Under the pieces are notes generated by a model, which worked only from the letters and a program-made list of their open reading frames with translations, ran no database searches and was not told where the DNA came from. The translations under genes were made by a program, and so were the position numbers. 64,000 nt of DNA, from the NCBI GenBank assembly GCA_011364985.1, contig RDOC01000001.1, positions 358,532 through 422,531 of the forward strand, written 5' to 3'. Origin of the DNA: Candidatus Thorarchaeota archaeon (GTDB taxonomy: Archaea; Asgardarchaeota; Thorarchaeia; Thorarchaeales; Thorarchaeaceae). Below, piece by piece: positions 1-64,000 of the stretch (within the stretch, counting starts at the first letter, position 1; every line of letters starts with the position of its first letter).

Positions 1-182
1 TTTTTGTATGCCTTCTTTACTTGTTTCCAGTGGTCGGCGCATAAGTAGGTTTTTCGTGAGCGTGCATCTTTCAGTTTCAACCCAGTTCTCGTAACACTTT
101 CTGCAATACGTACAGTGGCAAATGACCTCTTTGATTCGTTGTTGCAACCGGCAATGCTGCATATCTTATTTGACGACGACAA
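1..182 (-). CDS. Small conserved archaeal zinc-binding protein (C-x4-C ... C-x2-H), truncated by the window edge
   Basis: Not in the ORF track. Manual translation from TTG at 182, with GAGG upstream: MSSSNKICSIAGCNNESKRSF...KTYLCADHWKQVKKAYK. Confidence 0.7.
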   Translation of the reverse strand, partial: MSSSNKICSIAGCNNESKRSFATVRIAESVTRTGLKLKDARSRKTYLCADHWKQVKKAYK

Positions 183-252
183 ATTCCTCACTCATTGTCA
201 GCTCCGAAGAGCATCATTATAACTATGACGGCCAATCACATTGAACTGGATT

Positions 253-1233
253 TCATCGTGGAGTAAGGATGGGCCCCTGAGAATAGTCAAATATCATCTT
301 CTCCTCAGAACCAAGACGTAGTTTCAGCTCTTTGGTGTCATTTACCTCTCCTATTTCAGACACGGTGACGCCGTGAGCTTTGGCTATTTCATGCACCTGT
401 CCTAGATGTGCTTTCGCGGTCGAAACAAGAAATCCCAGAGATATGAACATTCTAAGCCAGTCCCTCATTGGAACATCATCCGGTCTATCCTTATCGACGG
501 CATCCAAGGATATTATACCACCCTTCTCGGAGTACTCAAGAAGCATACCAGCAGTACCAATGATGCCAGCTACCGACACGTCCTTTGCGGCACTCAACAA
601 CTGGTTTGCTGCTAGATCATTCATTACGGAAAGACGCTCCATGAGCGTTGTGGATTCTCGTCCAGTGACGGAATCCCACCCTAAGTTGTAGCTTGATCCT
701 CTTTGGCCCGTTTTGTCAAAGAGGAGCACAAGAAGATCGCCAGTCTGTGCGCCTCCTGCAGTCAGCATATTAGTCCTCTGGACAGTCCCTGTGGCTGATC
801 CAACGACAAAAGTTGATGTCGCTATGGGATTAGTATGGCCTCGTACTATTGGTACCTGAAATGCGTGTGAGCCATCGATGAGCCCTTGAAGTAGATGTTC
901 TCCGATGTCTTTGTCTGAGTAAGAGAGAGCAACAGCAAATGATGTGGGAACTCCTCCAGCTGCATAGATGTCCATTACATTTGCCAGAACTGCATTGAAA
1001 CCAGCTGCTTGAGGATGTTCAAGGCAGAGCTCCTCGACAATGGCATCAGTCGTTAGGAGAATTACTTCGTTGCTCTCAGTCCCAATTGCTGCGGAGTCTT
1101 CGCCCAGTCCATGTGCATGATCTCCATGAAATGACTCAAGGCGAAGGCGCCTAATTATTGAAGGAAGTACATATTTCCTACTTATGCCATCAAAATCAAG
1201 AAGTCTGGCCACGATATCCTCCAGGCGGCTCAA
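253..1233 (-). CDS. AIR synthase-like (PurM/ThiL/SelD fold) protein, methanogenesis marker 2-like
   Basis: GEDSAAI, N-x-x-D-I-x-A-x-GG, RGHT and AAKDVS-x-AG motifs; N-terminal FDGISRK. Confidence 0.75.
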   Translation of the reverse strand: MSRLEDIVARLLDFDGISRKYVLPSIIRRLRLESFHGDHAHGLGEDSAAIGTESNEVILLTTDAIVEELCLEHPQAAGFNAVLANVMDIYAAGGVPTSFAVALSYSDKDIGEHLLQGLIDGSHAFQVPIVRGHTNPIATSTFVVGSATGTVQRTNMLTAGGAQTGDLLVLLFDKTGQRGSSYNLGWDSVTGRESTTLMERLSVMNDLAANQLLSAAKDVSVAGIIGTAGMLLEYSEKGGIISLDAVDKDRPDDVPMRDWLRMFISLGFLVSTAKAHLGQVHEIAKAHGVTVSEIGEVNDTKELKLRLGSEEKMIFDYSQGPILTPR

Positions 1234-1756
1234 GAGCAGTCACCAGGCATATTTATGGAATCTACGGAGGAGATAGAAAAGCTAAAACATAGGCGGTCTG
1301 GCCAAGGATTATTCCTATGCCTAGCAACGTTAAGCCAACCATCAAATAGATGAGAGCCCTCATTTCAGGACAGATTTCTTCGAACAACTTTGCTCACCTA
1401 AGATAGTATGGCGTGACCTATGTGATGCTTATAGGCATTGTGCAATAAAGCACTCTCACAAAGCAATCAGCCAGATGACGATAAATGGTCGTTAGGATTC
1501 TAAGCCTAGTAAAAGATGTGTTTGCAGTCCCTAAATCTGATGATCTTTGTGCGGATGATAAGCCTTCGAAGAGTCCACCATACTGAGAACATGAACTAAT
1601 TCCTTTGACTCCTGTCTGATAAATATCCAGCTTTGTTTGGATTCTGTGTTACAGCTGTCAATCCCAAGAACATGCCCGACTGACGGACACCATAAAGAAG
1701 CCAATGTTATCATCACTGCTCAGCAGCTGAACATGATGGTAGATGCCTAAATGAGG

Positions 1757-3577
1757 TCATCCGGAATATGACCACTTGGGAAGCCAAATCAAGAGTTCGA
1801 TACCTTGGCTTTGATGGTTTGGTATCCTGTCACGTACGAGAATTCGCCCCCCATATTTGCGAATGATACTTATCGCCTGATGGACTCCAACGCCTCCAAA
1901 GCGTCTCTCTGGGTCAAAGAGAGACTCCTTTTCAGACTCGGTCAGACCTGGACCATTATCGCTTATCGATATTTCATACCCTCTCTCTATCTCGTTCACG
2001 GTGACCCAGATACACCTGACCTTCTTATTATTGTGCACAACAGCATTTTCCAAGATATTCATGAGCAGATGTTCAAGGTATCTGTCTGCATAGACTAATG
2101 GTTTCTGCACTTGTATGCCCAGCTCGACCTTGACATCACCATAAGTCGCACATAATTCTATCAGACACTCGTTCAGAACTACATCCAGCGGTCTTATGAA
2201 GAAGGGTGCTGTTAGTAGACCACGGGTGGATTGCATTTTCCTGATAATCGACTGTGAGATGTCTACTGACTCAAGGATGAGTTCAAACATTGGGTCAACA
2301 TCAGCTCCGATGTCCATGTGCTTCATAATCTCTGTGGCCATGACAATTGCCTGTAGATGATTACGTAGGTCGTGGCCCATGAGATCCAAATACAGCTCGG
2401 CTGTGTCTGCCGCAGCCCTAAGATCATGTTCTGCCCTCTTTCTCTTTGTGATGTCTGTAATAGCAACAATTACTCGGGAGAGATCTATTTTGCCATTGAT
2501 GGCATATGACCTCCAATGTACAATGACTTGAATAGGATTACCTTTGAGCGTCTTTGTTGTGGTTTCGAACTCGATTCCGTATGTCTTGCCTTCCCAGATA
2601 GCAAGAAGCTCCTGTTTGAAGTACTCAGGAGAAACTTCAATGAGAACCTCGTTCAGGCGGCTCAATAGAGCTTCTCTGGTGTCAACCTCATATATCTCCA
2701 GAGTTGCATCGTTTACATCAATAACTTCTACAAGGGAGATCACTTCAAGGATTGCCTCCGGATTGTCATCAAAGTACTTTACTAGGTCAGACACACCACT
2801 GGCTCGGAGCTTATCTAGCCATTCACTTGCTGCTCTAAAATCCTCTATCCAGATCGAAACCGGGCTGTATTTGAACAGGGCTTTGTATCTAGCTTCCGAT
2901 TGTCGCATTGCCTCCTCTGTCCTCTTCTGGTCTGTGACATCGCGAATTGTTGCTAGATTGATCTTCTTACCTTCAAGTTCTACTAGGTCCTCATTAAGCA
3001 GGGCATGGTACGTCGTTCCGTTCTTTCTTCTGAGCTCCACCTCGAAATCCCGAAGCCTTCCAGTTTCATGTACCTTGGCCAGAACTCTATTACGATCTTC
3101 TTCATATACGTACAAGGCTGGAGCTTTCACACTCTCCAATTCATTCCGTGAGTAATCAGATATCTTTTCCATCCATTCATTTGCTGCGATGAAGTTACCA
3201 TCAATGTCTGTAAGGACTATTGCTATTGGAGCTGTTTCAAACAGCATTCTATACCTACTCTCGCTATCTCTAAGTGCTTCCTCAGAGTCTTTGATCGCAT
3301 GAAACAATGGTGCAATCGAATCCATACCAATCAACATAAGCACGGATATGCACAAGGCAATCAGCTCGGCCGCCAAGTCAGGTGGCAGCGTGAGGTCTCC
3401 TGAAATCAGTCGATACAGAGTGACAGCACGCCTAAAAGCCATCAAGAGAATAGCTGCTGCAATTAAAGTGAATGAACGTCGGTTTCCGGTTATCAGGGTC
3501 AATCTAAAGGCCAAGACTGCTGATGCAATTTGAAACATGACTGATGTTATGAGAACAAATCTAACAATCAAGTTCAC
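1757..3577 (-). CDS. Membrane-anchored PAS-domain sensor histidine kinase
   Basis: N-terminal TM helices, two PAS/PAC domains, H-box GHDLRNHLQ, N-box NILENAVVH, G1 DNGPG. Confidence 0.92.
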   Translation of the reverse strand: MNLIVRFVLITSVMFQIASAVLAFRLTLITGNRRSFTLIAAAILLMAFRRAVTLYRLISGDLTLPPDLAAELIALCISVLMLIGMDSIAPLFHAIKDSEEALRDSESRYRMLFETAPIAIVLTDIDGNFIAANEWMEKISDYSRNELESVKAPALYVYEEDRNRVLAKVHETGRLRDFEVELRRKNGTTYHALLNEDLVELEGKKINLATIRDVTDQKRTEEAMRQSEARYKALFKYSPVSIWIEDFRAASEWLDKLRASGVSDLVKYFDDNPEAILEVISLVEVIDVNDATLEIYEVDTREALLSRLNEVLIEVSPEYFKQELLAIWEGKTYGIEFETTTKTLKGNPIQVIVHWRSYAINGKIDLSRVIVAITDITKRKRAEHDLRAAADTAELYLDLMGHDLRNHLQAIVMATEIMKHMDIGADVDPMFELILESVDISQSIIRKMQSTRGLLTAPFFIRPLDVVLNECLIELCATYGDVKVELGIQVQKPLVYADRYLEHLLMNILENAVVHNNKKVRCIWVTVNEIERGYEISISDNGPGLTESEKESLFDPERRFGGVGVHQAISIIRKYGGRILVRDRIPNHQSQGIELLIWLPKWSYSG

Positions 3578-3993
3578 AGCCCCCCGTTCCTAGTGTAATG
3601 TCTCTGTAACACAAGATGATCAAACCATGAATCGGTAAGTGTACCTCGTGTCACGACTGACTTCTCGGTGCTGATGATTGTACCAAGGAGAGAATGTTCT
3701 CGTTTTGTGTTTGCTTTTGTGATATCCACTTTCTCAGGATTCAACTCCTGCAAGTTGGATGATGTACCATAGATGGCAGTTCTCCTTCCATTATCCTTGT
3801 CAAGTACAGACCACACCAGCCTGTGTCCAATTTCTCTTACATCAATTTCGTATATCTCTGCCAAAAGCTCGAAATCATCTATTGTGCTTATTAGTGCCCT
3901 ATTATAGACGCTAAGTGACTTGAGTGTCCGAGTTTCTCTTAGAGGAAATATATTCGATTCATTGCAAACTCTCATGTGTGAGGAATTCATCAC
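3574..3993 (-). CDS. Hypothetical protein, overlaps the kinase start
   Basis: 139-aa ORF with a 4-nt overlap with the kinase; no recognisable motif. Confidence 0.35.
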   Translation of the reverse strand: MMNSSHMRVCNESNIFPLRETRTLKSLSVYNRALISTIDDFELLAEIYEIDVREIGHRLVWSVLDKDNGRRTAIYGTSSNLQELNPEKVDITKANTKREHSLLGTIISTEKSVVTRGTLTDSWFDHLVLQRHYTRNGGL

Positions 3994-4419
3994 ATCGCCC
4001 CGACTTCGAACGGCTGTTTGGTAGACATGGAAATCGATAGACCACAGTCAATAGACACTCCTTGTGGTAGATTTCGAGTCCTTCAAGGCTGGCGGAGGCC
4101 TTCTAAGGTGCAGTCATTCGCATGACTCCTGTCTATGCTATCTTTCGTTATGAGAGCCTAACATCCCTATCATTTTATGCCGCTAGATGGATTATATGAT
4201 TTGTTGGTAGATTCCCCCCATTCTTGATGCAGTCATAGCTTCAATATAGGAAGAAGTCCATAGATGCATTGAGGTTGCTTCTTGAGTGACGAATCCCCTT
4301 CCAATCAGATGAGCCTTTCACAGTAATCTACTGCAATCGACAGATCAGTCAGCAACAACTCCTCACCAAGAGACGATTCTAGTCTCTTTCTTGGTTGTGG
4401 GCTTGTGCCAGTCAAGTAC

Positions 4420-4736
4420 TCAACCTTCAAGTTCTCTTACGAATTTCTTGAAAACACCTTTGTCCATATCGAACTCATCATCACCGAATTCTCTGGCAAC
4501 TTAGATTTGGAGGCTAGTCTTGTTGACATGCTCTTACATTTGCTGTTTTCATCGATTTTCCTTGCAGTACAGAGCCCAAACTTGCACCAAGGTCCATCGC
4601 ATGCATCGTCAATCCAACTACACCAAACTAATTTCCTATTTCCTTTGCGCTTGACTAGATATGCAGAATGATTCTGGTAACATCTGAACTTGTCACAAGA
4701 AGAGATGCACTCTCGGATGGCCGTGGACATTTCCAA
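4420..4736 (-). CDS. Cys-rich conserved archaeal protein; possible 1-nt frameshift near 4501
   Basis: C-x3-C-x-K-F-R-C and WCSWIDDACDGPWC..C pattern; an alternative frame after 4501 gives a more protein-like tail VAREFGDDEFDMDKGVFKKFVRELEG*. Confidence 0.65.
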
Positions 4737-4763
4737 TCACTCCATTCTCATTGTATAGACCAA

Positions 4764-5564
4764 CTATCGTTCTTTTGCTAGTTGTATAGTTTCATCCAGT
4801 ATCCTTTCACTGATGTTAAGAATTCTTATTGCACGATTATTCTGTGCCACTGCCCTCTCGTAGGCAGAGGTGGAAATGTCGCCAATCTTGTGCTCTATAT
4901 CAAGCCGACTTCGCTTCTTCAGAAGGACTCTTCGTAATCTGTCTATTGCCTTCATCCATCGACCAGCGTCCTTAATTGCGCCCTTCAGCTCTTTCTCAAG
5001 TGCTTTGATCTCGACGTGCATCTCTGAACGCTGTTCTTTAACGACAGAGGGGTCCGGTGTGCTCTGCGCATTCTCAAGTTTCTTCAGTTTGGACTTGAGA
5101 TTGCCAAGGTTACGGACAATGACCTCCAAGGAAAGTTTAGCATCAAAGCTCGTTAGTTCCTCTCGTCTCTTCTTAGTGTCATCAAATGCTCTTCTAAGCT
5201 TGCTTGCACGAGAAGTAAGAAGCGATTTGTCAGCTTCCTTGAGTTGTAGAGCCTGACGTGTTGCACCGATTTGCTCAATGAGTTGGTCCAACTCCTCACC
5301 AATGATCTCCAGTTCAGCACGTGAAAGAAGACAGGCAGATGCCAATGAGTCCATGCCGTCAATTGTGAGTGTGAAGCGAGGAATATGTCCCATCATTGCA
5401 CTGTGGTCAGACTGAGGTCTTGGAACATTAGACTTCGATTCCATGGTGGGATCTGCTTGTGCTTGTGACAGAGAAAATCCGCAGAAATTGCAGAATTGTC
5501 CCATAGGTACTTCATTGCCACAAGATGGACATACAATCAATCGGTCAGGCATGAGACACCTCAA
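4764..5564 (-). CDS. Zinc-ribbon plus long coiled-coil protein, CdvA-like C-terminus
   Basis: CPSC...CNFC ribbon, heptad-rich helices, RLDIEHKIGDISTSAYE motif. Confidence 0.6.
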   Translation of the reverse strand: MRCLMPDRLIVCPSCGNEVPMGQFCNFCGFSLSQAQADPTMESKSNVPRPQSDHSAMMGHIPRFTLTIDGMDSLASACLLSRAELEIIGEELDQLIEQIGATRQALQLKEADKSLLTSRASKLRRAFDDTKKRREELTSFDAKLSLEVIVRNLGNLKSKLKKLENAQSTPDPSVVKEQRSEMHVEIKALEKELKGAIKDAGRWMKAIDRLRRVLLKKRSRLDIEHKIGDISTSAYERAVAQNNRAIRILNISERILDETIQLAKER

Positions 5565-5626
5565 CCTTAGATAACAATTCGATGTAAACCTGTACAGATA
5601 TTACTCATGCAAGGCTTCCACGAAGC

Positions 5627-5944
5627 TTAGGTAAGAGAACCTAAACGCGCTGCTGCAGTATCAAGTTTCCCCTTTGTATTTACTATTGTGTCTGCGCCAT
5701 AGGTAGGAAGCACCTTCAGTTCTTCAATTAGGAGCGCCGTCGCTCGTGGAGCATCTATCTCCTTTTTATCGAGAGACCCATCAGGAAAAGTTAAGGACGC
5801 TTCCACCCATTTCTGTTTGGTATCATCGGCTGGAAACAGGCAGTAAATATAGTCATCATTGCTGCAGATGAAGGAGGGAGTATTCTCCCAAGCCTGGGCC
5901 AACAATGCACCGAAGGTCTTTGCATTTTCTGCTTTGTCTGTCAT
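5627..5944 (-). CDS. Hypothetical protein
   Basis: 105-aa ATG ORF with protein-like composition, co-oriented with its neighbours. Confidence 0.7.
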   Translation of the reverse strand: MTDKAENAKTFGALLAQAWENTPSFICSNDDYIYCLFPADDTKQKWVEASLTFPDGSLDKKEIDAPRATALLIEELKVLPTYGADTIVNTKGKLDTAAARLGSLT

Positions 5945-6022
5945 TAAGAAACCACCCTCGTGGGCTCGATGAAACTGTGAAATCGAGAGCGCAGGTCCTT
6001 ATTTGTATTTCTCATGTAAGAC

Positions 6023-6589
6023 CTATGGTCGATGCCAGACAAAGCTATAGTAGGCTATTTGCCCATTATCCTTCACTGTTGCAATGATGAACTTCTTACG
6101 TACGCTGGTCGCCAACCGGCCTGCGCGAACAATATCAAGTGGGGCAACCCCCTTCTTTTGGGCTATGACATGAACTAGAAAGGGGGCATGATCCAGCCCA
6201 GGACCACGTTCATAGACTGCAAAATCGGTTCCGAATTTTAGCCCTGGTCGTACAACATATCCAAGATCTCTCAATTCGGAGTAGACATAGAATTGATCTT
6301 GGAAGGATCTGGATACACCCATACCCAGTTTGACAATATCTTTCACTGAAAGAGCGGCATTTCTAGAGGAGTCATTCACTCTGATTCTTTTCTTCTCCGT
6401 GAGATACGCACATTCAAGCAAGGACAATTCAAGGGGCTTATCGAAATCGGCAGACTTCGGTTTTCTTATTCCGACAGGCTGGCCGAAATAGCCATTTGCA
6501 TAGAGACACATAGCACCTTCGTTATTCCATACAACAGCTCTATCGCCTACAAACTCAGCAGTTATGGGATTCTCTAACAATGATTCCAC
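6023..6589 (-). CDS. endA: tRNA-intron endonuclease catalytic subunit
   Basis: LELSLLE, RPGLKFGTDFAVY, DHAP, GRLATSVRK (Tyr/His/Lys triad). Confidence 0.95.
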   Translation of the reverse strand: MESLLENPITAEFVGDRAVVWNNEGAMCLYANGYFGQPVGIRKPKSADFDKPLELSLLECAYLTEKKRIRVNDSSRNAALSVKDIVKLGMGVSRSFQDQFYVYSELRDLGYVVRPGLKFGTDFAVYERGPGLDHAPFLVHVIAQKKGVAPLDIVRAGRLATSVRKKFIIATVKDNGQIAYYSFVWHRP

Positions 6590-6595
6590 CGATAG

Positions 6596-7258
6596 TCAAG
6601 TGTTCAACGTTAGTGACAGAGCCCTAATTACATTTGCGGCGTCCTCGCTGAAGTTGGAGAGTTCTTCCATCATATTGATGAAATCGCGGAATCGAAGAAG
6701 TGTTGAAAACTTGATATCAAGGGCATAAAGTATCGAAACAATGTCTCTCTGAATAGTATCGATTTGCTTCTCCAACCTACAAATCGCGTCTGCCTTTTTC
6801 ATGGATTCCTCAATATTCAAACTGAGGAATCTGACTGCCTCTCTCTGTTCTGTGATTTGATCGCTGAAGAGCTCAAAGAATCTATTGAGTTTCTCCTTTA
6901 TCTCGCCATCAGGAGTCCAAGAAGGAGTTACTGCAGCGAGGTGGTAGAGGGCTATTTCAGCACCATCAAGTAGCTTGTCGTTGTAGTTTACAAGTCTAAG
7001 AAGATCTTCCCTCTGCATCAAGGAATTGGCCTTTGATAGTTCATTCAGAATGGCTTGCTTGAGTTCATCGGCCTTCTCTTCAAGCTGAGTAATCTTCTCC
7101 AAGCTCTCCGGGGCGACATTCTTGCCATCCTGAAGCCAGTCGATTATTGCACTTCGTACCATTTTGTTAGCCGAGAGGGCTGAACGCATATGATCTTCAA
7201 TCATTTTTGTAATATTGCCAAGTTCAGAACTCATGTATCTATCATTATCGAGAACCAT
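6596..7258 (-). CDS. PhoU-like DUF47 family protein
   Basis: LEEKADELK, REDLLRL, LEKQID and SEDAA repeats; start trimmed to avoid overlap with uppP. Confidence 0.85.
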   Translation of the reverse strand: MVLDNDRYMSSELGNITKMIEDHMRSALSANKMVRSAIIDWLQDGKNVAPESLEKITQLEEKADELKQAILNELSKANSLMQREDLLRLVNYNDKLLDGAEIALYHLAAVTPSWTPDGEIKEKLNRFFELFSDQITEQREAVRFLSLNIEESMKKADAICRLEKQIDTIQRDIVSILYALDIKFSTLLRFRDFINMMEELSNFSEDAANVIRALSLTLNT

Positions 7259-7348
7259 TCCTGCGCACTCCATCATTGGAATAGGTGTTTCGCCTCGTGT
7301 TAGCCTTTTTATGTCTTCGGTACTCAACCGAGTTGAGCGAAATCCACC

Positions 7349-8143
7349 ATGGAACCTTGGCATATCATCGTCGCACTGATTCAGGGACTTATCGAATGGC
7401 TTCCAATTAGTAGCGAGGGCCATGTTGTCCTCTTTGTCTACAATGTTGGTGCCCTGCCTCAACAGGAGATAGTCACTCTAGTGGTATGGCTTCATCTTGG
7501 AACAGCGCTGGCTGTTGTCGCAAGGTATCCAAGAACAGCTTATGAATTGATTACTCTTCGAGACTGGCAACTGCTCAGGTGGTTGATTATTGCGACTATG
7601 GCCACTGCAATCACGGCGATTCCATTCTACATCTATCTCAAGGCAACGCTGACAGCAGCTCAAGGTGAATTTCTGAATGCTGTTGTTGGAGTACTACTTC
7701 TATTGACGGCAATCGTGCTGTACTTGCCAACAAGAAAGGATGCAAATCCTTCAGGACTTACTACTGAAAATCCCGATAATCGTATTTCGTTGATTACTGG
7801 GCTGATTCAGGGGGTGTCCGTACTACCAGGTCTAAGTAGATCGGGAGTCACTGTGTCGGCGCTACTGATGCAGAAGGTTGACAAGGAAAAGGCGCTTCAA
7901 TTCAGCTTTCTCATGAGCGTTCCGGCTGTCCTTGGCATATTCGCAGTAGAGATACTATGGGGAGGTGCCGCACTGCCTTCAGTAGGAGCAATAGACCTGA
8001 TTCTGATGGAAGTTGTTGTTTTCATAGCAGGACTTGGGTCCATGGAGTTCCTTCTAAGGCTAGCACGAAGAGTTGCGTTCTGGAAGCTCTGTTTGACCCT
8101 TGGTCTGATTGCAATTGCCTTTGGCCTACCTGCATTGCTTTAG
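7349..8143 (+). CDS. uppP: Undecaprenyl-diphosphate phosphatase (BacA/UppP)
   Basis: QGLIEWLPISSEGH and PGLSRSG signatures; multi-TM. Confidence 0.93.
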   Translation: MEPWHIIVALIQGLIEWLPISSEGHVVLFVYNVGALPQQEIVTLVVWLHLGTALAVVARYPRTAYELITLRDWQLLRWLIIATMATAITAIPFYIYLKATLTAAQGEFLNAVVGVLLLLTAIVLYLPTRKDANPSGLTTENPDNRISLITGLIQGVSVLPGLSRSGVTVSALLMQKVDKEKALQFSFLMSVPAVLGIFAVEILWGGAALPSVGAIDLILMEVVVFIAGLGSMEFLLRLARRVAFWKLCLTLGLIAIAFGLPALL

Positions 8144-8866
8144 CTATTCTAATCGTTTCTGGAACATCATCGCAATTGGAGCATTGGCCTGTCTCCATTC
8201 AGCAAGCTTTCCTTCGTAGTTCAGTGGAACTGGATGACGCCCATGATTTCCAATTACTATGAAGATAGTGCCAGCATGTGCCTGCTTAAGGAGGACCTTG
8301 ACCCAGTTGTCAGTTCTTCTTACTATCTTTTCAAGGAGAGTCTTTGGTGGAGTCCTATGACCGTACTGAGCATACAGACTCTCAAAGTCAAGAAAGTGCA
8401 TGTAGAGGAATTCTGCGCGAGCGACATGTTTAGTTGCCTCGACGTAGGTTTGCATATCGTCACGTCTGTTGACAGTGTAGGCGGGATCAAAACCGAAAGT
8501 CAGCATATCGTCCTCCCTGCATATGACCTGAACGGCCTTTCCAAAACCTCGTGTATACTCAACGAGATGAAATGATTGAGATGGTCCACGCAATATCTTG
8601 GAAACAAGAGGTATTGCATAGGGGTCGTCAGTTTCAATCAGCGCAAGAGCTTCCATGTTTTTGATCAATGCCTCTGGCTTGTAAACGACAGCCTCGAATA
8701 GACCGAAGTTGTCAATCACGATAACAATCAATCTACCGGACTTGAACTTGGCTAGAATCTCGGCGTTCGCAGGCGGCATTTCTTCTGGAATTTCCATTCC
8801 CATTAGATTCAGAATTGTTGAGGGAAATTCGGCGGCTGAAGTTCTAACCTGCGGAAACGACACCAA
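8144..8866 (-). CDS. Divergent alkaline-phosphatase-superfamily-like protein
   Basis: VIVIDNFG, LDFESL...GH and VIGNHG resemble the AP-superfamily metal motifs (DxxG, DxxGH, xDHG). Confidence 0.55.
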   Translation of the reverse strand: MVSFPQVRTSAAEFPSTILNLMGMEIPEEMPPANAEILAKFKSGRLIVIVIDNFGLFEAVVYKPEALIKNMEALALIETDDPYAIPLVSKILRGPSQSFHLVEYTRGFGKAVQVICREDDMLTFGFDPAYTVNRRDDMQTYVEATKHVARAEFLYMHFLDFESLYAQYGHRTPPKTLLEKIVRRTDNWVKVLLKQAHAGTIFIVIGNHGRHPVPLNYEGKLAEWRQANAPIAMMFQKRLE

Positions 8867-9029
8867 GAGACCTCACAGAGCAACTATGAATCCTTTCATT
8901 TATTGGATTTCTGTATCTACATAAAAGCCGGAGATTTTTGTGCTTATACTTATCCCTGATGCCCTCAACTAATGGTATCTGATGGAAGCATTAATAGACA
9001 TAGAAACGCAGTGCGCTTGTGGACGTGCC

Positions 9030-9983
9030 ATGACAATAAAGAACATTGTGTATAATCAAAGTATCAAATTTATTCTCTCCGGCGGAAAAGGAGGAGTAGG
9101 CAAAACCAGCGCTGCAGGAGCAATGGCCGTCCTTTCTGCTAAGAGCGGACTAAGAACTCTTGTATTGTCGACCGATCCAGCGCACAGTCTTAGTGATAGC
9201 TTCAAGCAAGACCTCTCAGGAGGAGAGATTATACCTGTGGAGGGCATAGACAATCTGTGGGGCATGGAGATCAGCTCTGAGAAAGGTATGCAGGATTTTC
9301 AAAACGCCATGGATGGAGGAGGGACGGAGATGGAGATGGCGTCCCAACTTCTTGGAAGCATAGGAGATATGACTCCTCCAGGATCAGATGAGGCGATGGC
9401 CTTTGGGAAGATCTTGGAATTTCTTGATGATATGTCATATGACAGAGTCATTTTCGATACAGCGCCCACCGGTCATACACTTAAGCTACTTGAACTTCCC
9501 GAGCTATTGGACAGCTGGCTTGGAAAAGTCATAACAATGAGACAACGACTCAGTTCAACCCTTGCAGGAATTAGAGCCATGTTGGGCGGGCGAGAACAAG
9601 AAGAAACGGCATGGGAAATGCTTCAGCAAACAAAGGAGAAGATAAAGTCAGCAAAGCTGGAGCTACAAGACCAAGAGAAGACCCAATTTGTTATTGTGAT
9701 GATACCGGAAGCAATGGCGGTCTTCGAAACCCAGCGGCTCTTGTCCAGTCTTAATACATGGAATATCCCAATGAATAACATAGTCGTCAATCAGCTGATC
9801 CCTGAGAATCCGGGCTGCGAATTTTGCAGCTCAAGAAGACAAATGCAGCAGAGGAACTTAGTAGACATCCGCGACCTCTATCAAGATATAGACATCGTAG
9901 AAGTGCCACTTCTTAACACAGAAATAGTGGGGATTGATAGTTTGGAGAATCTTGGCAGAATACTAATCGGGGAGGATCAATGA
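9030..9983 (+). CDS. get3: Get3/TRC40-like (single-domain ArsA family) ATPase
   Basis: GGKGGVGKT, STDPAH, DTAPTGHT and CEFC motifs; Met-rich substrate groove region. Confidence 0.88.
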   Translation: MTIKNIVYNQSIKFILSGGKGGVGKTSAAGAMAVLSAKSGLRTLVLSTDPAHSLSDSFKQDLSGGEIIPVEGIDNLWGMEISSEKGMQDFQNAMDGGGTEMEMASQLLGSIGDMTPPGSDEAMAFGKILEFLDDMSYDRVIFDTAPTGHTLKLLELPELLDSWLGKVITMRQRLSSTLAGIRAMLGGREQEETAWEMLQQTKEKIKSAKLELQDQEKTQFVIVMIPEAMAVFETQRLLSSLNTWNIPMNNIVVNQLIPENPGCEFCSSRRQMQQRNLVDIRDLYQDIDIVEVPLLNTEIVGIDSLENLGRILIGEDQ

Positions 9984-10081
9984 TGCGGTATATCTGGAAG
10001 AAAAGGCTGATAGGTCTATTCTTTGTATTCCTTTTCATAGCGTCAGTTTTTGCCGCCCTTTCACAAATCTATAAACCATAG
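9980..10081 (+). CDS. 33-aa single-TM microprotein (not in the ORF track)
   Basis: ATGA overlap with the get3 stop; GGAGG at 9971-9975; MMRYIWKKRLIGLFFVFLFIASVFAALSQIYKP. Confidence 0.65.
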   Translation: MMRYIWKKRLIGLFFVFLFIASVFAALSQIYKP

Positions 10082-10103
10082 ACATGAATAGACTAGAACA
10101 GCC

Positions 10104-10247
10104 CTAAACACCTTTAACACGTTTCACAACAGGAGGCCGTATCTTGTAAAGAATTCTTCCTCCGCAATAGGGACACTTCACACCTGGGAGTGTCTTGAGG
10201 CCTTCAGGAGTGACTTCTTTTGAACAGGTATGACATATATAGACCAT
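10104..10247 (-). CDS. rpo12: DNA-directed RNA polymerase subunit P (Rpo12)
   Basis: MVYICHTC...KCPYCGGRILYKIRPP. Confidence 0.93.
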   Translation of the reverse strand: MVYICHTCSKEVTPEGLKTLPGVKCPYCGGRILYKIRPPVVKRVKGV

Positions 10248-10350
10248 GGAATCACCACACGGGCCGACTGATTTCTTCGACCATTCAAGCAAAAGCGCGA
10301 GACTTGAGTTTATGAAGCTTTTCTTATAGTGCATCGAACTCCCTCTTGCA

Positions 10351-11934
10351 CTACTTCACAACCTCAGCTTCAAGCAATCCAGGGCTCAAGACTTTTGTTA
10401 TCTTTAGCATTAGCAGTGAACCTGCAGAATATCCACCCCTCACCGTCATTATTGGACCTTCTCCGAAAGGATAAACAATTGTGTAGCCGTGGCGACTCCA
10501 TGAGGGTTCAGCAGCAATTCCGCACAATGTTTTGCCAAGGTATCGATCCTTCTTGTTTCGATTAATGCGTGATGCAGTCTTTCTCAGCGGCTCACTCAAT
10601 GGATCATGGAAAGAAGATTCTGAAAAATGTGAGAAGGCGGATTCAGGAAGTGGACGAAACCCATAGAGTATGATTCGCTCAGCTCCTGCATCGCTGACCT
10701 CGTGCATGATTTTGACCGAAGCCTGCACAGATTCAGCCGTCTCACTAGGTAGGCCATAGATGAAATAGATATAGGGGAACATACCATGCTTCTTTGCAGT
10801 TTTCACAGCATTGACAACGTCGCTTGCGCTCCCACATTTCCCGATTTGTGCCATATGTATATCCGAACCAGTTTCAAGTCCTATATTAGGAGAGATTGAA
10901 GTTAGCCTCTTGGTCAATACGCCTGCAATTTCATCTGCGAACAGACATGCCTTTATGTTCTCAATTGAGAGATGGACATTTCCCGAGTTTATTTCTGGTA
11001 TTGCATTCAGATCATCAAGGAGAGATGCGATTGCATCGTTATTTGCAGGCGGTGCGCAGGGATTTGTTACTGGCGATTCGCCCCGTTGATAGTCTAGAAA
11101 GTCAGGCGCCTCAAGGACAATTCTGTGTACGCCAGAGGCCACCAATTCCTCGATTTCGTTCACGATGGATGCTGCAGAACGGCTTCTCGGAGGACCCCAA
11201 GTGTTTGGTACGCTGCAAAAGCCGCAGCCAGGAGGTATATTTTCAGGACATTCCAATCGTTCGTTCATATTGGAAGATTGGCAATTGCCGCAATTGGTAC
11301 ACTCTCGGCCGTCTGGAAGGGGAAGGGTCGTTCTTCCAAAATTGGAACAGCCTCGCAGAACCTCGACGTACACTCTAGCAGCTTGATAATCCTTATAGTC
11401 AACAATTCGTTCTGTAGAGGCCTTATAGTCATTAGACCATTCTTCAGAGGTGATAAAGCTCCGAGAGGGAGTTAAAAACAAGTCGTCATGATCCAGATAG
11501 GCGATGCCATCTATCTTCGAAAGATCTATATTCTCTGAGAAGAAATCCTGCTCCAGCAGGTTTTCAAGAGTTGCTTCGCCCTCGCCCATAACCAAGAGAT
11601 CGGGTTTCAGGGACTCCAAAACAGGTTTTGGATTGAATGCAATAGGACCACCTATGATCATCCGTCCGTGTGGCCTTTCGTGTTTCCAAATCTTAGCGAA
11701 TTTGACTGCTGCAGGAAGGTCCATAGTCATGGCGCTGATGGCAACATGGTTGTATCTCCTTAGCCGCTTCGGGATGACAAGAACATCTTCCATTCGCTGG
11801 ATTTTGCATTGAACCTTCTGTTTTTCCAATACTCCTGCAACTGCACGTGGACCGCATCCTATGGAATCGCGAGAACTCGTACGTCGTCCGACACCAGCGC
11901 TAAGCGCATCCACTATGAGAACTTGATCAGACAT
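10351..11934 (-). CDS. B12-binding-like domain radical SAM protein with C-terminal TRAM-like domain
   Basis: IIGGP and GEGE N-domain; RGC...GCGFC cluster motif; IGLETGS, IYGLP. Confidence 0.85.
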   Translation of the reverse strand: MSDQVLIVDALSAGVGRRTSSRDSIGCGPRAVAGVLEKQKVQCKIQRMEDVLVIPKRLRRYNHVAISAMTMDLPAAVKFAKIWKHERPHGRMIIGGPIAFNPKPVLESLKPDLLVMGEGEATLENLLEQDFFSENIDLSKIDGIAYLDHDDLFLTPSRSFITSEEWSNDYKASTERIVDYKDYQAARVYVEVLRGCSNFGRTTLPLPDGRECTNCGNCQSSNMNERLECPENIPPGCGFCSVPNTWGPPRSRSAASIVNEIEELVASGVHRIVLEAPDFLDYQRGESPVTNPCAPPANNDAIASLLDDLNAIPEINSGNVHLSIENIKACLFADEIAGVLTKRLTSISPNIGLETGSDIHMAQIGKCGSASDVVNAVKTAKKHGMFPYIYFIYGLPSETAESVQASVKIMHEVSDAGAERIILYGFRPLPESAFSHFSESSFHDPLSEPLRKTASRINRNKKDRYLGKTLCGIAAEPSWSRHGYTIVYPFGEGPIMTVRGGYSAGSLLMLKITKVLSPGLLEAEVVK

Positions 11935-12077
11935 TCTATCTATGGAATTGTCTTCATCCTTCTATATTCTTGCACTTGCCTTTGGAAAAACTACACCTTC
12001 ATAGAACTTATATAAAGCAATAACCAAGGCTGTTCGAGCATTAAGCTGAAACTAAATAACCAGGAGTAAATCACTGC

Positions 12078-12416
12078 GTGAGCGATGAAGGTGGAATATG
12101 CCCGAATTGCGGCCTTCCTACTGACCTATGCGTCTGTGAAACCATAGCTCAGGAGGAAGCCCGTATTACTGTAACAGTTGAACGAAGAAAGTGGGGCCGA
12201 CTCACGACTATTGTTGAGGGGTTTGATAAGAATATAGATCTTTCAGACTTGGCTACAAAGCTCAAAGGCAAGCTTGCCTGTGGCGGAGCCGCAAAGCATG
12301 GTCATGTCGAGCTTCAGGGAGACCATAGAGGAACTATAACCGAAGTACTATCCAGACTTGGCTTTCCGGAAGAAATGGTTCAAATCGATTGGTCATTTGT
12401 TGAAGGCCGAAGATAG
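12078..12416 (+). CDS. sui1: Translation initiation factor aIF1/SUI1
   Basis: LKGKLACGG and VELQGDHR motifs; N-terminal zinc motif. Confidence 0.95.
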   Translation: MSDEGGICPNCGLPTDLCVCETIAQEEARITVTVERRKWGRLTTIVEGFDKNIDLSDLATKLKGKLACGGAAKHGHVELQGDHRGTITEVLSRLGFPEEMVQIDWSFVEGRR

Positions 12417-12483
12417 TCCTACATCTCTGAAGCAATTAGGCCATGTGGATTACATAAAGCACGGTCTGCCAGATTAGAGGAAT

Positions 12484-13452
12484 TCAGACCAAGGACATTG
12501 TATCAATTCCCAGTTTGCGCACAATCTCTTTGTATCTATTTCTCACCGTGACTTCTGTCACGCGAGCTACTTCAGCAATCTCACGCTGAGTCCTGCGCTC
12601 GTCCATCATAATTGAGGCGACATAGATTGCGGCCGCAGCCAAACCAAGAGGGTCTCTTCCTATCGTGAGGCCCATGTCCCTGCTTCTCTCTAGAATCTCG
12701 ACTGTTCGTAGTTGAACAGGACTGGAAAGCTCAAGCTGCGATGCGAACCTAGAGATGTAGTCAATAGGATTACTTAGCGGGATTCGTACATTTAGACTTC
12801 TAAGAAGAAGACGATAGCATTGCCCAAGTTTCTTCTTATCAATGCGTGAGGCATCAGCAACTTCATCTAATGGACGTGGTTTCTGGCGGATTCTGCATGC
12901 TGCATAGAGTGTAGCTGCCACCATCGCTTCTATTGACCTGCCTCGAACCAGTTTCTTCTGGATAGACTTGCGATAGAGCAGAGCTGCCAATTCTCTAATT
13001 GGCTGGGGAATACCAAGTTGTGAAGCCAAGCGCTCCAGCTCAGATAGAGCCTGAGCGAGATTACGGTCCATGGAACTATGAACTCTACTTCGAATCTGCC
13101 ATTTGCGTAGTCTATAGATTTCTGACCGTCGCGTTGGACTGAGTTTCCTGCCGCTGACATCTCGATCCCGCCAATCGATTACTGTTGATAGACCTTTATC
13201 ATGCACAGTATATCTCATTGGCGCACCGACTCTGCTTCGAGAATCAGCCTCTTCAGAACTAAAGGCTCGCCATTCGGCGCCTGTATCAATCCTATGGTCA
13301 GAGAGAACAAGACCGCACCCCCCGCACACACGCTCTCCACGAGTTAGATCTTCGACGACTGATGAAGACCCGCACTCGGGACAGGATTTCACATCAGACT
13401 CGGGCTTGTGAAGACTGCTCCTTTCTGGAGCATCGCCACGTACAGGTTCCAA
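12484..13452 (-). CDS. tfb: Transcription initiation factor IIB
   Basis: CPEC...CGGCG ribbon, EWRAF B-finger, two cyclin repeats. Confidence 0.97.
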   Translation of the reverse strand: MEPVRGDAPERSSLHKPESDVKSCPECGSSSVVEDLTRGERVCGGCGLVLSDHRIDTGAEWRAFSSEEADSRSRVGAPMRYTVHDKGLSTVIDWRDRDVSGRKLSPTRRSEIYRLRKWQIRSRVHSSMDRNLAQALSELERLASQLGIPQPIRELAALLYRKSIQKKLVRGRSIEAMVAATLYAACRIRQKPRPLDEVADASRIDKKKLGQCYRLLLRSLNVRIPLSNPIDYISRFASQLELSSPVQLRTVEILERSRDMGLTIGRDPLGLAAAAIYVASIMMDERRTQREIAEVARVTEVTVRNRYKEIVRKLGIDTMSLV

Positions 13453-13627
13453 GTTGGCTCCTCCGTCGATATCTGACCGGTAGATTCTGCCGGCTATCGA
13501 TGATGAATCATTGAATTAGAAGACAGTCTCCCGGGACCACAGTATATAACAAAAGCGAAAACACGCTTTTAATTGTATGGACGCCTCAAATATCCTTCAA
13601 TTATCGAAGCAAATGGAAGTTCTACCT

Positions 13628-14563
13628 CTAGGTGGTACGCTCAAAGCCATCTTCAGTTACTATAACCGTGTGTTCTGCCTGAGACACAAACTGACCCTCT
13701 TCCTCTGCAAGAATATGGTGTGCAATAAGAGCACCATTCTTCTGCAACTCTCTAATCGCGAGCTCAAGATCAGCCCTTCTGAGCTGTTCTGCCATCCATC
13801 GCTTGGCAAAAGGGAACTCCTTGTAGTCGCGTCTTGCAATGGATAGGAATTGCTTGGTCCCCTTGAAACGGACCGGCACGCGAATAGGAAGCATTTGAAA
13901 TATCAGCGGATCAGGCAGGTCGGAAACGTTTCCAGAGCCAGTGCTTGCAAACGTTTCGATAGCATAAATCTCATTCTCCTCAACCAATACTTCGGACTTC
14001 CCTGATACACAGGGTACTTGCTTCTCAGCGTGAAGCTCGTATTCTTTTAGTTGATGTCCAGTGAGTTGCTTGATTGGCTCAAATCCAGCGCTCTTGATTG
14101 TGTCCTCGATTAATGCACCGATAGTATTCAACTTCGCTCCGGGTCGAATCATCTCCATGGCAATTCTGGTGGCATCCTCGGAGGCCTTGACGAGTTTCGC
14201 GTGTTCTGGGTTCAAAGCAATTGTGAAGGCACTGTCAGAAATACAACCATCAACATGAGCACCGCAATCAACTGTAACAAGGTCACCCTCTTGGATTACT
14301 GTTTCATCGTCAAGTGGAGAGGTATAGTGCGCAGCAATATTGTTTATGGCAATATTGCAGGGAAAGGACATGCCGGTTGCATTCTCAGAGATATACTTCT
14401 CGACGGTCTCAACGATGTCCAAGAGCTTTGTTCCGGGCTTGACCATAGACCGAGCAATATCAAGAGCCTCTTTTGCAGCCACTCCAGCCTTACGCCACTT
14501 GTCCCAATCACGCCCTTCGCCTTCCTCTTGAATTTCATCTCTTGTTGGTTCATCCTCTGCCAT
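13628..14563 (-). CDS. map: Methionine aminopeptidase type II
   Basis: FPCN, AAHYT, DCGAHVDG, LTGH, AIETFA and QAEHT motifs. Confidence 0.95.
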   Translation of the reverse strand: MAEDEPTRDEIQEEGEGRDWDKWRKAGVAAKEALDIARSMVKPGTKLLDIVETVEKYISENATGMSFPCNIAINNIAAHYTSPLDDETVIQEGDLVTVDCGAHVDGCISDSAFTIALNPEHAKLVKASEDATRIAMEMIRPGAKLNTIGALIEDTIKSAGFEPIKQLTGHQLKEYELHAEKQVPCVSGKSEVLVEENEIYAIETFASTGSGNVSDLPDPLIFQMLPIRVPVRFKGTKQFLSIARRDYKEFPFAKRWMAEQLRRADLELAIRELQKNGALIAHHILAEEEGQFVSQAEHTVIVTEDGFERTT

Positions 14564-14633
14564 TCCAAATCACCTAGAGCGATAGTCCGGTATGCTTTGT
14601 GAAGTTCATAAAAGAGTGACGGAGAGGGACCAA

Positions 14634-15026
14634 TTACAGAATACCCTCTATTCGTCGTGCGATTCTTGTCATCATGAAGAACATATATCCAATGTTGGCA
14701 CGTTTCGTTGTTAAGACGGCAAGGAGAGCATCTTCTCCCGCATCACAGATGATAATGTATCCTGTTTCACCTTCAACGAGCATTCTCACAAAGGCGCCTC
14801 GTTTTAGCTGTTTGAACACTTTCCGCGTAGCTGTTTCGATTTGCGTGGACCGACCAGCTATGACGTCTTCTTCAGGTATTGTTGCAGCATCTTGGTCAGG
14901 AGGAAAATGTGTACAAATCGGTAATCCTTGCGATCTCGAAATGATAATACTAGCCTGCACATTATTCTGGGAGGCGCGACTGAGGTCTTCAAGTAGTTGT
15001 GTGAGCATTTCTGTCTTTGAGGACAT
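14634..15026 (-). CDS. Roadblock/LC7 domain protein (eukaryotic signature protein)
   Basis: SQGLPI, EGETGYIII, ALLAVLT...NIG roadblock pattern. Confidence 0.88.
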   Translation of the reverse strand: MSSKTEMLTQLLEDLSRASQNNVQASIIISRSQGLPICTHFPPDQDAATIPEEDVIAGRSTQIETATRKVFKQLKRGAFVRMLVEGETGYIIICDAGEDALLAVLTTKRANIGYMFFMMTRIARRIEGIL

Positions 15027-15110
15027 TTGAGGATGAACCTCCCTACGGGCTGCTTCGCTCCAAAAGGCTCCTCAAGTATTTAAACATGACCAGTTTGGAC
15101 TCCAGGCCAT

Positions 15111-15884
15111 TTAGACCTTCTTCGCGCCAGCTGCCTTTAGTGCTTCAACGATTCTCTTCAGTCCAGCGCCATTGTCTTTCTGAACGTGCTTTTCGATATA
15201 TGTCCCTTGGACTATTATCGATGCGCCTGATTCAACACCGCGTACAACCGATTTGGCATCATTAAATCCACCTCCAGCTATGACAGGGACATCGCAGTAT
15301 TGAGACACCATTGATATTGTTTCAGGAGGGACGCCACCTCCCTCAGCACCACTTCCCGCTTCCAGATAGACAAGTTTGAACCCAAGCAATTCTGCGGCCA
15401 AAGCATACATCAGAACCAGTCTTGGTTTGTCACGCGGAAAGCATTCAGCTCGGCCAACCCAAGCTGCACTTTTACCAGGTTCAATGAGCAGGTAGGCCAT
15501 TGGGATTGATTCGATGCCTGACAACTTGACTCGGGCAGCAGCTAGAGCTTGAGCTCCGACAATGTAGTATGGGTTGTTGCTATTTAGCAGACTCATGAAG
15601 AACATGGCATCTGCATACTCAGAGACGCCTGTTAGGTTTCCAGGAAAAAGAATGGTGGGGATATTGACAGCATCTGAGATTGCCTTAACTGAGTCGTCAA
15701 TGGACCCAAAGATCGTACTTCCCCCAATCATTATCGCATCAGTGCCTGAATCCTCGACCAGCTTGGCAATCTCAACAATTGTATCAATCTGCGTTGACAG
15801 TGGATCGGGATCTAGGAGGGAGAAGTGACATGCACCTTCGGTTGTTAGTTTATCAGTGATGTACTTCCAAACGTTTCCGGACAT
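15111..15884 (-). CDS. Geranylgeranylglyceryl phosphate synthase (group II)
   Basis: LLDPD, IMIGGS, ILFPG, SLLNS and YLEAGSG motifs. Confidence 0.95.
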   Translation of the reverse strand: MSGNVWKYITDKLTTEGACHFSLLDPDPLSTQIDTIVEIAKLVEDSGTDAIMIGGSTIFGSIDDSVKAISDAVNIPTILFPGNLTGVSEYADAMFFMSLLNSNNPYYIVGAQALAAARVKLSGIESIPMAYLLIEPGKSAAWVGRAECFPRDKPRLVLMYALAAELLGFKLVYLEAGSGAEGGGVPPETISMVSQYCDVPVIAGGGFNDAKSVVRGVESGASIIVQGTYIEKHVQKDNGAGLKRIVEALKAAGAKKV

Positions 15885-16273
15885 GTATGCAATCCTCCAG
15901 AGTTAAATGTCGAAGCTTGGCATCGGCCTTTTTACGGTTTTGGTGCACTGTTAACCAATGGCACTTGTGTCACATTTCCGTATTCTGACAGGAGATATTG
16001 AAATCAGGCATGAGTTCTACGTGAAATGCTTATTATGGGCAAGTTGTAAACTGACATTGGAATCAACTACAACCTATCACCCCATTACTACGCTGAGCCT
16101 CTCGCAGTAGGAATGAATATTCCAAGAACAGAGGCCATAATGGCAAGATATCATGTCAAACCAAAAGGACCAATTTCAGAGCAAAAAAGGATTCAGATAA
16201 AGCAAGAATTGAGAATCTAGCAAGTCCATAAGACACCCTTGTCATCTTCTGCAGTGAGCAATTCGTTTTGGGA

Positions 16274-16891
16274 TCAGATAGGGAGAAATCGTCCAGTTTT
16301 TTTCATATATGCTCTGTACTCATCTCCAAAATGATTCATAAGATTCAACTCTTCTGAATCAGCCAAGATATAATACCCTGGAAATCCAAGGAAGAGGAGA
16401 CAAGATACTACCGATGGAAGGAGTAAAAACAAACCCAGAAAGCAAAGAAGATATGATGCGTAGGAAGGATGACGAATTCGACCGTAGGGCCCCGTGGTGA
16501 CCAACTGATGCGTCTTACTCATTGCCCATGATGCTGCCATCTCTTGACGTACACTGCGCGACCAATAATGAAGACCTATCCCCAAAGATAATAGCATAAG
16601 GCCCAGCATCCACATTACGACAGGAGGAGAGAGTATAGGGAAGGTGAACCAGAATAGGTTTGATCCAAGTCCAGTCAACCATGCTATTGGAATAAGAAAG
16701 ACCAGAAAGAACGATAGTAGAGTTGAAACCGCAACAGTAACAACCGCGGTCATAGGGACTTCGGTTGACGGCTCCGCAAGGAAGAAATTCGTCTTTGTTC
16801 TCACCTTCTTGAGGTCCAGGCGTATGTGTAGAATGACATCTACTGCTGCCAGTATTCCAATTACAGGTCCGACGATAGTGAAATCTGTCAT
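16274..16891 (-). CDS. Isoprenylcysteine carboxyl methyltransferase (ICMT/PEMT) family membrane protein
   Basis: LVTTGPYGRIRHPSY and EE-x-x-L-x-x-x-FG-x-EY-x-x-Y motifs. Confidence 0.88.
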   Translation of the reverse strand: MTDFTIVGPVIGILAAVDVILHIRLDLKKVRTKTNFFLAEPSTEVPMTAVVTVAVSTLLSFFLVFLIPIAWLTGLGSNLFWFTFPILSPPVVMWMLGLMLLSLGIGLHYWSRSVRQEMAASWAMSKTHQLVTTGPYGRIRHPSYASYLLCFLGLFLLLPSVVSCLLFLGFPGYYILADSEELNLMNHFGDEYRAYMKKTGRFLPI

Positions 16892-17068
16892 AAAGTGATT
16901 TCTACATGCCTTGTATTTTTGGTTTGCTAAGAGCATTGAATGAAATTCACCATCATTCATCACCCTGGGCCATCATCCGAAACCCTTTATTGCTTGAAAT
17001 CGACGGTCGAAATTGCTAAGAAGGAATGCGCGCCGCGGATACCCTTTATTGGCGCAGAGGACATTAAT

Positions 17069-19033
17069 ATGCCTGAAACACGCGTTGGAGTATTCCTATG
17101 TCACTGTGGAAGTAATATCGCAGGTGTCGTTAATATCGACAAAGTGATGGAGGCGATTACAGAACTTCCTAACGTCGAGCACGTTGAGGACTATAAGTAT
17201 CTCTGTTCCAAGCCCGGGCAGCAGATGCTGAAGGATCGTATCAAGCAGCATCAACTTAACCGTGTGGTAATCGCCTCATGTAGCCCGCGAATGCATGAAC
17301 CAACCTTCAGACAAACCATGCGAGAAGCAGGGTTGAACGCGTTCCTTTTGGATATAGCGAATATACGAGAGCATGTCAGCTGGATTCATGCCCAAGACCC
17401 AGAGGGGGCAACGGAGAAAGCAATCGATCTGGTTCGCATGTCCCTTGCTCGAGCAAGACTTCTGGAGCCGCTAGATGAACCAGAGGTCAATATAAAGAAA
17501 GCAAGCCTTGTTGTTGGTGCCGGTATTGCTGGAATCTCGGCATCATTGGATTTGGCAAATGCGGGGTACAAGGTGTATCTTGTAGAGAAAGAGCCAACCA
17601 TTGGTGGGCACATGGCAATGTGGGATAAGACCTTTCCGACCTTGGATTGCTCCAGCTGTATTTTGACTCCCCGGATGGCTGAGGTGGGTGCGCATCCAAA
17701 TATCGAGCTCTTCACCATGGCCGAAGTTGAGCAGGTAGATGGTTTTGTCGGCAACTTCGAAATCACAATTCATCAAAAGGCGCGATACGTCGACATAGAG
17801 AAGTGTACCTCATGTGGTGATTGTTCAGAGATATGTCCCGTAGATATCCCCTCTGCCTTCGATGCAAACTTGGGCTACAGAAAGGCCATCCATATTCCAT
17901 TCGCCCAAGCCGTGCCTTCTGCATATCTTCTTGATATGGAGAACTGCCTTGGAGTAGATGCAGTACGATGCGGAAAGTGTAAAGATGCCTGTGAGGCAGA
18001 AGCTATTGACTACGATGACCATGATAAGAGAACCAAGATCTGCGTAGGAACCATTATAGTGGCTACCGGTTTTGATCTCTTTGATGCTTCCCAGAAGCAA
18101 GAATATGGTTACGGAGAATACGCGAATGTTGTCAATATTGCAGAAGTCGAAAGAATGCTGAATGCAGCAGGACCGACCAAGGGACACGTTGTTCGTCCTT
18201 CGGACCTTCAAGAACCAAAGCGTGTCGTGTATGTTCAATGCGTAGGAAGCCGCGATGAGCTCACCAACAGGTATTGCTCACGTATCTGTTGCATGACAGC
18301 AATTAAACAAGCACGGATGATTCGTGACAAACTTGGAGCCGAGGTCTACATCTTCTATATTGACCTTCGAACCTTTGGAAAGGGGTATGAAGAGTTCTAT
18401 GAGAGCACAGCAGAGGCAGGTGTGACTTTTATCCGAGGCAGAGTAGGAGAGGTTGTGGAAGAGGAAGAAACCAGCCTCCTCACAGTGAGAGGAGAGGATA
18501 CGTTGATTGGAAAGCCAATTCATTTGAACGACGTGGACCTGGTGGTTCTTTCAACAGGTGTTGTTGCACCCAAGGCAGCAGAGCGAATAGCGCATGCACT
18601 GAACCTAAGCATATCACCTGATGGATTCCTCATGGAGGCGCATCCAAAGCTGCGACCTGTCGACTCATTCAATGATGGCATCTTCGTGGCAGGCATGGCA
18701 CAAGGTCCGAAAGACATTCCGGACACAGTGGCTCAGGCCAAAGCAGCAGCATCAGGTGCAATGGCGCTGATGGGTAAGGGAAAGATCAACATTGAGCCCT
18801 ATTACTCAATTGTCGATGAAGTCAAATGCGCCGGCTGTAAAATATGCATAACAGTGTGTCCCTACAACGCAATAAGCATCAATGAACGCGAAAAGGCGGA
18901 GATCAATCCTGCACTGTGCAAGGGATGCGGCACCTGTACAGCAACCTGCCCGAGTGGGGCAATCTCCTCACAGCACTACACCGATGGGCAGATAGCAGCT
19001 ATGCTTGATGCGTTCCTTTCCAGTCCCCAGTAG
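17069..19033 (+). CDS. hdrA: Heterodisulfide reductase subunit A (flavoprotein)
   Basis: RVGVFLCHCG, CSPRMHE, NIREH, GAGIAG, FPTLDC, CVGSR, YCSRICC and ferredoxin motifs. Confidence 0.95.
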   Translation: MPETRVGVFLCHCGSNIAGVVNIDKVMEAITELPNVEHVEDYKYLCSKPGQQMLKDRIKQHQLNRVVIASCSPRMHEPTFRQTMREAGLNAFLLDIANIREHVSWIHAQDPEGATEKAIDLVRMSLARARLLEPLDEPEVNIKKASLVVGAGIAGISASLDLANAGYKVYLVEKEPTIGGHMAMWDKTFPTLDCSSCILTPRMAEVGAHPNIELFTMAEVEQVDGFVGNFEITIHQKARYVDIEKCTSCGDCSEICPVDIPSAFDANLGYRKAIHIPFAQAVPSAYLLDMENCLGVDAVRCGKCKDACEAEAIDYDDHDKRTKICVGTIIVATGFDLFDASQKQEYGYGEYANVVNIAEVERMLNAAGPTKGHVVRPSDLQEPKRVVYVQCVGSRDELTNRYCSRICCMTAIKQARMIRDKLGAEVYIFYIDLRTFGKGYEEFYESTAEAGVTFIRGRVGEVVEEEETSLLTVRGEDTLIGKPIHLNDVDLVVLSTGVVAPKAAERIAHALNLSISPDGFLMEAHPKLRPVDSFNDGIFVAGMAQGPKDIPDTVAQAKAAASGAMALMGKGKINIEPYYSIVDEVKCAGCKICITVCPYNAISINEREKAEINPALCKGCGTCTATCPSGAISSQHYTDGQIAAMLDAFLSSPQ

Positions 19034-19068
19034 AAACTGCATGATGTTAATGAAATGGGACGACAGTG

Positions 19069-19698
19069 ATGTCAATGGCGGATTTGACTGTGGCAGTATT
19101 AGTTGGAGGAGAGTCCACACGCTTCAAAGCAGAGAAATTCCTAGCTAAGTTCCAAAGAAAAACATTGATTGCCCATATGATGAATATTGCCAAGTCCATT
19201 TCTCCAAATGTCCTCGTGGTGACATCAAGCGAAGAACAGGCAAAATCCGTTAGAAGCGTGGTGAGCTCGGCTGAAGTAGTAGTTGACCCAGAGGAGTCGA
19301 CGAAGGCACCGATCATAGGTGCATTAACTGCTTTCGAGTACTCTGAAACTTCACATACCATGCTTCTTCCTATTGACACACCTCTTGCCAATGTGTATCT
19401 CCTGCGTGCCTTAGGGGACCTAGCCGAAGGTCACGGCGCAGTCGTACCGAGATGGCCATCGGGGTATATCGAACCACTTCATTCAGTCTATCTCACAGAA
19501 CATGCCTATTCTAAGGGACTAGACCTGATAGCTGCCAGAAGATATCGAATGCAAATGCTACTTGATACGATGAACCGTGTCATATACGTTTCAACTTTAG
19601 TCCTGCAGAGATTTGATCCTGATTTGCTCACTTTTAGGAATGCCAATACGCCAAAGGAACTGCTTAGACTCGAAGGGCAAGCCCATCGCCGAAGCTAA
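19069..19698 (+). CDS. mobA: Molybdenum cofactor guanylyltransferase MobA-like
   Basis: LVGGESTRF...K, D-x-P, IEPLHSVY and FRNANTP motifs. Confidence 0.85.
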   Translation: MSMADLTVAVLVGGESTRFKAEKFLAKFQRKTLIAHMMNIAKSISPNVLVVTSSEEQAKSVRSVVSSAEVVVDPEESTKAPIIGALTAFEYSETSHTMLLPIDTPLANVYLLRALGDLAEGHGAVVPRWPSGYIEPLHSVYLTEHAYSKGLDLIAARRYRMQMLLDTMNRVIYVSTLVLQRFDPDLLTFRNANTPKELLRLEGQAHRRS

Positions 19699-20780
19699 AC
19701 AGCATGATATTCGTGCCTGATTCTACAGGTTCCTTCATGACCCACCATGCAAGGACCGTACGGATTATCCGGAACACATCGTTTTCCAAAGAGAGGACAG
19801 TCGGATGGATCAGCAATTCCAAGAATGACATCATGGCACCTGCATCCTGGCATGATATCAATTGATTCGGTTGGTGGAAAACTGAACCGAAGCCGAGCAT
19901 TAAAGGCCTCGTATTCTTTCCGCAGAAACAATCCAGATTCCTTGATTATTCCAAGACCTCTCCACGGTGCATCGTCAACCCTAAACACACTATCAAGGAT
20001 CTTTTGTGCAGCTAAATTCCCCTCAGGATGCACAACACGGGTATATTCGTTTTCGGACTCAGCACGTCCTTCCTTCTTTTGAAGAAGAATCATTCTGATT
20101 GACTCTAGGACATCCAAGGGTTCAAATCCAGCTGCCACGCAAGGCACTCTGTACATCTCAGCAATTGGTTGAAAAGCATTTGTTCCGATAATTGCGCTTA
20201 CATGCCCAGGCGTGATAAAGCCATCTACTGCAAAGCCTTCGAGATTGACAAGGAGATCCATTGCGGGAGGTATTATTTTCAATGAGGTCAGAATAGAGAA
20301 GTTGCCAGGAGGACTGCGAGATATCTCTGCAGCCATTGTAGGAGCAGTGGTTTCAAAGCCAACGCCAATAAACACGACTTCTCTATCAGGGTGGGCCTTA
20401 GCGATTTCTACAGATTCGGTGACTCCATATACTACTCTAACATCAGCACCGTTTGCGCGCTCTTTCACTAGCGATGATGATGTAGAAGGGACTCTCATCA
20501 TATCACCAAAGGTGGCAATAATGTGTCCTTGGCGCGCAAGCTCTATAGCCATGTCGACATCTTGTGCCGCGCACACGCATACGGGGCATCCAGGACCAGC
20601 AACAAGACTTATGCTTTCAGGCAAGAGAGAACGAATGCCATGACTGCTTATTGTATCTTCATGTGTTCCGCAGATATGAACGATTCTTATTTTGCTAGGC
20701 CTAGCAAGATGTTTAATCTCCTTGACTAGAGCCTTCGCATACTTAGCATCCCGAAACTTGCTCGTGTCCAGCATGAACAT
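19695..20780 (-). CDS. hypD: Hydrogenase maturation protein HypD
   Basis: CGTH, GPGCPVC, GFETT, PGHVS and GPCMV-x-x-EG-x-C motifs. Confidence 0.96.
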   Translation of the reverse strand: MFMLDTSKFRDAKYAKALVKEIKHLARPSKIRIVHICGTHEDTISSHGIRSLLPESISLVAGPGCPVCVCAAQDVDMAIELARQGHIIATFGDMMRVPSTSSSLVKERANGADVRVVYGVTESVEIAKAHPDREVVFIGVGFETTAPTMAAEISRSPPGNFSILTSLKIIPPAMDLLVNLEGFAVDGFITPGHVSAIIGTNAFQPIAEMYRVPCVAAGFEPLDVLESIRMILLQKKEGRAESENEYTRVVHPEGNLAAQKILDSVFRVDDAPWRGLGIIKESGLFLRKEYEAFNARLRFSFPPTESIDIMPGCRCHDVILGIADPSDCPLFGKRCVPDNPYGPCMVGHEGTCRIRHEYHAV

Positions 20781-20846
20781 CAATCAATAAAGCGGTGAAT
20801 GCGAATAAAAGGAAGCTTGTATAGCACTTGAAGAATCAGTAGGATA

Positions 20847-21173
20847 TTAGGATGAGCCATTGTCCTTGGTGACTTCGTCCAAGATCACCAGTGACTCACC
20901 TAATGAGATAGACAGCTTGCTTGCCAATTCTTTTGGTGTCACTTTCGGGTTTTTTGCGATAACATGATCCCTTGTATAACCAAGGAGACCAGCATACATT
21001 GGATTCCGTTGGGCTGTTTCAGTAAGAATATCCCAGAGGGGGTGTGTCTTGAAATCTCCCAAGTCTATTTCGATAAGGCGTGTCGATTTCTTGTTCCTTT
21101 TCTTTTGAGGGGTAGAAACAAGGGCGTCCTTTTGGGTTTCCATGGTATGCCTCGTGAGTCTATCTTGTTTCAA
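20847..21173 (-). CDS. Hypothetical protein with C-terminal HTH-like motif
   Basis: PKVTPKELASKLSISLGESLVIL. Confidence 0.6.
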   Translation of the reverse strand: MKQDRLTRHTMETQKDALVSTPQKKRNKKSTRLIEIDLGDFKTHPLWDILTETAQRNPMYAGLLGYTRDHVIAKNPKVTPKELASKLSISLGESLVILDEVTKDNGSS

Positions 21174-21428
21174 ATTTGCATCCCTTACCTATTCCCGGCG
21201 AAACGAAGGAAGCTGCTCTCTCCAAGATATGATACCTCTGTGATATAAGCATTAGGGCGTCATAGAGGCCTGTGAGAATGTTTCTAGTCAACGTCTAGGA
21301 AAGATACCTAAGAAATGTGGCAATGAAGATTTCGCATGAAAAGTCACATTCATGCCACGCAGCAAGGTTTAACAAGGGAGAATCTTGGAATACGTTGAGC
21401 CTCCTGCCTAAGGGGAGGAACTCGGAGT

Positions 21429-21734
21429 ATGAACCTATTGCCTCATGGCATCAGGAGAATAGTATTAGATGTATTGAAGCCTCACACACCGAGGCTTACA
21501 GATTTGGCCCTCATGCTTACTCGAGACGAGAGAGTCAATGGAGTAAACGTGACAGTAAAAGAGGTTGACGCAAATACCGAATCCATCACCATTACATTGG
21601 AAGGTGATGACCTTCAATTTGAGTCTATTAAGGAGATACTACAGCAGGCAGGCGCTGTGATTCACTCAATCGACCAAGTTGTTGCTGGTAAACGGTTTGT
21701 TGAAGAGGTGACACTACAACCGGAGAATTCTTAG
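21429..21734 (+). CDS. DUF211 family protein
   Basis: IRRIVLDVLKPH, GAVIHSIDQV-x-AG. Confidence 0.9.
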   Translation: MNLLPHGIRRIVLDVLKPHTPRLTDLALMLTRDERVNGVNVTVKEVDANTESITITLEGDDLQFESIKEILQQAGAVIHSIDQVVAGKRFVEEVTLQPENS

Positions 21735-21736
21735 CT

Positions 21737-22345
21737 TCAACGTCCTTCAAGCTGGTCCAGTAGCCGCTTGCTTTCCTCTTCGATTTTTCGCTGCACTAGA
21801 TTATGTATCTCCTCAACAAATGCAATAGGTACTATCTTTACAACGCTGCAAAGCCGATCTACGATTCTCTCGGCCAGCGCATTCGGAGAAACAACAGACT
21901 CCTTGATTATGCTTCGTACAACTTCTTCCCCGACACTGGATTTGACTACGGAGTCAATAACACTAGCTACTGTCCCTTCCGGATCCATGAAGAAAGGTAG
22001 TCGGCTAGTGTCGTACAAGACCGTGTAGCGCAATTTGTCGACAATGCTATCAGTGTACCAGTCTATACTGGACTCCTTCACGTCAAGGCGCTCTGAGAAT
22101 TGGGTCTTTGTGATCGGGTTGGGGTGACTCCAAGGATGGCGTGTTACTACATAAAGCGCTGCGCTGAAGAAGGAATCAACTTCTCTTGGCACTCCCTCTG
22201 AAGAAACATACCTGCGGATCAAATCCAATGCTATGTTCTCATATCTTTCATCAATTCCGTTCTGCTCATAGAACTCGTGAGCATCTCGTACAACACGCAC
22301 AACCACTTGTGGATTCACAACCATGCTCTTATCGACGTGCGTCAA
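21737..22345 (-). CDS. Protein with a single TFIIB/cyclin-box-like domain
   Basis: N-terminal half aligns by eye with repeat 2 of the TFB in this window. Confidence 0.6.
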   Translation of the reverse strand: MTHVDKSMVVNPQVVVRVVRDAHEFYEQNGIDERYENIALDLIRRYVSSEGVPREVDSFFSAALYVVTRHPWSHPNPITKTQFSERLDVKESSIDWYTDSIVDKLRYTVLYDTSRLPFFMDPEGTVASVIDSVVKSSVGEEVVRSIIKESVVSPNALAERIVDRLCSVVKIVPIAFVEEIHNLVQRKIEEESKRLLDQLEGR

Positions 22346-22447
22346 AGCTGGGGCACTCCTTCAGCCAAAGGCTATTACCAAACCGCAGAATACTGATTTA
22401 AGTACTTGTCCAAAGGAAGAAGAGGTGAGGCATTTTCGCGCCGAATG

Positions 22448-23020
22448 TCAACGAGCACGATAGGTCTTCTCCAGGGCCCATCGCAAAGTGCGTTCGATTT
22501 CCATGAATTGATCTTCACCGCTGAAATTCCTAATAACAACCTTCTGAAGAATGCCATCTTCTGCAACTACCTCAAAATCAAAAGCTTGAACCCAGTCGAT
22601 CTCACCACTTTCGACTCGCTCTCTGTCTTGTTGTTGATATTGCCCCAATATCCGTTCAACAAAGAACCTGGCAAAAGCTCCACGCTTAATGTCATAAAGG
22701 GCATGTGGTGAAGGGATTATTGTGATTTCGTTATCCTCCACCTGCATAGTTGCGAGTTCCAGATCACGAGCCTTATTGAACACAGCAGTAGATTTCGGCA
22801 ACACGACTGCTTCAGCTGTGGATTGAGGCATTGCTTCACTATGCTCTTCTGTAGCCCTAGTCAATGCAACATCGGCTGTTGAGAAGCTACCAGCTCCAAT
22901 AATCGTGTCAAGATTCTCAAGTATTTCCTCTATTCGTGCTGTCTTCTCTCTAAGATCCTCAAGTATTTCGCCCAATTCCTCTCTTAGCCCAACAAGGGCA
23001 CGAATATCGATGTTTTCCAC
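22448..23020 (-). CDS. Conserved archaeal hypothetical protein
   Basis: N-terminal coiled coil; C-terminal LRWALEKTY. Confidence 0.75.
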   Translation of the reverse strand: MENIDIRALVGLREELGEILEDLREKTARIEEILENLDTIIGAGSFSTADVALTRATEEHSEAMPQSTAEAVVLPKSTAVFNKARDLELATMQVEDNEITIIPSPHALYDIKRGAFARFFVERILGQYQQQDRERVESGEIDWVQAFDFEVVAEDGILQKVVIRNFSGEDQFMEIERTLRWALEKTYRAR

Positions 23021-23123
23021 TTGCCGACCTCGTTCTAACGATAGATGCCTTATTTCTGTTTACTTCACAAGTATTTTACAGCATGTATTATAGAAGAAGC
23101 CACATCTCTTCGACAATAAGAAA

Positions 23124-23357
23124 CTAATCTGCATCCACTGCTATCGCAAAATCAGGGCAGTGCATTTCACAGAGCCTACAGGCCATGCAGGCGTCCAGAT
23201 TGACTACTTCAGGTAGATAAAATCCTCGATTATCAACCTCCTTAGATTTCTCCAAAACACCATGAGGACAGACTGAAATGCAAATATGACACCCCTTGCA
23301 GAGGTTCTTGTCCACAACAACAGCATGAACTCTCTTGGGCAATCCTGATGTCTCCAT
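23124..23357 (-). CDS. 2x[4Fe-4S] ferredoxin (2-oxoacid oxidoreductase delta-like)
   Basis: CKGCHICISVCP and CMACRLCEMHCPDFAI. Confidence 0.93.
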   Translation of the reverse strand: METSGLPKRVHAVVVDKNLCKGCHICISVCPHGVLEKSKEVDNRGFYLPEVVNLDACMACRLCEMHCPDFAIAVDAD

Positions 23358-23457
23358 CTTGCGCAGAAAATCTTCTTTGATATAATGCTATTTATTTGAC
23401 ACCTAAGAGTCGGTGTTAAATAGCTAAGAACTACACTAGTTGAAGAAGGCATCGGCA

Positions 23458-24171
23458 ATGCTAAAGCCCTTTCTTGTGTTCATGTGCCCTAAGTGCAAGA
23501 ATTTCACAAATGCTCCTGTCGGACAAAAACGCAGGCGTTGCAGTTATTGCGGAAAAATAATAGACATAACTAAGGCGGCCACTGCAATCTTTGATAGTCC
23601 AGAAAAAGCATCAGCTGCAGTCAAGCAGTTCAACGCCTCAAGAGGAGGGGATGCATTTGACCAAGCAGTGCGGAAAACAAGGGAGAAAATGAAGGAGTTA
23701 ATTCCTCTCACAAAACTCCGTGCATCAGATGTAAAGAGCAACCTTAGGCAGGACCTTCCCTCTGGGAAAGCAAGACGATTGATGCGCCTTCTAGAGAATG
23801 AGGCAACCGAGAAAGCGTGCACACTTGACAGAATTGAGCTTCTCTGTGCTGAGTATCAGTTGGACTGGGCATGGGTCGAACATCAGCTAACGAAGCTGGC
23901 CAATCGAGGAGTTATCGTTTTTCCGCGACCATGGTCAATCAGGCTTGTTCAGATAGCTTCAGCAAGCAGTAAATCGGACCTGAAGATTGATGCTTCAAAG
24001 GAGATTATTGTGCTCTTGAAGAAGGCAGGCGGCGAGATGCTTTTCGATGAGATTGTGAAGCATTTTGCCTTAGCAGATGTCGGCATCGACTCCGTGGAGG
24101 AATCTCTTGACCATCTTATGAGCCGAGGAGAGATTTACGAGCCCAAGTCAGGAATGATAAGTCTGATATGA
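23458..24171 (+). CDS. Zinc-ribbon (DUF1922-like) protein with C-terminal winged-helix domains
   Basis: CPKC...CSYCG; LTKLANRGVIVFP and LDHLMSRGEIYEPKSG. Confidence 0.7.
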   Translation: MLKPFLVFMCPKCKNFTNAPVGQKRRRCSYCGKIIDITKAATAIFDSPEKASAAVKQFNASRGGDAFDQAVRKTREKMKELIPLTKLRASDVKSNLRQDLPSGKARRLMRLLENEATEKACTLDRIELLCAEYQLDWAWVEHQLTKLANRGVIVFPRPWSIRLVQIASASSKSDLKIDASKEIIVLLKKAGGEMLFDEIVKHFALADVGIDSVEESLDHLMSRGEIYEPKSGMISLI

Positions 24172-24212
24172 GATTGGAGACATTGAATCAGTAGCCGAAG
24201 GCGGCGTTTGAT

Positions 24213-24602
24213 GTGCCAGTAGTAGAGATTGTAGCAAAGAAGGCTCTAGCAATGAATCCAGAGCTTGACCTAGAAGTTGTGGATTTGATTGTTCTTCTTT
24301 GGCTCTACTCAAATCCATATGAAAGCAAAAGGCGGCAGCTTAGTAGCATGAGAAATGTTCTGAGAATGTGTGAGGCATTTCAGACTCCAGGAAAGGGAAT
24401 CGAATTTTCAGAAGAGGAGTTGACTCAAGTAGTTCTAGGTAGCTTACAGAGACTGAAAAGCAAAGGACTAGTTTATGTGACATCAGCAGGAGTACACTAC
24501 ATTAAGGGGACTCTCACGGAAAAAGGGCAGCAGCTTGTAGATAGATCTATTTCCACATCCAATCTAAAGCGCGTCACTGAGGAATTTGGGAACAATCCCT
24601 AG
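24213..24602 (+). CDS. Winged-helix domain protein
   Basis: LQRLKSKGLV...TLTEKG wing motif. Confidence 0.7.
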   Translation: MPVVEIVAKKALAMNPELDLEVVDLIVLLWLYSNPYESKRRQLSSMRNVLRMCEAFQTPGKGIEFSEEELTQVVLGSLQRLKSKGLVYVTSAGVHYIKGTLTEKGQQLVDRSISTSNLKRVTEEFGNNP

Positions 24603-24638
24603 GCGTGTTTTAAGCCCTCCTACAACATTTCGCAACGC

Positions 24639-24645
24639 TTATATG
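24639..24645 (+). promoter_or_regulatory. Putative TATA box for the downstream candidate ncRNA
   Basis: TTATATG about 25 nt upstream of the 5' end of the predicted terminal helix. Confidence 0.45.
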
Positions 24646-24663
24646 CAGAGTACGCTCGGCACA

Positions 24664-24785
24664 CCTGTCGCTCTTAAGAAACGGCTGTTTTGGAGTCATG
24701 GGAGTCAGTGCAGGCGCCTGATTCTGCTCGCGGACATGCCTGTATACGTGTGCCCGATGATTCTGGAGTGGCTGGCAGCGATAAG
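24664..24785 (+). ncRNA. Candidate structured ncRNA of unknown family
   Basis: 7-bp terminal helix, 18-bp G-U-rich helix and an apical junction with two small hairpins; intergenic. Confidence 0.45.
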
Positions 24786-24804
24786 AATCTGCATCTCTAA
24801 GCCA

Positions 24805-24812
24805 TAATATAT
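24805..24812 (+). promoter_or_regulatory. Putative TATA box of the ribosomal protein operon
   Basis: TAATATAT about 35-40 nt upstream of the rpl22 ATG. Confidence 0.45.
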
Positions 24813-24845
24813 GGTAAAGAGAAGAAAACCGGAAGGTTAGCCGAC

Positions 24846-25310
24846 ATGCCGACGTACGGATACAGCATCATAGGCATTGACCCAGATAGAACAGCAGTAG
24901 CCAGTGGTAGAAACATGCGCTGTTCCCCGAAGCAGAGCAGAGAGATCTGCAAAGCTATCCGGGGAATGATGCTTGACAGGGCCATTGAGCTTCTCGAAGA
25001 TGTGATTCAGGAGAAAGCTTGGATTCCTTATCGACGTCATAAGAAGAAGAGAGGACACCATTCAGGAATGAAGAAGTGGGCTGCTGGCGGACATCCGGTC
25101 AAAGCCTCAGAGAACATCTTGAAGATACTGAAAAATGCAGAAGCCAATGCGGATAGCAAAGGTTTGGACATTGATAGGTTACGGATAATACATGCGGCCG
25201 CCTCAAGGGGTAGAACCTACAAGAAGTATATCGAAAGAGCATTTGGCAGAAGTAGTCCATACTTTAAGAACACAACACATGTTGAGATTGTTCTAGAAGA
25301 GGTGATTTAA
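24846..25310 (+). CDS. rpl22: 50S ribosomal protein L22 (uL22)
   Basis: SPKQSREICKAIRGM, NAEANA, RAFGRS. Confidence 0.96.
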   Translation: MPTYGYSIIGIDPDRTAVASGRNMRCSPKQSREICKAIRGMMLDRAIELLEDVIQEKAWIPYRRHKKKRGHHSGMKKWAAGGHPVKASENILKILKNAEANADSKGLDIDRLRIIHAAASRGRTYKKYIERAFGRSSPYFKNTTHVEIVLEEVI

Positions 25311-26224
25311 TGTCGGCGGTTAAGTACTTCATAGACCTGAATTCAAAGAAGCTGAAGATTGACGAGTTCTTAGCAAGAGAGTTGAATTCCGCGGGCTATG
25401 GCGGTGTTGATATTCGGAAAATGCCAATGCGAACCGAAGTCGTCATTCAGGCTTCCAGACCAGGAGTCGTTATTGGTCGACGTGGATCAAAGATCAGGGA
25501 ACTTTCGGAGATTCTTGAAGCGGAGTTTGATATTGGAAACGTGCAAGTAGAGGTTGCAGAAATCGAGAACCCATGGCTGAATGCACAAGTCATGGCATCA
25601 AGATTGGCTAGACAGCTTGAACGTGGTGTTCGATTTCGAAGGATGGCATACTGGATTCTCAGACGGGTCATGCGAGCAGGAGCTATAGGATGCGAAATCA
25701 TCGTAAAGGGCAAGCTCTCAAGTCGAAGAGCCCGCTATCAGAAGTTCAAGCAGGCAACTGTGTCCAAGACTGGAGAACCATCAGATCTGTTTGTTGATGA
25801 GGCTGACGATAGAGCGATTCTGAAGCCTGGGGTCATTGGCATAAAGGTGAGAATCATGCGACCCGACGCTAGACTCCCAGGAATTGTAGCTGTCAAAAGG
25901 CCAAAGCCGAAGGAGGCTGAGGCTCTGCAACTTGTAAAGCGTCCAGATGAGGAAATGGAAGTCGAAGATGTTGAGGCAGCTGTGGATGAGGAGCTAGAGG
26001 GAATCACAGACCTCGAAGAACTCAGAGAGCTCGAAGAGCTTGACGGACTGGAATTGGTCGAAGGAATATCAGATAGGCACGAAGAAGAGCCAGCTCACGA
26101 GCCCGAGCTCACCGAAAAGATTGAGGATTCCGAGGAAGTCGAGAATGCGCCAACCCCAGAGGAAACACAGGACGCTCTCAAAGAGCTGGACGAACTTGAT
26201 GATCTAGATGAGGGAGACGAATAA
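25310..26224 (+). CDS. rps3: 30S ribosomal protein S3 (uS3) with acidic C-terminal tail
   Basis: KH motif RPGVVIGRRG; GCEIIVKGK, GVIGIKVRI. Confidence 0.96.
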   Translation: MSAVKYFIDLNSKKLKIDEFLARELNSAGYGGVDIRKMPMRTEVVIQASRPGVVIGRRGSKIRELSEILEAEFDIGNVQVEVAEIENPWLNAQVMASRLARQLERGVRFRRMAYWILRRVMRAGAIGCEIIVKGKLSSRRARYQKFKQATVSKTGEPSDLFVDEADDRAILKPGVIGIKVRIMRPDARLPGIVAVKRPKPKEAEALQLVKRPDEEMEVEDVEAAVDEELEGITDLEELRELEELDGLELVEGISDRHEEEPAHEPELTEKIEDSEEVENAPTPEETQDALKELDELDDLDEGDE

Positions 26225-26226
26225 AA

Positions 26227-26433
26227 ATGCCTCAGCTTACAGCCAAGGATATTCGCAAATTAACATCGGCAGAACGTGAGAAGCGGCTAAACGAGCTCTA
26301 TAATGAGCTCTCTGAGATTAGGATACAGATGGCCACTGGCGGTGCAACTGAGAATCCCTATAGGATTCGTTACGTTAAACGGGCGATAGCTCGAATCTTA
26401 ACAATCCAGAAGGAAATGGAGAGTGAGGTCTAG
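26227..26433 (+). CDS. rpl29: 50S ribosomal protein L29 (uL29)
   Basis: ENPYRIR...IARILT; operon position. Confidence 0.94.
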   Translation: MPQLTAKDIRKLTSAEREKRLNELYNELSEIRIQMATGGATENPYRIRYVKRAIARILTIQKEMESEV

Positions 26434-26434
26434 A

Positions 26435-26719
26435 ATGGAGATTTCGCCAATGAATCTGCTCAATCATGAACTGATTGGACTTCAGACGGAAGTTATTCGC
26501 TCCAGTGATCCGGGCCTAGTATCACGATCAGGCACGATAGTAGACGAAAGCCGAGAGACCATTCTGCTCTCAACTACTGACGGAGCACTCATGCTTCCAA
26601 AAGCAAATTGCACATTCGATGTACATCTGCCCAATGGCGATGTCATACGCTTGGATGGGCAGTTGCTTCAAGGTACACCGGAAGACCGCTTGAAGAAACA
26701 TCGGTTAAGGAGATGGTAG
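26435..26719 (+). CDS. rnp1: Ribonuclease P protein component 1 (Rpp29/Pop4)
   Basis: HELIGL, GTIVDES and PEDRLK motifs. Confidence 0.92.
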   Translation: MEISPMNLLNHELIGLQTEVIRSSDPGLVSRSGTIVDESRETILLSTTDGALMLPKANCTFDVHLPNGDVIRLDGQLLQGTPEDRLKKHRLRRW

Positions 26720-26721
26720 TT

Positions 26722-27087
26722 ATGGCCAAGGAAGCAACGAAAGTTCGGAATATTGGGATTCCAAATGTGGAGACCCCAGAAAGGACTTGTGATGATGAGA
26801 ACTGCCCGTTCCATGGCAATCTTCCTGTTCGCGGAAGAATTCTGGAAGGCTTAGTGACAAGTGTGAAAATGCATAAGGCGATTACCTTTCAAACTGACTA
26901 CTTCAGCCTTGTAAAGAAATACTCACGTTATGAGAGACGTCGGTCGAAGAAACATGCATATCTTCCGCCCTGCATTGACGTGACTGTCGGGGACTTCGTA
27001 AAGGTAGTTGAATGTAGACCACTAAGCAAGACCATTTCATTTGTGGTAGTGTCAGTTACAAAAGCAGATACCGACGTGGAGGAGTAA
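26722..27087 (+). CDS. rps17: 30S ribosomal protein S17 (uS17)
   Basis: CPFHG-x-L-x-VRG, KYSRYERR, ECRPLSKT. Confidence 0.95.
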   Translation: MAKEATKVRNIGIPNVETPERTCDDENCPFHGNLPVRGRILEGLVTSVKMHKAITFQTDYFSLVKKYSRYERRRSKKHAYLPPCIDVTVGDFVKVVECRPLSKTISFVVVSVTKADTDVEE

Positions 27088-27090
27088 GAA

Positions 27091-27513
27091 ATGTCCAGAA
27101 AGGTTGGAAGAGGTATTCGTAAGTTTATCCCAAGGATTGCACGTGGCCTTCCCGTGGGTGCTAAAGTTCTCTGTGCTGATAATTCTGGTGCAAGGGAGCT
27201 TCAAATCATCACAGTTTTTGGATACAAAGGGAACCTGAGGAAGGTCGGGAAGGCAGGAGTTGGTGACAGAGTCAATGTGGCAGTCACAAAGGGAAAGCAG
27301 GAACTCAGAAAGCAAGTGCTCCAGGCAGTCGTTGTTAGGCAGAGAAAGCCCTATCGTCGCCCTGATGGAACTTGGATGCAGTTCGAAGACAACGCGGCTG
27401 TTCTGATCAAGCCTGGTGGTGAGCCACAGGGTTCAGAGTTGCGAGGACCAATGGCGAGAGAAGTCACTCTCAAGTGGCCCAGGGTCGCTGCGATAGCATC
27501 AAAGATAGTATGA
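27091..27513 (+). CDS. rpl14: 50S ribosomal protein L14 (uL14)
   Basis: CADNSGAR, FEDNAAV. Confidence 0.96.
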   Translation: MSRKVGRGIRKFIPRIARGLPVGAKVLCADNSGARELQIITVFGYKGNLRKVGKAGVGDRVNVAVTKGKQELRKQVLQAVVVRQRKPYRRPDGTWMQFEDNAAVLIKPGGEPQGSELRGPMAREVTLKWPRVAAIASKIV

Positions 27514-27524
27514 GGTTCAGGAAG

Positions 27525-27908
27525 ATGACAAAGAAACCGAGCTCCAAGTCTCCAAGAAAACAGCGGCGGAGAATCAAGGGTCCAATTCATTCGCACAAGA
27601 AGATGTTGAAATGCAGAATGGACGAGTTCCTTCATGAAGAATATGGCATTAGGTCTCTCGTACCAAAGAAGGGAGACCTCGTTCGAATAATGCGCGGTCA
27701 GTTCAGAGACACAGAGGGAAAGATAGTTGGAATAAACTATAGCAAAGTCAAGATTTACGTTGAGAACGCTACGACAACAAAGGCGGATGGCAAGGAAGCT
27801 CAGGTTCCAGTGCATCCCTCCAACTTGATGCTCGTTAAGCTTGAACTTGATGATGATCGCAAAAGAATACTTGAGAAGAAGATGATTGGAATGGCGGAGA
27901 GTGAATAG
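27525..27908 (+). CDS. rpl24: 50S ribosomal protein L24 (uL24)
   Basis: PRKQR, KGDLVRIMRG (KOW), VHPSN. Confidence 0.94.
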   Translation: MTKKPSSKSPRKQRRRIKGPIHSHKKMLKCRMDEFLHEEYGIRSLVPKKGDLVRIMRGQFRDTEGKIVGINYSKVKIYVENATTTKADGKEAQVPVHPSNLMLVKLELDDDRKRILEKKMIGMAESE

Positions 27909-28664
27909 ATGGCGCGAAGAGGTCAGAAGAAGCATCTGAAAAGACTGCCAGCGCCAAGGTACTGGCCAATTAAGAGGAAACATGGGAAATTCGCCACAAA
28001 ACCGAGTCCAGGGCCACATGCCAAGGAAGACTGTCTTCCTCTTGCAATTCTCCTTAGAGAGGTTCTAGGCTACGCGGAGAATATGCGCGAGGTCAAATCA
28101 ATTCTATCAACAGGACAGGTATTCGTAGATGGACGGCCTCGGAAGGATCCGAGGTATCCGGTTGGAATGATGGACGTCGTTGAAATCAGGAATTCAGGGG
28201 AACGTTTCAGACTCTTGCCGAAGATTCGTGGAGGACTTCGACTTGTGTCAATTGATGAGAAGGAGTCATCATACAAGCTTTGCCGCGTGGAGAAGAAAAT
28301 GATGATTCAGGGAGGGAAGCTCCAAATGACCCTCCACGACGGGCGTAATCTATTGCTTCCAGAAGGGACCAAGCCATCTGATTTCAGAACCTTGGACTCT
28401 GTCAAAATCGCAATCCCGTCACAGAAATACGAAAAATCCATCGCTCTTGAAAAAGGAGCATATGCAGTTGTAAGTCAAGGAAAGAACATCGGAATCGAAG
28501 GAAAGATCTTGGAAATTGAGAAACGTTTCGGGACAAATGCAAGTACCGTCACAATCCAAGACAATGAAGGAACCCAGTTCCAAACGGCTCTCGAGTACGT
28601 CTTTGTTCTAGGAAAGAACAAGCCGGAACTGGATACGGGCTCCGCTGGAGGTGCTGCTGAATGA
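27909..28664 (+). CDS. rps4e: 30S ribosomal protein S4e
   Basis: KHLKRLPAP, PGPH, PVGMMDV, LHDGRN. Confidence 0.96.
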   Translation: MARRGQKKHLKRLPAPRYWPIKRKHGKFATKPSPGPHAKEDCLPLAILLREVLGYAENMREVKSILSTGQVFVDGRPRKDPRYPVGMMDVVEIRNSGERFRLLPKIRGGLRLVSIDEKESSYKLCRVEKKMMIQGGKLQMTLHDGRNLLLPEGTKPSDFRTLDSVKIAIPSQKYEKSIALEKGAYAVVSQGKNIGIEGKILEIEKRFGTNASTVTIQDNEGTQFQTALEYVFVLGKNKPELDTGSAGGAAE

Positions 28665-29239
28665 TAGATTTACCCAATGAGCGCCTCTTCAAGGCAGATT
28701 GGGAGCACAACCCCATGAGAAAGCCCTTCGTGGCCAAGGTGGTCGTAGACATTTGCACTGGCGGAGGAGAACCTCTAAGCCGTGCATCGACAATTCTTGA
28801 AGAGCTGACGGGACAAATCCCAACGCAATCAAGGGCGCGCCAAACTGTTAGAGACTTTGGCATTCGAAGAAAGGAGCCCATTGCTGTTAGAGTAACTCTT
28901 CGTGATGAGAAGGCAGAAGACTTTCTATCAAGAGCTCTACAGGCCAAGGAGAAAATCCTCTTGGTACGTAATTGGGATGATGATGGCAACTTCGCCTTTG
29001 GAATCAGTGAGCACATCGATATTCCTGGTGTGAAATACGATCCTCAATTGGGCATCCAAGGTATGAACATCACGGTATGTGTAGAACGACCTGGTTACAG
29101 GGTAAAACGCAGACGACGAAGAAGAACAAAAATACCTTACAGACATAGATTAACTCCTGAGGAGAGCATGGCGTTCATAGCGGAGAGATTTGATGTTGAA
29201 ATCCTCGAGAAGGAGCGTGAGCGAACCTATCTGTTTTGA
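28661..29239 (+). CDS. rpl5: 50S ribosomal protein L5 (uL5)
   Basis: NPMR, FGIRR, GNFAFGI-x-EHID, KYDP. Confidence 0.96.
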   Translation: MIDLPNERLFKADWEHNPMRKPFVAKVVVDICTGGGEPLSRASTILEELTGQIPTQSRARQTVRDFGIRRKEPIAVRVTLRDEKAEDFLSRALQAKEKILLVRNWDDDGNFAFGISEHIDIPGVKYDPQLGIQGMNITVCVERPGYRVKRRRRRRTKIPYRHRLTPEESMAFIAERFDVEILEKERERTYLF

Positions 29240-29248
29240 GGTGAGACG

Positions 29249-29419
29249 ATGAGCGGCAAGAAAGAGCGAACAAAGCGGCGAAAGAAGATGGGTAAGGGAA
29301 GCAGAACGTGCACCCGATGTGGTACGCACCAAGCAATAATCCGCTCCTATGGGCTGAATATGTGCAGACGCTGTTTTAGAGAAACAGCTGAGAAGCTAGG
29401 ATTCCGCAAGTATAGTTAG
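29249..29419 (+). CDS. rps14: 30S ribosomal protein S14 (uS14), not in the ORF track
   Basis: Manual translation: ...[11 protein letters not shown]...[23 protein letters not shown]. Confidence 0.96.
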
Positions 29420-29435
29420 AGGAGGCAGGTGAAGA

Positions 29436-29828
29436 ATGACACTACTAGATCCCCTTGCTGATGCAATGTCTAGCATCTACAATAGCGAAGTTGTTGGTAA
29501 GCCAGAGGTAATCATAGAGCCAGCATCCAATCTCATAGAAAAGGTGCTGAGAGTCATGCAAGTTCAAGGCTACATTGGGGAATTTGAACACATTGACGAT
29601 GGAAAGGCCGGACGGTTTCGCATACAGCTAATGGGACGGACCAATAAATGCGGAGTCATCAAACCAAGGTATCCAGTGAGACGTGATGGATTCGAATCTT
29701 TCGAGAAGAGATACCTTCCGGCCTACAACTTCGGAGTCCTAATTGTCACGACACCGCAAGGAGTAATGACACATAACGAAGCAAAGAAACTGGGAATAGG
29801 GGGCAGACTTCTGGCCTATGTGTATTGA
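29436..29828 (+). CDS. rps8: 30S ribosomal protein S8 (uS8)
   Basis: [30 protein letters not shown]. Confidence 0.96.
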
Positions 29829-29842
29829 AAGGTGAACTGACG

Positions 29843-30406
29843 ATGTCTAAGGGAGCAGTATATGAGAAACGCATTGAAATCCCAAGTGACTGCCAAGTCA
29901 CATTAGAAGATAGAACCTTCACCGTCAGTGGACCGAAGGGGACGTTGTCCAGAACATTCCCAGAGCCACAGACCACATTCACGATTGAAGGAAACGAAAT
30001 CGTTGCATCTACAGAAATCAGCAGAAAAAGATCAAAGGCCCTCGTGGGCACTGCCTTGGCACACTTGCGAAACCTGTTTGTTGGAGTGCAATTTGGCTAC
30101 ACTTATGAAATGAAGATTGTATACAGCCATTTTCCAATAACAGTAGAGGTCAAGGATAACGAATTGCTGATCAAGAATTTCATTGGTGAGCGGGGCATCC
30201 GTAAAGCTAAGCTGATCGGAGACGTCGACGTGAAGGTAACTGAGGATGAAGTAATCATTGATGGAATCGATATAGAGCATGTGTCGCAAAGTGCGGCAAA
30301 CATCCAACTTGCCACGAAGATTCGCGATAAAGACAGACGTGTCTTCATGGACGGCATCTATGTCATAAAGAAGAGAAAGGGTGAATCTGTTAAGTCCATC
30401 GTCTAG
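29843..30406 (+). CDS. rpl6: 50S ribosomal protein L6 (uL6)
   Basis: GPKG, YSHFP, NFIGE, DRRVFMDGIY. Confidence 0.96.
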   Translation: MSKGAVYEKRIEIPSDCQVTLEDRTFTVSGPKGTLSRTFPEPQTTFTIEGNEIVASTEISRKRSKALVGTALAHLRNLFVGVQFGYTYEMKIVYSHFPITVEVKDNELLIKNFIGERGIRKAKLIGDVDVKVTEDEVIIDGIDIEHVSQSAANIQLATKIRDKDRRVFMDGIYVIKKRKGESVKSIV

Positions 30407-30419
30407 GGAGGCATGATTG

Positions 30420-31406
30420 ATGTCAAAGAAACCAAAACTAACGGATATCTCAGGGCTGGGTCCAAAGACAAGGGAGGCTCTTGCAGAGGCAGGCATTAAG
30501 ACAGTCGATAAGCTGTCTAAAGCAGACCCGGTTAAGCTGGCTGCAAGAGTTGACGGACTCGGTGAAGCCCAGGCTAGCAAATTCATTGAAGCCGCTCAAA
30601 AGCTTGCGACGCCTCAGAAGACTGAAAAGAAAGCTGAGAAAAAAACACCAATGAAGACTGAGAAGAAGCCAAAGAAAGAGACGGTCAAGGAGGACAAGCC
30701 GGAACTAACCGATATATCTGGACTAGGCCCAAAGACAAGGGAGGCTCTTGCAGAGGCCGGTATTGTGGCAGTTGGTGATCTTTCTAAAGCAGACCCTGAA
30801 AGGCTGGCTGCAGAGGTGGACGGACTCGGTGAGGCCCAAGCAAGCAAATTCATTGAAGCCGCTCAGCAACTGGAACCAGTCAAGAAGAAGGAAGAGCCTA
30901 GCGAAAAGCCGAAGAAAAAACGGAAGAAGAAGGCTACCAAGGCGAAGCCCGAGATTCCAAAAAGGGACACCTTGATTGACCAAAGGCTCCTTCGAATTGC
31001 AAAGGAGAAAAGGCGGCGCCAACCCAGCTTCAAGCACGAACAGGCACATCGCTGGAAGAGAGTGAGTGATTCTTGGAGGAAAATCCGAGGAATCGATAGC
31101 GCCACCAGAGAGAAGATGAAAGGAAGAATTGCTATGGTTTCCCCAGGATATCGGAAGCCCAAGGCAGTTCGCGGACTGCATCCATCGAGGTTTGTGGAGA
31201 TGCCGGTACACCGACCTGACGATCTGAAGAGTCTGGATCCTGAAATCCATGCCGTGCGAATCGGTTCAACGGTGGGAATGAAAAAGCGTCAGGAGATTAT
31301 CCGAAAGGCAGACACAATGCTTCTCAGAGTGTTGAATCCTGGAGCACCAGAGGCTGTAGATGAGGCGGACCTCTTCACAGACCTAGAAGAATTGGAGGTC
31401 GACTAG
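30420..31406 (+). CDS. rpl32e: 50S ribosomal protein L32e with two N-terminal helix-hairpin-helix repeats
   Basis: C-terminal WRKIRGIDS, GYRKP, RGLHPS; N-terminal LTDISGLGPKT twice. Confidence 0.93.
   Translation: MSKKPKLTDISGLGPKTREALAEAGIKTVDKLSKADPVKLAARVDGLGEAQASKFIEAAQKLATPQKTEKKAEKKTPMKTEKKPKKETVKEDKPELTDISGLGPKTREALAEAGIVAVGDLSKADPERLAAEVDGLGEAQASKFIEAAQQLEPVKKKEEPSEKPKKKRKKKATKAKPEIPKRDTLIDQRLLRIAKEKRRRQPSFKHEQAHRWKRVSDSWRKIRGIDSATREKMKGRIAMVSPGYRKPKAVRGLHPSRFVEMPVHRPDDLKSLDPEIHAVRIGSTVGMKKRQEIIRKADTMLLRVLNPGAPEAVDEADLFTDLEELEVD
30438..30865 (+). repeat. Imperfect 161-bp direct repeat (30438-30598 and 30705-30865) inside rpl32e
   Basis: Shared blocks such as ccaaagacaagggaggctcttgcagaggc and gcaaattcattgaagccgctca. 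Confidence 0.92.
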
Positions 31407-31407
31407 A

Positions 31408-31860
31408 ATGAAGCTTACAACTCAACGGAGACTTGCCGCAGAAGTAATGAAGACTGGCATATCTCGAGTATGGATTGACCCTGAATTCGAGGATGAAGTT
31501 TCGCTGGCAATTACCAGAGCAGATATCAGAAGGCTTATCGACGAGGGAGCCATTCAGTCAAAACAGAAGACAGGTGTCAGCAGAGGAAGAGCTCGTCATA
31601 TTCTCAGTCAGAAGCGAAAAGGACAGAGAGAAGGTCCTGGAAGGAAGAAGGGAAAAGCCACCTCCAAGCTCTCTAAGAAAGAACGCTGGATGATGAAAAT
31701 CCGCCCTATGCGTAAGGAATTACAGAAACTAAGAGATGAGGGGAGAATATCGCCTAGAGTCTATCGAAATCTGTACCTAAAGGCAAAGGGAAATGCATTC
31801 AGGAACACTGGACATCTTCGCACCTATATATCCGAACGTAAGCTGGAGGTGAAGAAGTGA
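31408..31860 (+). CDS. rpl19e: 50S ribosomal protein L19e
   Basis: QRRLAA, RVWIDP, GPGRKKG, YLKAKG. Confidence 0.96.
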
Positions 31861-32615
31861 TGGCTCAAGGTCCAACATACCGGGTCAAGTTCAGACGCAG
31901 ACGTGAAGGAAAAACAAATTACTACAAGAGACGACGGTTGTTGTTATCCAGAAAACCAAGATTAGTAGTGAGAAAGACAAATAGCAGAACGATTGTCCAA
32001 GTCATCACAGCAAATGTTGTTGGCGACATGACGATTGCATCAGCGCAGTCAACCGAACTCAAGAAGTATGGATGGGATGCTGGAAGGGCGAATCTTCCCG
32101 CGGCATATCTGACAGGATTTCTAGCAGGACTTCGTGCCAAGGCAAATGGAATTGATACCGCAGTCTTGGATATTGGGCTGATTCCTCCAGTGAGAGGTTC
32201 GAAAGTCTATGGAGCCCTCAAAGGAGCAATTGATGCTGGAATGGATGTGCCCCATGATGAGGAAATCATTCCCGATGGGGACAGGCTTTCTGGCAAACAC
32301 ATTGTGGACGCCTTCAAGTATTATACTGATAATCCTGCGGATGGTCATGTTTTTTCGAAACTTGGAAAGAAGAAGACAGCAATAACAACCATTCCAAAGC
32401 AGTTCGATGCAGTAAAGAAAGCAATGCTTGAGACTCCCAAGACCGATTTGAAGAAGAAGAGCAAGAAAAAGCCCGCGGCAAAGCCAGCTGCTAAGAAGAC
32501 CACTAAGAAGGAGAAAAAGCCCAAACTTGAGGAAACACCGCCTAGGGCTGTTCCTCGGAAGCCAAAACCAAAGAAGCTGATATCTCGAGGAAGAGGTAAG
32601 AAAGGGAAGAAGTAG
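31860..32615 (+). CDS. rpl18: 50S ribosomal protein L18 (uL18) with Lys-rich C-terminal tail
   Basis: [30 protein letters not shown]. Confidence 0.95.
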
Positions 32616-32628
32616 AGGTTGATAAAGA

Positions 32629-33300
32629 ATGAGTAGAAGAAGACGCCGTCAACCAAAACCTGAGATAAGTCCTCTGGACGACTGGGTTCCCAAAACATCT
32701 CTTGGGATGTTGGTGAAAGAGGGGCATATCAACAGCATTGAAGAAATCTTCCGGAACAACTACGTGATTCGAGAGCCAGAGATCATTGACGTTCTAATAC
32801 CGGACCTTCGTCAAGAAGTCGTGGATGTGAGCATGGTACAGAGACAGTCTGATAGCGGCCAGCAGAAGAGCTTCAGAATCACTGTTGTTGTTGGAAATGG
32901 AGAAGGAATCATTGGCATTGGTATAGGCAAAGCCGCTGAGTTCGTGCCTGCTGTTCGTGCAGCTGAAGCTCGAGCCAAACTGAATGCAACAGTATTCAGA
33001 AGAGGATGTGGATCTTGGGAATGTAGATGTGGCGAGCCGCATAGCATACCCTTTGAAACAGATGGGGCAGCAGGTTCTGTTAGCGTTACTCTACGTCCAG
33101 CACCAAAAGGCACTGGTCTCGTGACAGCAGATGTAGGAAAGATTGTCTTGCGAATTGCTGGTTTGAAAGATGTTTGGTCAATAACCAAGGGTCGATCCAG
33201 AACGTCCTCAAATTTCGCTAAGGCATTTGTAGACGCTTTGACACGAACATATAGAGTCCTGCCTCCGCAGGAATGGATGTCATCAGGAGTGTCTGAGTAA
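32629..33300 (+). CDS. rps5: 30S ribosomal protein S5 (uS5)
   Basis: WVPKT-x-LG, RRGCGSWEC, PAPKGTG. Confidence 0.96.
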   Translation: MSRRRRRQPKPEISPLDDWVPKTSLGMLVKEGHINSIEEIFRNNYVIREPEIIDVLIPDLRQEVVDVSMVQRQSDSGQQKSFRITVVVGNGEGIIGIGIGKAAEFVPAVRAAEARAKLNATVFRRGCGSWECRCGEPHSIPFETDGAAGSVSVTLRPAPKGTGLVTADVGKIVLRIAGLKDVWSITKGRSRTSSNFAKAFVDALTRTYRVLPPQEWMSSGVSE

Positions 33301-33782
33301 TGAGTTCGGAAGGAAGAGTGATACTGGCAATCAGAGTTAGAGGACAGGTGGGAGTTCGACCACAAATAGAAGATACGCTAAATAAACTACTTCTCGGAAG
33401 GCTTCATCAGGCGCGAGTCTTGAAACTCACGCCAAGCATCCTAGGTATGATTACAAAAGTGAAGGATTACATCACTTGGGGAGAAATTGATGAAGAAACG
33501 GCAGTCCTTCTGCTTAATAAACGTGGACGGCTGCCGGGGAACAGAAGGCTCACAGATGCATATGTTAAAAGCAATTCTAGCTATAGAACGATTAAGGCTT
33601 TTGCAAAAGCAATTGCTGAAGGCAATGCAACGATGAAGGATGTTGCAGAGCTCAAGCCAGTCTTTAGGCTGACTCCACCCAAGAAGGGTTACAAAGGAAA
33701 GAAGACCCAGCCATTGGCAATGGGCGGGGCAACTGGTGATAGGGGTTCAGAGATAAATGCTCTAGCCCAGAGAATGATTTGA
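33300..33782 (+). CDS. rpl30: 50S ribosomal protein L30 (uL30)
   Basis: IRVRG, DYITWGE, FRLTPPKKG. Confidence 0.95.
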   Translation: MSSEGRVILAIRVRGQVGVRPQIEDTLNKLLLGRLHQARVLKLTPSILGMITKVKDYITWGEIDEETAVLLLNKRGRLPGNRRLTDAYVKSNSSYRTIKAFAKAIAEGNATMKDVAELKPVFRLTPPKKGYKGKKTQPLAMGGATGDRGSEINALAQRMI

Positions 33783-33792
33783 GGTGATAGAT

Positions 33793-34338
33793 ATGAGTTG
33801 GGATGATGACCCATTCGACACAGATGACCCGAGAAAGGCAATAAGAAAATGGTTTGGCGACTTCCTACCAGAGGGAGTCTTCACTCAAATTGACGAGCTA
33901 ATGGACCAAATGATGCGTGAGATGGAGGAAGGGAGCATGTTTGACATGAAATCGATCGAGGAATTCCTTCGTGAGAATCCACAGGGGACGAATCCGTTTG
34001 TCTTTGGATTTTCAATGAGAATGGGACCTGATGGCAAACCAGTTATTCAGAGGTTTGGGAATGCCCCTTCACCAGATGGTATTCGGATGACGCCTGAGCT
34101 GGAACCACTTGTTGATGTCATTGAAGAGGGGGATGAGATAGTAGTAGTTGCAGAAATGCCGGGTGTTTCAAATGATGAGATTAAGATCAGAGTAAAGGGA
34201 AAAGAGCTTACAATAAAGGTGGAGAATCCAGAGAAGCCATACAGCAAGACCCTGAACCTGCCAGCTGAAGTAAGCAAAGAGGACGCAAAGTCCACCATCA
34301 GGAACGGTGTTCTTGAGATCCGGTTAAAAAAACAATAG
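33793..34338 (+). CDS. hsp20: Small heat shock protein (archaeal Hsp20)
   Basis: FGFSMRMGPDGKP-x-I-x-x-FGN, EPLVDV, AEMPGV, NGVLEI. Confidence 0.93.
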   Translation: MSWDDDPFDTDDPRKAIRKWFGDFLPEGVFTQIDELMDQMMREMEEGSMFDMKSIEEFLRENPQGTNPFVFGFSMRMGPDGKPVIQRFGNAPSPDGIRMTPELEPLVDVIEEGDEIVVVAEMPGVSNDEIKIRVKGKELTIKVENPEKPYSKTLNLPAEVSKEDAKSTIRNGVLEIRLKKQ

Positions 34339-34349
34339 GGGAGCTATCC

Positions 34350-34802
34350 ATGAAAGAAAAAAGGAAATCTAGGAAGATCAATAAACTTAGAGGTCAAAGG
34401 TCAGCTGGGTATGGATACACTAAGGGTCACAGAGCCTCAGGCCAGAGAGGAGGAAAAGGCAACGCGGGGTCTAAGAAGCACCATTACATAAAAGTCGTGC
34501 AAGAAGACCCAAGGTATTTCGGGAAATGGGGCTTCAAACGCCCTCAAAAGCTCCAAGATAACAAAAGGGCAGTCAATATTGGCGACATAGACAAAGCTGC
34601 GGACAGGCTTACTGAAGCTGGAAAGGCAACAAAGAAGGGGAAGAAGTACACAATCGATGTTACATCCTTGGATATCGATAAGATACTAGGATCAGGAAAA
34701 GTCACAAAACCGTTAGATCTCGTAGGAGTCAAAGAATGTTCTAGCCGAGCTCAAGAGAAGATTGTGGCCAAGGGCGGCTCAATCGACATAGCTGCTGAGT
34801 AG
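34350..34802 (+). CDS. rpl15: 50S ribosomal protein L15 (uL15)
   Basis: RGGKGNAG, FGKWGF, KILGSG. Confidence 0.95.
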   Translation: MKEKRKSRKINKLRGQRSAGYGYTKGHRASGQRGGKGNAGSKKHHYIKVVQEDPRYFGKWGFKRPQKLQDNKRAVNIGDIDKAADRLTEAGKATKKGKKYTIDVTSLDIDKILGSGKVTKPLDLVGVKECSSRAQEKIVAKGGSIDIAAE

Positions 34803-34969
34803 CGGTCTTGAATCATGAAGAGAAGCAGCAATTCTCCAAGATTTGCGATTCCGCATCAAAGTTGTGAAGACATGGGAATTGAATGCGATTTTGTGTACTA
34901 ACCGAACCATTACCTTTAAAGGGTTAGTCAAATCCCAAACCGAGAATACCTGCAGGAGATGTCAATGAT

Positions 34970-36433
34970 TTGACTTCCACGTTCCTAAAAGCCTTGTCAC
35001 CATTTGTCCGTGTGATGCCGGAGGTAAAGGCTCCTGATCGAGAGGTGTCCTTTCGAGAAAAGATTGTTTGGACAGCGGTAGTGCTAATCATCTTCTTGCT
35101 TATGAGTCATATACCCCTTTACGGGGTCAACCAAGACGTCGGAACTGACTACCTATGGGCTTTGCGTGTTATCCTCGCCAGCACAAGGGGCACGCTGATG
35201 GAGCTAGGAATTGGACCGATTGTCACTGCAGGACTGGTAATGCAGCTTCTATCAGGTTCCAAAATTATCAATGTTGATTTTGGGGACCCAGAGGATAGAG
35301 CTTTGTTCACAGGAGGACAGAAAGTCCTTGCAATGTTTATGACTGCATTTCAGGCAGGAGCATACATCTGGGGAAATGCCTACGGAGAACTTCAGCCCGT
35401 AGAGATGGTATTAGTATTCATGCAGCTCCTTCTCTCCGGAATAATCGTCATTCTCATGGACGAACTCATTCAGAAGGGATGGGGCCTCGGATCAGGTGTA
35501 TCCCTATTCATCATGACTAACGTGGCTGGCCAAGTGATGTACAATTCGCTTAACTTCATTGATGTTGAAGCTGACACCAGCCTTCCAAAAGGAATCATCT
35601 CTGCACTCTTTGCCAACATGATGAGAGCACTGACTGGAGATAATCCGGTTGAGTGGAGTTGGTTTGTAATCCGCGACGGTTTGAATCCCAGCATTGTTTC
35701 TCTAATAGTCACTCTGATCATTATGCTGTCCGTCATCTGGATGGAAACGGTCCGTGTAGAGATCCCTCTTCAATACAGCAAGTATCGAGGCATGAAAGCA
35801 AGATATCCGATTAAGCTCCTCTACACATCGAATATCCCGGTCATCTTGGCTCAAGCGCTCTTCGCCAATATTATGTTCTTCGGCCAGATAATCTACACCA
35901 ACTTCAATCCTGGAGGAGTTAATCCGTTCCTTAATTGGATAGGAGAGTTCGAGCCCGCAAATGATGGGACAAACCGGATGATAGCCACATCAGGGTTATG
36001 TAAATACGTCACGCCACCGCAAGGTATCTTCAGTCAGACCATAGAATTCGACCTTGTACACGTTCTAGTGTACGCGGCACTGATGGTAGTGCTATGTTGG
36101 GGCTTCTCGAAGATCTGGGTTGATATCTCAGGAATAGCCCCAAGAGATGTTTCTCGGCAGCTCTTGAACTCAGGATATATCGTTCCTGGTTTCCGGACAA
36201 GCGAGAAGATACTTGAGAGACTGCTTGACAGATATATTCCAGTAGTTGCAGGTCTTGGAGGTCTATTGGTTGGAATCTTGGCTGCAGCCGCGGATATTAT
36301 GGGAGCCCTAGCCAGTGGCACCGGAATTCTACTGATGGTATCAATTATCAAGCAATATTATGAGCAGCTGGCTCGTGAGCAGCTAGCCCAAATGGGCGGC
36401 GAAGGAGTAGCTGGTCTCCTCGGCATAATTTAG
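34970..36433 (+). CDS. secY: Preprotein translocase SecY/Sec61alpha
   Basis: LMELGIGPIVT, KGWGLGSG, YPIKLLYTSNIP, GTGILL. Confidence 0.97.
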   Translation: MTSTFLKALSPFVRVMPEVKAPDREVSFREKIVWTAVVLIIFLLMSHIPLYGVNQDVGTDYLWALRVILASTRGTLMELGIGPIVTAGLVMQLLSGSKIINVDFGDPEDRALFTGGQKVLAMFMTAFQAGAYIWGNAYGELQPVEMVLVFMQLLLSGIIVILMDELIQKGWGLGSGVSLFIMTNVAGQVMYNSLNFIDVEADTSLPKGIISALFANMMRALTGDNPVEWSWFVIRDGLNPSIVSLIVTLIIMLSVIWMETVRVEIPLQYSKYRGMKARYPIKLLYTSNIPVILAQALFANIMFFGQIIYTNFNPGGVNPFLNWIGEFEPANDGTNRMIATSGLCKYVTPPQGIFSQTIEFDLVHVLVYAALMVVLCWGFSKIWVDISGIAPRDVSRQLLNSGYIVPGFRTSEKILERLLDRYIPVVAGLGGLLVGILAAAADIMGALASGTGILLMVSIIKQYYEQLAREQLAQMGGEGVAGLLGII

Positions 36434-37110
36434 CAGTATAGTCCTCTCCATCTCATCAGAATCCAATCTTGGCTTGTCCTCTGGTTCCAAGTCGATAACC
36501 ATGACATTGTATGAATGGCATCCGACTCCACAGAACAGAATATGCATGTCTAGAATGAAAGAAGATATTCTATGCAATATTGAAGTGGATAGTCTGTGTA
36601 AAGGGCCTCCAATGATATGATGCATGAGGTGGGAGTAATAGGGACGGACGTTCCTGATTCAACCAGTTCAATTGAAGTGAAGAAGGGCGATATTCTCCGA
36701 TGTAAGATGCGAGTATCCGACTGAGAAAGATGGGCGTGGTGCACAGACGCGTATGACAAGCCAGCTTGAACATCAAAAGCATATCGTCTCAGAACTCCGG
36801 ACACAAGCATGCATAAGACGGTCCAATCTTCCGGCTCCTTCGGAATCTCTCTTGGCAGAGGAGAAGCTGTTATGATAATGCATGAGAAAGCAGTGCCAGG
36901 CACGAGTATAATCGTCAAGTGCTAAGAGAAACTGGATATCTGTTGAGTATCTTCAGTTAGCATATTGGGTCATGATAGTGAATGCTAAACAACTGAAACC
37001 GTCAAATCGGACTCAGACTAGGAAACATACGCTGGTTGGCCTTTCTGGTAAACCTATTATGGGGCTTTTCTACGTGAAAATGATACAGAAGTTATCCTGG
37101 GGTCACAAGA

Positions 37111-38145
37111 TTGGCTAATAGCAGAGTTCGGTACTTCATACCCACGTTCATTTTTCTCCTTGGTGCATATTACTCAGTTGACATGATCTTGAGGGTCACC
37201 GAAGCAATTCCGCCCATAGAAACATACAACATCATGAACGTTCCCATAACAATAGACCTCGCGGTGTTCTTGGTGGCTGCAATTCCAGCTTATATCATCG
37301 AGTTTGCACTGCTAGCTATTCCTGGAGCAATGCTGCTACTGCTCTTTGCCAAAACGTGGAGGGCGGCTTCCTACGAAATCAACATCATGAATATTGGCAC
37401 AAATTTTGGCGGCGTCAGAATGGTTCGAAGAGCCTTGGCTCCAGCTCTCTTTAGCCTTAGCTCTTCAGCACAGCTACAGGCTCCTATTCAGAACTTCCTC
37501 TTTGGGGGTGTTCCCGTAATTCCAGGGGGGATGGAACTGCAGTATCGTATTGCCCTAACACTGATGTCATCGCTGCTCTTCCTCCTAGTATCGCTGGCGT
37601 TGTTTATGCCAACTTGGGTCCTGAATGACTCAGGAATTGTATCTCATCTGCGTGACGACAAGCTTGAAGTAAGACAATGTCCAGACACGCAGGGCGTAGG
37701 GAGATGGGTCGGAAATGTGCTTGGGGGATATGCGTTAGTAGCATACCCAATTTCCATGTTTGAGAAATACTTCTGGACTCCGCTTTCTGTCGAAGGCGCA
37801 GCGTTCATTGCTTCGGGGGATTGGATGCTTAGCATTATTTGGGTGATTGGCCTTCCGTTTCTTGTGATGGCGTTCGTTCTTCCAGCCGTCGGCGCGAATG
37901 AATTGGCTCAAAAGAGAATCAGAAAACGAATAACAAGTTTTGCAAGCAATCTCGGATCGGTTGTTGTACTCAAGCCTCATATTGAGAAGATAGATACAGA
38001 GAAAGCCTTGGCTGCCCGAAAGAAGCATATCAAGAAAGAAGGAATTTTGGAAACCGAAGAGGTGGCAGAGATCATCATTTCTCAAAAGGAGTTCAAGAAA
38101 CCAAAGAAGACAGCAAAGAAGAAGACTTCGAAGAAAAAGAAGTGA
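37111..38145 (+). CDS. Hypothetical multi-pass membrane protein with Lys-rich tail
   Basis: About 6 hydrophobic segments in 344 aa. Confidence 0.75.
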   Translation: MANSRVRYFIPTFIFLLGAYYSVDMILRVTEAIPPIETYNIMNVPITIDLAVFLVAAIPAYIIEFALLAIPGAMLLLLFAKTWRAASYEINIMNIGTNFGGVRMVRRALAPALFSLSSSAQLQAPIQNFLFGGVPVIPGGMELQYRIALTLMSSLLFLLVSLALFMPTWVLNDSGIVSHLRDDKLEVRQCPDTQGVGRWVGNVLGGYALVAYPISMFEKYFWTPLSVEGAAFIASGDWMLSIIWVIGLPFLVMAFVLPAVGANELAQKRIRKRITSFASNLGSVVVLKPHIEKIDTEKALAARKKHIKKEGILETEEVAEIIISQKEFKKPKKTAKKKTSKKKK

Positions 38146-38154
38146 GATTAGTCC

Positions 38155-38640
38155 ATGTTTCAATTCTGGCAGCGAGATGAGAAATCCCTTAGGGAGAAAG
38201 TCTTTGTCTACGTTACAAGAGGAAGTGACCTTCTTGTATTCACAGAACGTGAGTTCGAGCGTTCTGGCCTTCAGATACCTGCAGGTTCACCCAAGGAAGG
38301 TGAATCGCTAGAACAAGCGGCACTACGAGAAACGCAAGAGGAAACAGGCCTTTTGGAATTATCAGAAATAGAATACTTGGGTTCTGTTGATGTGGACCAA
38401 TCCAAGTATGGCATACACGAAATCCATAGACGACATTTCTATCATGTCAAAACATCAGAAGAAACTCCTGAAAGATGGGCGAATGAAGAGAAAGACCCGA
38501 GCATCGTAACGGATTCTACTCCAGATCGGATAGTATTCGATCTATCTTGGATTTCGCTCATAAGAACCAGACCGAAGCTGGCTGAAGACCATGATGCCTT
38601 TCTTTCGAGTATTATTGAGAAGATAGTGCATCAAATGTAG
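38155..38640 (+). CDS. NUDIX hydrolase
   Basis: G-x5-E-x7-RE-x-x-EE-x-G Nudix box. Confidence 0.9.
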   Translation: MFQFWQRDEKSLREKVFVYVTRGSDLLVFTEREFERSGLQIPAGSPKEGESLEQAALRETQEETGLLELSEIEYLGSVDVDQSKYGIHEIHRRHFYHVKTSEETPERWANEEKDPSIVTDSTPDRIVFDLSWISLIRTRPKLAEDHDAFLSSIIEKIVHQM

Positions 38641-38749
38641 GAGAAAAAGACGAAACAGACATGCTTGGGAAACATGCTTACAGAAGCTATATAAAACGCA
38701 TAGTTAGTGCTGCCCACAGCTCACAAGCACAAAATGGGTGAATGAGATT

Positions 38750-39340
38750 ATGGCAGATGATAGGAATATTGTCATTGTGACAGGAATTCCCGGTGTTGGA
38801 AAGACCACAGTGATAAACGAAGCAGTTGAAGAGGTGAAACAAAACCACAATGAATCAGTTCTGGTTCTAAACTTTGGGACCGAGATATTTCAAATTGCAT
38901 CCAAAAAGGGATTGATTGAAGACCGGGACCATCTTCGGAAGATGCCAACAGCCAAGCAACGAGAAGTCCAGCGAATGGCAGGAGAAGCAATTGCTGAAAA
39001 GGCAAAGAAAGCCAAGGTCATCATTGACACTCATACTCTGATTCAGACCAACAACGGATTTCTTATTGGACTCCCAGAGTGGGTTGTGAGAGCGATTCAA
39101 CCAAAGACGTTGGTTCTGGTTGAGGCAGACCCTGAAAGAATTGCAGAGAGAAGAAGTTCGGATGAAACAAGAACGCGAGATGCACAGCTTGTCGAAGATA
39201 TAGATACTCACCAGAGAATGTGCAGGGCCGCTGCTACAACTGTGGGCACTCTAACTGGTGCAACCGTTAGAATAATCAAGAACCGTGAAGGTAAAGTAGA
39301 GGAAGCTGGTAAGGAACTCGCGGCAACAATAATGGAGTAG
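38750..39340 (+). CDS. adkA: Archaeal adenylate kinase
   Basis: GIPGVGKTT, NFG, IDTH and GLP motifs; canonical position after secY. Confidence 0.94.
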   Translation: MADDRNIVIVTGIPGVGKTTVINEAVEEVKQNHNESVLVLNFGTEIFQIASKKGLIEDRDHLRKMPTAKQREVQRMAGEAIAEKAKKAKVIIDTHTLIQTNNGFLIGLPEWVVRAIQPKTLVLVEADPERIAERRSSDETRTRDAQLVEDIDTHQRMCRAAATTVGTLTGATVRIIKNREGKVEEAGKELAATIME

Positions 39341-39347
39341 GCAACAA

Positions 39348-39914
39348 ATGCAAGATCCAATCGCTGCCTTCATGTTGTGGTTCTCAACCACATTTCAGAT
39401 TTTCCAGGATCCTCCGCTGTCTGCAATCTTCATCCTGTTAGTTTCGATGTCAATCACAACCGTAAGCAATCTCGCCACAAAACACCTCACAGATGTGCGA
39501 CGGCTAAACCGATATCAGGCCGAGGTGAAACAGTACCAAGAAATGCAGAAGGAAGCAGAAAAAACCCAGAATGAGAAATTACTAAGAAAGGTTCGTAGGA
39601 GAAAGGCATACATTGAGAGAATTCAGGGAGAAATGCTCAAACAACGATGTAAACCGTCTCTGATTTTCCTTGTTCCGTTTCTCATTGTTTTTCAGGTACT
39701 AAGAGGATTCTACATTGACCCAATGACAGGCCTAGACAGCGTTGTAGCCGTGGTTCCATTTAATGTTCATAAGCTCCTACCATTTCTGGTCGGCTGGTTA
39801 GGAACATCCACACCATATGGATTTGGTTTCTACTACTTTGGATTCTACATGTTTGTCGGATTGGGAATGGGGCAAATCCTACAGAGAATTATGGGTATAT
39901 CCTTAACAGGCTAG
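39348..39914 (+). CDS. EMC3/TMCO1/Get1 (DUF106, Oxa1-superfamily) insertase-like protein
   Basis: TM1 - cytosolic coiled coil - TM2/TM3 topology; canonical position after adk. Confidence 0.85.
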   Translation: MQDPIAAFMLWFSTTFQIFQDPPLSAIFILLVSMSITTVSNLATKHLTDVRRLNRYQAEVKQYQEMQKEAEKTQNEKLLRKVRRRKAYIERIQGEMLKQRCKPSLIFLVPFLIVFQVLRGFYIDPMTGLDSVVAVVPFNVHKLLPFLVGWLGTSTPYGFGFYYFGFYMFVGLGMGQILQRIMGISLTG

Positions 39915-40351
39915 ACAGCGGATGCTTTGTAGGAAAAACGGAAAGAACCCGAAGCTCCCGTTATCTTCGCGCGCTTCCTTCTTGAAATGTTGGAAGTATG
40001 AAAGGCTCTGATGGTGAATGTACCCTCTTGAATATCCAGCCCATTGGAATGGATTGCGCAATTCATCATAGTTCACAACAGAAAACTCTAGGCCGCCGTG
40101 ATATTCGTGAGAAGAGTTTCTGCCGTCGTTGTTGTACTCACTGATGTGATTGTGATAGGTATGGGCAAAACAAGATTGTAGGAACATGGCTTATTCTTGG
40201 AAGCATCATATTGGCAGTTGTGATTGAATTCTTTTTAGATTCCCGACGGTCTTGAATTGGCTAACACAGACAACCTCTCCACACCGTGTCCCTTAAAAGC
40301 ATGGACAGACGGCTTCTTATAAAGCCCTAGGCGAAAGATTAGGTGACAAAC

Positions 40352-40618
40352 ATGCCACGACCGGGTTTGCTTACACGTGGACGTGTCAATCGCAAAGTAA
40401 AGACACCAGGAGCAAGACTAGTTACACATCGTCGAAAGCTGTATAGGAGCCAAGGCACTTGTGTGCTTTCGGGCAAAATGATGCATCTTCCAAAGGCCAC
40501 AAAGAAACCAAAAGGAAGTCGCTCGAGCAAGAGACCAAATAGACCATACGGTGGCTATGCAACAGCCATGTCTGTACGTCGCGGCATTATTAGAAATGCT
40601 CGGGAACAACCAAAATGA
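40352..40618 (+). CDS. rpl34e: 50S ribosomal protein L34e
   Basis: VKTPG and KRPNRPYGG motifs; position before cmk. Confidence 0.9.
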   Translation: MPRPGLLTRGRVNRKVKTPGARLVTHRRKLYRSQGTCVLSGKMMHLPKATKKPKGSRSSKRPNRPYGGYATAMSVRRGIIRNAREQPK

Positions 40619-41157
40619 AGCGCGTAATTGCCATTGGAGGCCTTCATGGAACAGGGAAAAGCTCTGTTGCCCAGAGACTATCAGAGGAGTTCAATCTCCG
40701 AAGAACATCTGCCGGGATTATTTTCCGTCGTCTAGCTTGTGAACGAGGAATGACTCTGGAGGAATTTAGCAGGGTTGCTGAGGGTGACGAAGAAATCGAT
40801 AGGCTTGTTGACGATACGCTAAGAGAAGAAGCAAGGAAAGGAAACGCAATCCTAGACGGCCAGCTTGCAGCATGGATGGCTGGTGACAACGCAGACTTGA
40901 AAGTGCTACTTACAGCCCCGCTTGAGATGCGTATTAGCCGCATTGCGGAACGAGACAGCACTACTTACGAGTATGCAAGAAGAGAAACAATAACCCGAGA
41001 AGGAAGCGAGAAAGCGAGATATCTTGAGTACTATGGTGTCGATCTCTCGAACAAATCAATCTACGATATCATTCTAAACACTGAGAAATACGACCTTGAA
41101 GGCGTTATCCAGATTCTGGCCTTGGCCATAAGACTTCACTTTGATCAAGCCAAATAG
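40615..41157 (+). CDS. cmk: Cytidylate kinase
   Basis: GLHGTGKS, SAG-x-IFR, RIAERD, YYGVD. Confidence 0.93.
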   Translation: MKRVIAIGGLHGTGKSSVAQRLSEEFNLRRTSAGIIFRRLACERGMTLEEFSRVAEGDEEIDRLVDDTLREEARKGNAILDGQLAAWMAGDNADLKVLLTAPLEMRISRIAERDSTTYEYARRETITREGSEKARYLEYYGVDLSNKSIYDIILNTEKYDLEGVIQILALAIRLHFDQAK

Positions 41158-41280
41158 ATAGGAAGCGCAAGGCTGATATTGCTTTCACCCCTCCAACTCA
41201 CATTCTCCCATCTAATGGAATGAAGCCATGAGGTGACTTGTGGTGTCAGCTGGACCAAGGATTGGCGAGGTCGATCTATT

Positions 41281-41562
41281 ATGACTCTATACGACATAGG
41301 ACGAGTATGTGTTAAAACAATGGGCCGTGAAACCGGCTGTTACTGTGTTATTGTTGATGTGATGGAGGGCCGTTTTGTTGTTGTTACTGGCCCAAAGCAC
41401 ATCAGCAGCGTACGTAGGCGTAAGTGTAATATCCGCCATCTTGAACCTCTTGAAACAAAGATTGAAGTGGGGAAAGGGGCTGACGACAAGGCCGTCGAAA
41501 AGGCGCTGACTGATGCAGGATTGCTGGACAAGTTCAAGGCAAAGATTCGCGTAACACAGTAA
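41281..41562 (+). CDS. rpl14e: 50S ribosomal protein L14e
   Basis: IGRVCVK-x-x-GRE-x-G, VRRRKCNIRHLEP. Confidence 0.94.
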   Translation: MTLYDIGRVCVKTMGRETGCYCVIVDVMEGRFVVVTGPKHISSVRRRKCNIRHLEPLETKIEVGKGADDKAVEKALTDAGLLDKFKAKIRVTQ

Positions 41563-41598
41563 TCAAGCGGACGGTATTCTCCTAGGTGAGAGGCGATA

Positions 41599-42609
41599 AT
41601 GAGTAAACGTCTGCCTGCAGACTCTCCGCGAGAGGTTATCGTAAAAGCAATTGATGAGAGTAACCCAAGCTATGGCTACTCTCCGAAGGAGCCGTTACCT
41701 ATCGAAGTCCTTCTTAACAATGCAGTTGTATCACTTGATAAGCCGGCTGGACCAACAAGTCATGAAGTGGCAACTTGGGTGAGGAAGATGCTGGATTCTA
41801 AGCGGGTAGGCCATGGAGGGACCCTAGACCCAGGCGTAACCGGCATTCTCCCAGTAGGAATTGGTAATGCTACGAAGGCAATGCAGGCTCTGCTTCCTGC
41901 CGGGAAGGAGTACATATGCGTCATGGAGCTTCATCACAATGCTGAAGAAACAGAGGTGCGCGGCATTATTGAGGAGTTTGTTGGAAAGATATACCAGAAG
42001 CCACCCCTTCGATCCTCTGTGAAAAGAGTTCTAAGAGTGAGAGAGATCTATTACAACGAGATTCTCGAAATAAAGGGACGAGTTGTCCTCTTTCGTGTGG
42101 GGTGTCAGGCAGGAACCTACATCAGAAAGCTGTGTTTTGACATAGGAGAAGCACTGGGAACAGGAGCACATATGCGCGAATTGAGACGAACGCGCGTAGG
42201 TCCCTTTCGAGAAGATGAACATCTCTGTTCGCTCTATGATTTGAAAGATGCACTTCATTTCTGGAAAGAAGACGATGATGATTCTGAACTGAGAAGATAC
42301 CTGCAGCCCGTTGAGTTCGCACTGAGTCATCTGCCCTTTATCGCTGTTCGCGATTCTGCAGTCGAAGCGCTTTGCCATGGAGCCGACCTAGCAGCGAATG
42401 GGATCGTGACTCTCTCGTCTGGAATAGGAAAGGGAGATATGATTGTTTTAGTCACTCAGAAGGAAGAAGCAATTGGACTTGCAAAGAGCAAGATGACGTC
42501 TGATGCCATTTTGAAGGCAAGGAGCGGAATAGTTGCAACTACCGAACGTGTATTGATGGAACGGGGACGATATCCAGCAATGTGGAAAAGACGAACAGGC
42601 GCTGAATAA
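41599..42609 (+). CDS. cbf5: H/ACA RNA-guided pseudouridine synthase Cbf5
   Basis: DKPAGPTSHEV, GHGGTLDP, GTYIRKL; PUA domain. Confidence 0.96.
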   Translation: MSKRLPADSPREVIVKAIDESNPSYGYSPKEPLPIEVLLNNAVVSLDKPAGPTSHEVATWVRKMLDSKRVGHGGTLDPGVTGILPVGIGNATKAMQALLPAGKEYICVMELHHNAEETEVRGIIEEFVGKIYQKPPLRSSVKRVLRVREIYYNEILEIKGRVVLFRVGCQAGTYIRKLCFDIGEALGTGAHMRELRRTRVGPFREDEHLCSLYDLKDALHFWKEDDDDSELRRYLQPVEFALSHLPFIAVRDSAVEALCHGADLAANGIVTLSSGIGKGDMIVLVTQKEEAIGLAKSKMTSDAILKARSGIVATTERVLMERGRYPAMWKRRTGAE

Positions 42610-42646
42610 TTGCATTATGCTTTTATGACCTCGGGATAAAATATCT

Positions 42647-42997
42647 ATGGCTCTGGAGCGGAAGCGCGACTGACGGTACTTGCCTAAGGACAAGGGCTGA
42701 GGAAGCTCCCAACTACTAGCCGATACTGGTCCTGTGAAAGCAGGGAGGCGAGAGCCTCGCTCTGGGAACAGAAACGATACCTCCAAGGCAGATATGACAA
42801 TGATGCGATCTTCAGAATCGCGGAGGACTGTATTGGATGGGATGAAACGGCCTATCACCAGGTAGCAATCTCAAGAATACACCGTTTACGAATCGGCCGG
42901 AGGTGTAGGGTAGAGAGCATAGACTGATGTCGCAAGGTTCAGATTGGTAACGATCTGAATAGAACAAAATTGGGGCTATTCATCGCACCAGAGCCAT
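42647..42997 (+). ncRNA. rnpB: RNase P RNA
   Basis: P1 pairing ATGGCTCTGG/CCAGAGCCAT; CR-I GAGGAAGCTCCCAA (42699) pairs with ACAAAATTGGGGCTATT (P4); internal ACAGAAAC, GATGAAACGG, AGCAA and TAGACTGAT. Confidence 0.93.
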
Positions 42998-43008
42998 TTC
43001 TTCTCCAT

Positions 43009-43500
43009 TTAGTTCGGGCTGTGCAAGTGGATATCACCAGCCCTTTTTGCAATCCACAGACCGATTACCAGTTGAATTGGAATTGGCCCCAAGTATGCAA
43101 ATACTCCTGTTGAGATCATGGTAGGAATTAGAAGGGCTAGCGAAAGAAATGGAATCGAGAGCGTTAGCAGACCAGTCCATAGTAGTTCATCCCAGCTGAT
43201 TCGGTCTTCGCAGTAGCGAATGACATTCAAAGCAAAGAAGATGTTGACAAAGCCGCCGGCTAAGCCATAAATCATCCAAGGCAAATCGAGGAGGATAACC
43301 TTTTCCGAAAAGGATGGAATGAATGCCCATAGATATGATAGAACCACAATGTCGGCAGATTGTGTAGTACTGATCCCTATGAAGTATAGATTCGGAAATA
43401 TTCCAAAAGGGAAAACAACCGTCACGATGAACATAAACCATTTGATCCATCCGATTATCTGACTATCCAGTCTTCCATTACTCAGCCGCATTTCACTCAC
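43009..43500 (-). CDS. Hypothetical membrane protein
   Basis: 4-5 TM segments; GPIPIQL motif. Confidence 0.75.
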   Translation of the reverse strand: MSEMRLSNGRLDSQIIGWIKWFMFIVTVVFPFGIFPNLYFIGISTTQSADIVVLSYLWAFIPSFSEKVILLDLPWMIYGLAGGFVNIFFALNVIRYCEDRISWDELLWTGLLTLSIPFLSLALLIPTMISTGVFAYLGPIPIQLVIGLWIAKRAGDIHLHSPN

Positions 43501-43570
43501 AGATAGTATGCCTTCTGAGCGTGATATTAAGTTTCATCATCTTTCCAAGAATGTACTAAATTGCCCCTCT

Positions 43571-44110
43571 TCAACCTCTCGAATGAGAAGTCATTATCTC
43601 CTTTTGGACCCGAACTACCTCAGCGCTTGATTCACAAGAGGCGTATGAATCTAGCCACTCCCTATTCAGTGTGATGAATGAAGGTCCCCATTTGAAAACA
43701 GACATAAGGTCGTTTGCTACTTCTGATTCACCTACAATGTATAGAGCGGCTGCAACTGCCTCGGCAGTTGATAGCTTGATTGGTCTGTACGTATTGGTCG
43801 GATTGGCTGCGAGCAAGTAAGGCAATGATCTTTGAAATGCCCCTTTAGTCTGACGAAAAACAGCTTCAGCTTGTTTCCATGAGCAATCGAGAGCTACAAG
43901 CCCTGATTGAAATAGAGTTTCTCTGTCGCTAGGAGAAAAGGCAGTCTCGGAAGCCGGATTGAGAATAACTGCATTTTCTGGGATTCGATGCACATTTCTG
44001 ATAATGGAAGCTCTCTTCATGCGCACCAGTCGAAGACCGGTGCACTTCTTTGGGTCGCATTGTGCCGAGTGAAATACAAGAATTCTCGGAGAGATGTTTG
44101 AAGAGGCCAT
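43571..44110 (-). CDS. tsr3: 16S rRNA aminocarboxypropyltransferase Tsr3
   Basis: QCDPKKCTG, LDCSW, LPYLLAANP, LSTAEA, FKWG. Confidence 0.95.
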   Translation of the reverse strand: MASSNISPRILVFHSAQCDPKKCTGLRLVRMKRASIIRNVHRIPENAVILNPASETAFSPSDRETLFQSGLVALDCSWKQAEAVFRQTKGAFQRSLPYLLAANPTNTYRPIKLSTAEAVAAALYIVGESEVANDLMSVFKWGPSFITLNREWLDSYASCESSAEVVRVQKEIMTSHSRG

Positions 44111-44177
44111 AACAAAGATGGTTTGTTGCACAACAGATTTCAGGCTTCCCATTGAACCAGTAACCAGATGAACGAGA

Positions 44178-44441
44178 ATGATTCGATTCACACCAGGCGG
44201 AAAATGCGAGATTTGTGGTGAGAAGACTGAGAATCTTGAGTGTTGTAGTATGTGTGGATCAATGATATGTAACAACTGCACAGCGGAGGAGATTTGCCTT
44301 GCATGTCTTGAGACTCGCTGTTCAATCTGCGGTGAGTATCTATCAGCCCGCGCCTGCAGTCTATGTGGCAGGCTTGTTTGTGAAACTCATGGAGAAAAGG
44401 AAGGAGAAGCCACAATCTGCGACGCTTGCAAGGTGAGTTAG
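44178..44441 (+). CDS. Small Cys-rich tandem zinc-finger protein
   Basis: About eight CxxC/CxxH pairs in 87 aa; directly upstream of tiaS. Confidence 0.75.
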   Translation: MIRFTPGGKCEICGEKTENLECCSMCGSMICNNCTAEEICLACLETRCSICGEYLSARACSLCGRLVCETHGEKEGEATICDACKVS

Positions 44442-44443
44442 AA

Positions 44444-45805
44444 ATGAGGAAACAAATCCATCTGGGAATAGATGACATTGATAGCCCAGGAGGAGGATGC
44501 ACAACGCACTTTGCAGCCCTCTTAGTTGAGCGTTTGTCTACGCTAGGATCTGTTTGGACAGATTATCCCAACTTGATTCGCCTAAATCCAAACATACCTT
44601 TTAGAACACGCGGAAATGGTGCCATTGCACTAAGATTCATCTTGAAGGAACAGAATCTGATCCAGATCAAACCTCTTCTGGAGAGCATGATTGAAGATTA
44701 CGTGGACTTGACCTATCCAAACACAAATCCTGGAGCGATGTTGATTGAAGGAAAACCATCTGCTAGAATACTAGATTTCGCCAACCGTGCCCTTTGGAGG
44801 ACAATTCCAATAGAAATCGGTAAGAGACTAATTCACGAGGAGCAATGTGAGCATATCTCATATGGAAATGGAAGAGGCCTTGTGGGAGCTCTAGCTGCTG
44901 TCGGAAATCTTCTGAACGGGGACTACACTTTTGAGTACATTGCTTACCGGAAGATTCAGAATTCAGGAAAAATGCGAGGAGTCTCCAATGATTCAGTCTT
45001 GATGATGGACAAGGCCATGGGGGATAAAACATTCTCCAATATTGACGGGAAGACAGGCCTGGGATTGATAGCTCCTCATGGGCCAGACCCAGTGCTGTTC
45101 GGTATTCGTGGAGAGCAACCACAAGATGTCATAAAAGCCGCATCTTACATCAAGAGCAAGCAGGACATTGACCGATGGATGGTTTTCCGAACGAATCAAG
45201 GAACAGGAGCGCATTTAACAAACTGTGTTTACATCGCAGATTTGCGTCCCTATATGGCAGCTGTTGTTCACGGAGTAGTTGATTCAGCCCCAAGAATAAT
45301 TGAAGGAGGTCATGTCATATTTGGAGTGGAGGATTGCTCAGGACGTATCGACTGTGCTGCATATGAGCCGACAGGCAACTTCAGAGAAATCATTTTGAAT
45401 CTCATCAAAGGAGACCAAGTCCTGATTCATGTAGGAGTCCGTCCAGCAGCTAAGACTCATGGTCTTACCCTCAATGTAGAGGGAATTGAGATCCTGAAAG
45501 CTGCTGAAAAACTGAAGCTAACCAACCCAATATGTCCAAGATGTGCAAAGAGAATGAAGAGTGCTGGAAGTGGGAAGGGATACAAATGCTTCAACTGTGG
45601 ATTCAAGGACCCAAAGGGCAAGAAAATCACAATACTTTCAAGAAGAAACATAGAGAAAAGGCTGTACTTACCACCACCGAGAGCTCAAAGGCACCTTACT
45701 AGACCTATGTCACGATTGAACCAGAGCAATGAGGGAGAACAGACTTCTCTTATTTATCAATGGCACAGTCACATGACAGGAAATGACCAGACCGAGTCAA
45801 ATTAG
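44444..45805 (+). CDS. tiaS: tRNA(Ile2) 2-agmatinylcytidine synthetase
   Basis: GIDDIDS-x-x-GGCTT, RLNPNIP-x-x-TRGN, GPDPVL-x-GIRG, TNQGT, RHLT. Confidence 0.95.
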
Positions 45806-46200
45806 ACTCGTCTGCCTCTACGACCACCCTTCTTTCTAGTACCATCATGTGGAATCGGCGTGACCTCATCGATAATCCCGATTCTTAGTCCAGCTCTACT
45901 TAGAGCACGAATAGCGGCCTGAGCTCCAGGTCCAGGGGTCTTTGGGCCGCTGCCGCCGGGAGCCCTTACGCGGATATGAATTCCATAGATTCCCTTATCC
46001 TTTGCTTCTCTCGCCGCCTGAAATGCGGCTTGCATAGCAGCATGAGGTGAAGACTCATTTCGGTCGGCTTTGACCATCATTCCACCGCTGTGTCTTGCAA
46101 TTGTCTCAGCACCGGTAATGTCAGTAATGTGAATGATGGTGTCATTGTAGGATGCATAGATATGAGCAATCCCCCACTTGTCGCGTTCGTCTGTACTCAA
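45802..46200 (-). CDS. rps11: 30S ribosomal protein S11 (uS11)
   Basis: [28 protein letters not shown]. Confidence 0.97.
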
Positions 46201-46796
46201 CTTGCTTCACCTTCCTCGTCAAAGATGTCCTCATCCATATCAGCAGCTGCCGGAGCTGCCTTGGCCCGTTGTGCAGCAGTGGAAGCTGCGATTCGGGTGG
46301 GATGAGATTCATCGTTCAAGGGAGATCTTGCGGCATATCTTATTTGTTCTTCTTCTGCGACAGTGATTAGCCTTGAGGGGGTGGTCACCCTTGATGAATT
46401 CAGGGCAATGTGCCCATGAGTCACAAGCTGGCGAGCATGATGTGGAGAACAAGCCAATCCCTTTCTGAGAACAATAGTTTGAAGGCGGCGTTCGAGAACA
46501 TCTTCCAAGGATAAATCAAGTACATCATCCAAGTCAGGAGACCCACTCAAGAATCCTAGTCGAGTTAGTTTCCGAATGAGTTCGTGCTCAAGTTGTGCCC
46601 TGTCATCCACGGAAAGCGCAAGGAGACTCCTAGCCTGCCTTCGGTAATTGGAGAGCTCTGTTCTGTGCCTCCAAAGCTCCTTCTTGTTTCTCAAACCATA
46701 GGTTCCTACGAGCTGCAGCTCGGATTCGAACCTGTCGCTCTCGAAAGGACGTTTTGGCTTTACATACTTCTTTTTGGACTTTCGAGGATCACCCAT
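46197..46796 (-). CDS. rps4: 30S ribosomal protein S4 (uS4)
   Basis: [31 protein letters not shown]. Confidence 0.97.
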
Positions 46797-46806
46797 TCCA
46801 CATTCC

Positions 46807-47259
46807 TCAACTAGCTTTCTTTCTGGATACTCCTACAGCTGCTCCTCCGCGTCCAGTCGTCCTTGTATGCTGTCCTCGTACCTTGAGCCCTAAGCTGTGT
46901 CGAATACCTCTCCATGACCTTATTCGTCTTAGCCTCTCAATATCACTTCGTTGTGCAAAATCCAGATCTGATCCAGTCAAATGAAGCATTCTTCCAGAAC
47001 TACGGTCTCTGGGACGATTCACATACCAGTCCGGCAACCCTGCGTTTTGAGGCTGTCTAAGAAGTTCCTCAATTCGGTCAATCTGGACATCTCCCAAGTA
47101 ACCGAGTCGGCTATAGGGATTTAGCTTTAGCTTCCCCAAAATTGCTTTGGAAAGCCTCATGCCGACTCCTTTGACTTTTGTGAGCCCGTGGAGGAGATTC
47201 TCCTGACCATCGATGTCACGGCCAGCAATCCGCACAATATGTCGATATTCTTCAGACAT
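46807..47259 (-). CDS. rps13: 30S ribosomal protein S13 (uS13)
   Basis: RGIRH-x-x-GLKVRGQHTRTTGR. Confidence 0.97.
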   Translation of the reverse strand: MSEEYRHIVRIAGRDIDGQENLLHGLTKVKGVGMRLSKAILGKLKLNPYSRLGYLGDVQIDRIEELLRQPQNAGLPDWYVNRPRDRSSGRMLHLTGSDLDFAQRSDIERLRRIRSWRGIRHSLGLKVRGQHTRTTGRGGAAVGVSRKKAS

Positions 47260-47654
47260 GGTATACTACCTCATTCTGACTGGCTGAGGCTTTGCTCGAC
47301 TCCTGGAGAGTCCTTATAACCATTACCATGCAGCTCCAGTTATTTCAAAGAAGTCCCCAGATAGGTTTTCTAGACATGGGTATGGATTGACAGGTTTCAA
47401 AGATGTCAGCCATTTGGAAAACGACGTGAAATCACTGACGGAGCCAAAGCCATCATTGCTGTTCGCTTTGCCTAGCCTTCTACGGGAGATGCTCACAGAG
47501 ATATCTTCAGAAAGAAATCTGAAAACAGTCCCAATGAAGAGACCCGTAATCTCGTCCTTTAATCAGTTTTTAGAGCAGCAATCGCATGCAGCAGTGTTAG
47601 ATTCTACGTGAGTAGAGAAAAGATGAAAAGGGGCACGGAATACGTAATCAGTGT

Positions 47655-47802
47655 GCCCGGATAGCCAAGCGGCTACGGCGGCAGCCTGGAGCTAGCAACA
47701 CATATGTATTGCGCTAACAGGCAGCTGCTCTCCCTTTGGGAGGCATGAAGGTTGATCAATGAGTTCAATCTTGCTAGAGTTCGAATCTCATTCCGGGCGC
47801 CA
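47655..47802 (+). tRNA. tRNA-Ser(GGA) with two introns (47692-47722 at 37/38; 47748-47777 at 51/52), CCA encoded
   Basis: Acceptor GCCCGGA/TCCGGGC plus G73-CCA; anticodon stem GCAGC/GCTGC; variable arm CTCCC-TTT-GGGAG; T-stem ATGAG/CTCAT is restored only after removing the second intron. Confidence 0.9.
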
Positions 47803-47849
47803 TTCTTGTCTGTTTCAGCATGACATTATCTTCTGGAAGATCTCACTAA

Positions 47850-48893
47850 TTAGCGGCCAGAGCCTTTGCTGAACTGCGAGATTTCGCCAACAATATTACC
47901 CTCCATCATAGCTCGAACTCGTTCTGAATCATGCGAATGGCCTAATACCCATGCGAGTTTGACGAGTGCCGCTTCCGAAGTCATGTCATATGCGCTAATG
48001 GCTCCAACCTCAGCTGCAGCAAGACCAACATCATACGTTGTCAAGTCAGCTTGGCCAAAGGCACACTGAGAACTGATAACAACAAAGCAGCCCTGATTAA
48101 TGGCCTTCTGAATTACGCCTGTCATGGAGTTTTCTTCAATAGGTATATTCCCTGAACCAAACCCTTCTATGACAACTCCTTGATACCCCATATCAACGAT
48201 CTTCTGAAGTATCTGGGATGGTATCCCTGGAAAGACTTTCAACAAGAATACCCTATCATCAAGGCGGGTGTCGAATCGTGGAACCAAGTTGTGACGTTTC
48301 TTTCTGGTTTCATAGAGAACAATTTCACCTGCCAGAACCCCAAGTGGGATTGGGTCCACCGAATCGAATGCATCATAGGAGTTGACTCGAAGCTTCTTTG
48401 CCCTTGTGGCTCTATGAATCTCTCCATTGAAGACAATGCAAGTCTCACCAATGTCGCCAAATGCTGCTAGTCTTAGGGCATCCAGCAGATTTCTAGGCCC
48501 ATCACTCCAAGGCACAGTAGCCGGAATCTGAGCTCCTGTAAAGACGATAGGCTTCCCGAAAGATTGGACCATAAAACTGACTGCTGCCGCAGAATAGACC
48601 ATTGTGTCGGTGCCATGTGTTATGACAATCCCCTGAATCTCCGGGATCTCATCATTAACATCCTTAATTGCACTAGCAATGTCCTGCCAGTGATGAGGCT
48701 GGGCATTTGCGGAGTCCATTTGGAATAGCTCTCTTCGGACCACTTCAATCTGGCCCATTTGCTTTGGTAATCCCTCAAGAACAGCATCAACAGAGAGACC
48801 GGGGCGCAGAGCATGAGTAGTAGCGTCATAGACGCTTGAGATTGTCCCACCGGTAGTGATTAGGCATACCTTGGCACGTTCTGATGTGGACAT
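47850..48893 (-). CDS. ansA: L-asparaginase type I
   Basis: TTGGTI, HGTDT, FTGAQ, GFGSGN and DMTSEAA motifs; lacks the GatD N-terminal domain. Confidence 0.9.
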   Translation of the reverse strand: MSTSERAKVCLITTGGTISSVYDATTHALRPGLSVDAVLEGLPKQMGQIEVVRRELFQMDSANAQPHHWQDIASAIKDVNDEIPEIQGIVITHGTDTMVYSAAAVSFMVQSFGKPIVFTGAQIPATVPWSDGPRNLLDALRLAAFGDIGETCIVFNGEIHRATRAKKLRVNSYDAFDSVDPIPLGVLAGEIVLYETRKKRHNLVPRFDTRLDDRVFLLKVFPGIPSQILQKIVDMGYQGVVIEGFGSGNIPIEENSMTGVIQKAINQGCFVVISSQCAFGQADLTTYDVGLAAAEVGAISAYDMTSEAALVKLAWVLGHSHDSERVRAMMEGNIVGEISQFSKGSGR

Positions 48894-48970
48894 ATTAAAG
48901 CCTCAAACTGGAAGAACAAACAGGATTTATTGCTATTGTGTTAGCTATTGGTAAAGAAGGCGCTTTTCGA

Positions 48971-50173
48971 ATGTACGACCTCATTGTGGTGGGTTCTGGC
49001 CCCGCAGGATCAACGTGTGCCAGAAAAGCGGCACTACAGGGTGTTAAGGTACTCCTGATAGAGAAAGAGAGTCATCCACGCACAAAACCTTGCGGAGGCG
49101 CTCTAAGCCCGAGAGCCCATAGCATTCTGGATTTCGATATCGATGATGTAATTGAAACGAGGATACATGGAGCTTTCTTCTACTCGCCAAGTGGGAAGAG
49201 GCTGGAGTTCTATAGAAGCGACATCACCGGCAGCCTTGTTGACCGTGCCAGATTCGACGCTCTACTTGTGGACAAGGCAAGAGAAGCGGGTGTCGAGACA
49301 ATAGGAAATTCCAGAGTGGTTGCGGTTGAACAGACGAGAAAAGGAGTCAGGGTTCTCACTCGAGGGGACTCTCATCGCTGTAATCTTCTGGTTGGCGCTG
49401 ACGGTGTTAATAGCACAGTAGCCAAAGCCACAGGCATCCGACAGACTTGGCCAGCAGAAAGGGTAGCGCTTTGCATAAGTACAGAGGCTTTGGTAGACTC
49501 GAAGGCGATAGCAAGAACTATGTCAATTGCCTCTTCACGCAATGGCCTTGGTATTGAGTTGTTCTTCGGTAGAGTCGGGTGTGGATATGCTTGGTGCTTC
49601 CCTAAGAAACGGTCCTTAAACATTGGAATAGGAACCCCACTTGACCAAGCAGGAAGACTAAAAGAGGCTTGGAAGGCTTTTGTGATGTTTCTTGAAGCTA
49701 AGAAAGAACTTGAGCTTGATGTTTCATCGGCACAAGCATTCAAGGTCCCGATTGGAGGGATAAAGGAGCGACTTACTAGCAGGCGGACGATGTTGGTGGG
49801 AGATGCAGCGGGACTGGCTTCGCCCATAACAGGGGAAGGGATATACTATGCCTTAGAATCAGGAAGATTGGCGGCTAGCCTTGCCACAAAGGCTGTGAGG
49901 CAGAAGAATCCTCTTCTCGTCAGAATGTACGATCAGCATATCCAGAAACTAGTTGTTAACGAACTTAGAGCAGCAAGACTTCTTGCAGGGGTGTTCTACC
50001 GGTCTCCGAGGAATATTGAATTGATATGGGAAACATGCAATAAAGACTCACAGATGAAGGATTACATACTCGATTTGATCATAGGTATCAAGTCCCCAGT
50101 AGAACTGGGCAAATCAATGGCAAAAAGGCTCGTTGTAAAACACCCAACTAAAGCAATAAGGTTGGGACTCTAG
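48971..50173 (+). CDS. Geranylgeranyl reductase family FAD oxidoreductase
   Basis: VGSGPAG, KPCGG, GADG, YAWCFP, GDAAG-x-x-x-P-x-TGEGI. Confidence 0.9.
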   Translation: MYDLIVVGSGPAGSTCARKAALQGVKVLLIEKESHPRTKPCGGALSPRAHSILDFDIDDVIETRIHGAFFYSPSGKRLEFYRSDITGSLVDRARFDALLVDKAREAGVETIGNSRVVAVEQTRKGVRVLTRGDSHRCNLLVGADGVNSTVAKATGIRQTWPAERVALCISTEALVDSKAIARTMSIASSRNGLGIELFFGRVGCGYAWCFPKKRSLNIGIGTPLDQAGRLKEAWKAFVMFLEAKKELELDVSSAQAFKVPIGGIKERLTSRRTMLVGDAAGLASPITGEGIYYALESGRLAASLATKAVRQKNPLLVRMYDQHIQKLVVNELRAARLLAGVFYRSPRNIELIWETCNKDSQMKDYILDLIIGIKSPVELGKSMAKRLVVKHPTKAIRLGL

Positions 50174-50184
50174 ATCTTGAATTT

Positions 50185-51132
50185 CTAATGCTTGGTGTGT
50201 TGCAATACTTCGCTTGAACCATCAAGAGCGAGGCGAATTCGCATTAGGTCTTGGCCTAAGATGCAGTTTGAAAACACCTCTTTAGCCTCCATAAAGATTG
50301 GCTGGCCATTTCCGTAACGTGGACTGTAGTGGGTCAACACGAGAAGGCCTGCTTGACTCTCCTTGGCAAGCAATGCTGCATCGGCTGCTGTCATATGTCC
50401 TCGTTCGTGCGCAAGGTCTGAATGCTCTCGCGTATACATAGCTTCGCTGATGAGGACATTGGCATTCTTGGCTGCATCACGAAGCGACTGACACGGACGA
50501 GTGTCGCCAGAGTACACAATACGGAGAGGGCTTGGTTTTGGGCCGGTAACATCTTCCGGATTTATTAGTGTTCCATCGGGTAGCCTCACGCTTTCGCCCG
50601 AAGAGAGTTTGCCCCAGAGAGGACCTTTTGGAATACCCTTTTGCTGTGCCTTGTCTGGTAAGAATTCACCTGTTGGTCTCTCGTATGTGACTTCATACCC
50701 AAGCGCAAAACCGCGATGGTCCACTTCAAAAGCCCTTACGAAAAGGCCGTCTGCATTGAATACAGACTGTCCCTTCTTAATGCCATACACTGTTGTCTTA
50801 AAGATCGTCCCAAGATTGATCGTTTCTTGATTGACCTTTACATAGTCGATTAACTCCACTGGACCAAAGATGTCGAGTGGTTTCATCCTTCCAAGAAGAG
50901 AAAACCGTAAGAGGAGACCACCAAGTCCAAGCAAATGGTCTGCATGATTGTGACTGATGAAAATAGCCATCTTCCTATTGAGGCCAAGATTAGCTCTTTC
51001 ATATTGCCTTTGGCAGTCTTCTCCGCAATCGAAGAGAAGATTCCAGCCCTCAAAGCAAACTGCAATAGCAGGATGATTCCTGCCATCAGTGGGAATGCTT
51101 CCTCCTGTTCCTAGAAGAATTATATCAATCAC
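50185..51132 (-). CDS. rnz: Ribonuclease Z
   Basis: LGTGG, FDCGE, SHNHADH, exosite PKGPLW, YSGDT, THYSPRY. Confidence 0.94.
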   Translation of the reverse strand: MIDIILLGTGGSIPTDGRNHPAIAVCFEGWNLLFDCGEDCQRQYERANLGLNRKMAIFISHNHADHLLGLGGLLLRFSLLGRMKPLDIFGPVELIDYVKVNQETINLGTIFKTTVYGIKKGQSVFNADGLFVRAFEVDHRGFALGYEVTYERPTGEFLPDKAQQKGIPKGPLWGKLSSGESVRLPDGTLINPEDVTGPKPSPLRIVYSGDTRPCQSLRDAAKNANVLISEAMYTREHSDLAHERGHMTAADAALLAKESQAGLLVLTHYSPRYGNGQPIFMEAKEVFSNCILGQDLMRIRLALDGSSEVLQHTKH

Positions 51133-51197
51133 AGAATTATGCCACCAGTGCGTATTACCTGAGTCAAAAATGAAGATATGAGTTATGCCCTTAAACA

Positions 51198-52559
51198 TCA
51201 AACTAGATCTACCGGAATGGAACGCCCTTCACACTCACGTCGCACAATCTCATACGTCCGAGCATCGAGAAGATCCCCCTTATTCCATTTCCATTGCATC
51301 TCCTTTCTATTGAACATGAAGGATGTCGCAAGCTGAACTTCGGATCCTGCCGATATGCTGTAAGCGGCATAATCATCGACTCGGGACATGGAGGAGTTTA
51401 GTGCTTTTAACAGACTGTCTGTGGTCCCGAGAGGAATAGCAGCAAAAAGAAGCACCTTCCTTTCATGAGTCTCTATGTTTTCGAGTCTTGTTGTATACGT
51501 CACTGGAAGCTGAGACCAAGCCCTGAGAATGCTTCCCGCACAATTTGGACTTGTTATGACAAGTACGCGATCCTTAAGTTGAGGAATTCTGATACGACAG
51601 CGAGGCATAATCACATTTTTTTCTAGGATTTGGCTTCGCCGTCTGAAAGCTGTGCTTTCTGAAATGCCTGTTGCTTCCACAATCTCGCTTGCTGTCGCAT
51701 CGTAGTTCTCAATCAATGTATCCAGAATACGGAGGTCGACAGGAGTGAGGTGCATGACTTCCTCTTTTCCGCGGAGCTGTTCGCCTATAACCAGATCCTC
51801 ATCCTCCCTTCTGAGCTGCATCTTCCAGTGAAAGAGGTCCAGATTCCATTCACCTCTTCTATCGCAGTACTTGCCGTTGAACATCAGTTGCCCCCGATAA
51901 ATATACCAACATGAGGCCCTGAAAGAAGTTCCACGTAATGAGCGGATGATATTTTGAATGTCATCAATGTATCTTATTGGCATTGAAGCAACCTGAAACA
52001 CCATCGGGTTTGGGCCATCTACGAAAAGCGTTTTTGTGATATACGGGCTAGATACAACCAGCTTTGGTGCTTCTAGGATTATCAAAATCTGCTGAAGTCC
52101 CATCTTCTCAAAGTTGAGAAGTCCCTCTTTTGCCAGAACACCAGCAAGACGCAATCTTTGAATTGCACGGCGCGTCTGAGAATAGGTCAGACTCATGCTC
52201 CTAGCAAGGTTTCTCAGGTCCTCTCTGGGATGTTCTACACTCCCCTTCAGCACCGTCAATTCTGTGGGACTGAACTTGGAAACATTCGCGCACCACAAGT
52301 CTTCAATCAGGGTCCACAAGTCCCTCTGAGTAATGACATCAATGCCGCCTAAAGCGAGAACTTCTACAATCCTAGTCTTCAGAGATGCATGAAGACTACC
52401 CTTATGGCTTGCGACTATCTGCCCCAATCGTTCAATTTCAGGTCCGGGCTGGAAGAGATCTATTTCTACATCATCTTCAAGATTTCTGATTGTTTTCATG
52501 AGAGCCCTAGCGCTGGGAGACAAGACTGACCCCCAATTCGGCTCATGATTGCCTGACAT
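51198..52559 (-). CDS. Large transcriptional regulator with two Lrp/AsnC-like HTH modules
   Basis: LRNLARSMSLTYSQTRRAIQRL and DLRIL...ASEIVEATGISESTAFRRR. Confidence 0.7.
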   Translation of the reverse strand: MSGNHEPNWGSVLSPSARALMKTIRNLEDDVEIDLFQPGPEIERLGQIVASHKGSLHASLKTRIVEVLALGGIDVITQRDLWTLIEDLWCANVSKFSPTELTVLKGSVEHPREDLRNLARSMSLTYSQTRRAIQRLRLAGVLAKEGLLNFEKMGLQQILIILEAPKLVVSSPYITKTLFVDGPNPMVFQVASMPIRYIDDIQNIIRSLRGTSFRASCWYIYRGQLMFNGKYCDRRGEWNLDLFHWKMQLRREDEDLVIGEQLRGKEEVMHLTPVDLRILDTLIENYDATASEIVEATGISESTAFRRRSQILEKNVIMPRCRIRIPQLKDRVLVITSPNCAGSILRAWSQLPVTYTTRLENIETHERKVLLFAAIPLGTTDSLLKALNSSMSRVDDYAAYSISAGSEVQLATSFMFNRKEMQWKWNKGDLLDARTYEIVRRECEGRSIPVDLV

Positions 52560-52650
52560 ATCCTCGCCATCCTGTTGCAAAAACAATAGCTTCACTTCCA
52601 AGTAGCTTCGTAATACCAAGGACTAAGTCCTATGTCTTGGATAAAAGCTC

Positions 52651-53406
52651 CTAGAGTGGGGAAGACTCATTCCACATCGATGAGAAGTAGGCTTGTGCCA
52701 TGGCAGCAAAGACGGCATGAGATGAGAACACACCAATGTATTCCTCTTCACTTTCTCCTGCGGCGAGCATAATCAATGTCTGTCTACCATCAACAACAAT
52801 ACCAACGCCAAATACACGTTCTCGGGTGCGAATCTCAAAAATTTTAGGAATTACTTCAAGCAAATCAGGGTCTACGCTCGAGGTCAGTATCTTGACCTTT
52901 GAAGCCTTTACGTCGAGGAATCTATCAATTATGGGGAGAAAGTCAGAAGTTTTTGTTGATAGACCCGGCAGCGTCACAATGATTTCTTCTCTTGCAGCAT
53001 CCAGCATTTCCAGAGCTTTTGCTAGAATTGCAGCACGTCCATGGAGAAGCCATACATCACGGGTCGTTGCGCCAGTTTCCTTTTCGAAAAGCGGCTGTAA
53101 TTCATCTGTGACAACTTTGCTTGCAGTATCTATCTTCTCTTCCCAGCTCAGACGGACAAGACGAACAACCTCACCGGGAGCCTTTGCTCTGTAAATTGTT
53201 GGTCGCCCCTTTTGAATCTGAATGAATCCTTTCTCTTCTAGTCTTCCAAGGACATCATATATACGCGAATATGGAACACTTGATTTTGCACTAATCTCTG
53301 AAGCAGGAAGAGGGCCGTATTCAACGACAGCCAGGTAGGCAGAGGTCTCGTATTCAGTTAAGCCCAGCTCCTTTAGTGCTTTCAGGGCTCTATCACTTAT
53401 AGTCAT
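52651..53406 (-). CDS. TrmB family transcriptional regulator
   Basis: LGLTEYE, SVPYSRIYDVL-x-x-LEEKG, IVVDG. Confidence 0.92.
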   Translation of the reverse strand: MTISDRALKALKELGLTEYETSAYLAVVEYGPLPASEISAKSSVPYSRIYDVLGRLEEKGFIQIQKGRPTIYRAKAPGEVVRLVRLSWEEKIDTASKVVTDELQPLFEKETGATTRDVWLLHGRAAILAKALEMLDAAREEIIVTLPGLSTKTSDFLPIIDRFLDVKASKVKILTSSVDPDLLEVIPKIFEIRTRERVFGVGIVVDGRQTLIMLAAGESEEEYIGVFSSHAVFAAMAQAYFSSMWNESSPL

Positions 53407-53461
53407 TTTAACCACTATCAGTGGTAAATGCAAATTGGTTTTAAAAGTGATGTTCAGCTTA

Positions 53462-54019
53462 TTATTCTACGTACCAGTCAAGGAACTTTCGGAATGCTTG
53501 GCTCCTATGAGAGATAGCGATTTTCTCATCAAGGGATAGCTCTGCGTAAGTTCGGGTTTCATTCTCAGGAATGAAGATTGGGTCGTAGCCGAACCCGCCC
53601 TTACCGGTGGCGGATGCTGCAATGTCCCCGTACATTGTGCCAATGAAATAGCGTGAAATGCGTCCATTGCAGTAGCCCACGCTGGTATCAAACCGTGCGT
53701 CACGGTCAGTCGCGTCTTCCATTAATCGCAAAATTCCCTCAACTCCTATTGTTTCAAGAACATAAGCAGCATAAGCACCAGGAAACTCATTGAGATGCTC
53801 GATGTATAGACCTGTGTCATCAACTACGACTGGACGTTTCAATGTATCAAATGCTCTAATGGCTGCTTCTAAGGCTACGTATCCTACGCTTTGTGAACGA
53901 ATCTCATGCTTCTGTAGATTGGTAGTTTCGAATGGTACGTCATATTCTTCGAAAATTGGTGCTAATTCCGCAATCTTATTCTCGTTTTGTGTTACCAGCG
54001 TCACTTTGTCCTTTGACAT
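53462..54019 (-). CDS. rdgB: Non-canonical purine NTP pyrophosphatase (HAM1/RdgB/ITPase)
   Basis: T-x-N-x-x-K, DDTGL, FPG, GFGYDPIF, SHR. Confidence 0.94.
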   Translation of the reverse strand: MSKDKVTLVTQNENKIAELAPIFEEYDVPFETTNLQKHEIRSQSVGYVALEAAIRAFDTLKRPVVVDDTGLYIEHLNEFPGAYAAYVLETIGVEGILRLMEDATDRDARFDTSVGYCNGRISRYFIGTMYGDIAASATGKGGFGYDPIFIPENETRTYAELSLDEKIAISHRSQAFRKFLDWYVE

Positions 54020-55130
54020 AACTCAATACCTCCTTCAGAACCTTGTAAGAACTTCTTGTCTTCTCCAGGTCAAACATACCTGTTGAGTTCCATAGAATAA
54101 TGTGATCTAATCCTTCATGTACGTATTTCTCAAGAAGAGAGATTATATCTTCTGTTCCACCAGACATATAGAACTCATTTAGGACTTCGGGTGGAACAGA
54201 CTCTATTGCGTTCAAGATCTCTTCTCGTTTATGGCGCATTGGAATATAGTCACGCAGCGAATAGAAATCGTCGCCAAAAGGATGCTCATATCCTAGTCTC
54301 TTCCATTCACTTGATGGGTAGAGCAAAGCAAGAGCCTTGGCAAGAGGCGTCTGCTTCATCTTGTCGCACGCGTCAATGTCTTCATCCAAGATGCACCAAT
54401 TCCATAACGCTGCAGTAAAAGAGACATTGCGGTCTATCCTCCTTTTGTGCGCAAGTATAGCCTTCAGCTTTTCGCCATAATCAAGCGGTCTGAGTAGAGT
54501 TGGAAGCCAGCCATCTCCAAACTCTGCAGCGATTTCAAGCATTTTGGGACCATGAGCTGCTATCCAGACTGGAGGAGGATGGCCCGGACGAACAGGACGT
54601 AATGACATAACCGCATCCTTCAGCTTCCAGTACCGTCCCTCGAAACTGAATGGCTCGTGCGAGTTCCATACTCTTCTGATTATTTGAAGTGCTTCTTTTA
54701 GCTTTCCAACCTGGCCGTGATAACTCAAGCCGTAAGGCTCAATGTTTTCAATTTCTCCTGCGCCTATGCCAAGAATTGCACGACCGTTACTGATGTGGTC
54801 CAGTGTAAGAAAGGCCTGCGCCAATAGGATAGGATGACGCCGTATTGGCTCGGTCACGCTAGATAACAGCTTTACTCTCTCGGTCACTGAGGCACAGGCT
54901 GCCATGATTGTCGTCAGCTCATAGTACGTATGAGGTGACTGTTGAAGAAGAGCGAGAGGTGTAATGTCTGTGGTCCATATGCTTTCAGGAACAAACCCTG
55001 CAAAATGGTCAGGAAAAGCCATGCTGTCATAGCCCAGGAAATCGATTAGTTGAGCATTCTTGAGGACTCTTTCATATGGAGGAAGGAACGGTCCGGGAGC
55101 CCCAATCTCTAACTCGGCCAATTTGCTCAT
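53976..55130 (-). CDS. LLM-class (probably F420-dependent) oxidoreductase
   Basis: PDHF, TLDHISNGRAILGIGAGE, AAHGPKML, GDGWLP. Confidence 0.9.
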   Translation of the reverse strand: MSKLAELEIGAPGPFLPPYERVLKNAQLIDFLGYDSMAFPDHFAGFVPESIWTTDITPLALLQQSPHTYYELTTIMAACASVTERVKLLSSVTEPIRRHPILLAQAFLTLDHISNGRAILGIGAGEIENIEPYGLSYHGQVGKLKEALQIIRRVWNSHEPFSFEGRYWKLKDAVMSLRPVRPGHPPPVWIAAHGPKMLEIAAEFGDGWLPTLLRPLDYGEKLKAILAHKRRIDRNVSFTAALWNWCILDEDIDACDKMKQTPLAKALALLYPSSEWKRLGYEHPFGDDFYSLRDYIPMRHKREEILNAIESVPPEVLNEFYMSGGTEDIISLLEKYVHEGLDHIILWNSTGMFDLEKTRSSYKVLKEVLSYVKGQSDAGNTKRE

Positions 55131-56311
55131 TACTCGCACTTCTCAGACAAAGTGATAAGAGCCTGTTTGACCTTTTCGAAGTCCTCCAGACGCATGAACT
55201 CATCAAGTCCATGATAGTTGTTGTCATCAGCCAAGGTTCCGTAACAGGCAGTGGGTATTCCTACCTCGGTGAAAAAGTGCCCATCATTTCCACCAAGGTC
55301 TGCGGCAATGGGTATGTCAGGCCCGGCAGCTTTTTTCACTGCTTCGTGAAATTCCTGGATGAATTTGTTCTTGGGATCTGATCCCCATCCATGAACATTC
55401 ATCTTGAACGTGACTTCTGCATCCACACCGGTTTCCTGCTTGGCGCGTTCGAGGAACTCCTCAATCTCCTTCATTACATCTTTCGGATCTTCTTCCGGTA
55501 TTAAGCGGCAATCGAAAGTGATCTCCGCTTTGCCGGGAATGATATTGCTCTTGCTACCAGATTGATACATCGTCATTGAGAATCTACCCCAAAGGTTCTG
55601 GTGAGGAGATCCAGGAGGCGCCGGATAATTGGATGTCACTTTTCTGCGCAGATCAACATAGTCCAACATGGCTGAAAGGAGTGGAAGCGAAAGGTGAATT
55701 GCATTTGTAAAGGCAAAGGGATATCCGGCATGGCCCTGCTTTCCATACACTATTATTGTTCCAGATACAACTCCGCTGGCACCTATGCTAACATAATCGG
55801 GCGATGAATCAATGACTAATCCGACATCGCCCCGAATTCTAGGCGGCCCATTTATTAGATAGTCTATGCCCCATCCTCCTCCAATCTCCTCATTAGGCGA
55901 AATGAGAAGCTTCCAATTGATGTTGGAGGAATTGCGTTTCAGTAATTCCTTGGCCGCGCTGACACATGCCACAATATTGCCTTTATTGTCAGACGCGCCA
56001 CGCCCGTAGGCCTTTCCTTCTTCTATTGTAAGTTTGAAAGGCGGCTTCTTCCATGCATCAGTATCACCAGCTGGTACAACATCATAATGAGTACAGAGAA
56101 GCGCCGTGGTCTTTGCACCTGCATCAAGTGTGGCAACAATGTTTGGTTGGGGTTTTCCATCATGTCTTGAATCGAATACCTCAACCTTGAGTCCGGCTTC
56201 TTCACAATACTCCCTGATAATCTCTGCACATTCTTCGTAGTTCTTCTTCTCATCACTGTTGGTGTCAAGTTCAACTATTTTCCTTAAGAAGGATTCCTCC
56301 CATGCATCCAT
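55130..56311 (-). CDS. M20 family metallohydrolase (DapE/ArgE-like)
   Basis: HYDVVP, YGRGASDNKG, NEEIGG and GKQGHA motifs. Confidence 0.92.
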   Translation of the reverse strand: MDAWEESFLRKIVELDTNSDEKKNYEECAEIIREYCEEAGLKVEVFDSRHDGKPQPNIVATLDAGAKTTALLCTHYDVVPAGDTDAWKKPPFKLTIEEGKAYGRGASDNKGNIVACVSAAKELLKRNSSNINWKLLISPNEEIGGGWGIDYLINGPPRIRGDVGLVIDSSPDYVSIGASGVVSGTIIVYGKQGHAGYPFAFTNAIHLSLPLLSAMLDYVDLRRKVTSNYPAPPGSPHQNLWGRFSMTMYQSGSKSNIIPGKAEITFDCRLIPEEDPKDVMKEIEEFLERAKQETGVDAEVTFKMNVHGWGSDPKNKFIQEFHEAVKKAAGPDIPIAADLGGNDGHFFTEVGIPTACYGTLADDNNYHGLDEFMRLEDFEKVKQALITLSEKCE

Positions 56312-56380
56312 AGAAATTCAATTCTCCAGATTTGGCGCTGAAATAAAGGGGTCTCTGGTAGATTAGTATTCCGGCGGACT

Positions 56381-57187
56381 CTATTTTTGGCAGGCTTGAC
56401 AGTAGTTCGTTTTGAATCGATTGGCCGTGATTTCGGAAATACGCCCTCCGCATAATGGACACATCTTCCCACCTCGACCGTGAACCATCAAGAAGTCGCG
56501 CGTTTCCTTGGCAATTTCATTTATTCCTCGCCGAGAGAGAAGCTCTAGGATTCGTCGAAGCACTTTCTGCATTGCATGAAAAAGGCGCTCGATTTCCTCA
56601 TCAGAGAGAGAAGAGCGTTTTCGAAAAGGGAGGATTCCTGCATAGAGAAGTATCTCATCGGCATACGCATTACCAATTCCTTTGACGAAATTCTGATTCT
56701 GTAACACATTCTTAATCTGCCCATTGTGCCGCCTGATTCTCGCTTTGAACTCGTCTAATGTGATTACTGGATCAAGCGCAGATGGACCGCGATTCAAGAA
56801 TCCAGCAACAGATTGATACTCGCCATTTGGAATCCGATATACCCTACTCATCCTTTTTCGATCGCTGTACCAGAGAGTATAATCCTTTGTTTTGATGAAT
56901 AGAATGTCTGATTTCGATGAGCGCTTTTCCCGTTTGGCTACAAGATGAAATCGGCCTGTTAGCATTGGGTTGATTACAATAGTGGACTCTTTCATCTCAC
57001 CTATCAGAAACTTCCCATCTGCTCTGAATTCTTGAAACACCTCGCCATCAAAACCTGATAGAAACTTCTCCACAGGCAATCCATGAATAACAAGATGGTC
57101 AAGGACTCTTACTTCGAGAATACTCTCTCCTTGAAGTCTTTCAGTGAGCTTCGACGCAATGTTCTCTAGTTCGGGTAATTCTGGCAT
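56381..57187 (-). CDS. mutM: Fpg/Nei family DNA glycosylase
   Basis: MPELPE N-terminus, H2TH GIGNAYADE, C-terminal CPLC...CQACQ zinc finger. Confidence 0.9.
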   Translation of the reverse strand: MPELPELENIASKLTERLQGESILEVRVLDHLVIHGLPVEKFLSGFDGEVFQEFRADGKFLIGEMKESTIVINPMLTGRFHLVAKREKRSSKSDILFIKTKDYTLWYSDRKRMSRVYRIPNGEYQSVAGFLNRGPSALDPVITLDEFKARIRRHNGQIKNVLQNQNFVKGIGNAYADEILLYAGILPFRKRSSLSDEEIERLFHAMQKVLRRILELLSRRGINEIAKETRDFLMVHGRGGKMCPLCGGRISEITANRFKTNYCQACQK

Positions 57188-57288
57188 AGTGTTCAACCCA
57201 TGGAAATGACTCGATCTGCAAAAGGATATAGACGCAAGCAGAATTTAAGGCTCATTGCGTTACAGAAACGACCAAGGAGAATACCATC

Positions 57289-57888
57289 ATGACAAGGGAT
57301 GTCGTCGTGTATCATGTTCAAAAGGGGAAGCTTGTACGAACCCCAAATCGAGGGACCTTTGGAAGAGGCGATTGCTATCTCGTAGATGCGGGCTTGAATC
57401 TGTATATCTGGATAGGACCTAAGTCAAGCGTGGATGAGAAATTCCTGACGGCTGCTGAGGCGGTCTTCAAGGACACTGCACGCAAGGGGAACGCTAGAAT
57501 ATCCCACATCGATGGCGGACAGGAACCTGATGATTTCAAGAATCTCTTTGAGGACTTCCAACTGACTGATGAAGACACTGAAGGAATTCTGAAGAGAGTA
57601 CATCTTGAAAAACACGAATACAAGTTGTGGCGTGTGCACAGAGAAGGTGACGAAACCTTCTTCCAAGAAGTGCCTCTCGACAGAGATTATCTGAGCAGTG
57701 ATGACGTATATGTTCTTGACACATGGGAAGACATCTATGTATGGCGCGGAAGTGCAGCCAGTGCACGAGAGAAGTTCGATGCGACAATTCTCGCACGACG
57801 ATATGACGCTGAACGGGTGGGGACCCAAGACATTGAACTAATCGAGCAAGGATTTGAACCTGAAGAATTCTGGAACTTCTTCGAATAA
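57289..57888 (+). CDS. Two-domain gelsolin-like actin regulator (Asgard 2DGel type)
   Basis: Two gelsolin repeats: GDCYLVD..YIWIG..S..E and SDDVYVLD..YVWRG..S..E, each ending in EP..F..F. Confidence 0.9.
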   Translation: MTRDVVVYHVQKGKLVRTPNRGTFGRGDCYLVDAGLNLYIWIGPKSSVDEKFLTAAEAVFKDTARKGNARISHIDGGQEPDDFKNLFEDFQLTDEDTEGILKRVHLEKHEYKLWRVHREGDETFFQEVPLDRDYLSSDDVYVLDTWEDIYVWRGSAASAREKFDATILARRYDAERVGTQDIELIEQGFEPEEFWNFFE

Positions 57889-57895
57889 GATTAGT

Positions 57896-59341
57896 TTAAA
57901 CCAACCTGTAGTGACCATTGCGTGGCTCGTAGAGAGCGCCGCTATCCTTCATAGCAAGTAGTTCTCTTGCGGCCACATGACGTTCAACGCCGGCTTCGGC
58001 AGCAATCTCCTCAAGAGTTGGTCCTAGGTCCCCTTTTTTGCCTGTGTCGAGCTTCCGAAGTGCACGGAGAATCTTTGTGTTGAATTTGTGAATTGGACGG
58101 TCCTTCCCCCATGCCGCATCCAGCCCGTTTTGCAGTTCTGTAAGTTCGATAAACTCCTTAAGAGCAGGCTCAAGTATATGACTCCAAGAGCGCTTCACAT
58201 CCTTAGCAGTAATCTTATCGTTCCACCAACCTCTGGCACTTGACTGCGCAAGACGAATTGTGCTCAAGGGACGTCCCTTGATATCAGCATCGAGGAGGTG
58301 CCCTCTTGCTAATGATGCATCATCGAGGGCAAAGCTTTCCTTTAGGTCCTCTAGACCAGCAAGGACATACTTTGTCCCTGCATCAATTGTGCGCTGAGAG
58401 ATCTTTGGGAAAAGCATTTGGTAGGTGATAGAAGACTTGAGGACTGGCAATTGAAGATGAGCAGGGTTTTTCATTTCTACCCAGAAATCCTCATGGGCTA
58501 GAGCAAGTGGAATATCTGGGAGAGAAGACGTAGTTGAATCTGTCAGCACACCCAAAGATACCTCTCTAAATCCTCTTGGATCAAAACGCTTGAGACAAAG
58601 CGCTTCAGCTGTCTGCCTACGAAGCTGACCAATTGAAAGTCGCCACATCCTTGGTGTCAAGACAGAAATCCCACGAACATTATGTTTAGCATTCCATCGA
58701 CCTCTGAGAGTCGGAGGGAGAATTCCGCGTATGAAAGAAAGAAGTCGTTTGACTTGTGAGTTTGAAGCTATTGCCTGAATTCCTGCAGATAAGCCTCCTA
58801 CATTGTCTTGAAGAGGAGGACTTGACATAAATAAACGTGCAAAGACGCGTTTGCTGGCCTCGGCCATTCCAACATTCTCAAACAGCAATGCCGAGAAATT
58901 CCTGAGATTCATTGGAGGTTCGATATTGTCTAAGTAGTCCTCGGGTAAAGTGGAGTGCTCATCCACGTAGAGAACTCGTATATCAGGGCTTTTAGGTGTC
59001 CCAGCCGGTCTTGTTGTAACGAAGCGTCCTGAAATCTCCACAAAAGAACCGTCAGGTGGTGGTTCTGTATCAGAAGAAAAGAGAGCGAATTCACCCTCAA
59101 GCAACCAAGGACTTGGAGTAATCAGAATCATTCTTGTGTCTTGAGTAAGATGGACAAATCCCTGAATTTGATATTTGGTGCCAGAGAACCGAGACTTGAA
59201 ATTCTGATGCTGTTTTATCTCCCAAGCTGCCAGCTGGGCACCAAATTGTCGATCAAATACATCACTCGGAGCAACGGCATCAGCCAGACGGTCATGTCCC
59301 AGAGAATGGCGTTTGAAGAAATCTTCGCTACTCGTTTTCAT
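57896..59341 (-). CDS. Divergent MCM-like protein lacking Walker A/B
   Basis: OB-like N-domain, degenerate AAA+ core, lid RPLSTIRLAQSSAR...KDVKR, C-terminal WH GALYEPRNGHYRLV. Confidence 0.6.
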   Translation of the reverse strand: MKTSSEDFFKRHSLGHDRLADAVAPSDVFDRQFGAQLAAWEIKQHQNFKSRFSGTKYQIQGFVHLTQDTRMILITPSPWLLEGEFALFSSDTEPPPDGSFVEISGRFVTTRPAGTPKSPDIRVLYVDEHSTLPEDYLDNIEPPMNLRNFSALLFENVGMAEASKRVFARLFMSSPPLQDNVGGLSAGIQAIASNSQVKRLLSFIRGILPPTLRGRWNAKHNVRGISVLTPRMWRLSIGQLRRQTAEALCLKRFDPRGFREVSLGVLTDSTTSSLPDIPLALAHEDFWVEMKNPAHLQLPVLKSSITYQMLFPKISQRTIDAGTKYVLAGLEDLKESFALDDASLARGHLLDADIKGRPLSTIRLAQSSARGWWNDKITAKDVKRSWSHILEPALKEFIELTELQNGLDAAWGKDRPIHKFNTKILRALRKLDTGKKGDLGPTLEEIAAEAGVERHVAARELLAMKDSGALYEPRNGHYRLV

Positions 59342-60356
59342 CACCCGAAGTCTTAGTTGGAATACTGGTATGAGAATCAAACGCGCTTCCGGGATTGGAT
59401 TTCAATCTTATGTATTCCTGATATGCACGAGGGTGCTGACTTGCTAGCTCCTGAGCCGATGGCAAGCGTTCTCCATACGGTTGATAGCTTTCCCCTATCT
59501 GCACACGGTCCAGTTCAAGTTCTATTATGCGTCTTAGTTCCTTATTGATTTCGAAACCGATGAAATGTCGAAAATTCGCTTTGCATGCCACAGCAGTTGT
59601 TCCGTTTCCCATAAAGGGATCAAGGACCAAATCGCCGGGTTTCGAGGAGTAGTCGATACATTTCGCCACGACATCAAGTGGCAGTTTTGTTCCGTTCTTA
59701 GCCTCACCAAAGCGATATTTTCTTCTTACAATCCACACATCTTTCGGGTAATGCTCAACCTTGTTGAAGAAGTAGTTCTTCGAGTCTTTCACGAGAAGGA
59801 GAATATGATAGTGACTGGTCACAAACCTCCTCTTTGTAAAGACCCCAAAGTTGTAATGCCAGACGATATGGTTCAGTGTGTGTAAGCTTGCTTCACGAAC
59901 TGCACGTAGCACAGATTCTAGATTCGTCCAGCCTGAGAAGATGTAAACTGAACCATCAGGTTTGAGTATTCGCTCGACTTGTTTCGCCCATGACCTTGTG
60001 AATTCATCATATGATTCATGAACTTCTTTGTAGTTTTCAACAACAAGGGTTTCATCACGATTATATACACTGCTTTTTCCATCGAAATCGATTCCGAATG
60101 GAGGATCTGCAACTATGAGGTTTATCGTTTCATCAGGAATTCTGCTCATTCCGCTGATGCAATCCTCGTAGTAGACATGGTCTATCTTCAGGGCGTCTAG
60201 ACCATGTGATGCATTCTCATAGAGCCGTTGTGCTTCTGGTTTAGACCAGTCCGAGTCAGGTCTAAAGAAGAACTCTGCAAGATGAGGGATGTACCTCCTC
60301 TTTTCACGTTCGGAAGAAAACGCCTTGCACTTTCCAATCTTGCTCTCCACAGCCAT
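59328..60356 (-). CDS. Site-specific DNA methyltransferase (N4/N6, beta class)
   Basis: Catalytic DPPF precedes SAM-binding VLDPFMGNGTT. Confidence 0.92.
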   Translation of the reverse strand: MAVESKIGKCKAFSSEREKRRYIPHLAEFFFRPDSDWSKPEAQRLYENASHGLDALKIDHVYYEDCISGMSRIPDETINLIVADPPFGIDFDGKSSVYNRDETLVVENYKEVHESYDEFTRSWAKQVERILKPDGSVYIFSGWTNLESVLRAVREASLHTLNHIVWHYNFGVFTKRRFVTSHYHILLLVKDSKNYFFNKVEHYPKDVWIVRRKYRFGEAKNGTKLPLDVVAKCIDYSSKPGDLVLDPFMGNGTTAVACKANFRHFIGFEINKELRRIIELELDRVQIGESYQPYGERLPSAQELASQHPRAYQEYIRLKSNPGSAFDSHTSIPTKTSGDENE

Positions 60357-60425
60357 TGCTCCTGACTAATACTAGTTCAATGGATTCCCTCTTAAAACAT
60401 ATGCAAAGGACGTCTTGATCAGGTT

Positions 60426-61511
60426 TCATAGAAGGTCTGATGGATCAACTCCTCGTGATATTGCCTTTCGCGTCATCCAATCCATGAGTTTCTCTGGTCG
60501 GTTCCCTCTTTCATCCTGATTTCGGAGATGAAGGCTCAACGCGCCCTTGGGACAGGCCAAGGTGCATACTCCGCAGCCCACACATCGTGCCAAATCAACA
60601 ACGCAAGTATTTTCAGGAATGCTCAAGGCTTTGAACTGGCATCTTTCAATGCATGCCTCGCAGGCAATGCAAAGGTTACTATTAACGTGAGCGAAGTAGT
60701 CAGACTTGACGAATGCGTACGGCTGATTCAATTTGGTGAGGCCTTTTAGAACAGCACAGCAGCAAGTACAGCAATTGCAGATGTAGTTGTGTCCTTTCTG
60801 AATGTTCATTGAACAATGGACTAAACCAGACTCCTCGGCGCATTGGAGAATCTCAAGTGCTTCCTCTTGAGTTACAGGTCGGGTTAGCTCATCATTGTCA
60901 TAGGCATGCTCCTTTTTGGGTGCAATCATTATGCAGACAGTGGAAGGATACTTGCATTCATTGCCTAGGAGAGCCTGCTGCTTCTTGCAAATGCATTCTC
61001 GAACACCCCAAGACTTCGCATTCTTTATCATATCTTCAGCAACTTGGTATGAGTAGATCTCCAATTCGGTAGACACAGCACGATTTACCGGGATCACTTG
61101 AAATATAGGAGGTTCTGTATCGAAAAGACCAGCTCCACACCCCTTTTCGAAGTATTCCTCAACAAGCAGGGCAAACTCCGCATCCATTCTGCCGAGCTGT
61201 TCTTCGTATATTCCCACAGCAAATGGCATAAGCGCATATCTTCGACCTGTGCTCGAGTCCCAGCCGCGTATCTGCCCCTTCTCAGCCATTGTTTCAAGTA
61301 GAGGCAGGAGATCTTCCTGACATAGTTGAAGACGCTCAGTCATCTCGTCAATGGTTTCGCCTGAGAGGCGCATCTTTGTAGCCAGCTCAGCTTCCTCAGG
61401 CGTGAAAATCCACTCAAGTAACCGCAAGTGAGTGCCATCCTTCACTGGAGTGAAACCGTTCGGGATTGTATCAAGAATCTTGGCAAGGCGCTCATAGACA
61501 TCGTTGCTCAT
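60426..61511 (-). CDS. 4Fe-4S binding protein with N-terminal HTH-like domain
   Basis: CICK, ICNCCTCCC and two CxxCxxCxxxC motifs. Confidence 0.88.
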   Translation of the reverse strand: MSNDVYERLAKILDTIPNGFTPVKDGTHLRLLEWIFTPEEAELATKMRLSGETIDEMTERLQLCQEDLLPLLETMAEKGQIRGWDSSTGRRYALMPFAVGIYEEQLGRMDAEFALLVEEYFEKGCGAGLFDTEPPIFQVIPVNRAVSTELEIYSYQVAEDMIKNAKSWGVRECICKKQQALLGNECKYPSTVCIMIAPKKEHAYDNDELTRPVTQEEALEILQCAEESGLVHCSMNIQKGHNYICNCCTCCCAVLKGLTKLNQPYAFVKSDYFAHVNSNLCIACEACIERCQFKALSIPENTCVVDLARCVGCGVCTLACPKGALSLHLRNQDERGNRPEKLMDWMTRKAISRGVDPSDLL

Positions 61512-61743
61512 TCTTTGGCCTCCATGTGACTACGAGGAACAACTTGGAAGAATGTCCAAGGGAGTGAGGTCAGAGTTTATAATCTCCACTGTTTCATAGC
61601 GGCTTTTCGCTTTACCTAACAACACGTGAATGAAACTCATCTGGAAACTGAAATAATCGGATTGGCAGTGTTGAATGCCTTGCTTTGTACACCAATGGAA
61701 TAAGAAAAACCAACATGCAAATTATGGCGAAAAATAAGGTATA

Positions 61744-62072
61744 TCAAACATCGAACAGGTTGTCACGATCTGCTTGGTTGTATGCATTTTTTGCATCATC
61801 TCGGTCATCCATTCTGATGAGAAAATCTCCGATTGTTTCCAAGCCTCAGAGTAATCCGAGCGTATGCTAATTGCGGTGCTTAGAGCTGAATGAGCATGTT
61901 CAAAATCCCCAATCCTGATTAAGAGCTGCCCATAGTAAGTCCATCCTTGGTAGTCCCCCTGTCTCCATCTTAAGACATATCCCATAGAGCCGACCAGAAG
62001 AGATGGGAAGATTAGCGGCAATGTCAAGATAGCTGAGATTATGCCTATAACGACAATGAAACTCACAATCAT
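61744..62072 (-). pseudogene. Membrane-anchored TPR protein with an apparent 1-nt frameshift at ~61833
   Basis: TPR WTYYGQLLIRIGDFEHA...; the second TPR continues as (I)GDFLIRMDDRDDAKNAYNQA only in the shifted frame. Confidence 0.6.
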
Positions 62073-62315
62073 GGGATTTTTACACTGTACTTGCTCTTCT
62101 AATCCTTATCTTCTATATTTTTGGGAAATCGAAAAGAAAAAGAACTTAGCTAGCTTTTAATGGACCCCTTAGACCCTCGATTGACCGTCCAAAAAAGAGA
62201 TGAAAAAGTTGCGTCATATGGTGTAACTAAATAAATCGAGAGTACCGAACTACTTCTTTAATAGGAGCGGCCCGTAAGCGTTGAGTGCAGATGCATATCT
62301 TGGAGGAATAGACTA

Positions 62316-62852
62316 TTGGAACAAGTTGTCATTCCTAGTTGGCTTCGCACGATTGATATTCTCGTGGGAGCTTTGTCCATCGCTTTGTGCGGATTCGTTC
62401 TGCTTGGACTTTTGCCTTCCAGTATTGCGATTCTGATTCTTCTGACTATTGCATTGTTCATGGTCGGACTTGCACGATTTGCTAGAGCAGCAGCAGTGAA
62501 GGCGAAGGGCATATACCGCCGCGTGGTTAATTTGATAGCGGGTTCTATCGGAATAGGAGCGGCAGCTCTGGTTGCTTTCGATGTGGAACTTCCTGAAGGA
62601 ATCTTGTTACTGATACTTGGTATTGCATGGATGATTATGGGAATAGCTAGGATACTGATTGGGGCACTTGAGAAAGATGTCGCAATGTGGGCTAGAATAC
62701 TCCAGATTGTCGTGGGGTTGGCAACCATTACATTGACGTCTATTGTGATCCTAATTACACCACCCGAATTCTCAGCTGTAGTGCTGTTTTTGTCAATAGC
62801 GGTCATTGTGAATGGTTTTGCAAGAGCATCACGAGGTTACGTAGGCATCTAG
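62316..62852 (+). CDS. HdeD/DUF308-like membrane protein
   Basis: Three repeats of paired TM helices ending in G-x-AR. Confidence 0.8.
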   Translation: MEQVVIPSWLRTIDILVGALSIALCGFVLLGLLPSSIAILILLTIALFMVGLARFARAAAVKAKGIYRRVVNLIAGSIGIGAAALVAFDVELPEGILLLILGIAWMIMGIARILIGALEKDVAMWARILQIVVGLATITLTSIVILITPPEFSAVVLFLSIAVIVNGFARASRGYVGI

Positions 62853-62941
62853 TAGTCCGCAACTTGAAGAAAAATGTAGAAGGTTGAAGTTGCATTTCCC
62901 CTCCCAAGAAAAATCGTGGAAAGAAACGCTGATCTTCATCC

Positions 62942-63712
62942 TTATTCCTTGCTTGGGGTTATATTCCTTAGCTTCTCATCAACAACTGATGGAGCCACGA
63001 CAAAGGAGATTCCAAAACCATCACGACCAAGCTCATCTGCTCTAAGAAGAAAGGGCGATGGTTTTCCCGGGATGGCATAGACCAGTACATCTCCAAGGTT
63101 ACGTTCTAGATAGTCTTGTACCGCTCCAAACCACTTCGGGAACAATTCGTATTCTAACTTTGGATGACATAGAAGGGGTATCTGCTTGAGACTCCCGTCT
63201 TTGTTCGCATATTCTCGTTTCGATATGCTGAATCCATCGGAATCGAGAAGAGAATATTCTTCAAACACCTTTATGTCATTTCCAAGATGGAGAATTCCAA
63301 TGATTCGATTCTCATCCATGATCATATCAAATCCGTGAAAATCGATTGCTGCCTTCTCCATCTTGATTCCAGTTTCGTCTTCAAATTGCTCTGCATAGCT
63401 AAGTACGTTCATTATATCACCGCTAAGAGACCGCTGCAGTTCCTGCCACCGATCTTCGGTGTCCTCTACAAAGCGAAGAATTTCTTGCCCATTATCAGTG
63501 AGTCTGTATATGGAGCCGTCCTTCCTGATGATTTCGGTTTTCAGTAGGAAGTTGATATGGTAATTTAAGTTCCCTGTGCTATTCAATGGTTGAATATAGT
63601 CAACCGAGTCCATGAGATCGCTGTATGCTGCCTTCCTGGCTGCTGCCAATCTACGAATTATGGTCAAACGCGTGGAATTTGCTACCAATGAGAGAATGTC
63701 CTTCTTCTTCAA
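62942..63712 (-). CDS. ArsR-like winged-helix protein with unknown C-terminal domain
   Basis: RLTIIRRL, STGNLNYH-x-x-x-L, YRLTDNG. Confidence 0.8.
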   Translation of the reverse strand: MKKKDILSLVANSTRLTIIRRLAAARKAAYSDLMDSVDYIQPLNSTGNLNYHINFLLKTEIIRKDGSIYRLTDNGQEILRFVEDTEDRWQELQRSLSGDIMNVLSYAEQFEDETGIKMEKAAIDFHGFDMIMDENRIIGILHLGNDIKVFEEYSLLDSDGFSISKREYANKDGSLKQIPLLCHPKLEYELFPKWFGAVQDYLERNLGDVLVYAIPGKPSPFLLRADELGRDGFGISFVVAPSVVDEKLRNITPSKE

Positions 63713-64000
63713 GAGACCACCACAACCATGCGTGCAGAGTTAGTATATAGTGATACTTGACCATGAGTTAGTCATGCTGGTTCCTGATAAAACCATGCAA
63801 TCCGAAATTCAGCGATAACGATCAGAGGTCCCAATTTAGACTATATATTCCTAAGGCGTCATCCCGCCTTGCTTCAAGTGACGCCTTTATGAAGCTTTGT
63901 TCGTTTCTACTGGAAGCAGTACAGGATTTTGCTGATTGATGATCCGAGTAGTTTCCAAGAGTCTTGATAAAGAGGACTGCAACGCACTTGCAAGAATCAC

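Follow-up and report, generated by a model that had tools for sequence, protein, structure and literature searches.

What is encoded in the short open frame whose start overlaps the stop codon of get3? In the window, which is the whole stretch of 64,000 nucleotides of Candidatus Thorarchaeota DNA analysed here, the gene for a Get3-type ATPase is followed by a small open reading frame (sORF). A preliminary description had taken its product for an unannotated microprotein with one transmembrane helix, possibly a substrate, cofactor or membrane tether of Get3. The locus thus raises the question of whether this frame is a gene and, if so, what so small a product would have to do with the ATPase encoded next to it.

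Organization of the get3 locus

Features of the locus are presented in Table 1. The gene upstream of the sORF matches the Pfam family PF02374 (1.7e-86, covering residues 29-329) and the NCBIfam model TIGR00345, the latter with 292 bits against a curated cutoff of 135. The nearest solved structures are archaeal TRC40 (3zq6, 7.6e-75) and then Get3 of M. jannaschii (3ug6, 1.8e-71), while fungal and human Get3 structures are matched at about 1e-60 and the arsenic-pump ArsA (1f48) at 1e-35. The product has one ATPase domain with a deviant Walker A, and the P-loop and the CxxC pair (C263 and C266), which bridges zinc in Get3 dimers, are invariant in the alignment of orthologues (alignment A3). The single domain, the CxxC pair and the best PDB matches to 3zq6 and 3ug6 identify the gene, at the level of its sequence, as tail-anchor-type Get3 and not as arsenic-pump ArsA. 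Its best match among named Get3 proteins is 85% identical, and the nearest ones are labelled Candidatus Thorarchaeota. The longest get3 ORF begins at 8982, and every orthologue aligns from the Met encoded at 9030. The 16 N-terminal residues of this longest ORF are therefore probably not translated, and the later start adopted in the preliminary description is upheld by the orthologues.

Archaeal Get3/TRC40 of M. thermautotrophicus (3zq6) and M. jannaschii (3ug6) is covered by the same family models and shares with the window protein the single-domain ATPase, the CxxC pair and a high-scoring alignment over the full length. Unlike at the present locus, no report of a coupled microprotein was found for these two, and none was seen at the methanococcal and methanobacterial get3 loci among the background loci listed. 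Many relatives of the window's genome (e.g. at G018:C29:193361-195311) also have tandem, distant ArsA/Get3-like paralogues with about 30% identity to the window Get3. Such a tandem pair was not found in the window's genome, which is 74% complete.

Direct reading of the DNA agrees with the previously described ATGA overlap and with the GGAGG just upstream of it. The Shine-Dalgarno-like GGGGAGGA is spaced 4 nt from the ATG at 9980 and 7 nt from a second in-frame ATG (9983-9985), and purine-rich GGAG or GAGG motifs occupy the equivalent place upstream in most orthologous loci. Translation from the first ATG would yield 33 aa and from the second 32 aa. The ATG at 9983 is the likelier start, because the orthologous frames have 32 codons and their alignment begins at the second Met.

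On the downstream side, the get3 unit is bounded by the convergent gene rpoP, which lies outside that unit. The rpoP ORF is 76 codons long, and its real start is probably the internal Met encoded at 10247, which would give a product of about 47 residues. Upstream, get3 has a divergent neighbour of 240 residues (window positions 8144-8866, minus strand), assigned to no Pfam family and matched only weakly, below threshold, by an NCBIfam phosphopentomutase model. This neighbour is kept in the Thor synteny block as a gene of 238-239 residues.

Table 1. Positions of the features discussed, numbered from the first nucleotide of the window
Feature	Position	Strand	Basis
get3 (TRC40/GET3-type single-domain ATPase, 317 aa)	9030..9983	+	PF02374, TIGR00345, PDB matches, orthologue start
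Shine-Dalgarno-like GGGGAGGA within final get3 codons	9969..9976	+	read directly; contains GGAGG 9971-9975
ATGA stop/start overlap	9980..9983	+	get3 TGA at 9981-9983; ATG 9980-9982 opens sORF frame
Microprotein gene, 32 codons + TAG (10079-10081); 33 codons if from 9980	9983..10081	+	frame openness, pN/pS, profile
Basic N-terminal segment, residues 1-8, predicted cytoplasmic	9983..10006	+	N-end charge vs C-end
Predicted single hydrophobic helix, residues 9-30, central invariant Ser21	10007..10072	+	hydropathy, conservation
rpoP/Rpo12 (zinc-ribbon RNA polymerase subunit), convergent neighbour	10104..10334	-	PF03604 1.7e-06, residues 32-66
EMC3/TMCO1-like gene	39348..39914		PF01956

Coding capacity of the sORF

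Get3 was searched in 41 relatives and the DNA 3' of its stop codon was read, the set of loci from the same family (f1) being comprised of 23 (L002-L023 and L025). An ORF of 32 codons follows get3 in every one of them. It starts at -1, +2, +5, +6 or +8 nt from the get3 stop with ATG, GTG or TTG, and ends with any of the three stop codons, varying among loci. One further locus of the same order (L024) has a 33-codon version following a gap of 46 nt. The sORF frame is free of stops in all f1 loci (23/23), and the other five frames are stopped in 6 to 23 loci. Pooled over the f1 loci, in-frame pS is 0.76 and pN 0.305, giving a pN/pS of 0.40. The two remaining frames of this strand give 0.98 and 1.39, and in the sORF frame third positions have the highest entropy. 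Copies from family f12 independently show a pN/pS of 0.33, in frame only.

Judged by the open frame, the pattern of substitutions and the position of the starts, the segment 9983..10081 is a genuine gene that encodes a predicted membrane protein of 32 residues, and by the same signs it is co-transcribed and translationally coupled with the gene of the Get3-type ATPase. The preliminary description had named, as a result that would speak against a gene, a frame not conserved or interrupted by stops 3' of orthologous get3; run on these loci, the comparison came out in favour of the ORF.

Conservation of this stretch could also reflect an RNA element belonging to get3 or rpoP, such as a terminator or a 3' UTR, as inverted repeats seen by eye around the sORF stop in several same-genus loci would allow. 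Openness specific to one frame, a fixed length of 32 codons and third-position-biased substitution are, however, unexpected of an RNA element. Rfam has no match in window positions 9700-10500, and the profile at the protein level reaches lineages with diverged DNA. Frame openness, pN/pS and cross-family profile matches effectively refute the identification as an RNA element, which we regard as extremely improbable. In L007, L011, L013 and other same-genus loci, the TGA stop of the sORF lies inside a short inverted repeat of the type CCCTGA...TTCAGGG. This repeat may be a terminator shared by the convergent sORF and rpoP, and it has no clear equivalent in the window.

Predicted topology and conserved residues

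The window microprotein has a net charge of +4 in residues 1-9, a 20-residue stretch with a mean Kyte-Doolittle hydropathy of 2.36, and a tail of 3 residues with a charge of +1. Its 23 orthologues follow the same pattern, with an N-terminal net charge between +3 and +5 against +1 at the C-end, and a 20-residue helix of mean hydropathy 2.25-2.93. In all 23, this one helix is near the C-terminus and is followed by a tail of 2-3 residues, as is characteristic of tail-anchored proteins, whose single helix ends at most some 30 residues before the C-terminus and which lack a signal peptide. With about 8 residues ahead of its helix, the microprotein does not have the functional domain that tail-anchored proteins carry on the cytosolic side. 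The positive-inside rule, applied to the charge bias, predicts that the N-terminus is in the cytoplasm (N-in). Charge and hydropathy together support the tail-anchor-like topology proposed earlier from a basic N-terminus, one helix and a very short C-tail.

Among 38 distinct sequences, Ser21 is conserved without exception, Lys8 in 37, Leu17 in 35 and Phe18 in 33, and every sequence has K or R at position 6. Around Ser21, positions 20, 24 and 25 are mostly taken by small residues, and the serine is kept across five families in an almost gapless column of the alignment (A4). Measured as the 100-degree moment, conservation is not significantly one-sided along the helix (p 0.16).

Annotation status

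A collection of 15 billion proteins does not contain the exact sequence of the window product, nor those of nine relatives. A profile search of 1.84 billion representatives disclosed 12 clusters, all of 32-36 aa and standing alone, whose names, where present, are "hypothetical protein" or "uncharacterized integral membrane protein", none of them functional. All five called clusters for which contigs were examined are located in the same Thor synteny block. The label "unannotated" given to the microprotein therefore holds for its exact sequence and has to be qualified by homologous clusters called elsewhere. The suggestion that the gene is too short for gene callers fits the figures well, since it is nearly always missed (12 called clusters against more than 100 carrying genomes). 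The microprotein is an example of a conserved gene family that is invisible to gene callers.

No fusion of the microprotein helix to Get3 was found among the 12 profile matches, given their uniform length, or among close Get3 homologues, which are without a C-terminal helix fusion. Long Get3 entries, of which three examples of 341-382 aa were read, were rejected as fusions because they are miscalls of the N-terminal start, and among longer Get3-containing proteins only tandem ArsA-type duplications turned up. Searches with the microprotein in Pfam, NCBIfam, PDB profiles and ESM Atlas features gave no usable match, and no description of it was found in full-text literature on archaeal Get3 receptors and Asgard Get3.

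Distribution and linkage to get3

Using a profile of Thor sequences (A1), one copy of the microprotein gene was detected in 81 of the 85 f1 genomes, representing all 16 genera, and in the sole genome of the sister family f2; Thor is here comprised of f1 and f2. The A4 profile extends the gene to 105 of 110 genomes in five Asgard families (f1, f2, f6, f12 and f15), where f15 corresponds to Baldrarchaeia according to NCBI labels, which are noisy, and f12 carries generic labels only. It is present in a single copy, except in three genomes with a second weak or nearby match. Its place is beside get3 in about 40 loci that were read, as well as in every pair of coordinates compared with the Get3 search. 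In all loci of f12 (8/8), f15 (3/3) and f6 (1/1), an sORF with the basic segment and the helix overlaps the end of get3 or comes shortly after it, and none linked to get3 was seen in the DNA 3' of this gene in 22 other Asgard families. When all 1219 ORFs of the other-family loci were compared with the Thor profile, the seven best matches were all sORFs downstream of get3 (E 1.6e-4 to 0.02). As background, 80 Get3/ArsA loci of other archaea and bacteria, among the matches listed and with no Thor loci included, contained one weak hydrophobic transmembrane sORF 3' of get3/ArsA. Weak profile matches inside long ORFs were discarded as noise due to transmembrane composition.

The get3-sORF pair is found in three downstream contexts, namely next to convergent rpoP, to a co-directional rpoP-like ORF, or to an ORF resembling the metallo-beta-lactamase fold. 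The co-directional rpoP-like zinc-ribbon ORF of f12 and the metallo-beta-lactamase-fold resemblance were both judged by eye. The linked state appears in three places on a tree built from 77 Get3 sequences, for which at least 3-4 gains or losses are needed, and nothing convincing was found among Get3 alignment columns that would separate lineages with the sORF from those without it. The entire EndA-to-TFB block is kept in synteny throughout Thor, and adjacency of the two genes there is for this reason partly inherited. At locus L057 (G039, f14), an ORF of 259 residues begins so as to overlap the get3 stop. Its product has a single segment of strong hydrophobicity near the N-terminus (maximum hydropathy 2.84) and is not the microprotein but a different membrane protein in the same coupled position.

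Weaker profile matches point to short frames apart from get3 in f21, f33, f22, f23 and f9, the one in f33 coming from the Thor-only profile. The unlinked frames of f21, f22, f23 and f9 are plausible homologues of the Thor microprotein, judging from the profile matches. In Candidatus Freyarchaeum deiterrae, as f21 is labelled, 873 kb separate the sORF from get3, and the sORF has a pN/pS of 0.17. In locus L031 (G149, with the same label), the unlinked sORF is situated between a DUF763 gene and two tandem genes of Ras-family small GTPases. The forms in f22, f23 and f9 are 45-52 residues long. Their polybasic N-tail is far longer than in the Thor form, their helix contains Ser, and most of them have a C-terminal Pro. 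The large size of family f9 suggests that it is Loki-type. In its genus g17 (L044, L189 and L192), a 50-residue ORF with polybasic and one-helix parts lies between a gene of 224-231 residues that belongs to no known family and a VTT/DedA-like gene. In L044 these are followed on the opposite strand by a trimethylamine methyltransferase (MTTB) gene, and an MTTB gene is also found beside the sORF in L040 (genus g75). As most Get3-bearing Asgard families are without a linked copy and probable homologues lie far from get3 elsewhere, the tie between the microprotein and get3 is, on this sampling of genomes, lineage-specific and not obligatory.

This distribution bears on the possibility that the microprotein is a passenger, i.e. 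a small membrane protein whose function and biogenesis are unrelated to Get3 and which shares its operon in some lineages, for instance one that regulates or stabilises a transporter or an enzyme as its subunit. Probable homologues elsewhere in the genome, distant from get3 in f21 and beside a VTT/DedA-like gene in f9, would be expected of such a protein, as would the patchy occurrence on the Get3 tree and an adjacency inherited in part with the EndA-to-TFB block. We nevertheless consider an unrelated passenger somewhat unlikely. In five families, with Get3 identities of only 44-57% to the window protein and with different genes downstream, the two genes overlap or are separated by a few nt, and no microprotein was seen in any genome of a family without Get3. 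The homology of the unlinked forms, on which the passenger explanation draws, is weakly scored by the profile (E-values between 6e-6 and 6e-4 per genome).

A putative Get3 client with its own membrane role

The explanation we put first, tentatively and as a possibility, is that the microprotein is a dedicated client of Get3 with a membrane role of its own. A peptide of 32 residues is about as long as the ribosomal exit tunnel, so that its helix would emerge only at termination. Co-translational targeting would then be impossible, and we infer that the protein would enter the membrane post-translationally and N-in, as would a tail-anchored protein reduced to its minimum. Owing to the stop/start overlap, the microprotein would be made in step with Get3, which most likely would capture the helix in its hydrophobic groove and then deliver it. 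After insertion, Ser21 and the small residues around it would pack against a membrane partner, the archaeal YidC/EMC3-like insertase complex being the obvious candidate, and the peptide would serve a separate function in that place. Such a role and such a partner are suggested by the invariant Ser and by the existence of unlinked relatives.

Several observations are in line with a client of Get3. Starts in f1 are tightly placed around the get3 stop, the pair is kept in nearly all genomes of the five families, and the pairing survives differing downstream genes. The background of similar sORFs is low both in the 80 loci listed and in the 22 Asgard families, and the length, N-terminal charge and helix hydropathy of the microprotein are all client-like. 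Ser21 invariance and the probable homologues apart from get3 in f21, f22, f23 and f9 agree with a role beyond being delivered. On the other hand, a chaperone with many clients has no obvious need of one client welded to its gene, and short hydrophobic peptides can insert unassisted or via YidC. Get3 columns do not tell sORF-bearing lineages from others, the conservation of a helical face is not significant, and the repeated gains or losses that the Get3 tree calls for also weigh against a client relationship. In a single run made without controls, complex prediction for the Get3 dimer and the microprotein, with ATP and zinc, returned a score of 0.01 and a mark of 0.32, which speaks neither for binding nor against it.

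The preliminary description had also drawn on an EMC3/Get1-like gene and on secY, both present in the window. The PF01956 match confirms the identity of the former. The EMC3-like gene and secY are about 30 kb away, within the usual archaeal adk-to-cmk neighbourhood, and lend no specific support to a GET link.

Tail-anchored clients of Get3/TRC40, such as Sec61-beta and SNAREs, likewise have a single, very hydrophobic C-terminal helix, a predicted cytoplasmic N-terminus and nearly no tail. The need for post-translational insertion would also be shared, going by the 32-residue length of the microprotein only. In contrast to these clients, the microprotein has no functional domain in the cytosol, where its 8 residues are predicted to be, and its gene is in an operon with that of the chaperone. 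Its conservation is concentrated within the helix, at Ser21, and its dependence on Get3 is putative. For archaea, delivery of tail-anchored helices as cargo was shown for one of the four Get3 homologues studied (PMC6593721).

Comparison with Get3 receptors and other small membrane proteins

The basic N-terminus brings up a role on the membrane side of the pathway, in which the microprotein would be a one-helix functional analogue of Get2/CAML with its N-terminus as docking site for Get3, perhaps packing on the EMC3/YidC-like insertase together with the EMC6-like partner of the latter. Like yeast Get2, mammalian CAML and AtGET2, the microprotein is genetically tied to Get3. It differs from them in having one helix instead of three and no linker, which in Get2 is long, as well as in showing no similarity of sequence. 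Binding of Get3 by the N-terminus and of a Get1-type partner by the helices, as in Get2, would be hypothetical for the microprotein. Get2, CAML and plant GET2 combine a positively charged N-terminus, with at least four Arg/Lys in a row, and three helices (PMC7817167), whereas most members of the microprotein family have three Arg/Lys (positions 6-8) and an additional one at position 2. Runs of Arg/Lys are longer in the possible unlinked homologues than in linked members.

A Get1/EMC3-like insertase is known from archaea together with an EMC6-like partner, and no Get2 has been recognised in them (PMC8675477). Lewis and Hegde found archaeal EMC6-like proteins and no Get2 (PMC8675477), which is in favour of a membrane-side partner of this kind. 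Further points in its favour are K/R kept at positions 2, 6 and 8, the much longer polybasic N-tails of possible unlinked homologues, a stop/start overlap that fits equimolar partners, and an invariant Ser21 with small neighbours that fits packing of helices. The proposal is nevertheless unlikely. About eight cytoplasmic residues flush with the membrane leave no reach towards Get3, basic residues beside a helix are predicted by the positive-inside rule alone, and one helix is present and not three. Moreover, 22 Asgard families with Get3 have no linked copy, and no Get3 surface column follows the presence of the sORF.

In its most far-reaching form, the proposal makes the microprotein the docking element that an archaeal GET-like pathway has so far lacked on its membrane side, and a one-helix forerunner or analogue of Get2/CAML, which we hold to be quite unlikely. 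Equally doubtful is the arrangement in which the Ser-centred helix would pack on the YidC/EMC3-like insertase, the basic N-terminus would recruit Get3, and the longer polybasic forms would represent the same device in its unlinked state.

KdpF, AcrZ and sarcolipin/phospholamban are proteins of about 30 residues with one helix, usually unannotated, and several of them are encoded in the operon of the machine that they bind. Size, the single helix and missed annotation are common to these proteins and the microprotein. Their partners are membrane pumps, whereas the operon partner here is a soluble chaperone ATPase, and the microprotein has no sequence similarity to them (no Pfam, NCBIfam or PDB match).

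Implications for Asgard archaea

The locus reveals a tiny membrane protein, as predicted from its sequence, held against get3 in about 100 genomes of the archaeal group closest to eukaryotes. Returning to the preferred reading of a Get3 client and to that of a partner, the microprotein is a specific and cheaply testable candidate, which may be the first defined natural client of archaeal Get3 or a membrane partner of it. If the docking-element explanation were true, Asgard archaea would have a simple Get3 receptor, which would give hints at the origin of the eukaryotic one.

Follow-up and report, generated by a model that had tools for sequence, protein, structure and literature searches.

The locus

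The gene considered here was analysed within a 64,000-nucleotide stretch of a Thorarchaeota genome, hereafter called the window. Its product, designated P0001, shows an MCM fold composed of an OB fold, a degenerate AAA+ core, a lid, and a winged helix. The coordinates and peptides reported in the initial annotation proved to be correct, and the reading frame on the reverse strand is intact. The gene and its direct neighbours are arranged as follows.

57289..57888 (+): two-domain gelsolin, convergent with the P0001 gene; syntenic, with no functional link shown
57896..59341 (-): gene for P0001, almost certainly an ATPase-dead MCM derivative, 481 aa (open reading frame, homologues, AlphaFold2 model, Foldseek, VIA)
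59328..60356 (-): N6/N4 DNA methyltransferase, directly upstream of P0001 and overlapping its start by 14 bases; a usual, non-obligatory neighbour

Gelsolin is an Asgard actin regulator, and its synteny with the dead-MCM gene is conserved. The methyltransferase is an orphan enzyme with 55-64% identity across most of the Thorarchaeota loci examined and no adjoining cognate nuclease. Elsewhere in the window, at 51198-52619 (-), a protein of 473 aa is encoded that has two AsnC/Lrp-like helix-turn-helix regions; a TrmB-like gene lies upstream of it and an RNase Z-like gene downstream. The source genome, which is 74% complete, also encodes two Orc1/Cdc6 proteins and a canonical MCM (P0160) with all motifs; the latter is located in a GINS-MCM-helicase cluster on another contig (C15) than the P0001 gene (C11).

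Distribution and selection

The dead-MCM gene was found in all 76 sampled genomes of the Thorarchaeota family to which the window belongs, in single copy except in split assemblies, and the median dN/dS of 0.10 over 25 pairs points to purifying selection. In total, 212 homologues were retrieved, the best 120 of which share 53-82% identity at a length of about 479 aa; those carrying names are mostly from Thorarchaeota. A pseudogene or an artefact is ruled out by the intact reading frame, these homologues, and the dN/dS value. The gene order Fe-S protein, methyltransferase, dead MCM, gelsolin is conserved in Thorarchaeota. An obligate pair of dead MCM and methyltransferase was likewise considered and is ruled out, as three genomes of one genus have no methyltransferase at the locus.

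Beyond this family the gene is rare, where absence means that it was not found among the genomes searched. It was detected in 7 of 224 other Asgard genomes (six at E 1e-12, one weaker), in 8/401 Thermoproteota genomes (about 2%), and in 7/301 genomes of the class of Nitrosotalea and 8/301 in a second class; the named distant members belong to Odinarchaeota, Asgardarchaeia, Methanomethyliaceae, Nitrosotalea, and Nitrosopumilus. The Asgard paralog envisaged in the initial annotation is therefore general within its own family (76/76), but not across Asgard archaea (7/224). An Asgard-wide eukaryotic-signature protein is ruled out, the weak Asgard matches being mostly canonical MCM tails or unrelated winged helices. 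In the ESM Atlas, three clusters of 412, 414, and 511 aa (81-464 members) had feature scores of 0.96-0.97 and took the top structural rows; where the phylum is known, they are mostly euryarchaeal. They look like further dead MCM derivatives, perhaps from culturable hosts, and because of this likeness in features and structure the family is probably wider still. The clusters of 412-414 aa align to about residue 405 only and seem to lack the winged-helix tail.

Descent from MCM

In a phmmer search of the PDB, the sole match of P0001 was the archaeal MCM 8x7t, covering lid and tail (residues 353-481, E 0.0027). A profile of the dead-MCM family ranked MCMs first (E 3e-7), and profile-profile comparison with 18 Asgard MCMs gave probabilities of 96.6-97.6% and E values of about 1e-10 to 1e-11 with the full length covered. 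The AlphaFold2 model of P0001 (pLDDT 88, pTM 0.84) was used for structural searches, as had been proposed in the initial annotation: all top 50 Foldseek matches were MCMs (best E 5e-12), and in VIA MCMs took the top 11 places with Z 13-17 (best 4r7z, Z 17.0, rmsd 4.0, 227 aligned), whereas RavA and other AAA+ proteins reached Z values of at most 11.4. The succession of an OB fold, an MCM-type AAA+ core, and a lid was recognised in the model, by Foldseek, by VIA, and by profile-profile comparison, and the C-terminal MCM-type winged helix, the most MCM-like part of the protein, by phmmer, the family profile, and a Pfam search. P0001 itself gave no significant match in Pfam or NCBIfam.

The N-terminal domain taken alone is an OB fold (4me3, Z 8.5, rmsd 3.2, 77 aligned, on a par with other OB folds) and in structure comparison does not discriminate MCM from other OB folds; sub-domain hhalign comparisons of the OB fold and the AAA+ core with MCM were not significant. 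The motif registers given below for these two domains rest on strand order and anchor residues. As the phmmer, profile, Foldseek, and VIA results agree, P0001 is an MCM derivative by descent, beyond chance, with an MCM-type winged helix, as first proposed, and there is very little doubt that it is a dead one.

Domain features kept and lost

The features of P0001 are listed in the order of the protein chain, except that sub-features follow the domain in which they lie.

59195..59251 (-): conserved N-terminal segment, residues 31-49 (R31, G34, E41, F48), standing where MCM has subdomain A; core of the predicted MCM interface
58937..59194 (-): OB fold, residues 50-135, without zinc-finger insertion; putative anchor spacing 15 residues, versus 71 in MCM
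59090..59116 (-): residues 76-84, putative counterpart of the MCM allosteric communication loop (register from strand order); contacts the pre-sensor-1 hairpin of the partner in the model
58412..58924 (-): degenerate, shortened AAA+ core, residues 140-310, with 4 versus 5 core strands (model, VIA, register)
58748..58771 (-): former P-loop position, residues 191-198; V197 at the position of the Walker A lysine, with no gap from anchor G183 to anchor P209
58514..58516 (-): putative arginine-finger position, occupied by the near-invariant aspartate D276
58109..58411 (-): MCM-type lid, residues 311-411, including the sensor-2 region (sequence and profile matches)
57899..58105 (-): C-terminal MCM-type winged helix, residues 413-481 (phmmer, profile, Pfam, VIA)

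Among 199 family members, neither a Walker A pattern nor an MCM Walker B was found; CxxC occurs in three of them, always outside the zinc-finger position, and SRF triplets are confined to regions outside the AAA+ core. The loss of the P-loop and the lack of Walker B, SRF finger, and zinc finger, which had been read from the single sequence, thus hold for the family. The loss of subdomain A and the shortening of the AAA+ core had been overlooked. Subdomain A, like the zinc-finger insertion, is absent, the OB fold starting near residue 50 and the structural match skipping about 70 residues of MCM. Between the positions of Walker A and sensor 1, P0001 has 70 residues compared to 102 in MCM; this shortfall of 32 residues apparently reflects the loss of the pre-sensor-1 hairpin and of one strand, and a single hairpin (219-228, a putative assignment) is left in between. 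Of the motif matches reported earlier, the sensor-2 region is indeed present in the lid, but was placed one residue out of register, since the residue aligned without a gap to MCM R584 is G356 and not R357, and segment 299-318 has two possible MCM partners, one by the hand register and one, the preceding helix, in the profile-profile alignment.

Predicted complex with the canonical MCM

The complex of P0001 with residues 126-632 of the MCM of this genome was modelled in three runs, which yielded scores of 0.68, 0.65, and 0.68, compared to 0.01 for the best control; among 80 solved complexes, 58 attain the score mark for predicted complexes, and among 110 mismatched pairs, 2 do. The runs agree in at least 81% of the contacts, with a partner pLDDT of at least 78, and all three dock P0001 on one side of MCM, namely on the trans face (residues 430-455, 486/488, 583/586), many alignment columns of which are invariant. 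In the model, residues 31-49 and 76-89 of P0001 grip MCM residues 430-455, which comprise the pre-sensor-1 hairpin, including K449, and the helix that precedes it, and additional contacts are made with the N-terminal face of MCM (155-160, 200-209, 237-241) and with residues adjoining the arginine finger and sensor 2.

A loop-to-hairpin contact between neighbouring subunits of the MCM ring has been published, and the same residues were named trans-acting (PMC4619765). Because the modelled interface matches this known contact, the complex score may reflect a memory of MCM rings or mere likeness to them. The interface residue set is no more conserved than the family average (p 0.8); for 14 core interface residues a p value of 0.03 was obtained, uncorrected for burial. 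Modelling with the canonical MCM, a check named in the initial annotation, gave a score far above the controls, but for an interface that mimics the known ring, and we consider binding of P0001 to MCM probable.

Genomic contexts outside the Thorarchaeota family

In two close Thermoproteota genomes (G469 and G482), probably Bathyarchaeia, a homologue heads a GINS-MCM-Hel308 operon with RFC genes nearby (L117 9336-15668, L118 9280-15611), and in G469 its stop codon directly abuts the GINS start. This arrangement was found in 2 of 41 relatives, many of which carry a flavin reductase directly before GINS, so that the homologue appears to have been inserted at the operon head, once, and kept. Its sequence is conserved between the two genomes (dN 0.05, dS 0.44). 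A separate low-GC, broken copy is located about 6.5 kb from GINS-MCM in G1076. By rough arithmetic over about 24 contexts, the chance of landing at the GINS boundary is near 1%, or 15-25% if any core replication operon counts. The link to the GINS-MCM operon is thus suggestive, not strong. Together with the complex score, the insertion lends real but indirect support to the regulatory or chaperone MCM partner suggested in the initial annotation.

Outside Thorarchaeota, the behaviour of the homologue is that of an accessory gene. Of about 24 independent contexts, roughly half bear defence or mobile marks, a fraction to be read against an uncontrolled base rate; in others the homologue lies among housekeeping genes. 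The neighbours include restriction-modification, GmrSD, UvrD, toxin-antitoxin, integrase, or IS genes, and several contexts lie near tRNA genes. UvrD helicases are present at L119 and L123, toxin-antitoxin pairs and a dCTP deaminase at L041, IS110 at L043, and a Type ISP restriction-modification gene at L174, with a related gene at L077. One copy has a GC content of 38% within surroundings of 53-56%, three copies are broken (low-GC or broken copies at L173, L176, L179), and two Asgard copies nest within a Thermoproteota clade, both on short contigs for which mis-binning is possible. An assignment to MCM-like proteins of mobile elements, which the initial annotation had named as speaking against its reading, is hence partly borne out outside Thorarchaeota by these mobile and defence contexts. 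With the queries used and their limited sensitivity, no viral or plasmid copies were found in IMG/VR, INPHARED, or PLSDB, and PADLOC gave no convincing match to the dead-MCM protein (best E 0.0013, single members).

Several of these loci are worth recording in their own right. The islands at L174 1673-14245 and L077, one of them from a named Nitrosopumilus, are related, tRNA-linked, and have several unknown genes and the Type ISP gene in common. At L172 11174-13897 (-), in the class of Nitrosotalea, a 907-aa fusion of EVE, GmrSD, and Schlafen/AlbA_2 adjoins the homologue and is possibly a modification-dependent defence nuclease. A small integrated element of Asgardarchaeia (L044 666-9171) consists of an integrase, the homologue, and a 718-aa DUF927 AAA protein, and in Methanomethyliaceae (L034 1-9718) the homologue is surrounded by genes for a DUF1156 methyltransferase, a DUF499-like ATPase, Cren7, a divergent Cdc6, and TFIIB, a region that looks like an integrated element.

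Possible role

The dead-MCM family is real, and its function is a prediction. The reading to which we assign the highest probability, roughly 0.55, is that P0001 is a catalytically dead, one-faced pseudo-subunit which binds MCM, cannot itself be extended, and so caps or chaperones rings. Its N-terminal segment and OB fold would dock on canonical MCM at the normal position of a ring neighbour, where P0001 would cover the pre-sensor-1 hairpin of the MCM subunit and meet its trans-acting ATPase residues without offering a P-loop, so that the composite ATP site would be dead. Judging from its deletions, P0001 would be devoid of the parts that receive the next subunit, i.e. zinc-finger region, pre-sensor-1 hairpin, and arginine finger, and the MCM elements found in the interface (the strand that precedes the zinc finger, the exit from this finger, the hairpin, and the arginine finger) are those which P0001 appears to lack. 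With its receiving face lost, nothing could be added beyond P0001, and its presence at one end of an MCM oligomer would stop growth or closure. Such one-sided capping, for which we infer the loss of the second face from the deletions, is put forward tentatively, at somewhat less than even odds. In Thorarchaeota, the protein might be a domesticated regulator or chaperone that keeps MCM open or partial, resembling MCMBP by convergence; assembly, storage, unloading, and inhibition would all be compatible purposes. Since the MCM surface bound is nearly invariant, the gene could work after transfer between phyla. A wider view, in which one-faced pseudo-MCM ring caps form a mobile archaeal family that serves conflict or defence in many lineages, became a domesticated regulator in Thorarchaeota, and embodies independently the principle of MCMBP, is more speculative still. 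Against the pseudo-subunit stand the resemblance of the predicted interface to solved MCM rings, the unremarkable conservation of the interface set (p 0.8), the restriction of the operon capture to a single event, seen in two closely related genomes, the location of the Thorarchaeota gene away from MCM, and the finding that no copy was detected in about 98% of the Thermoproteota genomes searched, nor in most of the Asgard ones, although all of these replicate.

A defence or conflict factor would include the same step of MCM binding and differ in purpose: as a decoy subunit it would poison the MCM rings of viruses or plasmids or stall host replication during infection, the Thorarchaeota copy being a fixed remnant of an island. 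The marks in roughly half of the non-Thorarchaeota contexts, the low-GC and broken copies, the nesting of two Asgard copies among those of Thermoproteota, and the position of the Thorarchaeota gene after a DNA methyltransferase are all in line with it. We nevertheless regard it as rather unlikely, because no partner gene is consistent between contexts, the base rate of such marks is uncontrolled, the copies crossing phyla lie on short contigs that may be mis-binned, PADLOC found nothing convincing, and the fixed single-copy synteny in Thorarchaeota is unlike that of most defence genes, with the methyltransferase missing in one genus. A slightly lower probability is given to a stand-alone nucleic-acid binder that acts through the OB fold and winged helix it has retained, its contact with MCM having been lost. 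The Thorarchaeota gene is unlinked to MCM, and its products are mildly basic (median net charge +4.5, compared to -18 for the MCM of this genome), but many members from other lineages are acidic, the DNA-gripping hairpin is apparently lost, and both the controlled complex score and the operon insertion would be left unexplained.

Archaeal Orc1 recruits MCM through the MCM winged-helix domain, and a protein whose tail is its most MCM-like part might serve as a decoy for the Orc1/Cdc6 loader and limit helicase loading at origins; the two Orc1/Cdc6 genes of this genome and the Cdc6-like gene adjoining one homologue fit this idea, which we judge improbable since the conserved OB and AAA+ body would be unneeded and the Atlas clusters of 412-414 aa seem tail-less. 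Least probable is that P0001 represents, in archaea, the orthologue or the precursor of MCMBP or MCMDC2, two eukaryotic proteins that are related to MCM and devoid of Walker A (PMC9018068, PMC5070785). MCMBP uses its N-terminal part to bind MCM3 (PMC9018068), as predicted for P0001 with its MCM, and an MCMBP cluster was among the Atlas feature matches; its score of 0.83-0.84, however, lies below the 0.9 mark of the tool and below a viral MCM cluster (0.86-0.89). MCM_bind (PF09739) matched none of 44 members at E 0.1 and gave no candidate in the genome, no MCMDC2 match for the family was obtained in the Pfam search, and neither MCMBP nor MCMDC2 chains were among the listed fold-search matches. 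MCMBP is moreover depicted as having Walker B and an arginine finger (PMC9018068, Fig. 3 legend), whereas P0001 has lost the two; most of the Asgard families that were searched yielded no copy of the gene, and most eukaryotic replisome paralogues are ascribed to duplication on the eukaryotic line (PMC12680538). The MCM-BP/MCMDC2-like label of the initial annotation is consequently not upheld, nor is its notion of a step toward heteromeric MCM complexes, no specific link to either protein having been found.

Comparison with known systems

With archaeal MCM (8x7t, 4fdg, 6mii, 4r7z; P0160), P0001 has in common the fold, the domain order OB, AAA+, lid, and winged helix, and the sequence of lid and tail. 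It is shorter (481 versus about 690 aa), lacks subdomain A, zinc finger, Walker A, Walker B, and arginine finger, and has a shortened AAA+ core; unlike archaeal MCM, it is not essential across archaea, and in Thorarchaeota it is encoded outside the MCM operon.

MCM2 of Methanopyrus kandleri (3f8t) is inactive and, like P0001, a second, shorter archaeal MCM homologue. In VIA, P0001 matched it with Z 15.9 (rmsd 6.8, 292 aligned, 15% identical), a score tied with those of other MCMs, and there was no evidence of orthology. This protein is monomeric in the crystal (PMC4619765).

MCMBP resembles P0001 in being MCM-derived and devoid of Walker A, and has been proposed to bind MCM through its N-terminal region and to control ring assembly and the balance of hexamer and subcomplexes (PMC9018068). 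P0001 differs from it in having no sequence-family match, in its shorter length, in the additional loss of Walker B and arginine finger, and in its patchy archaeal spread, and could at most work like MCMBP, as a convergent analogue. MCMDC2, in which Walker A and B are not conserved, was proposed to modulate an active MCM partner (PMC5070785). It is a eukaryotic meiotic recombination factor whose relation to P0001 is shown only as common MCM ancestry, and only about 130 columns align between the dead-MCM family and MCM, MCMBP, and MCMDC2.

The accepted picture of archaeal MCM is that of a self-sufficient homohexamer. In a search of largely open-access literature, nothing relevant on an inactive archaeal or Asgard MCM paralogue was found. 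A conserved dead partner, if true, would be a dedicated archaeal factor for MCM assembly or inhibition, of a kind undescribed in the literature searched, and P0001 together with MCM would offer a minimal two-protein system for the control of ring opening and closure by a dead subunit, an open question about MCMBP. The family was missed by Pfam, NCBIfam, PHROGs, and PADLOC, and such paralogues are for this reason being overlooked in surveys.

According to a survey of the Asgard replisome, MCM is one of the genes that are mostly present in single copy (PMC12680538). At the Asgard MCM loci L103-L114, many MCM frames are 1,070-1,990 codons long and have their P-loop domain split, as inteins would give; the MCM of the window's genome, unlike these, is uninterrupted.
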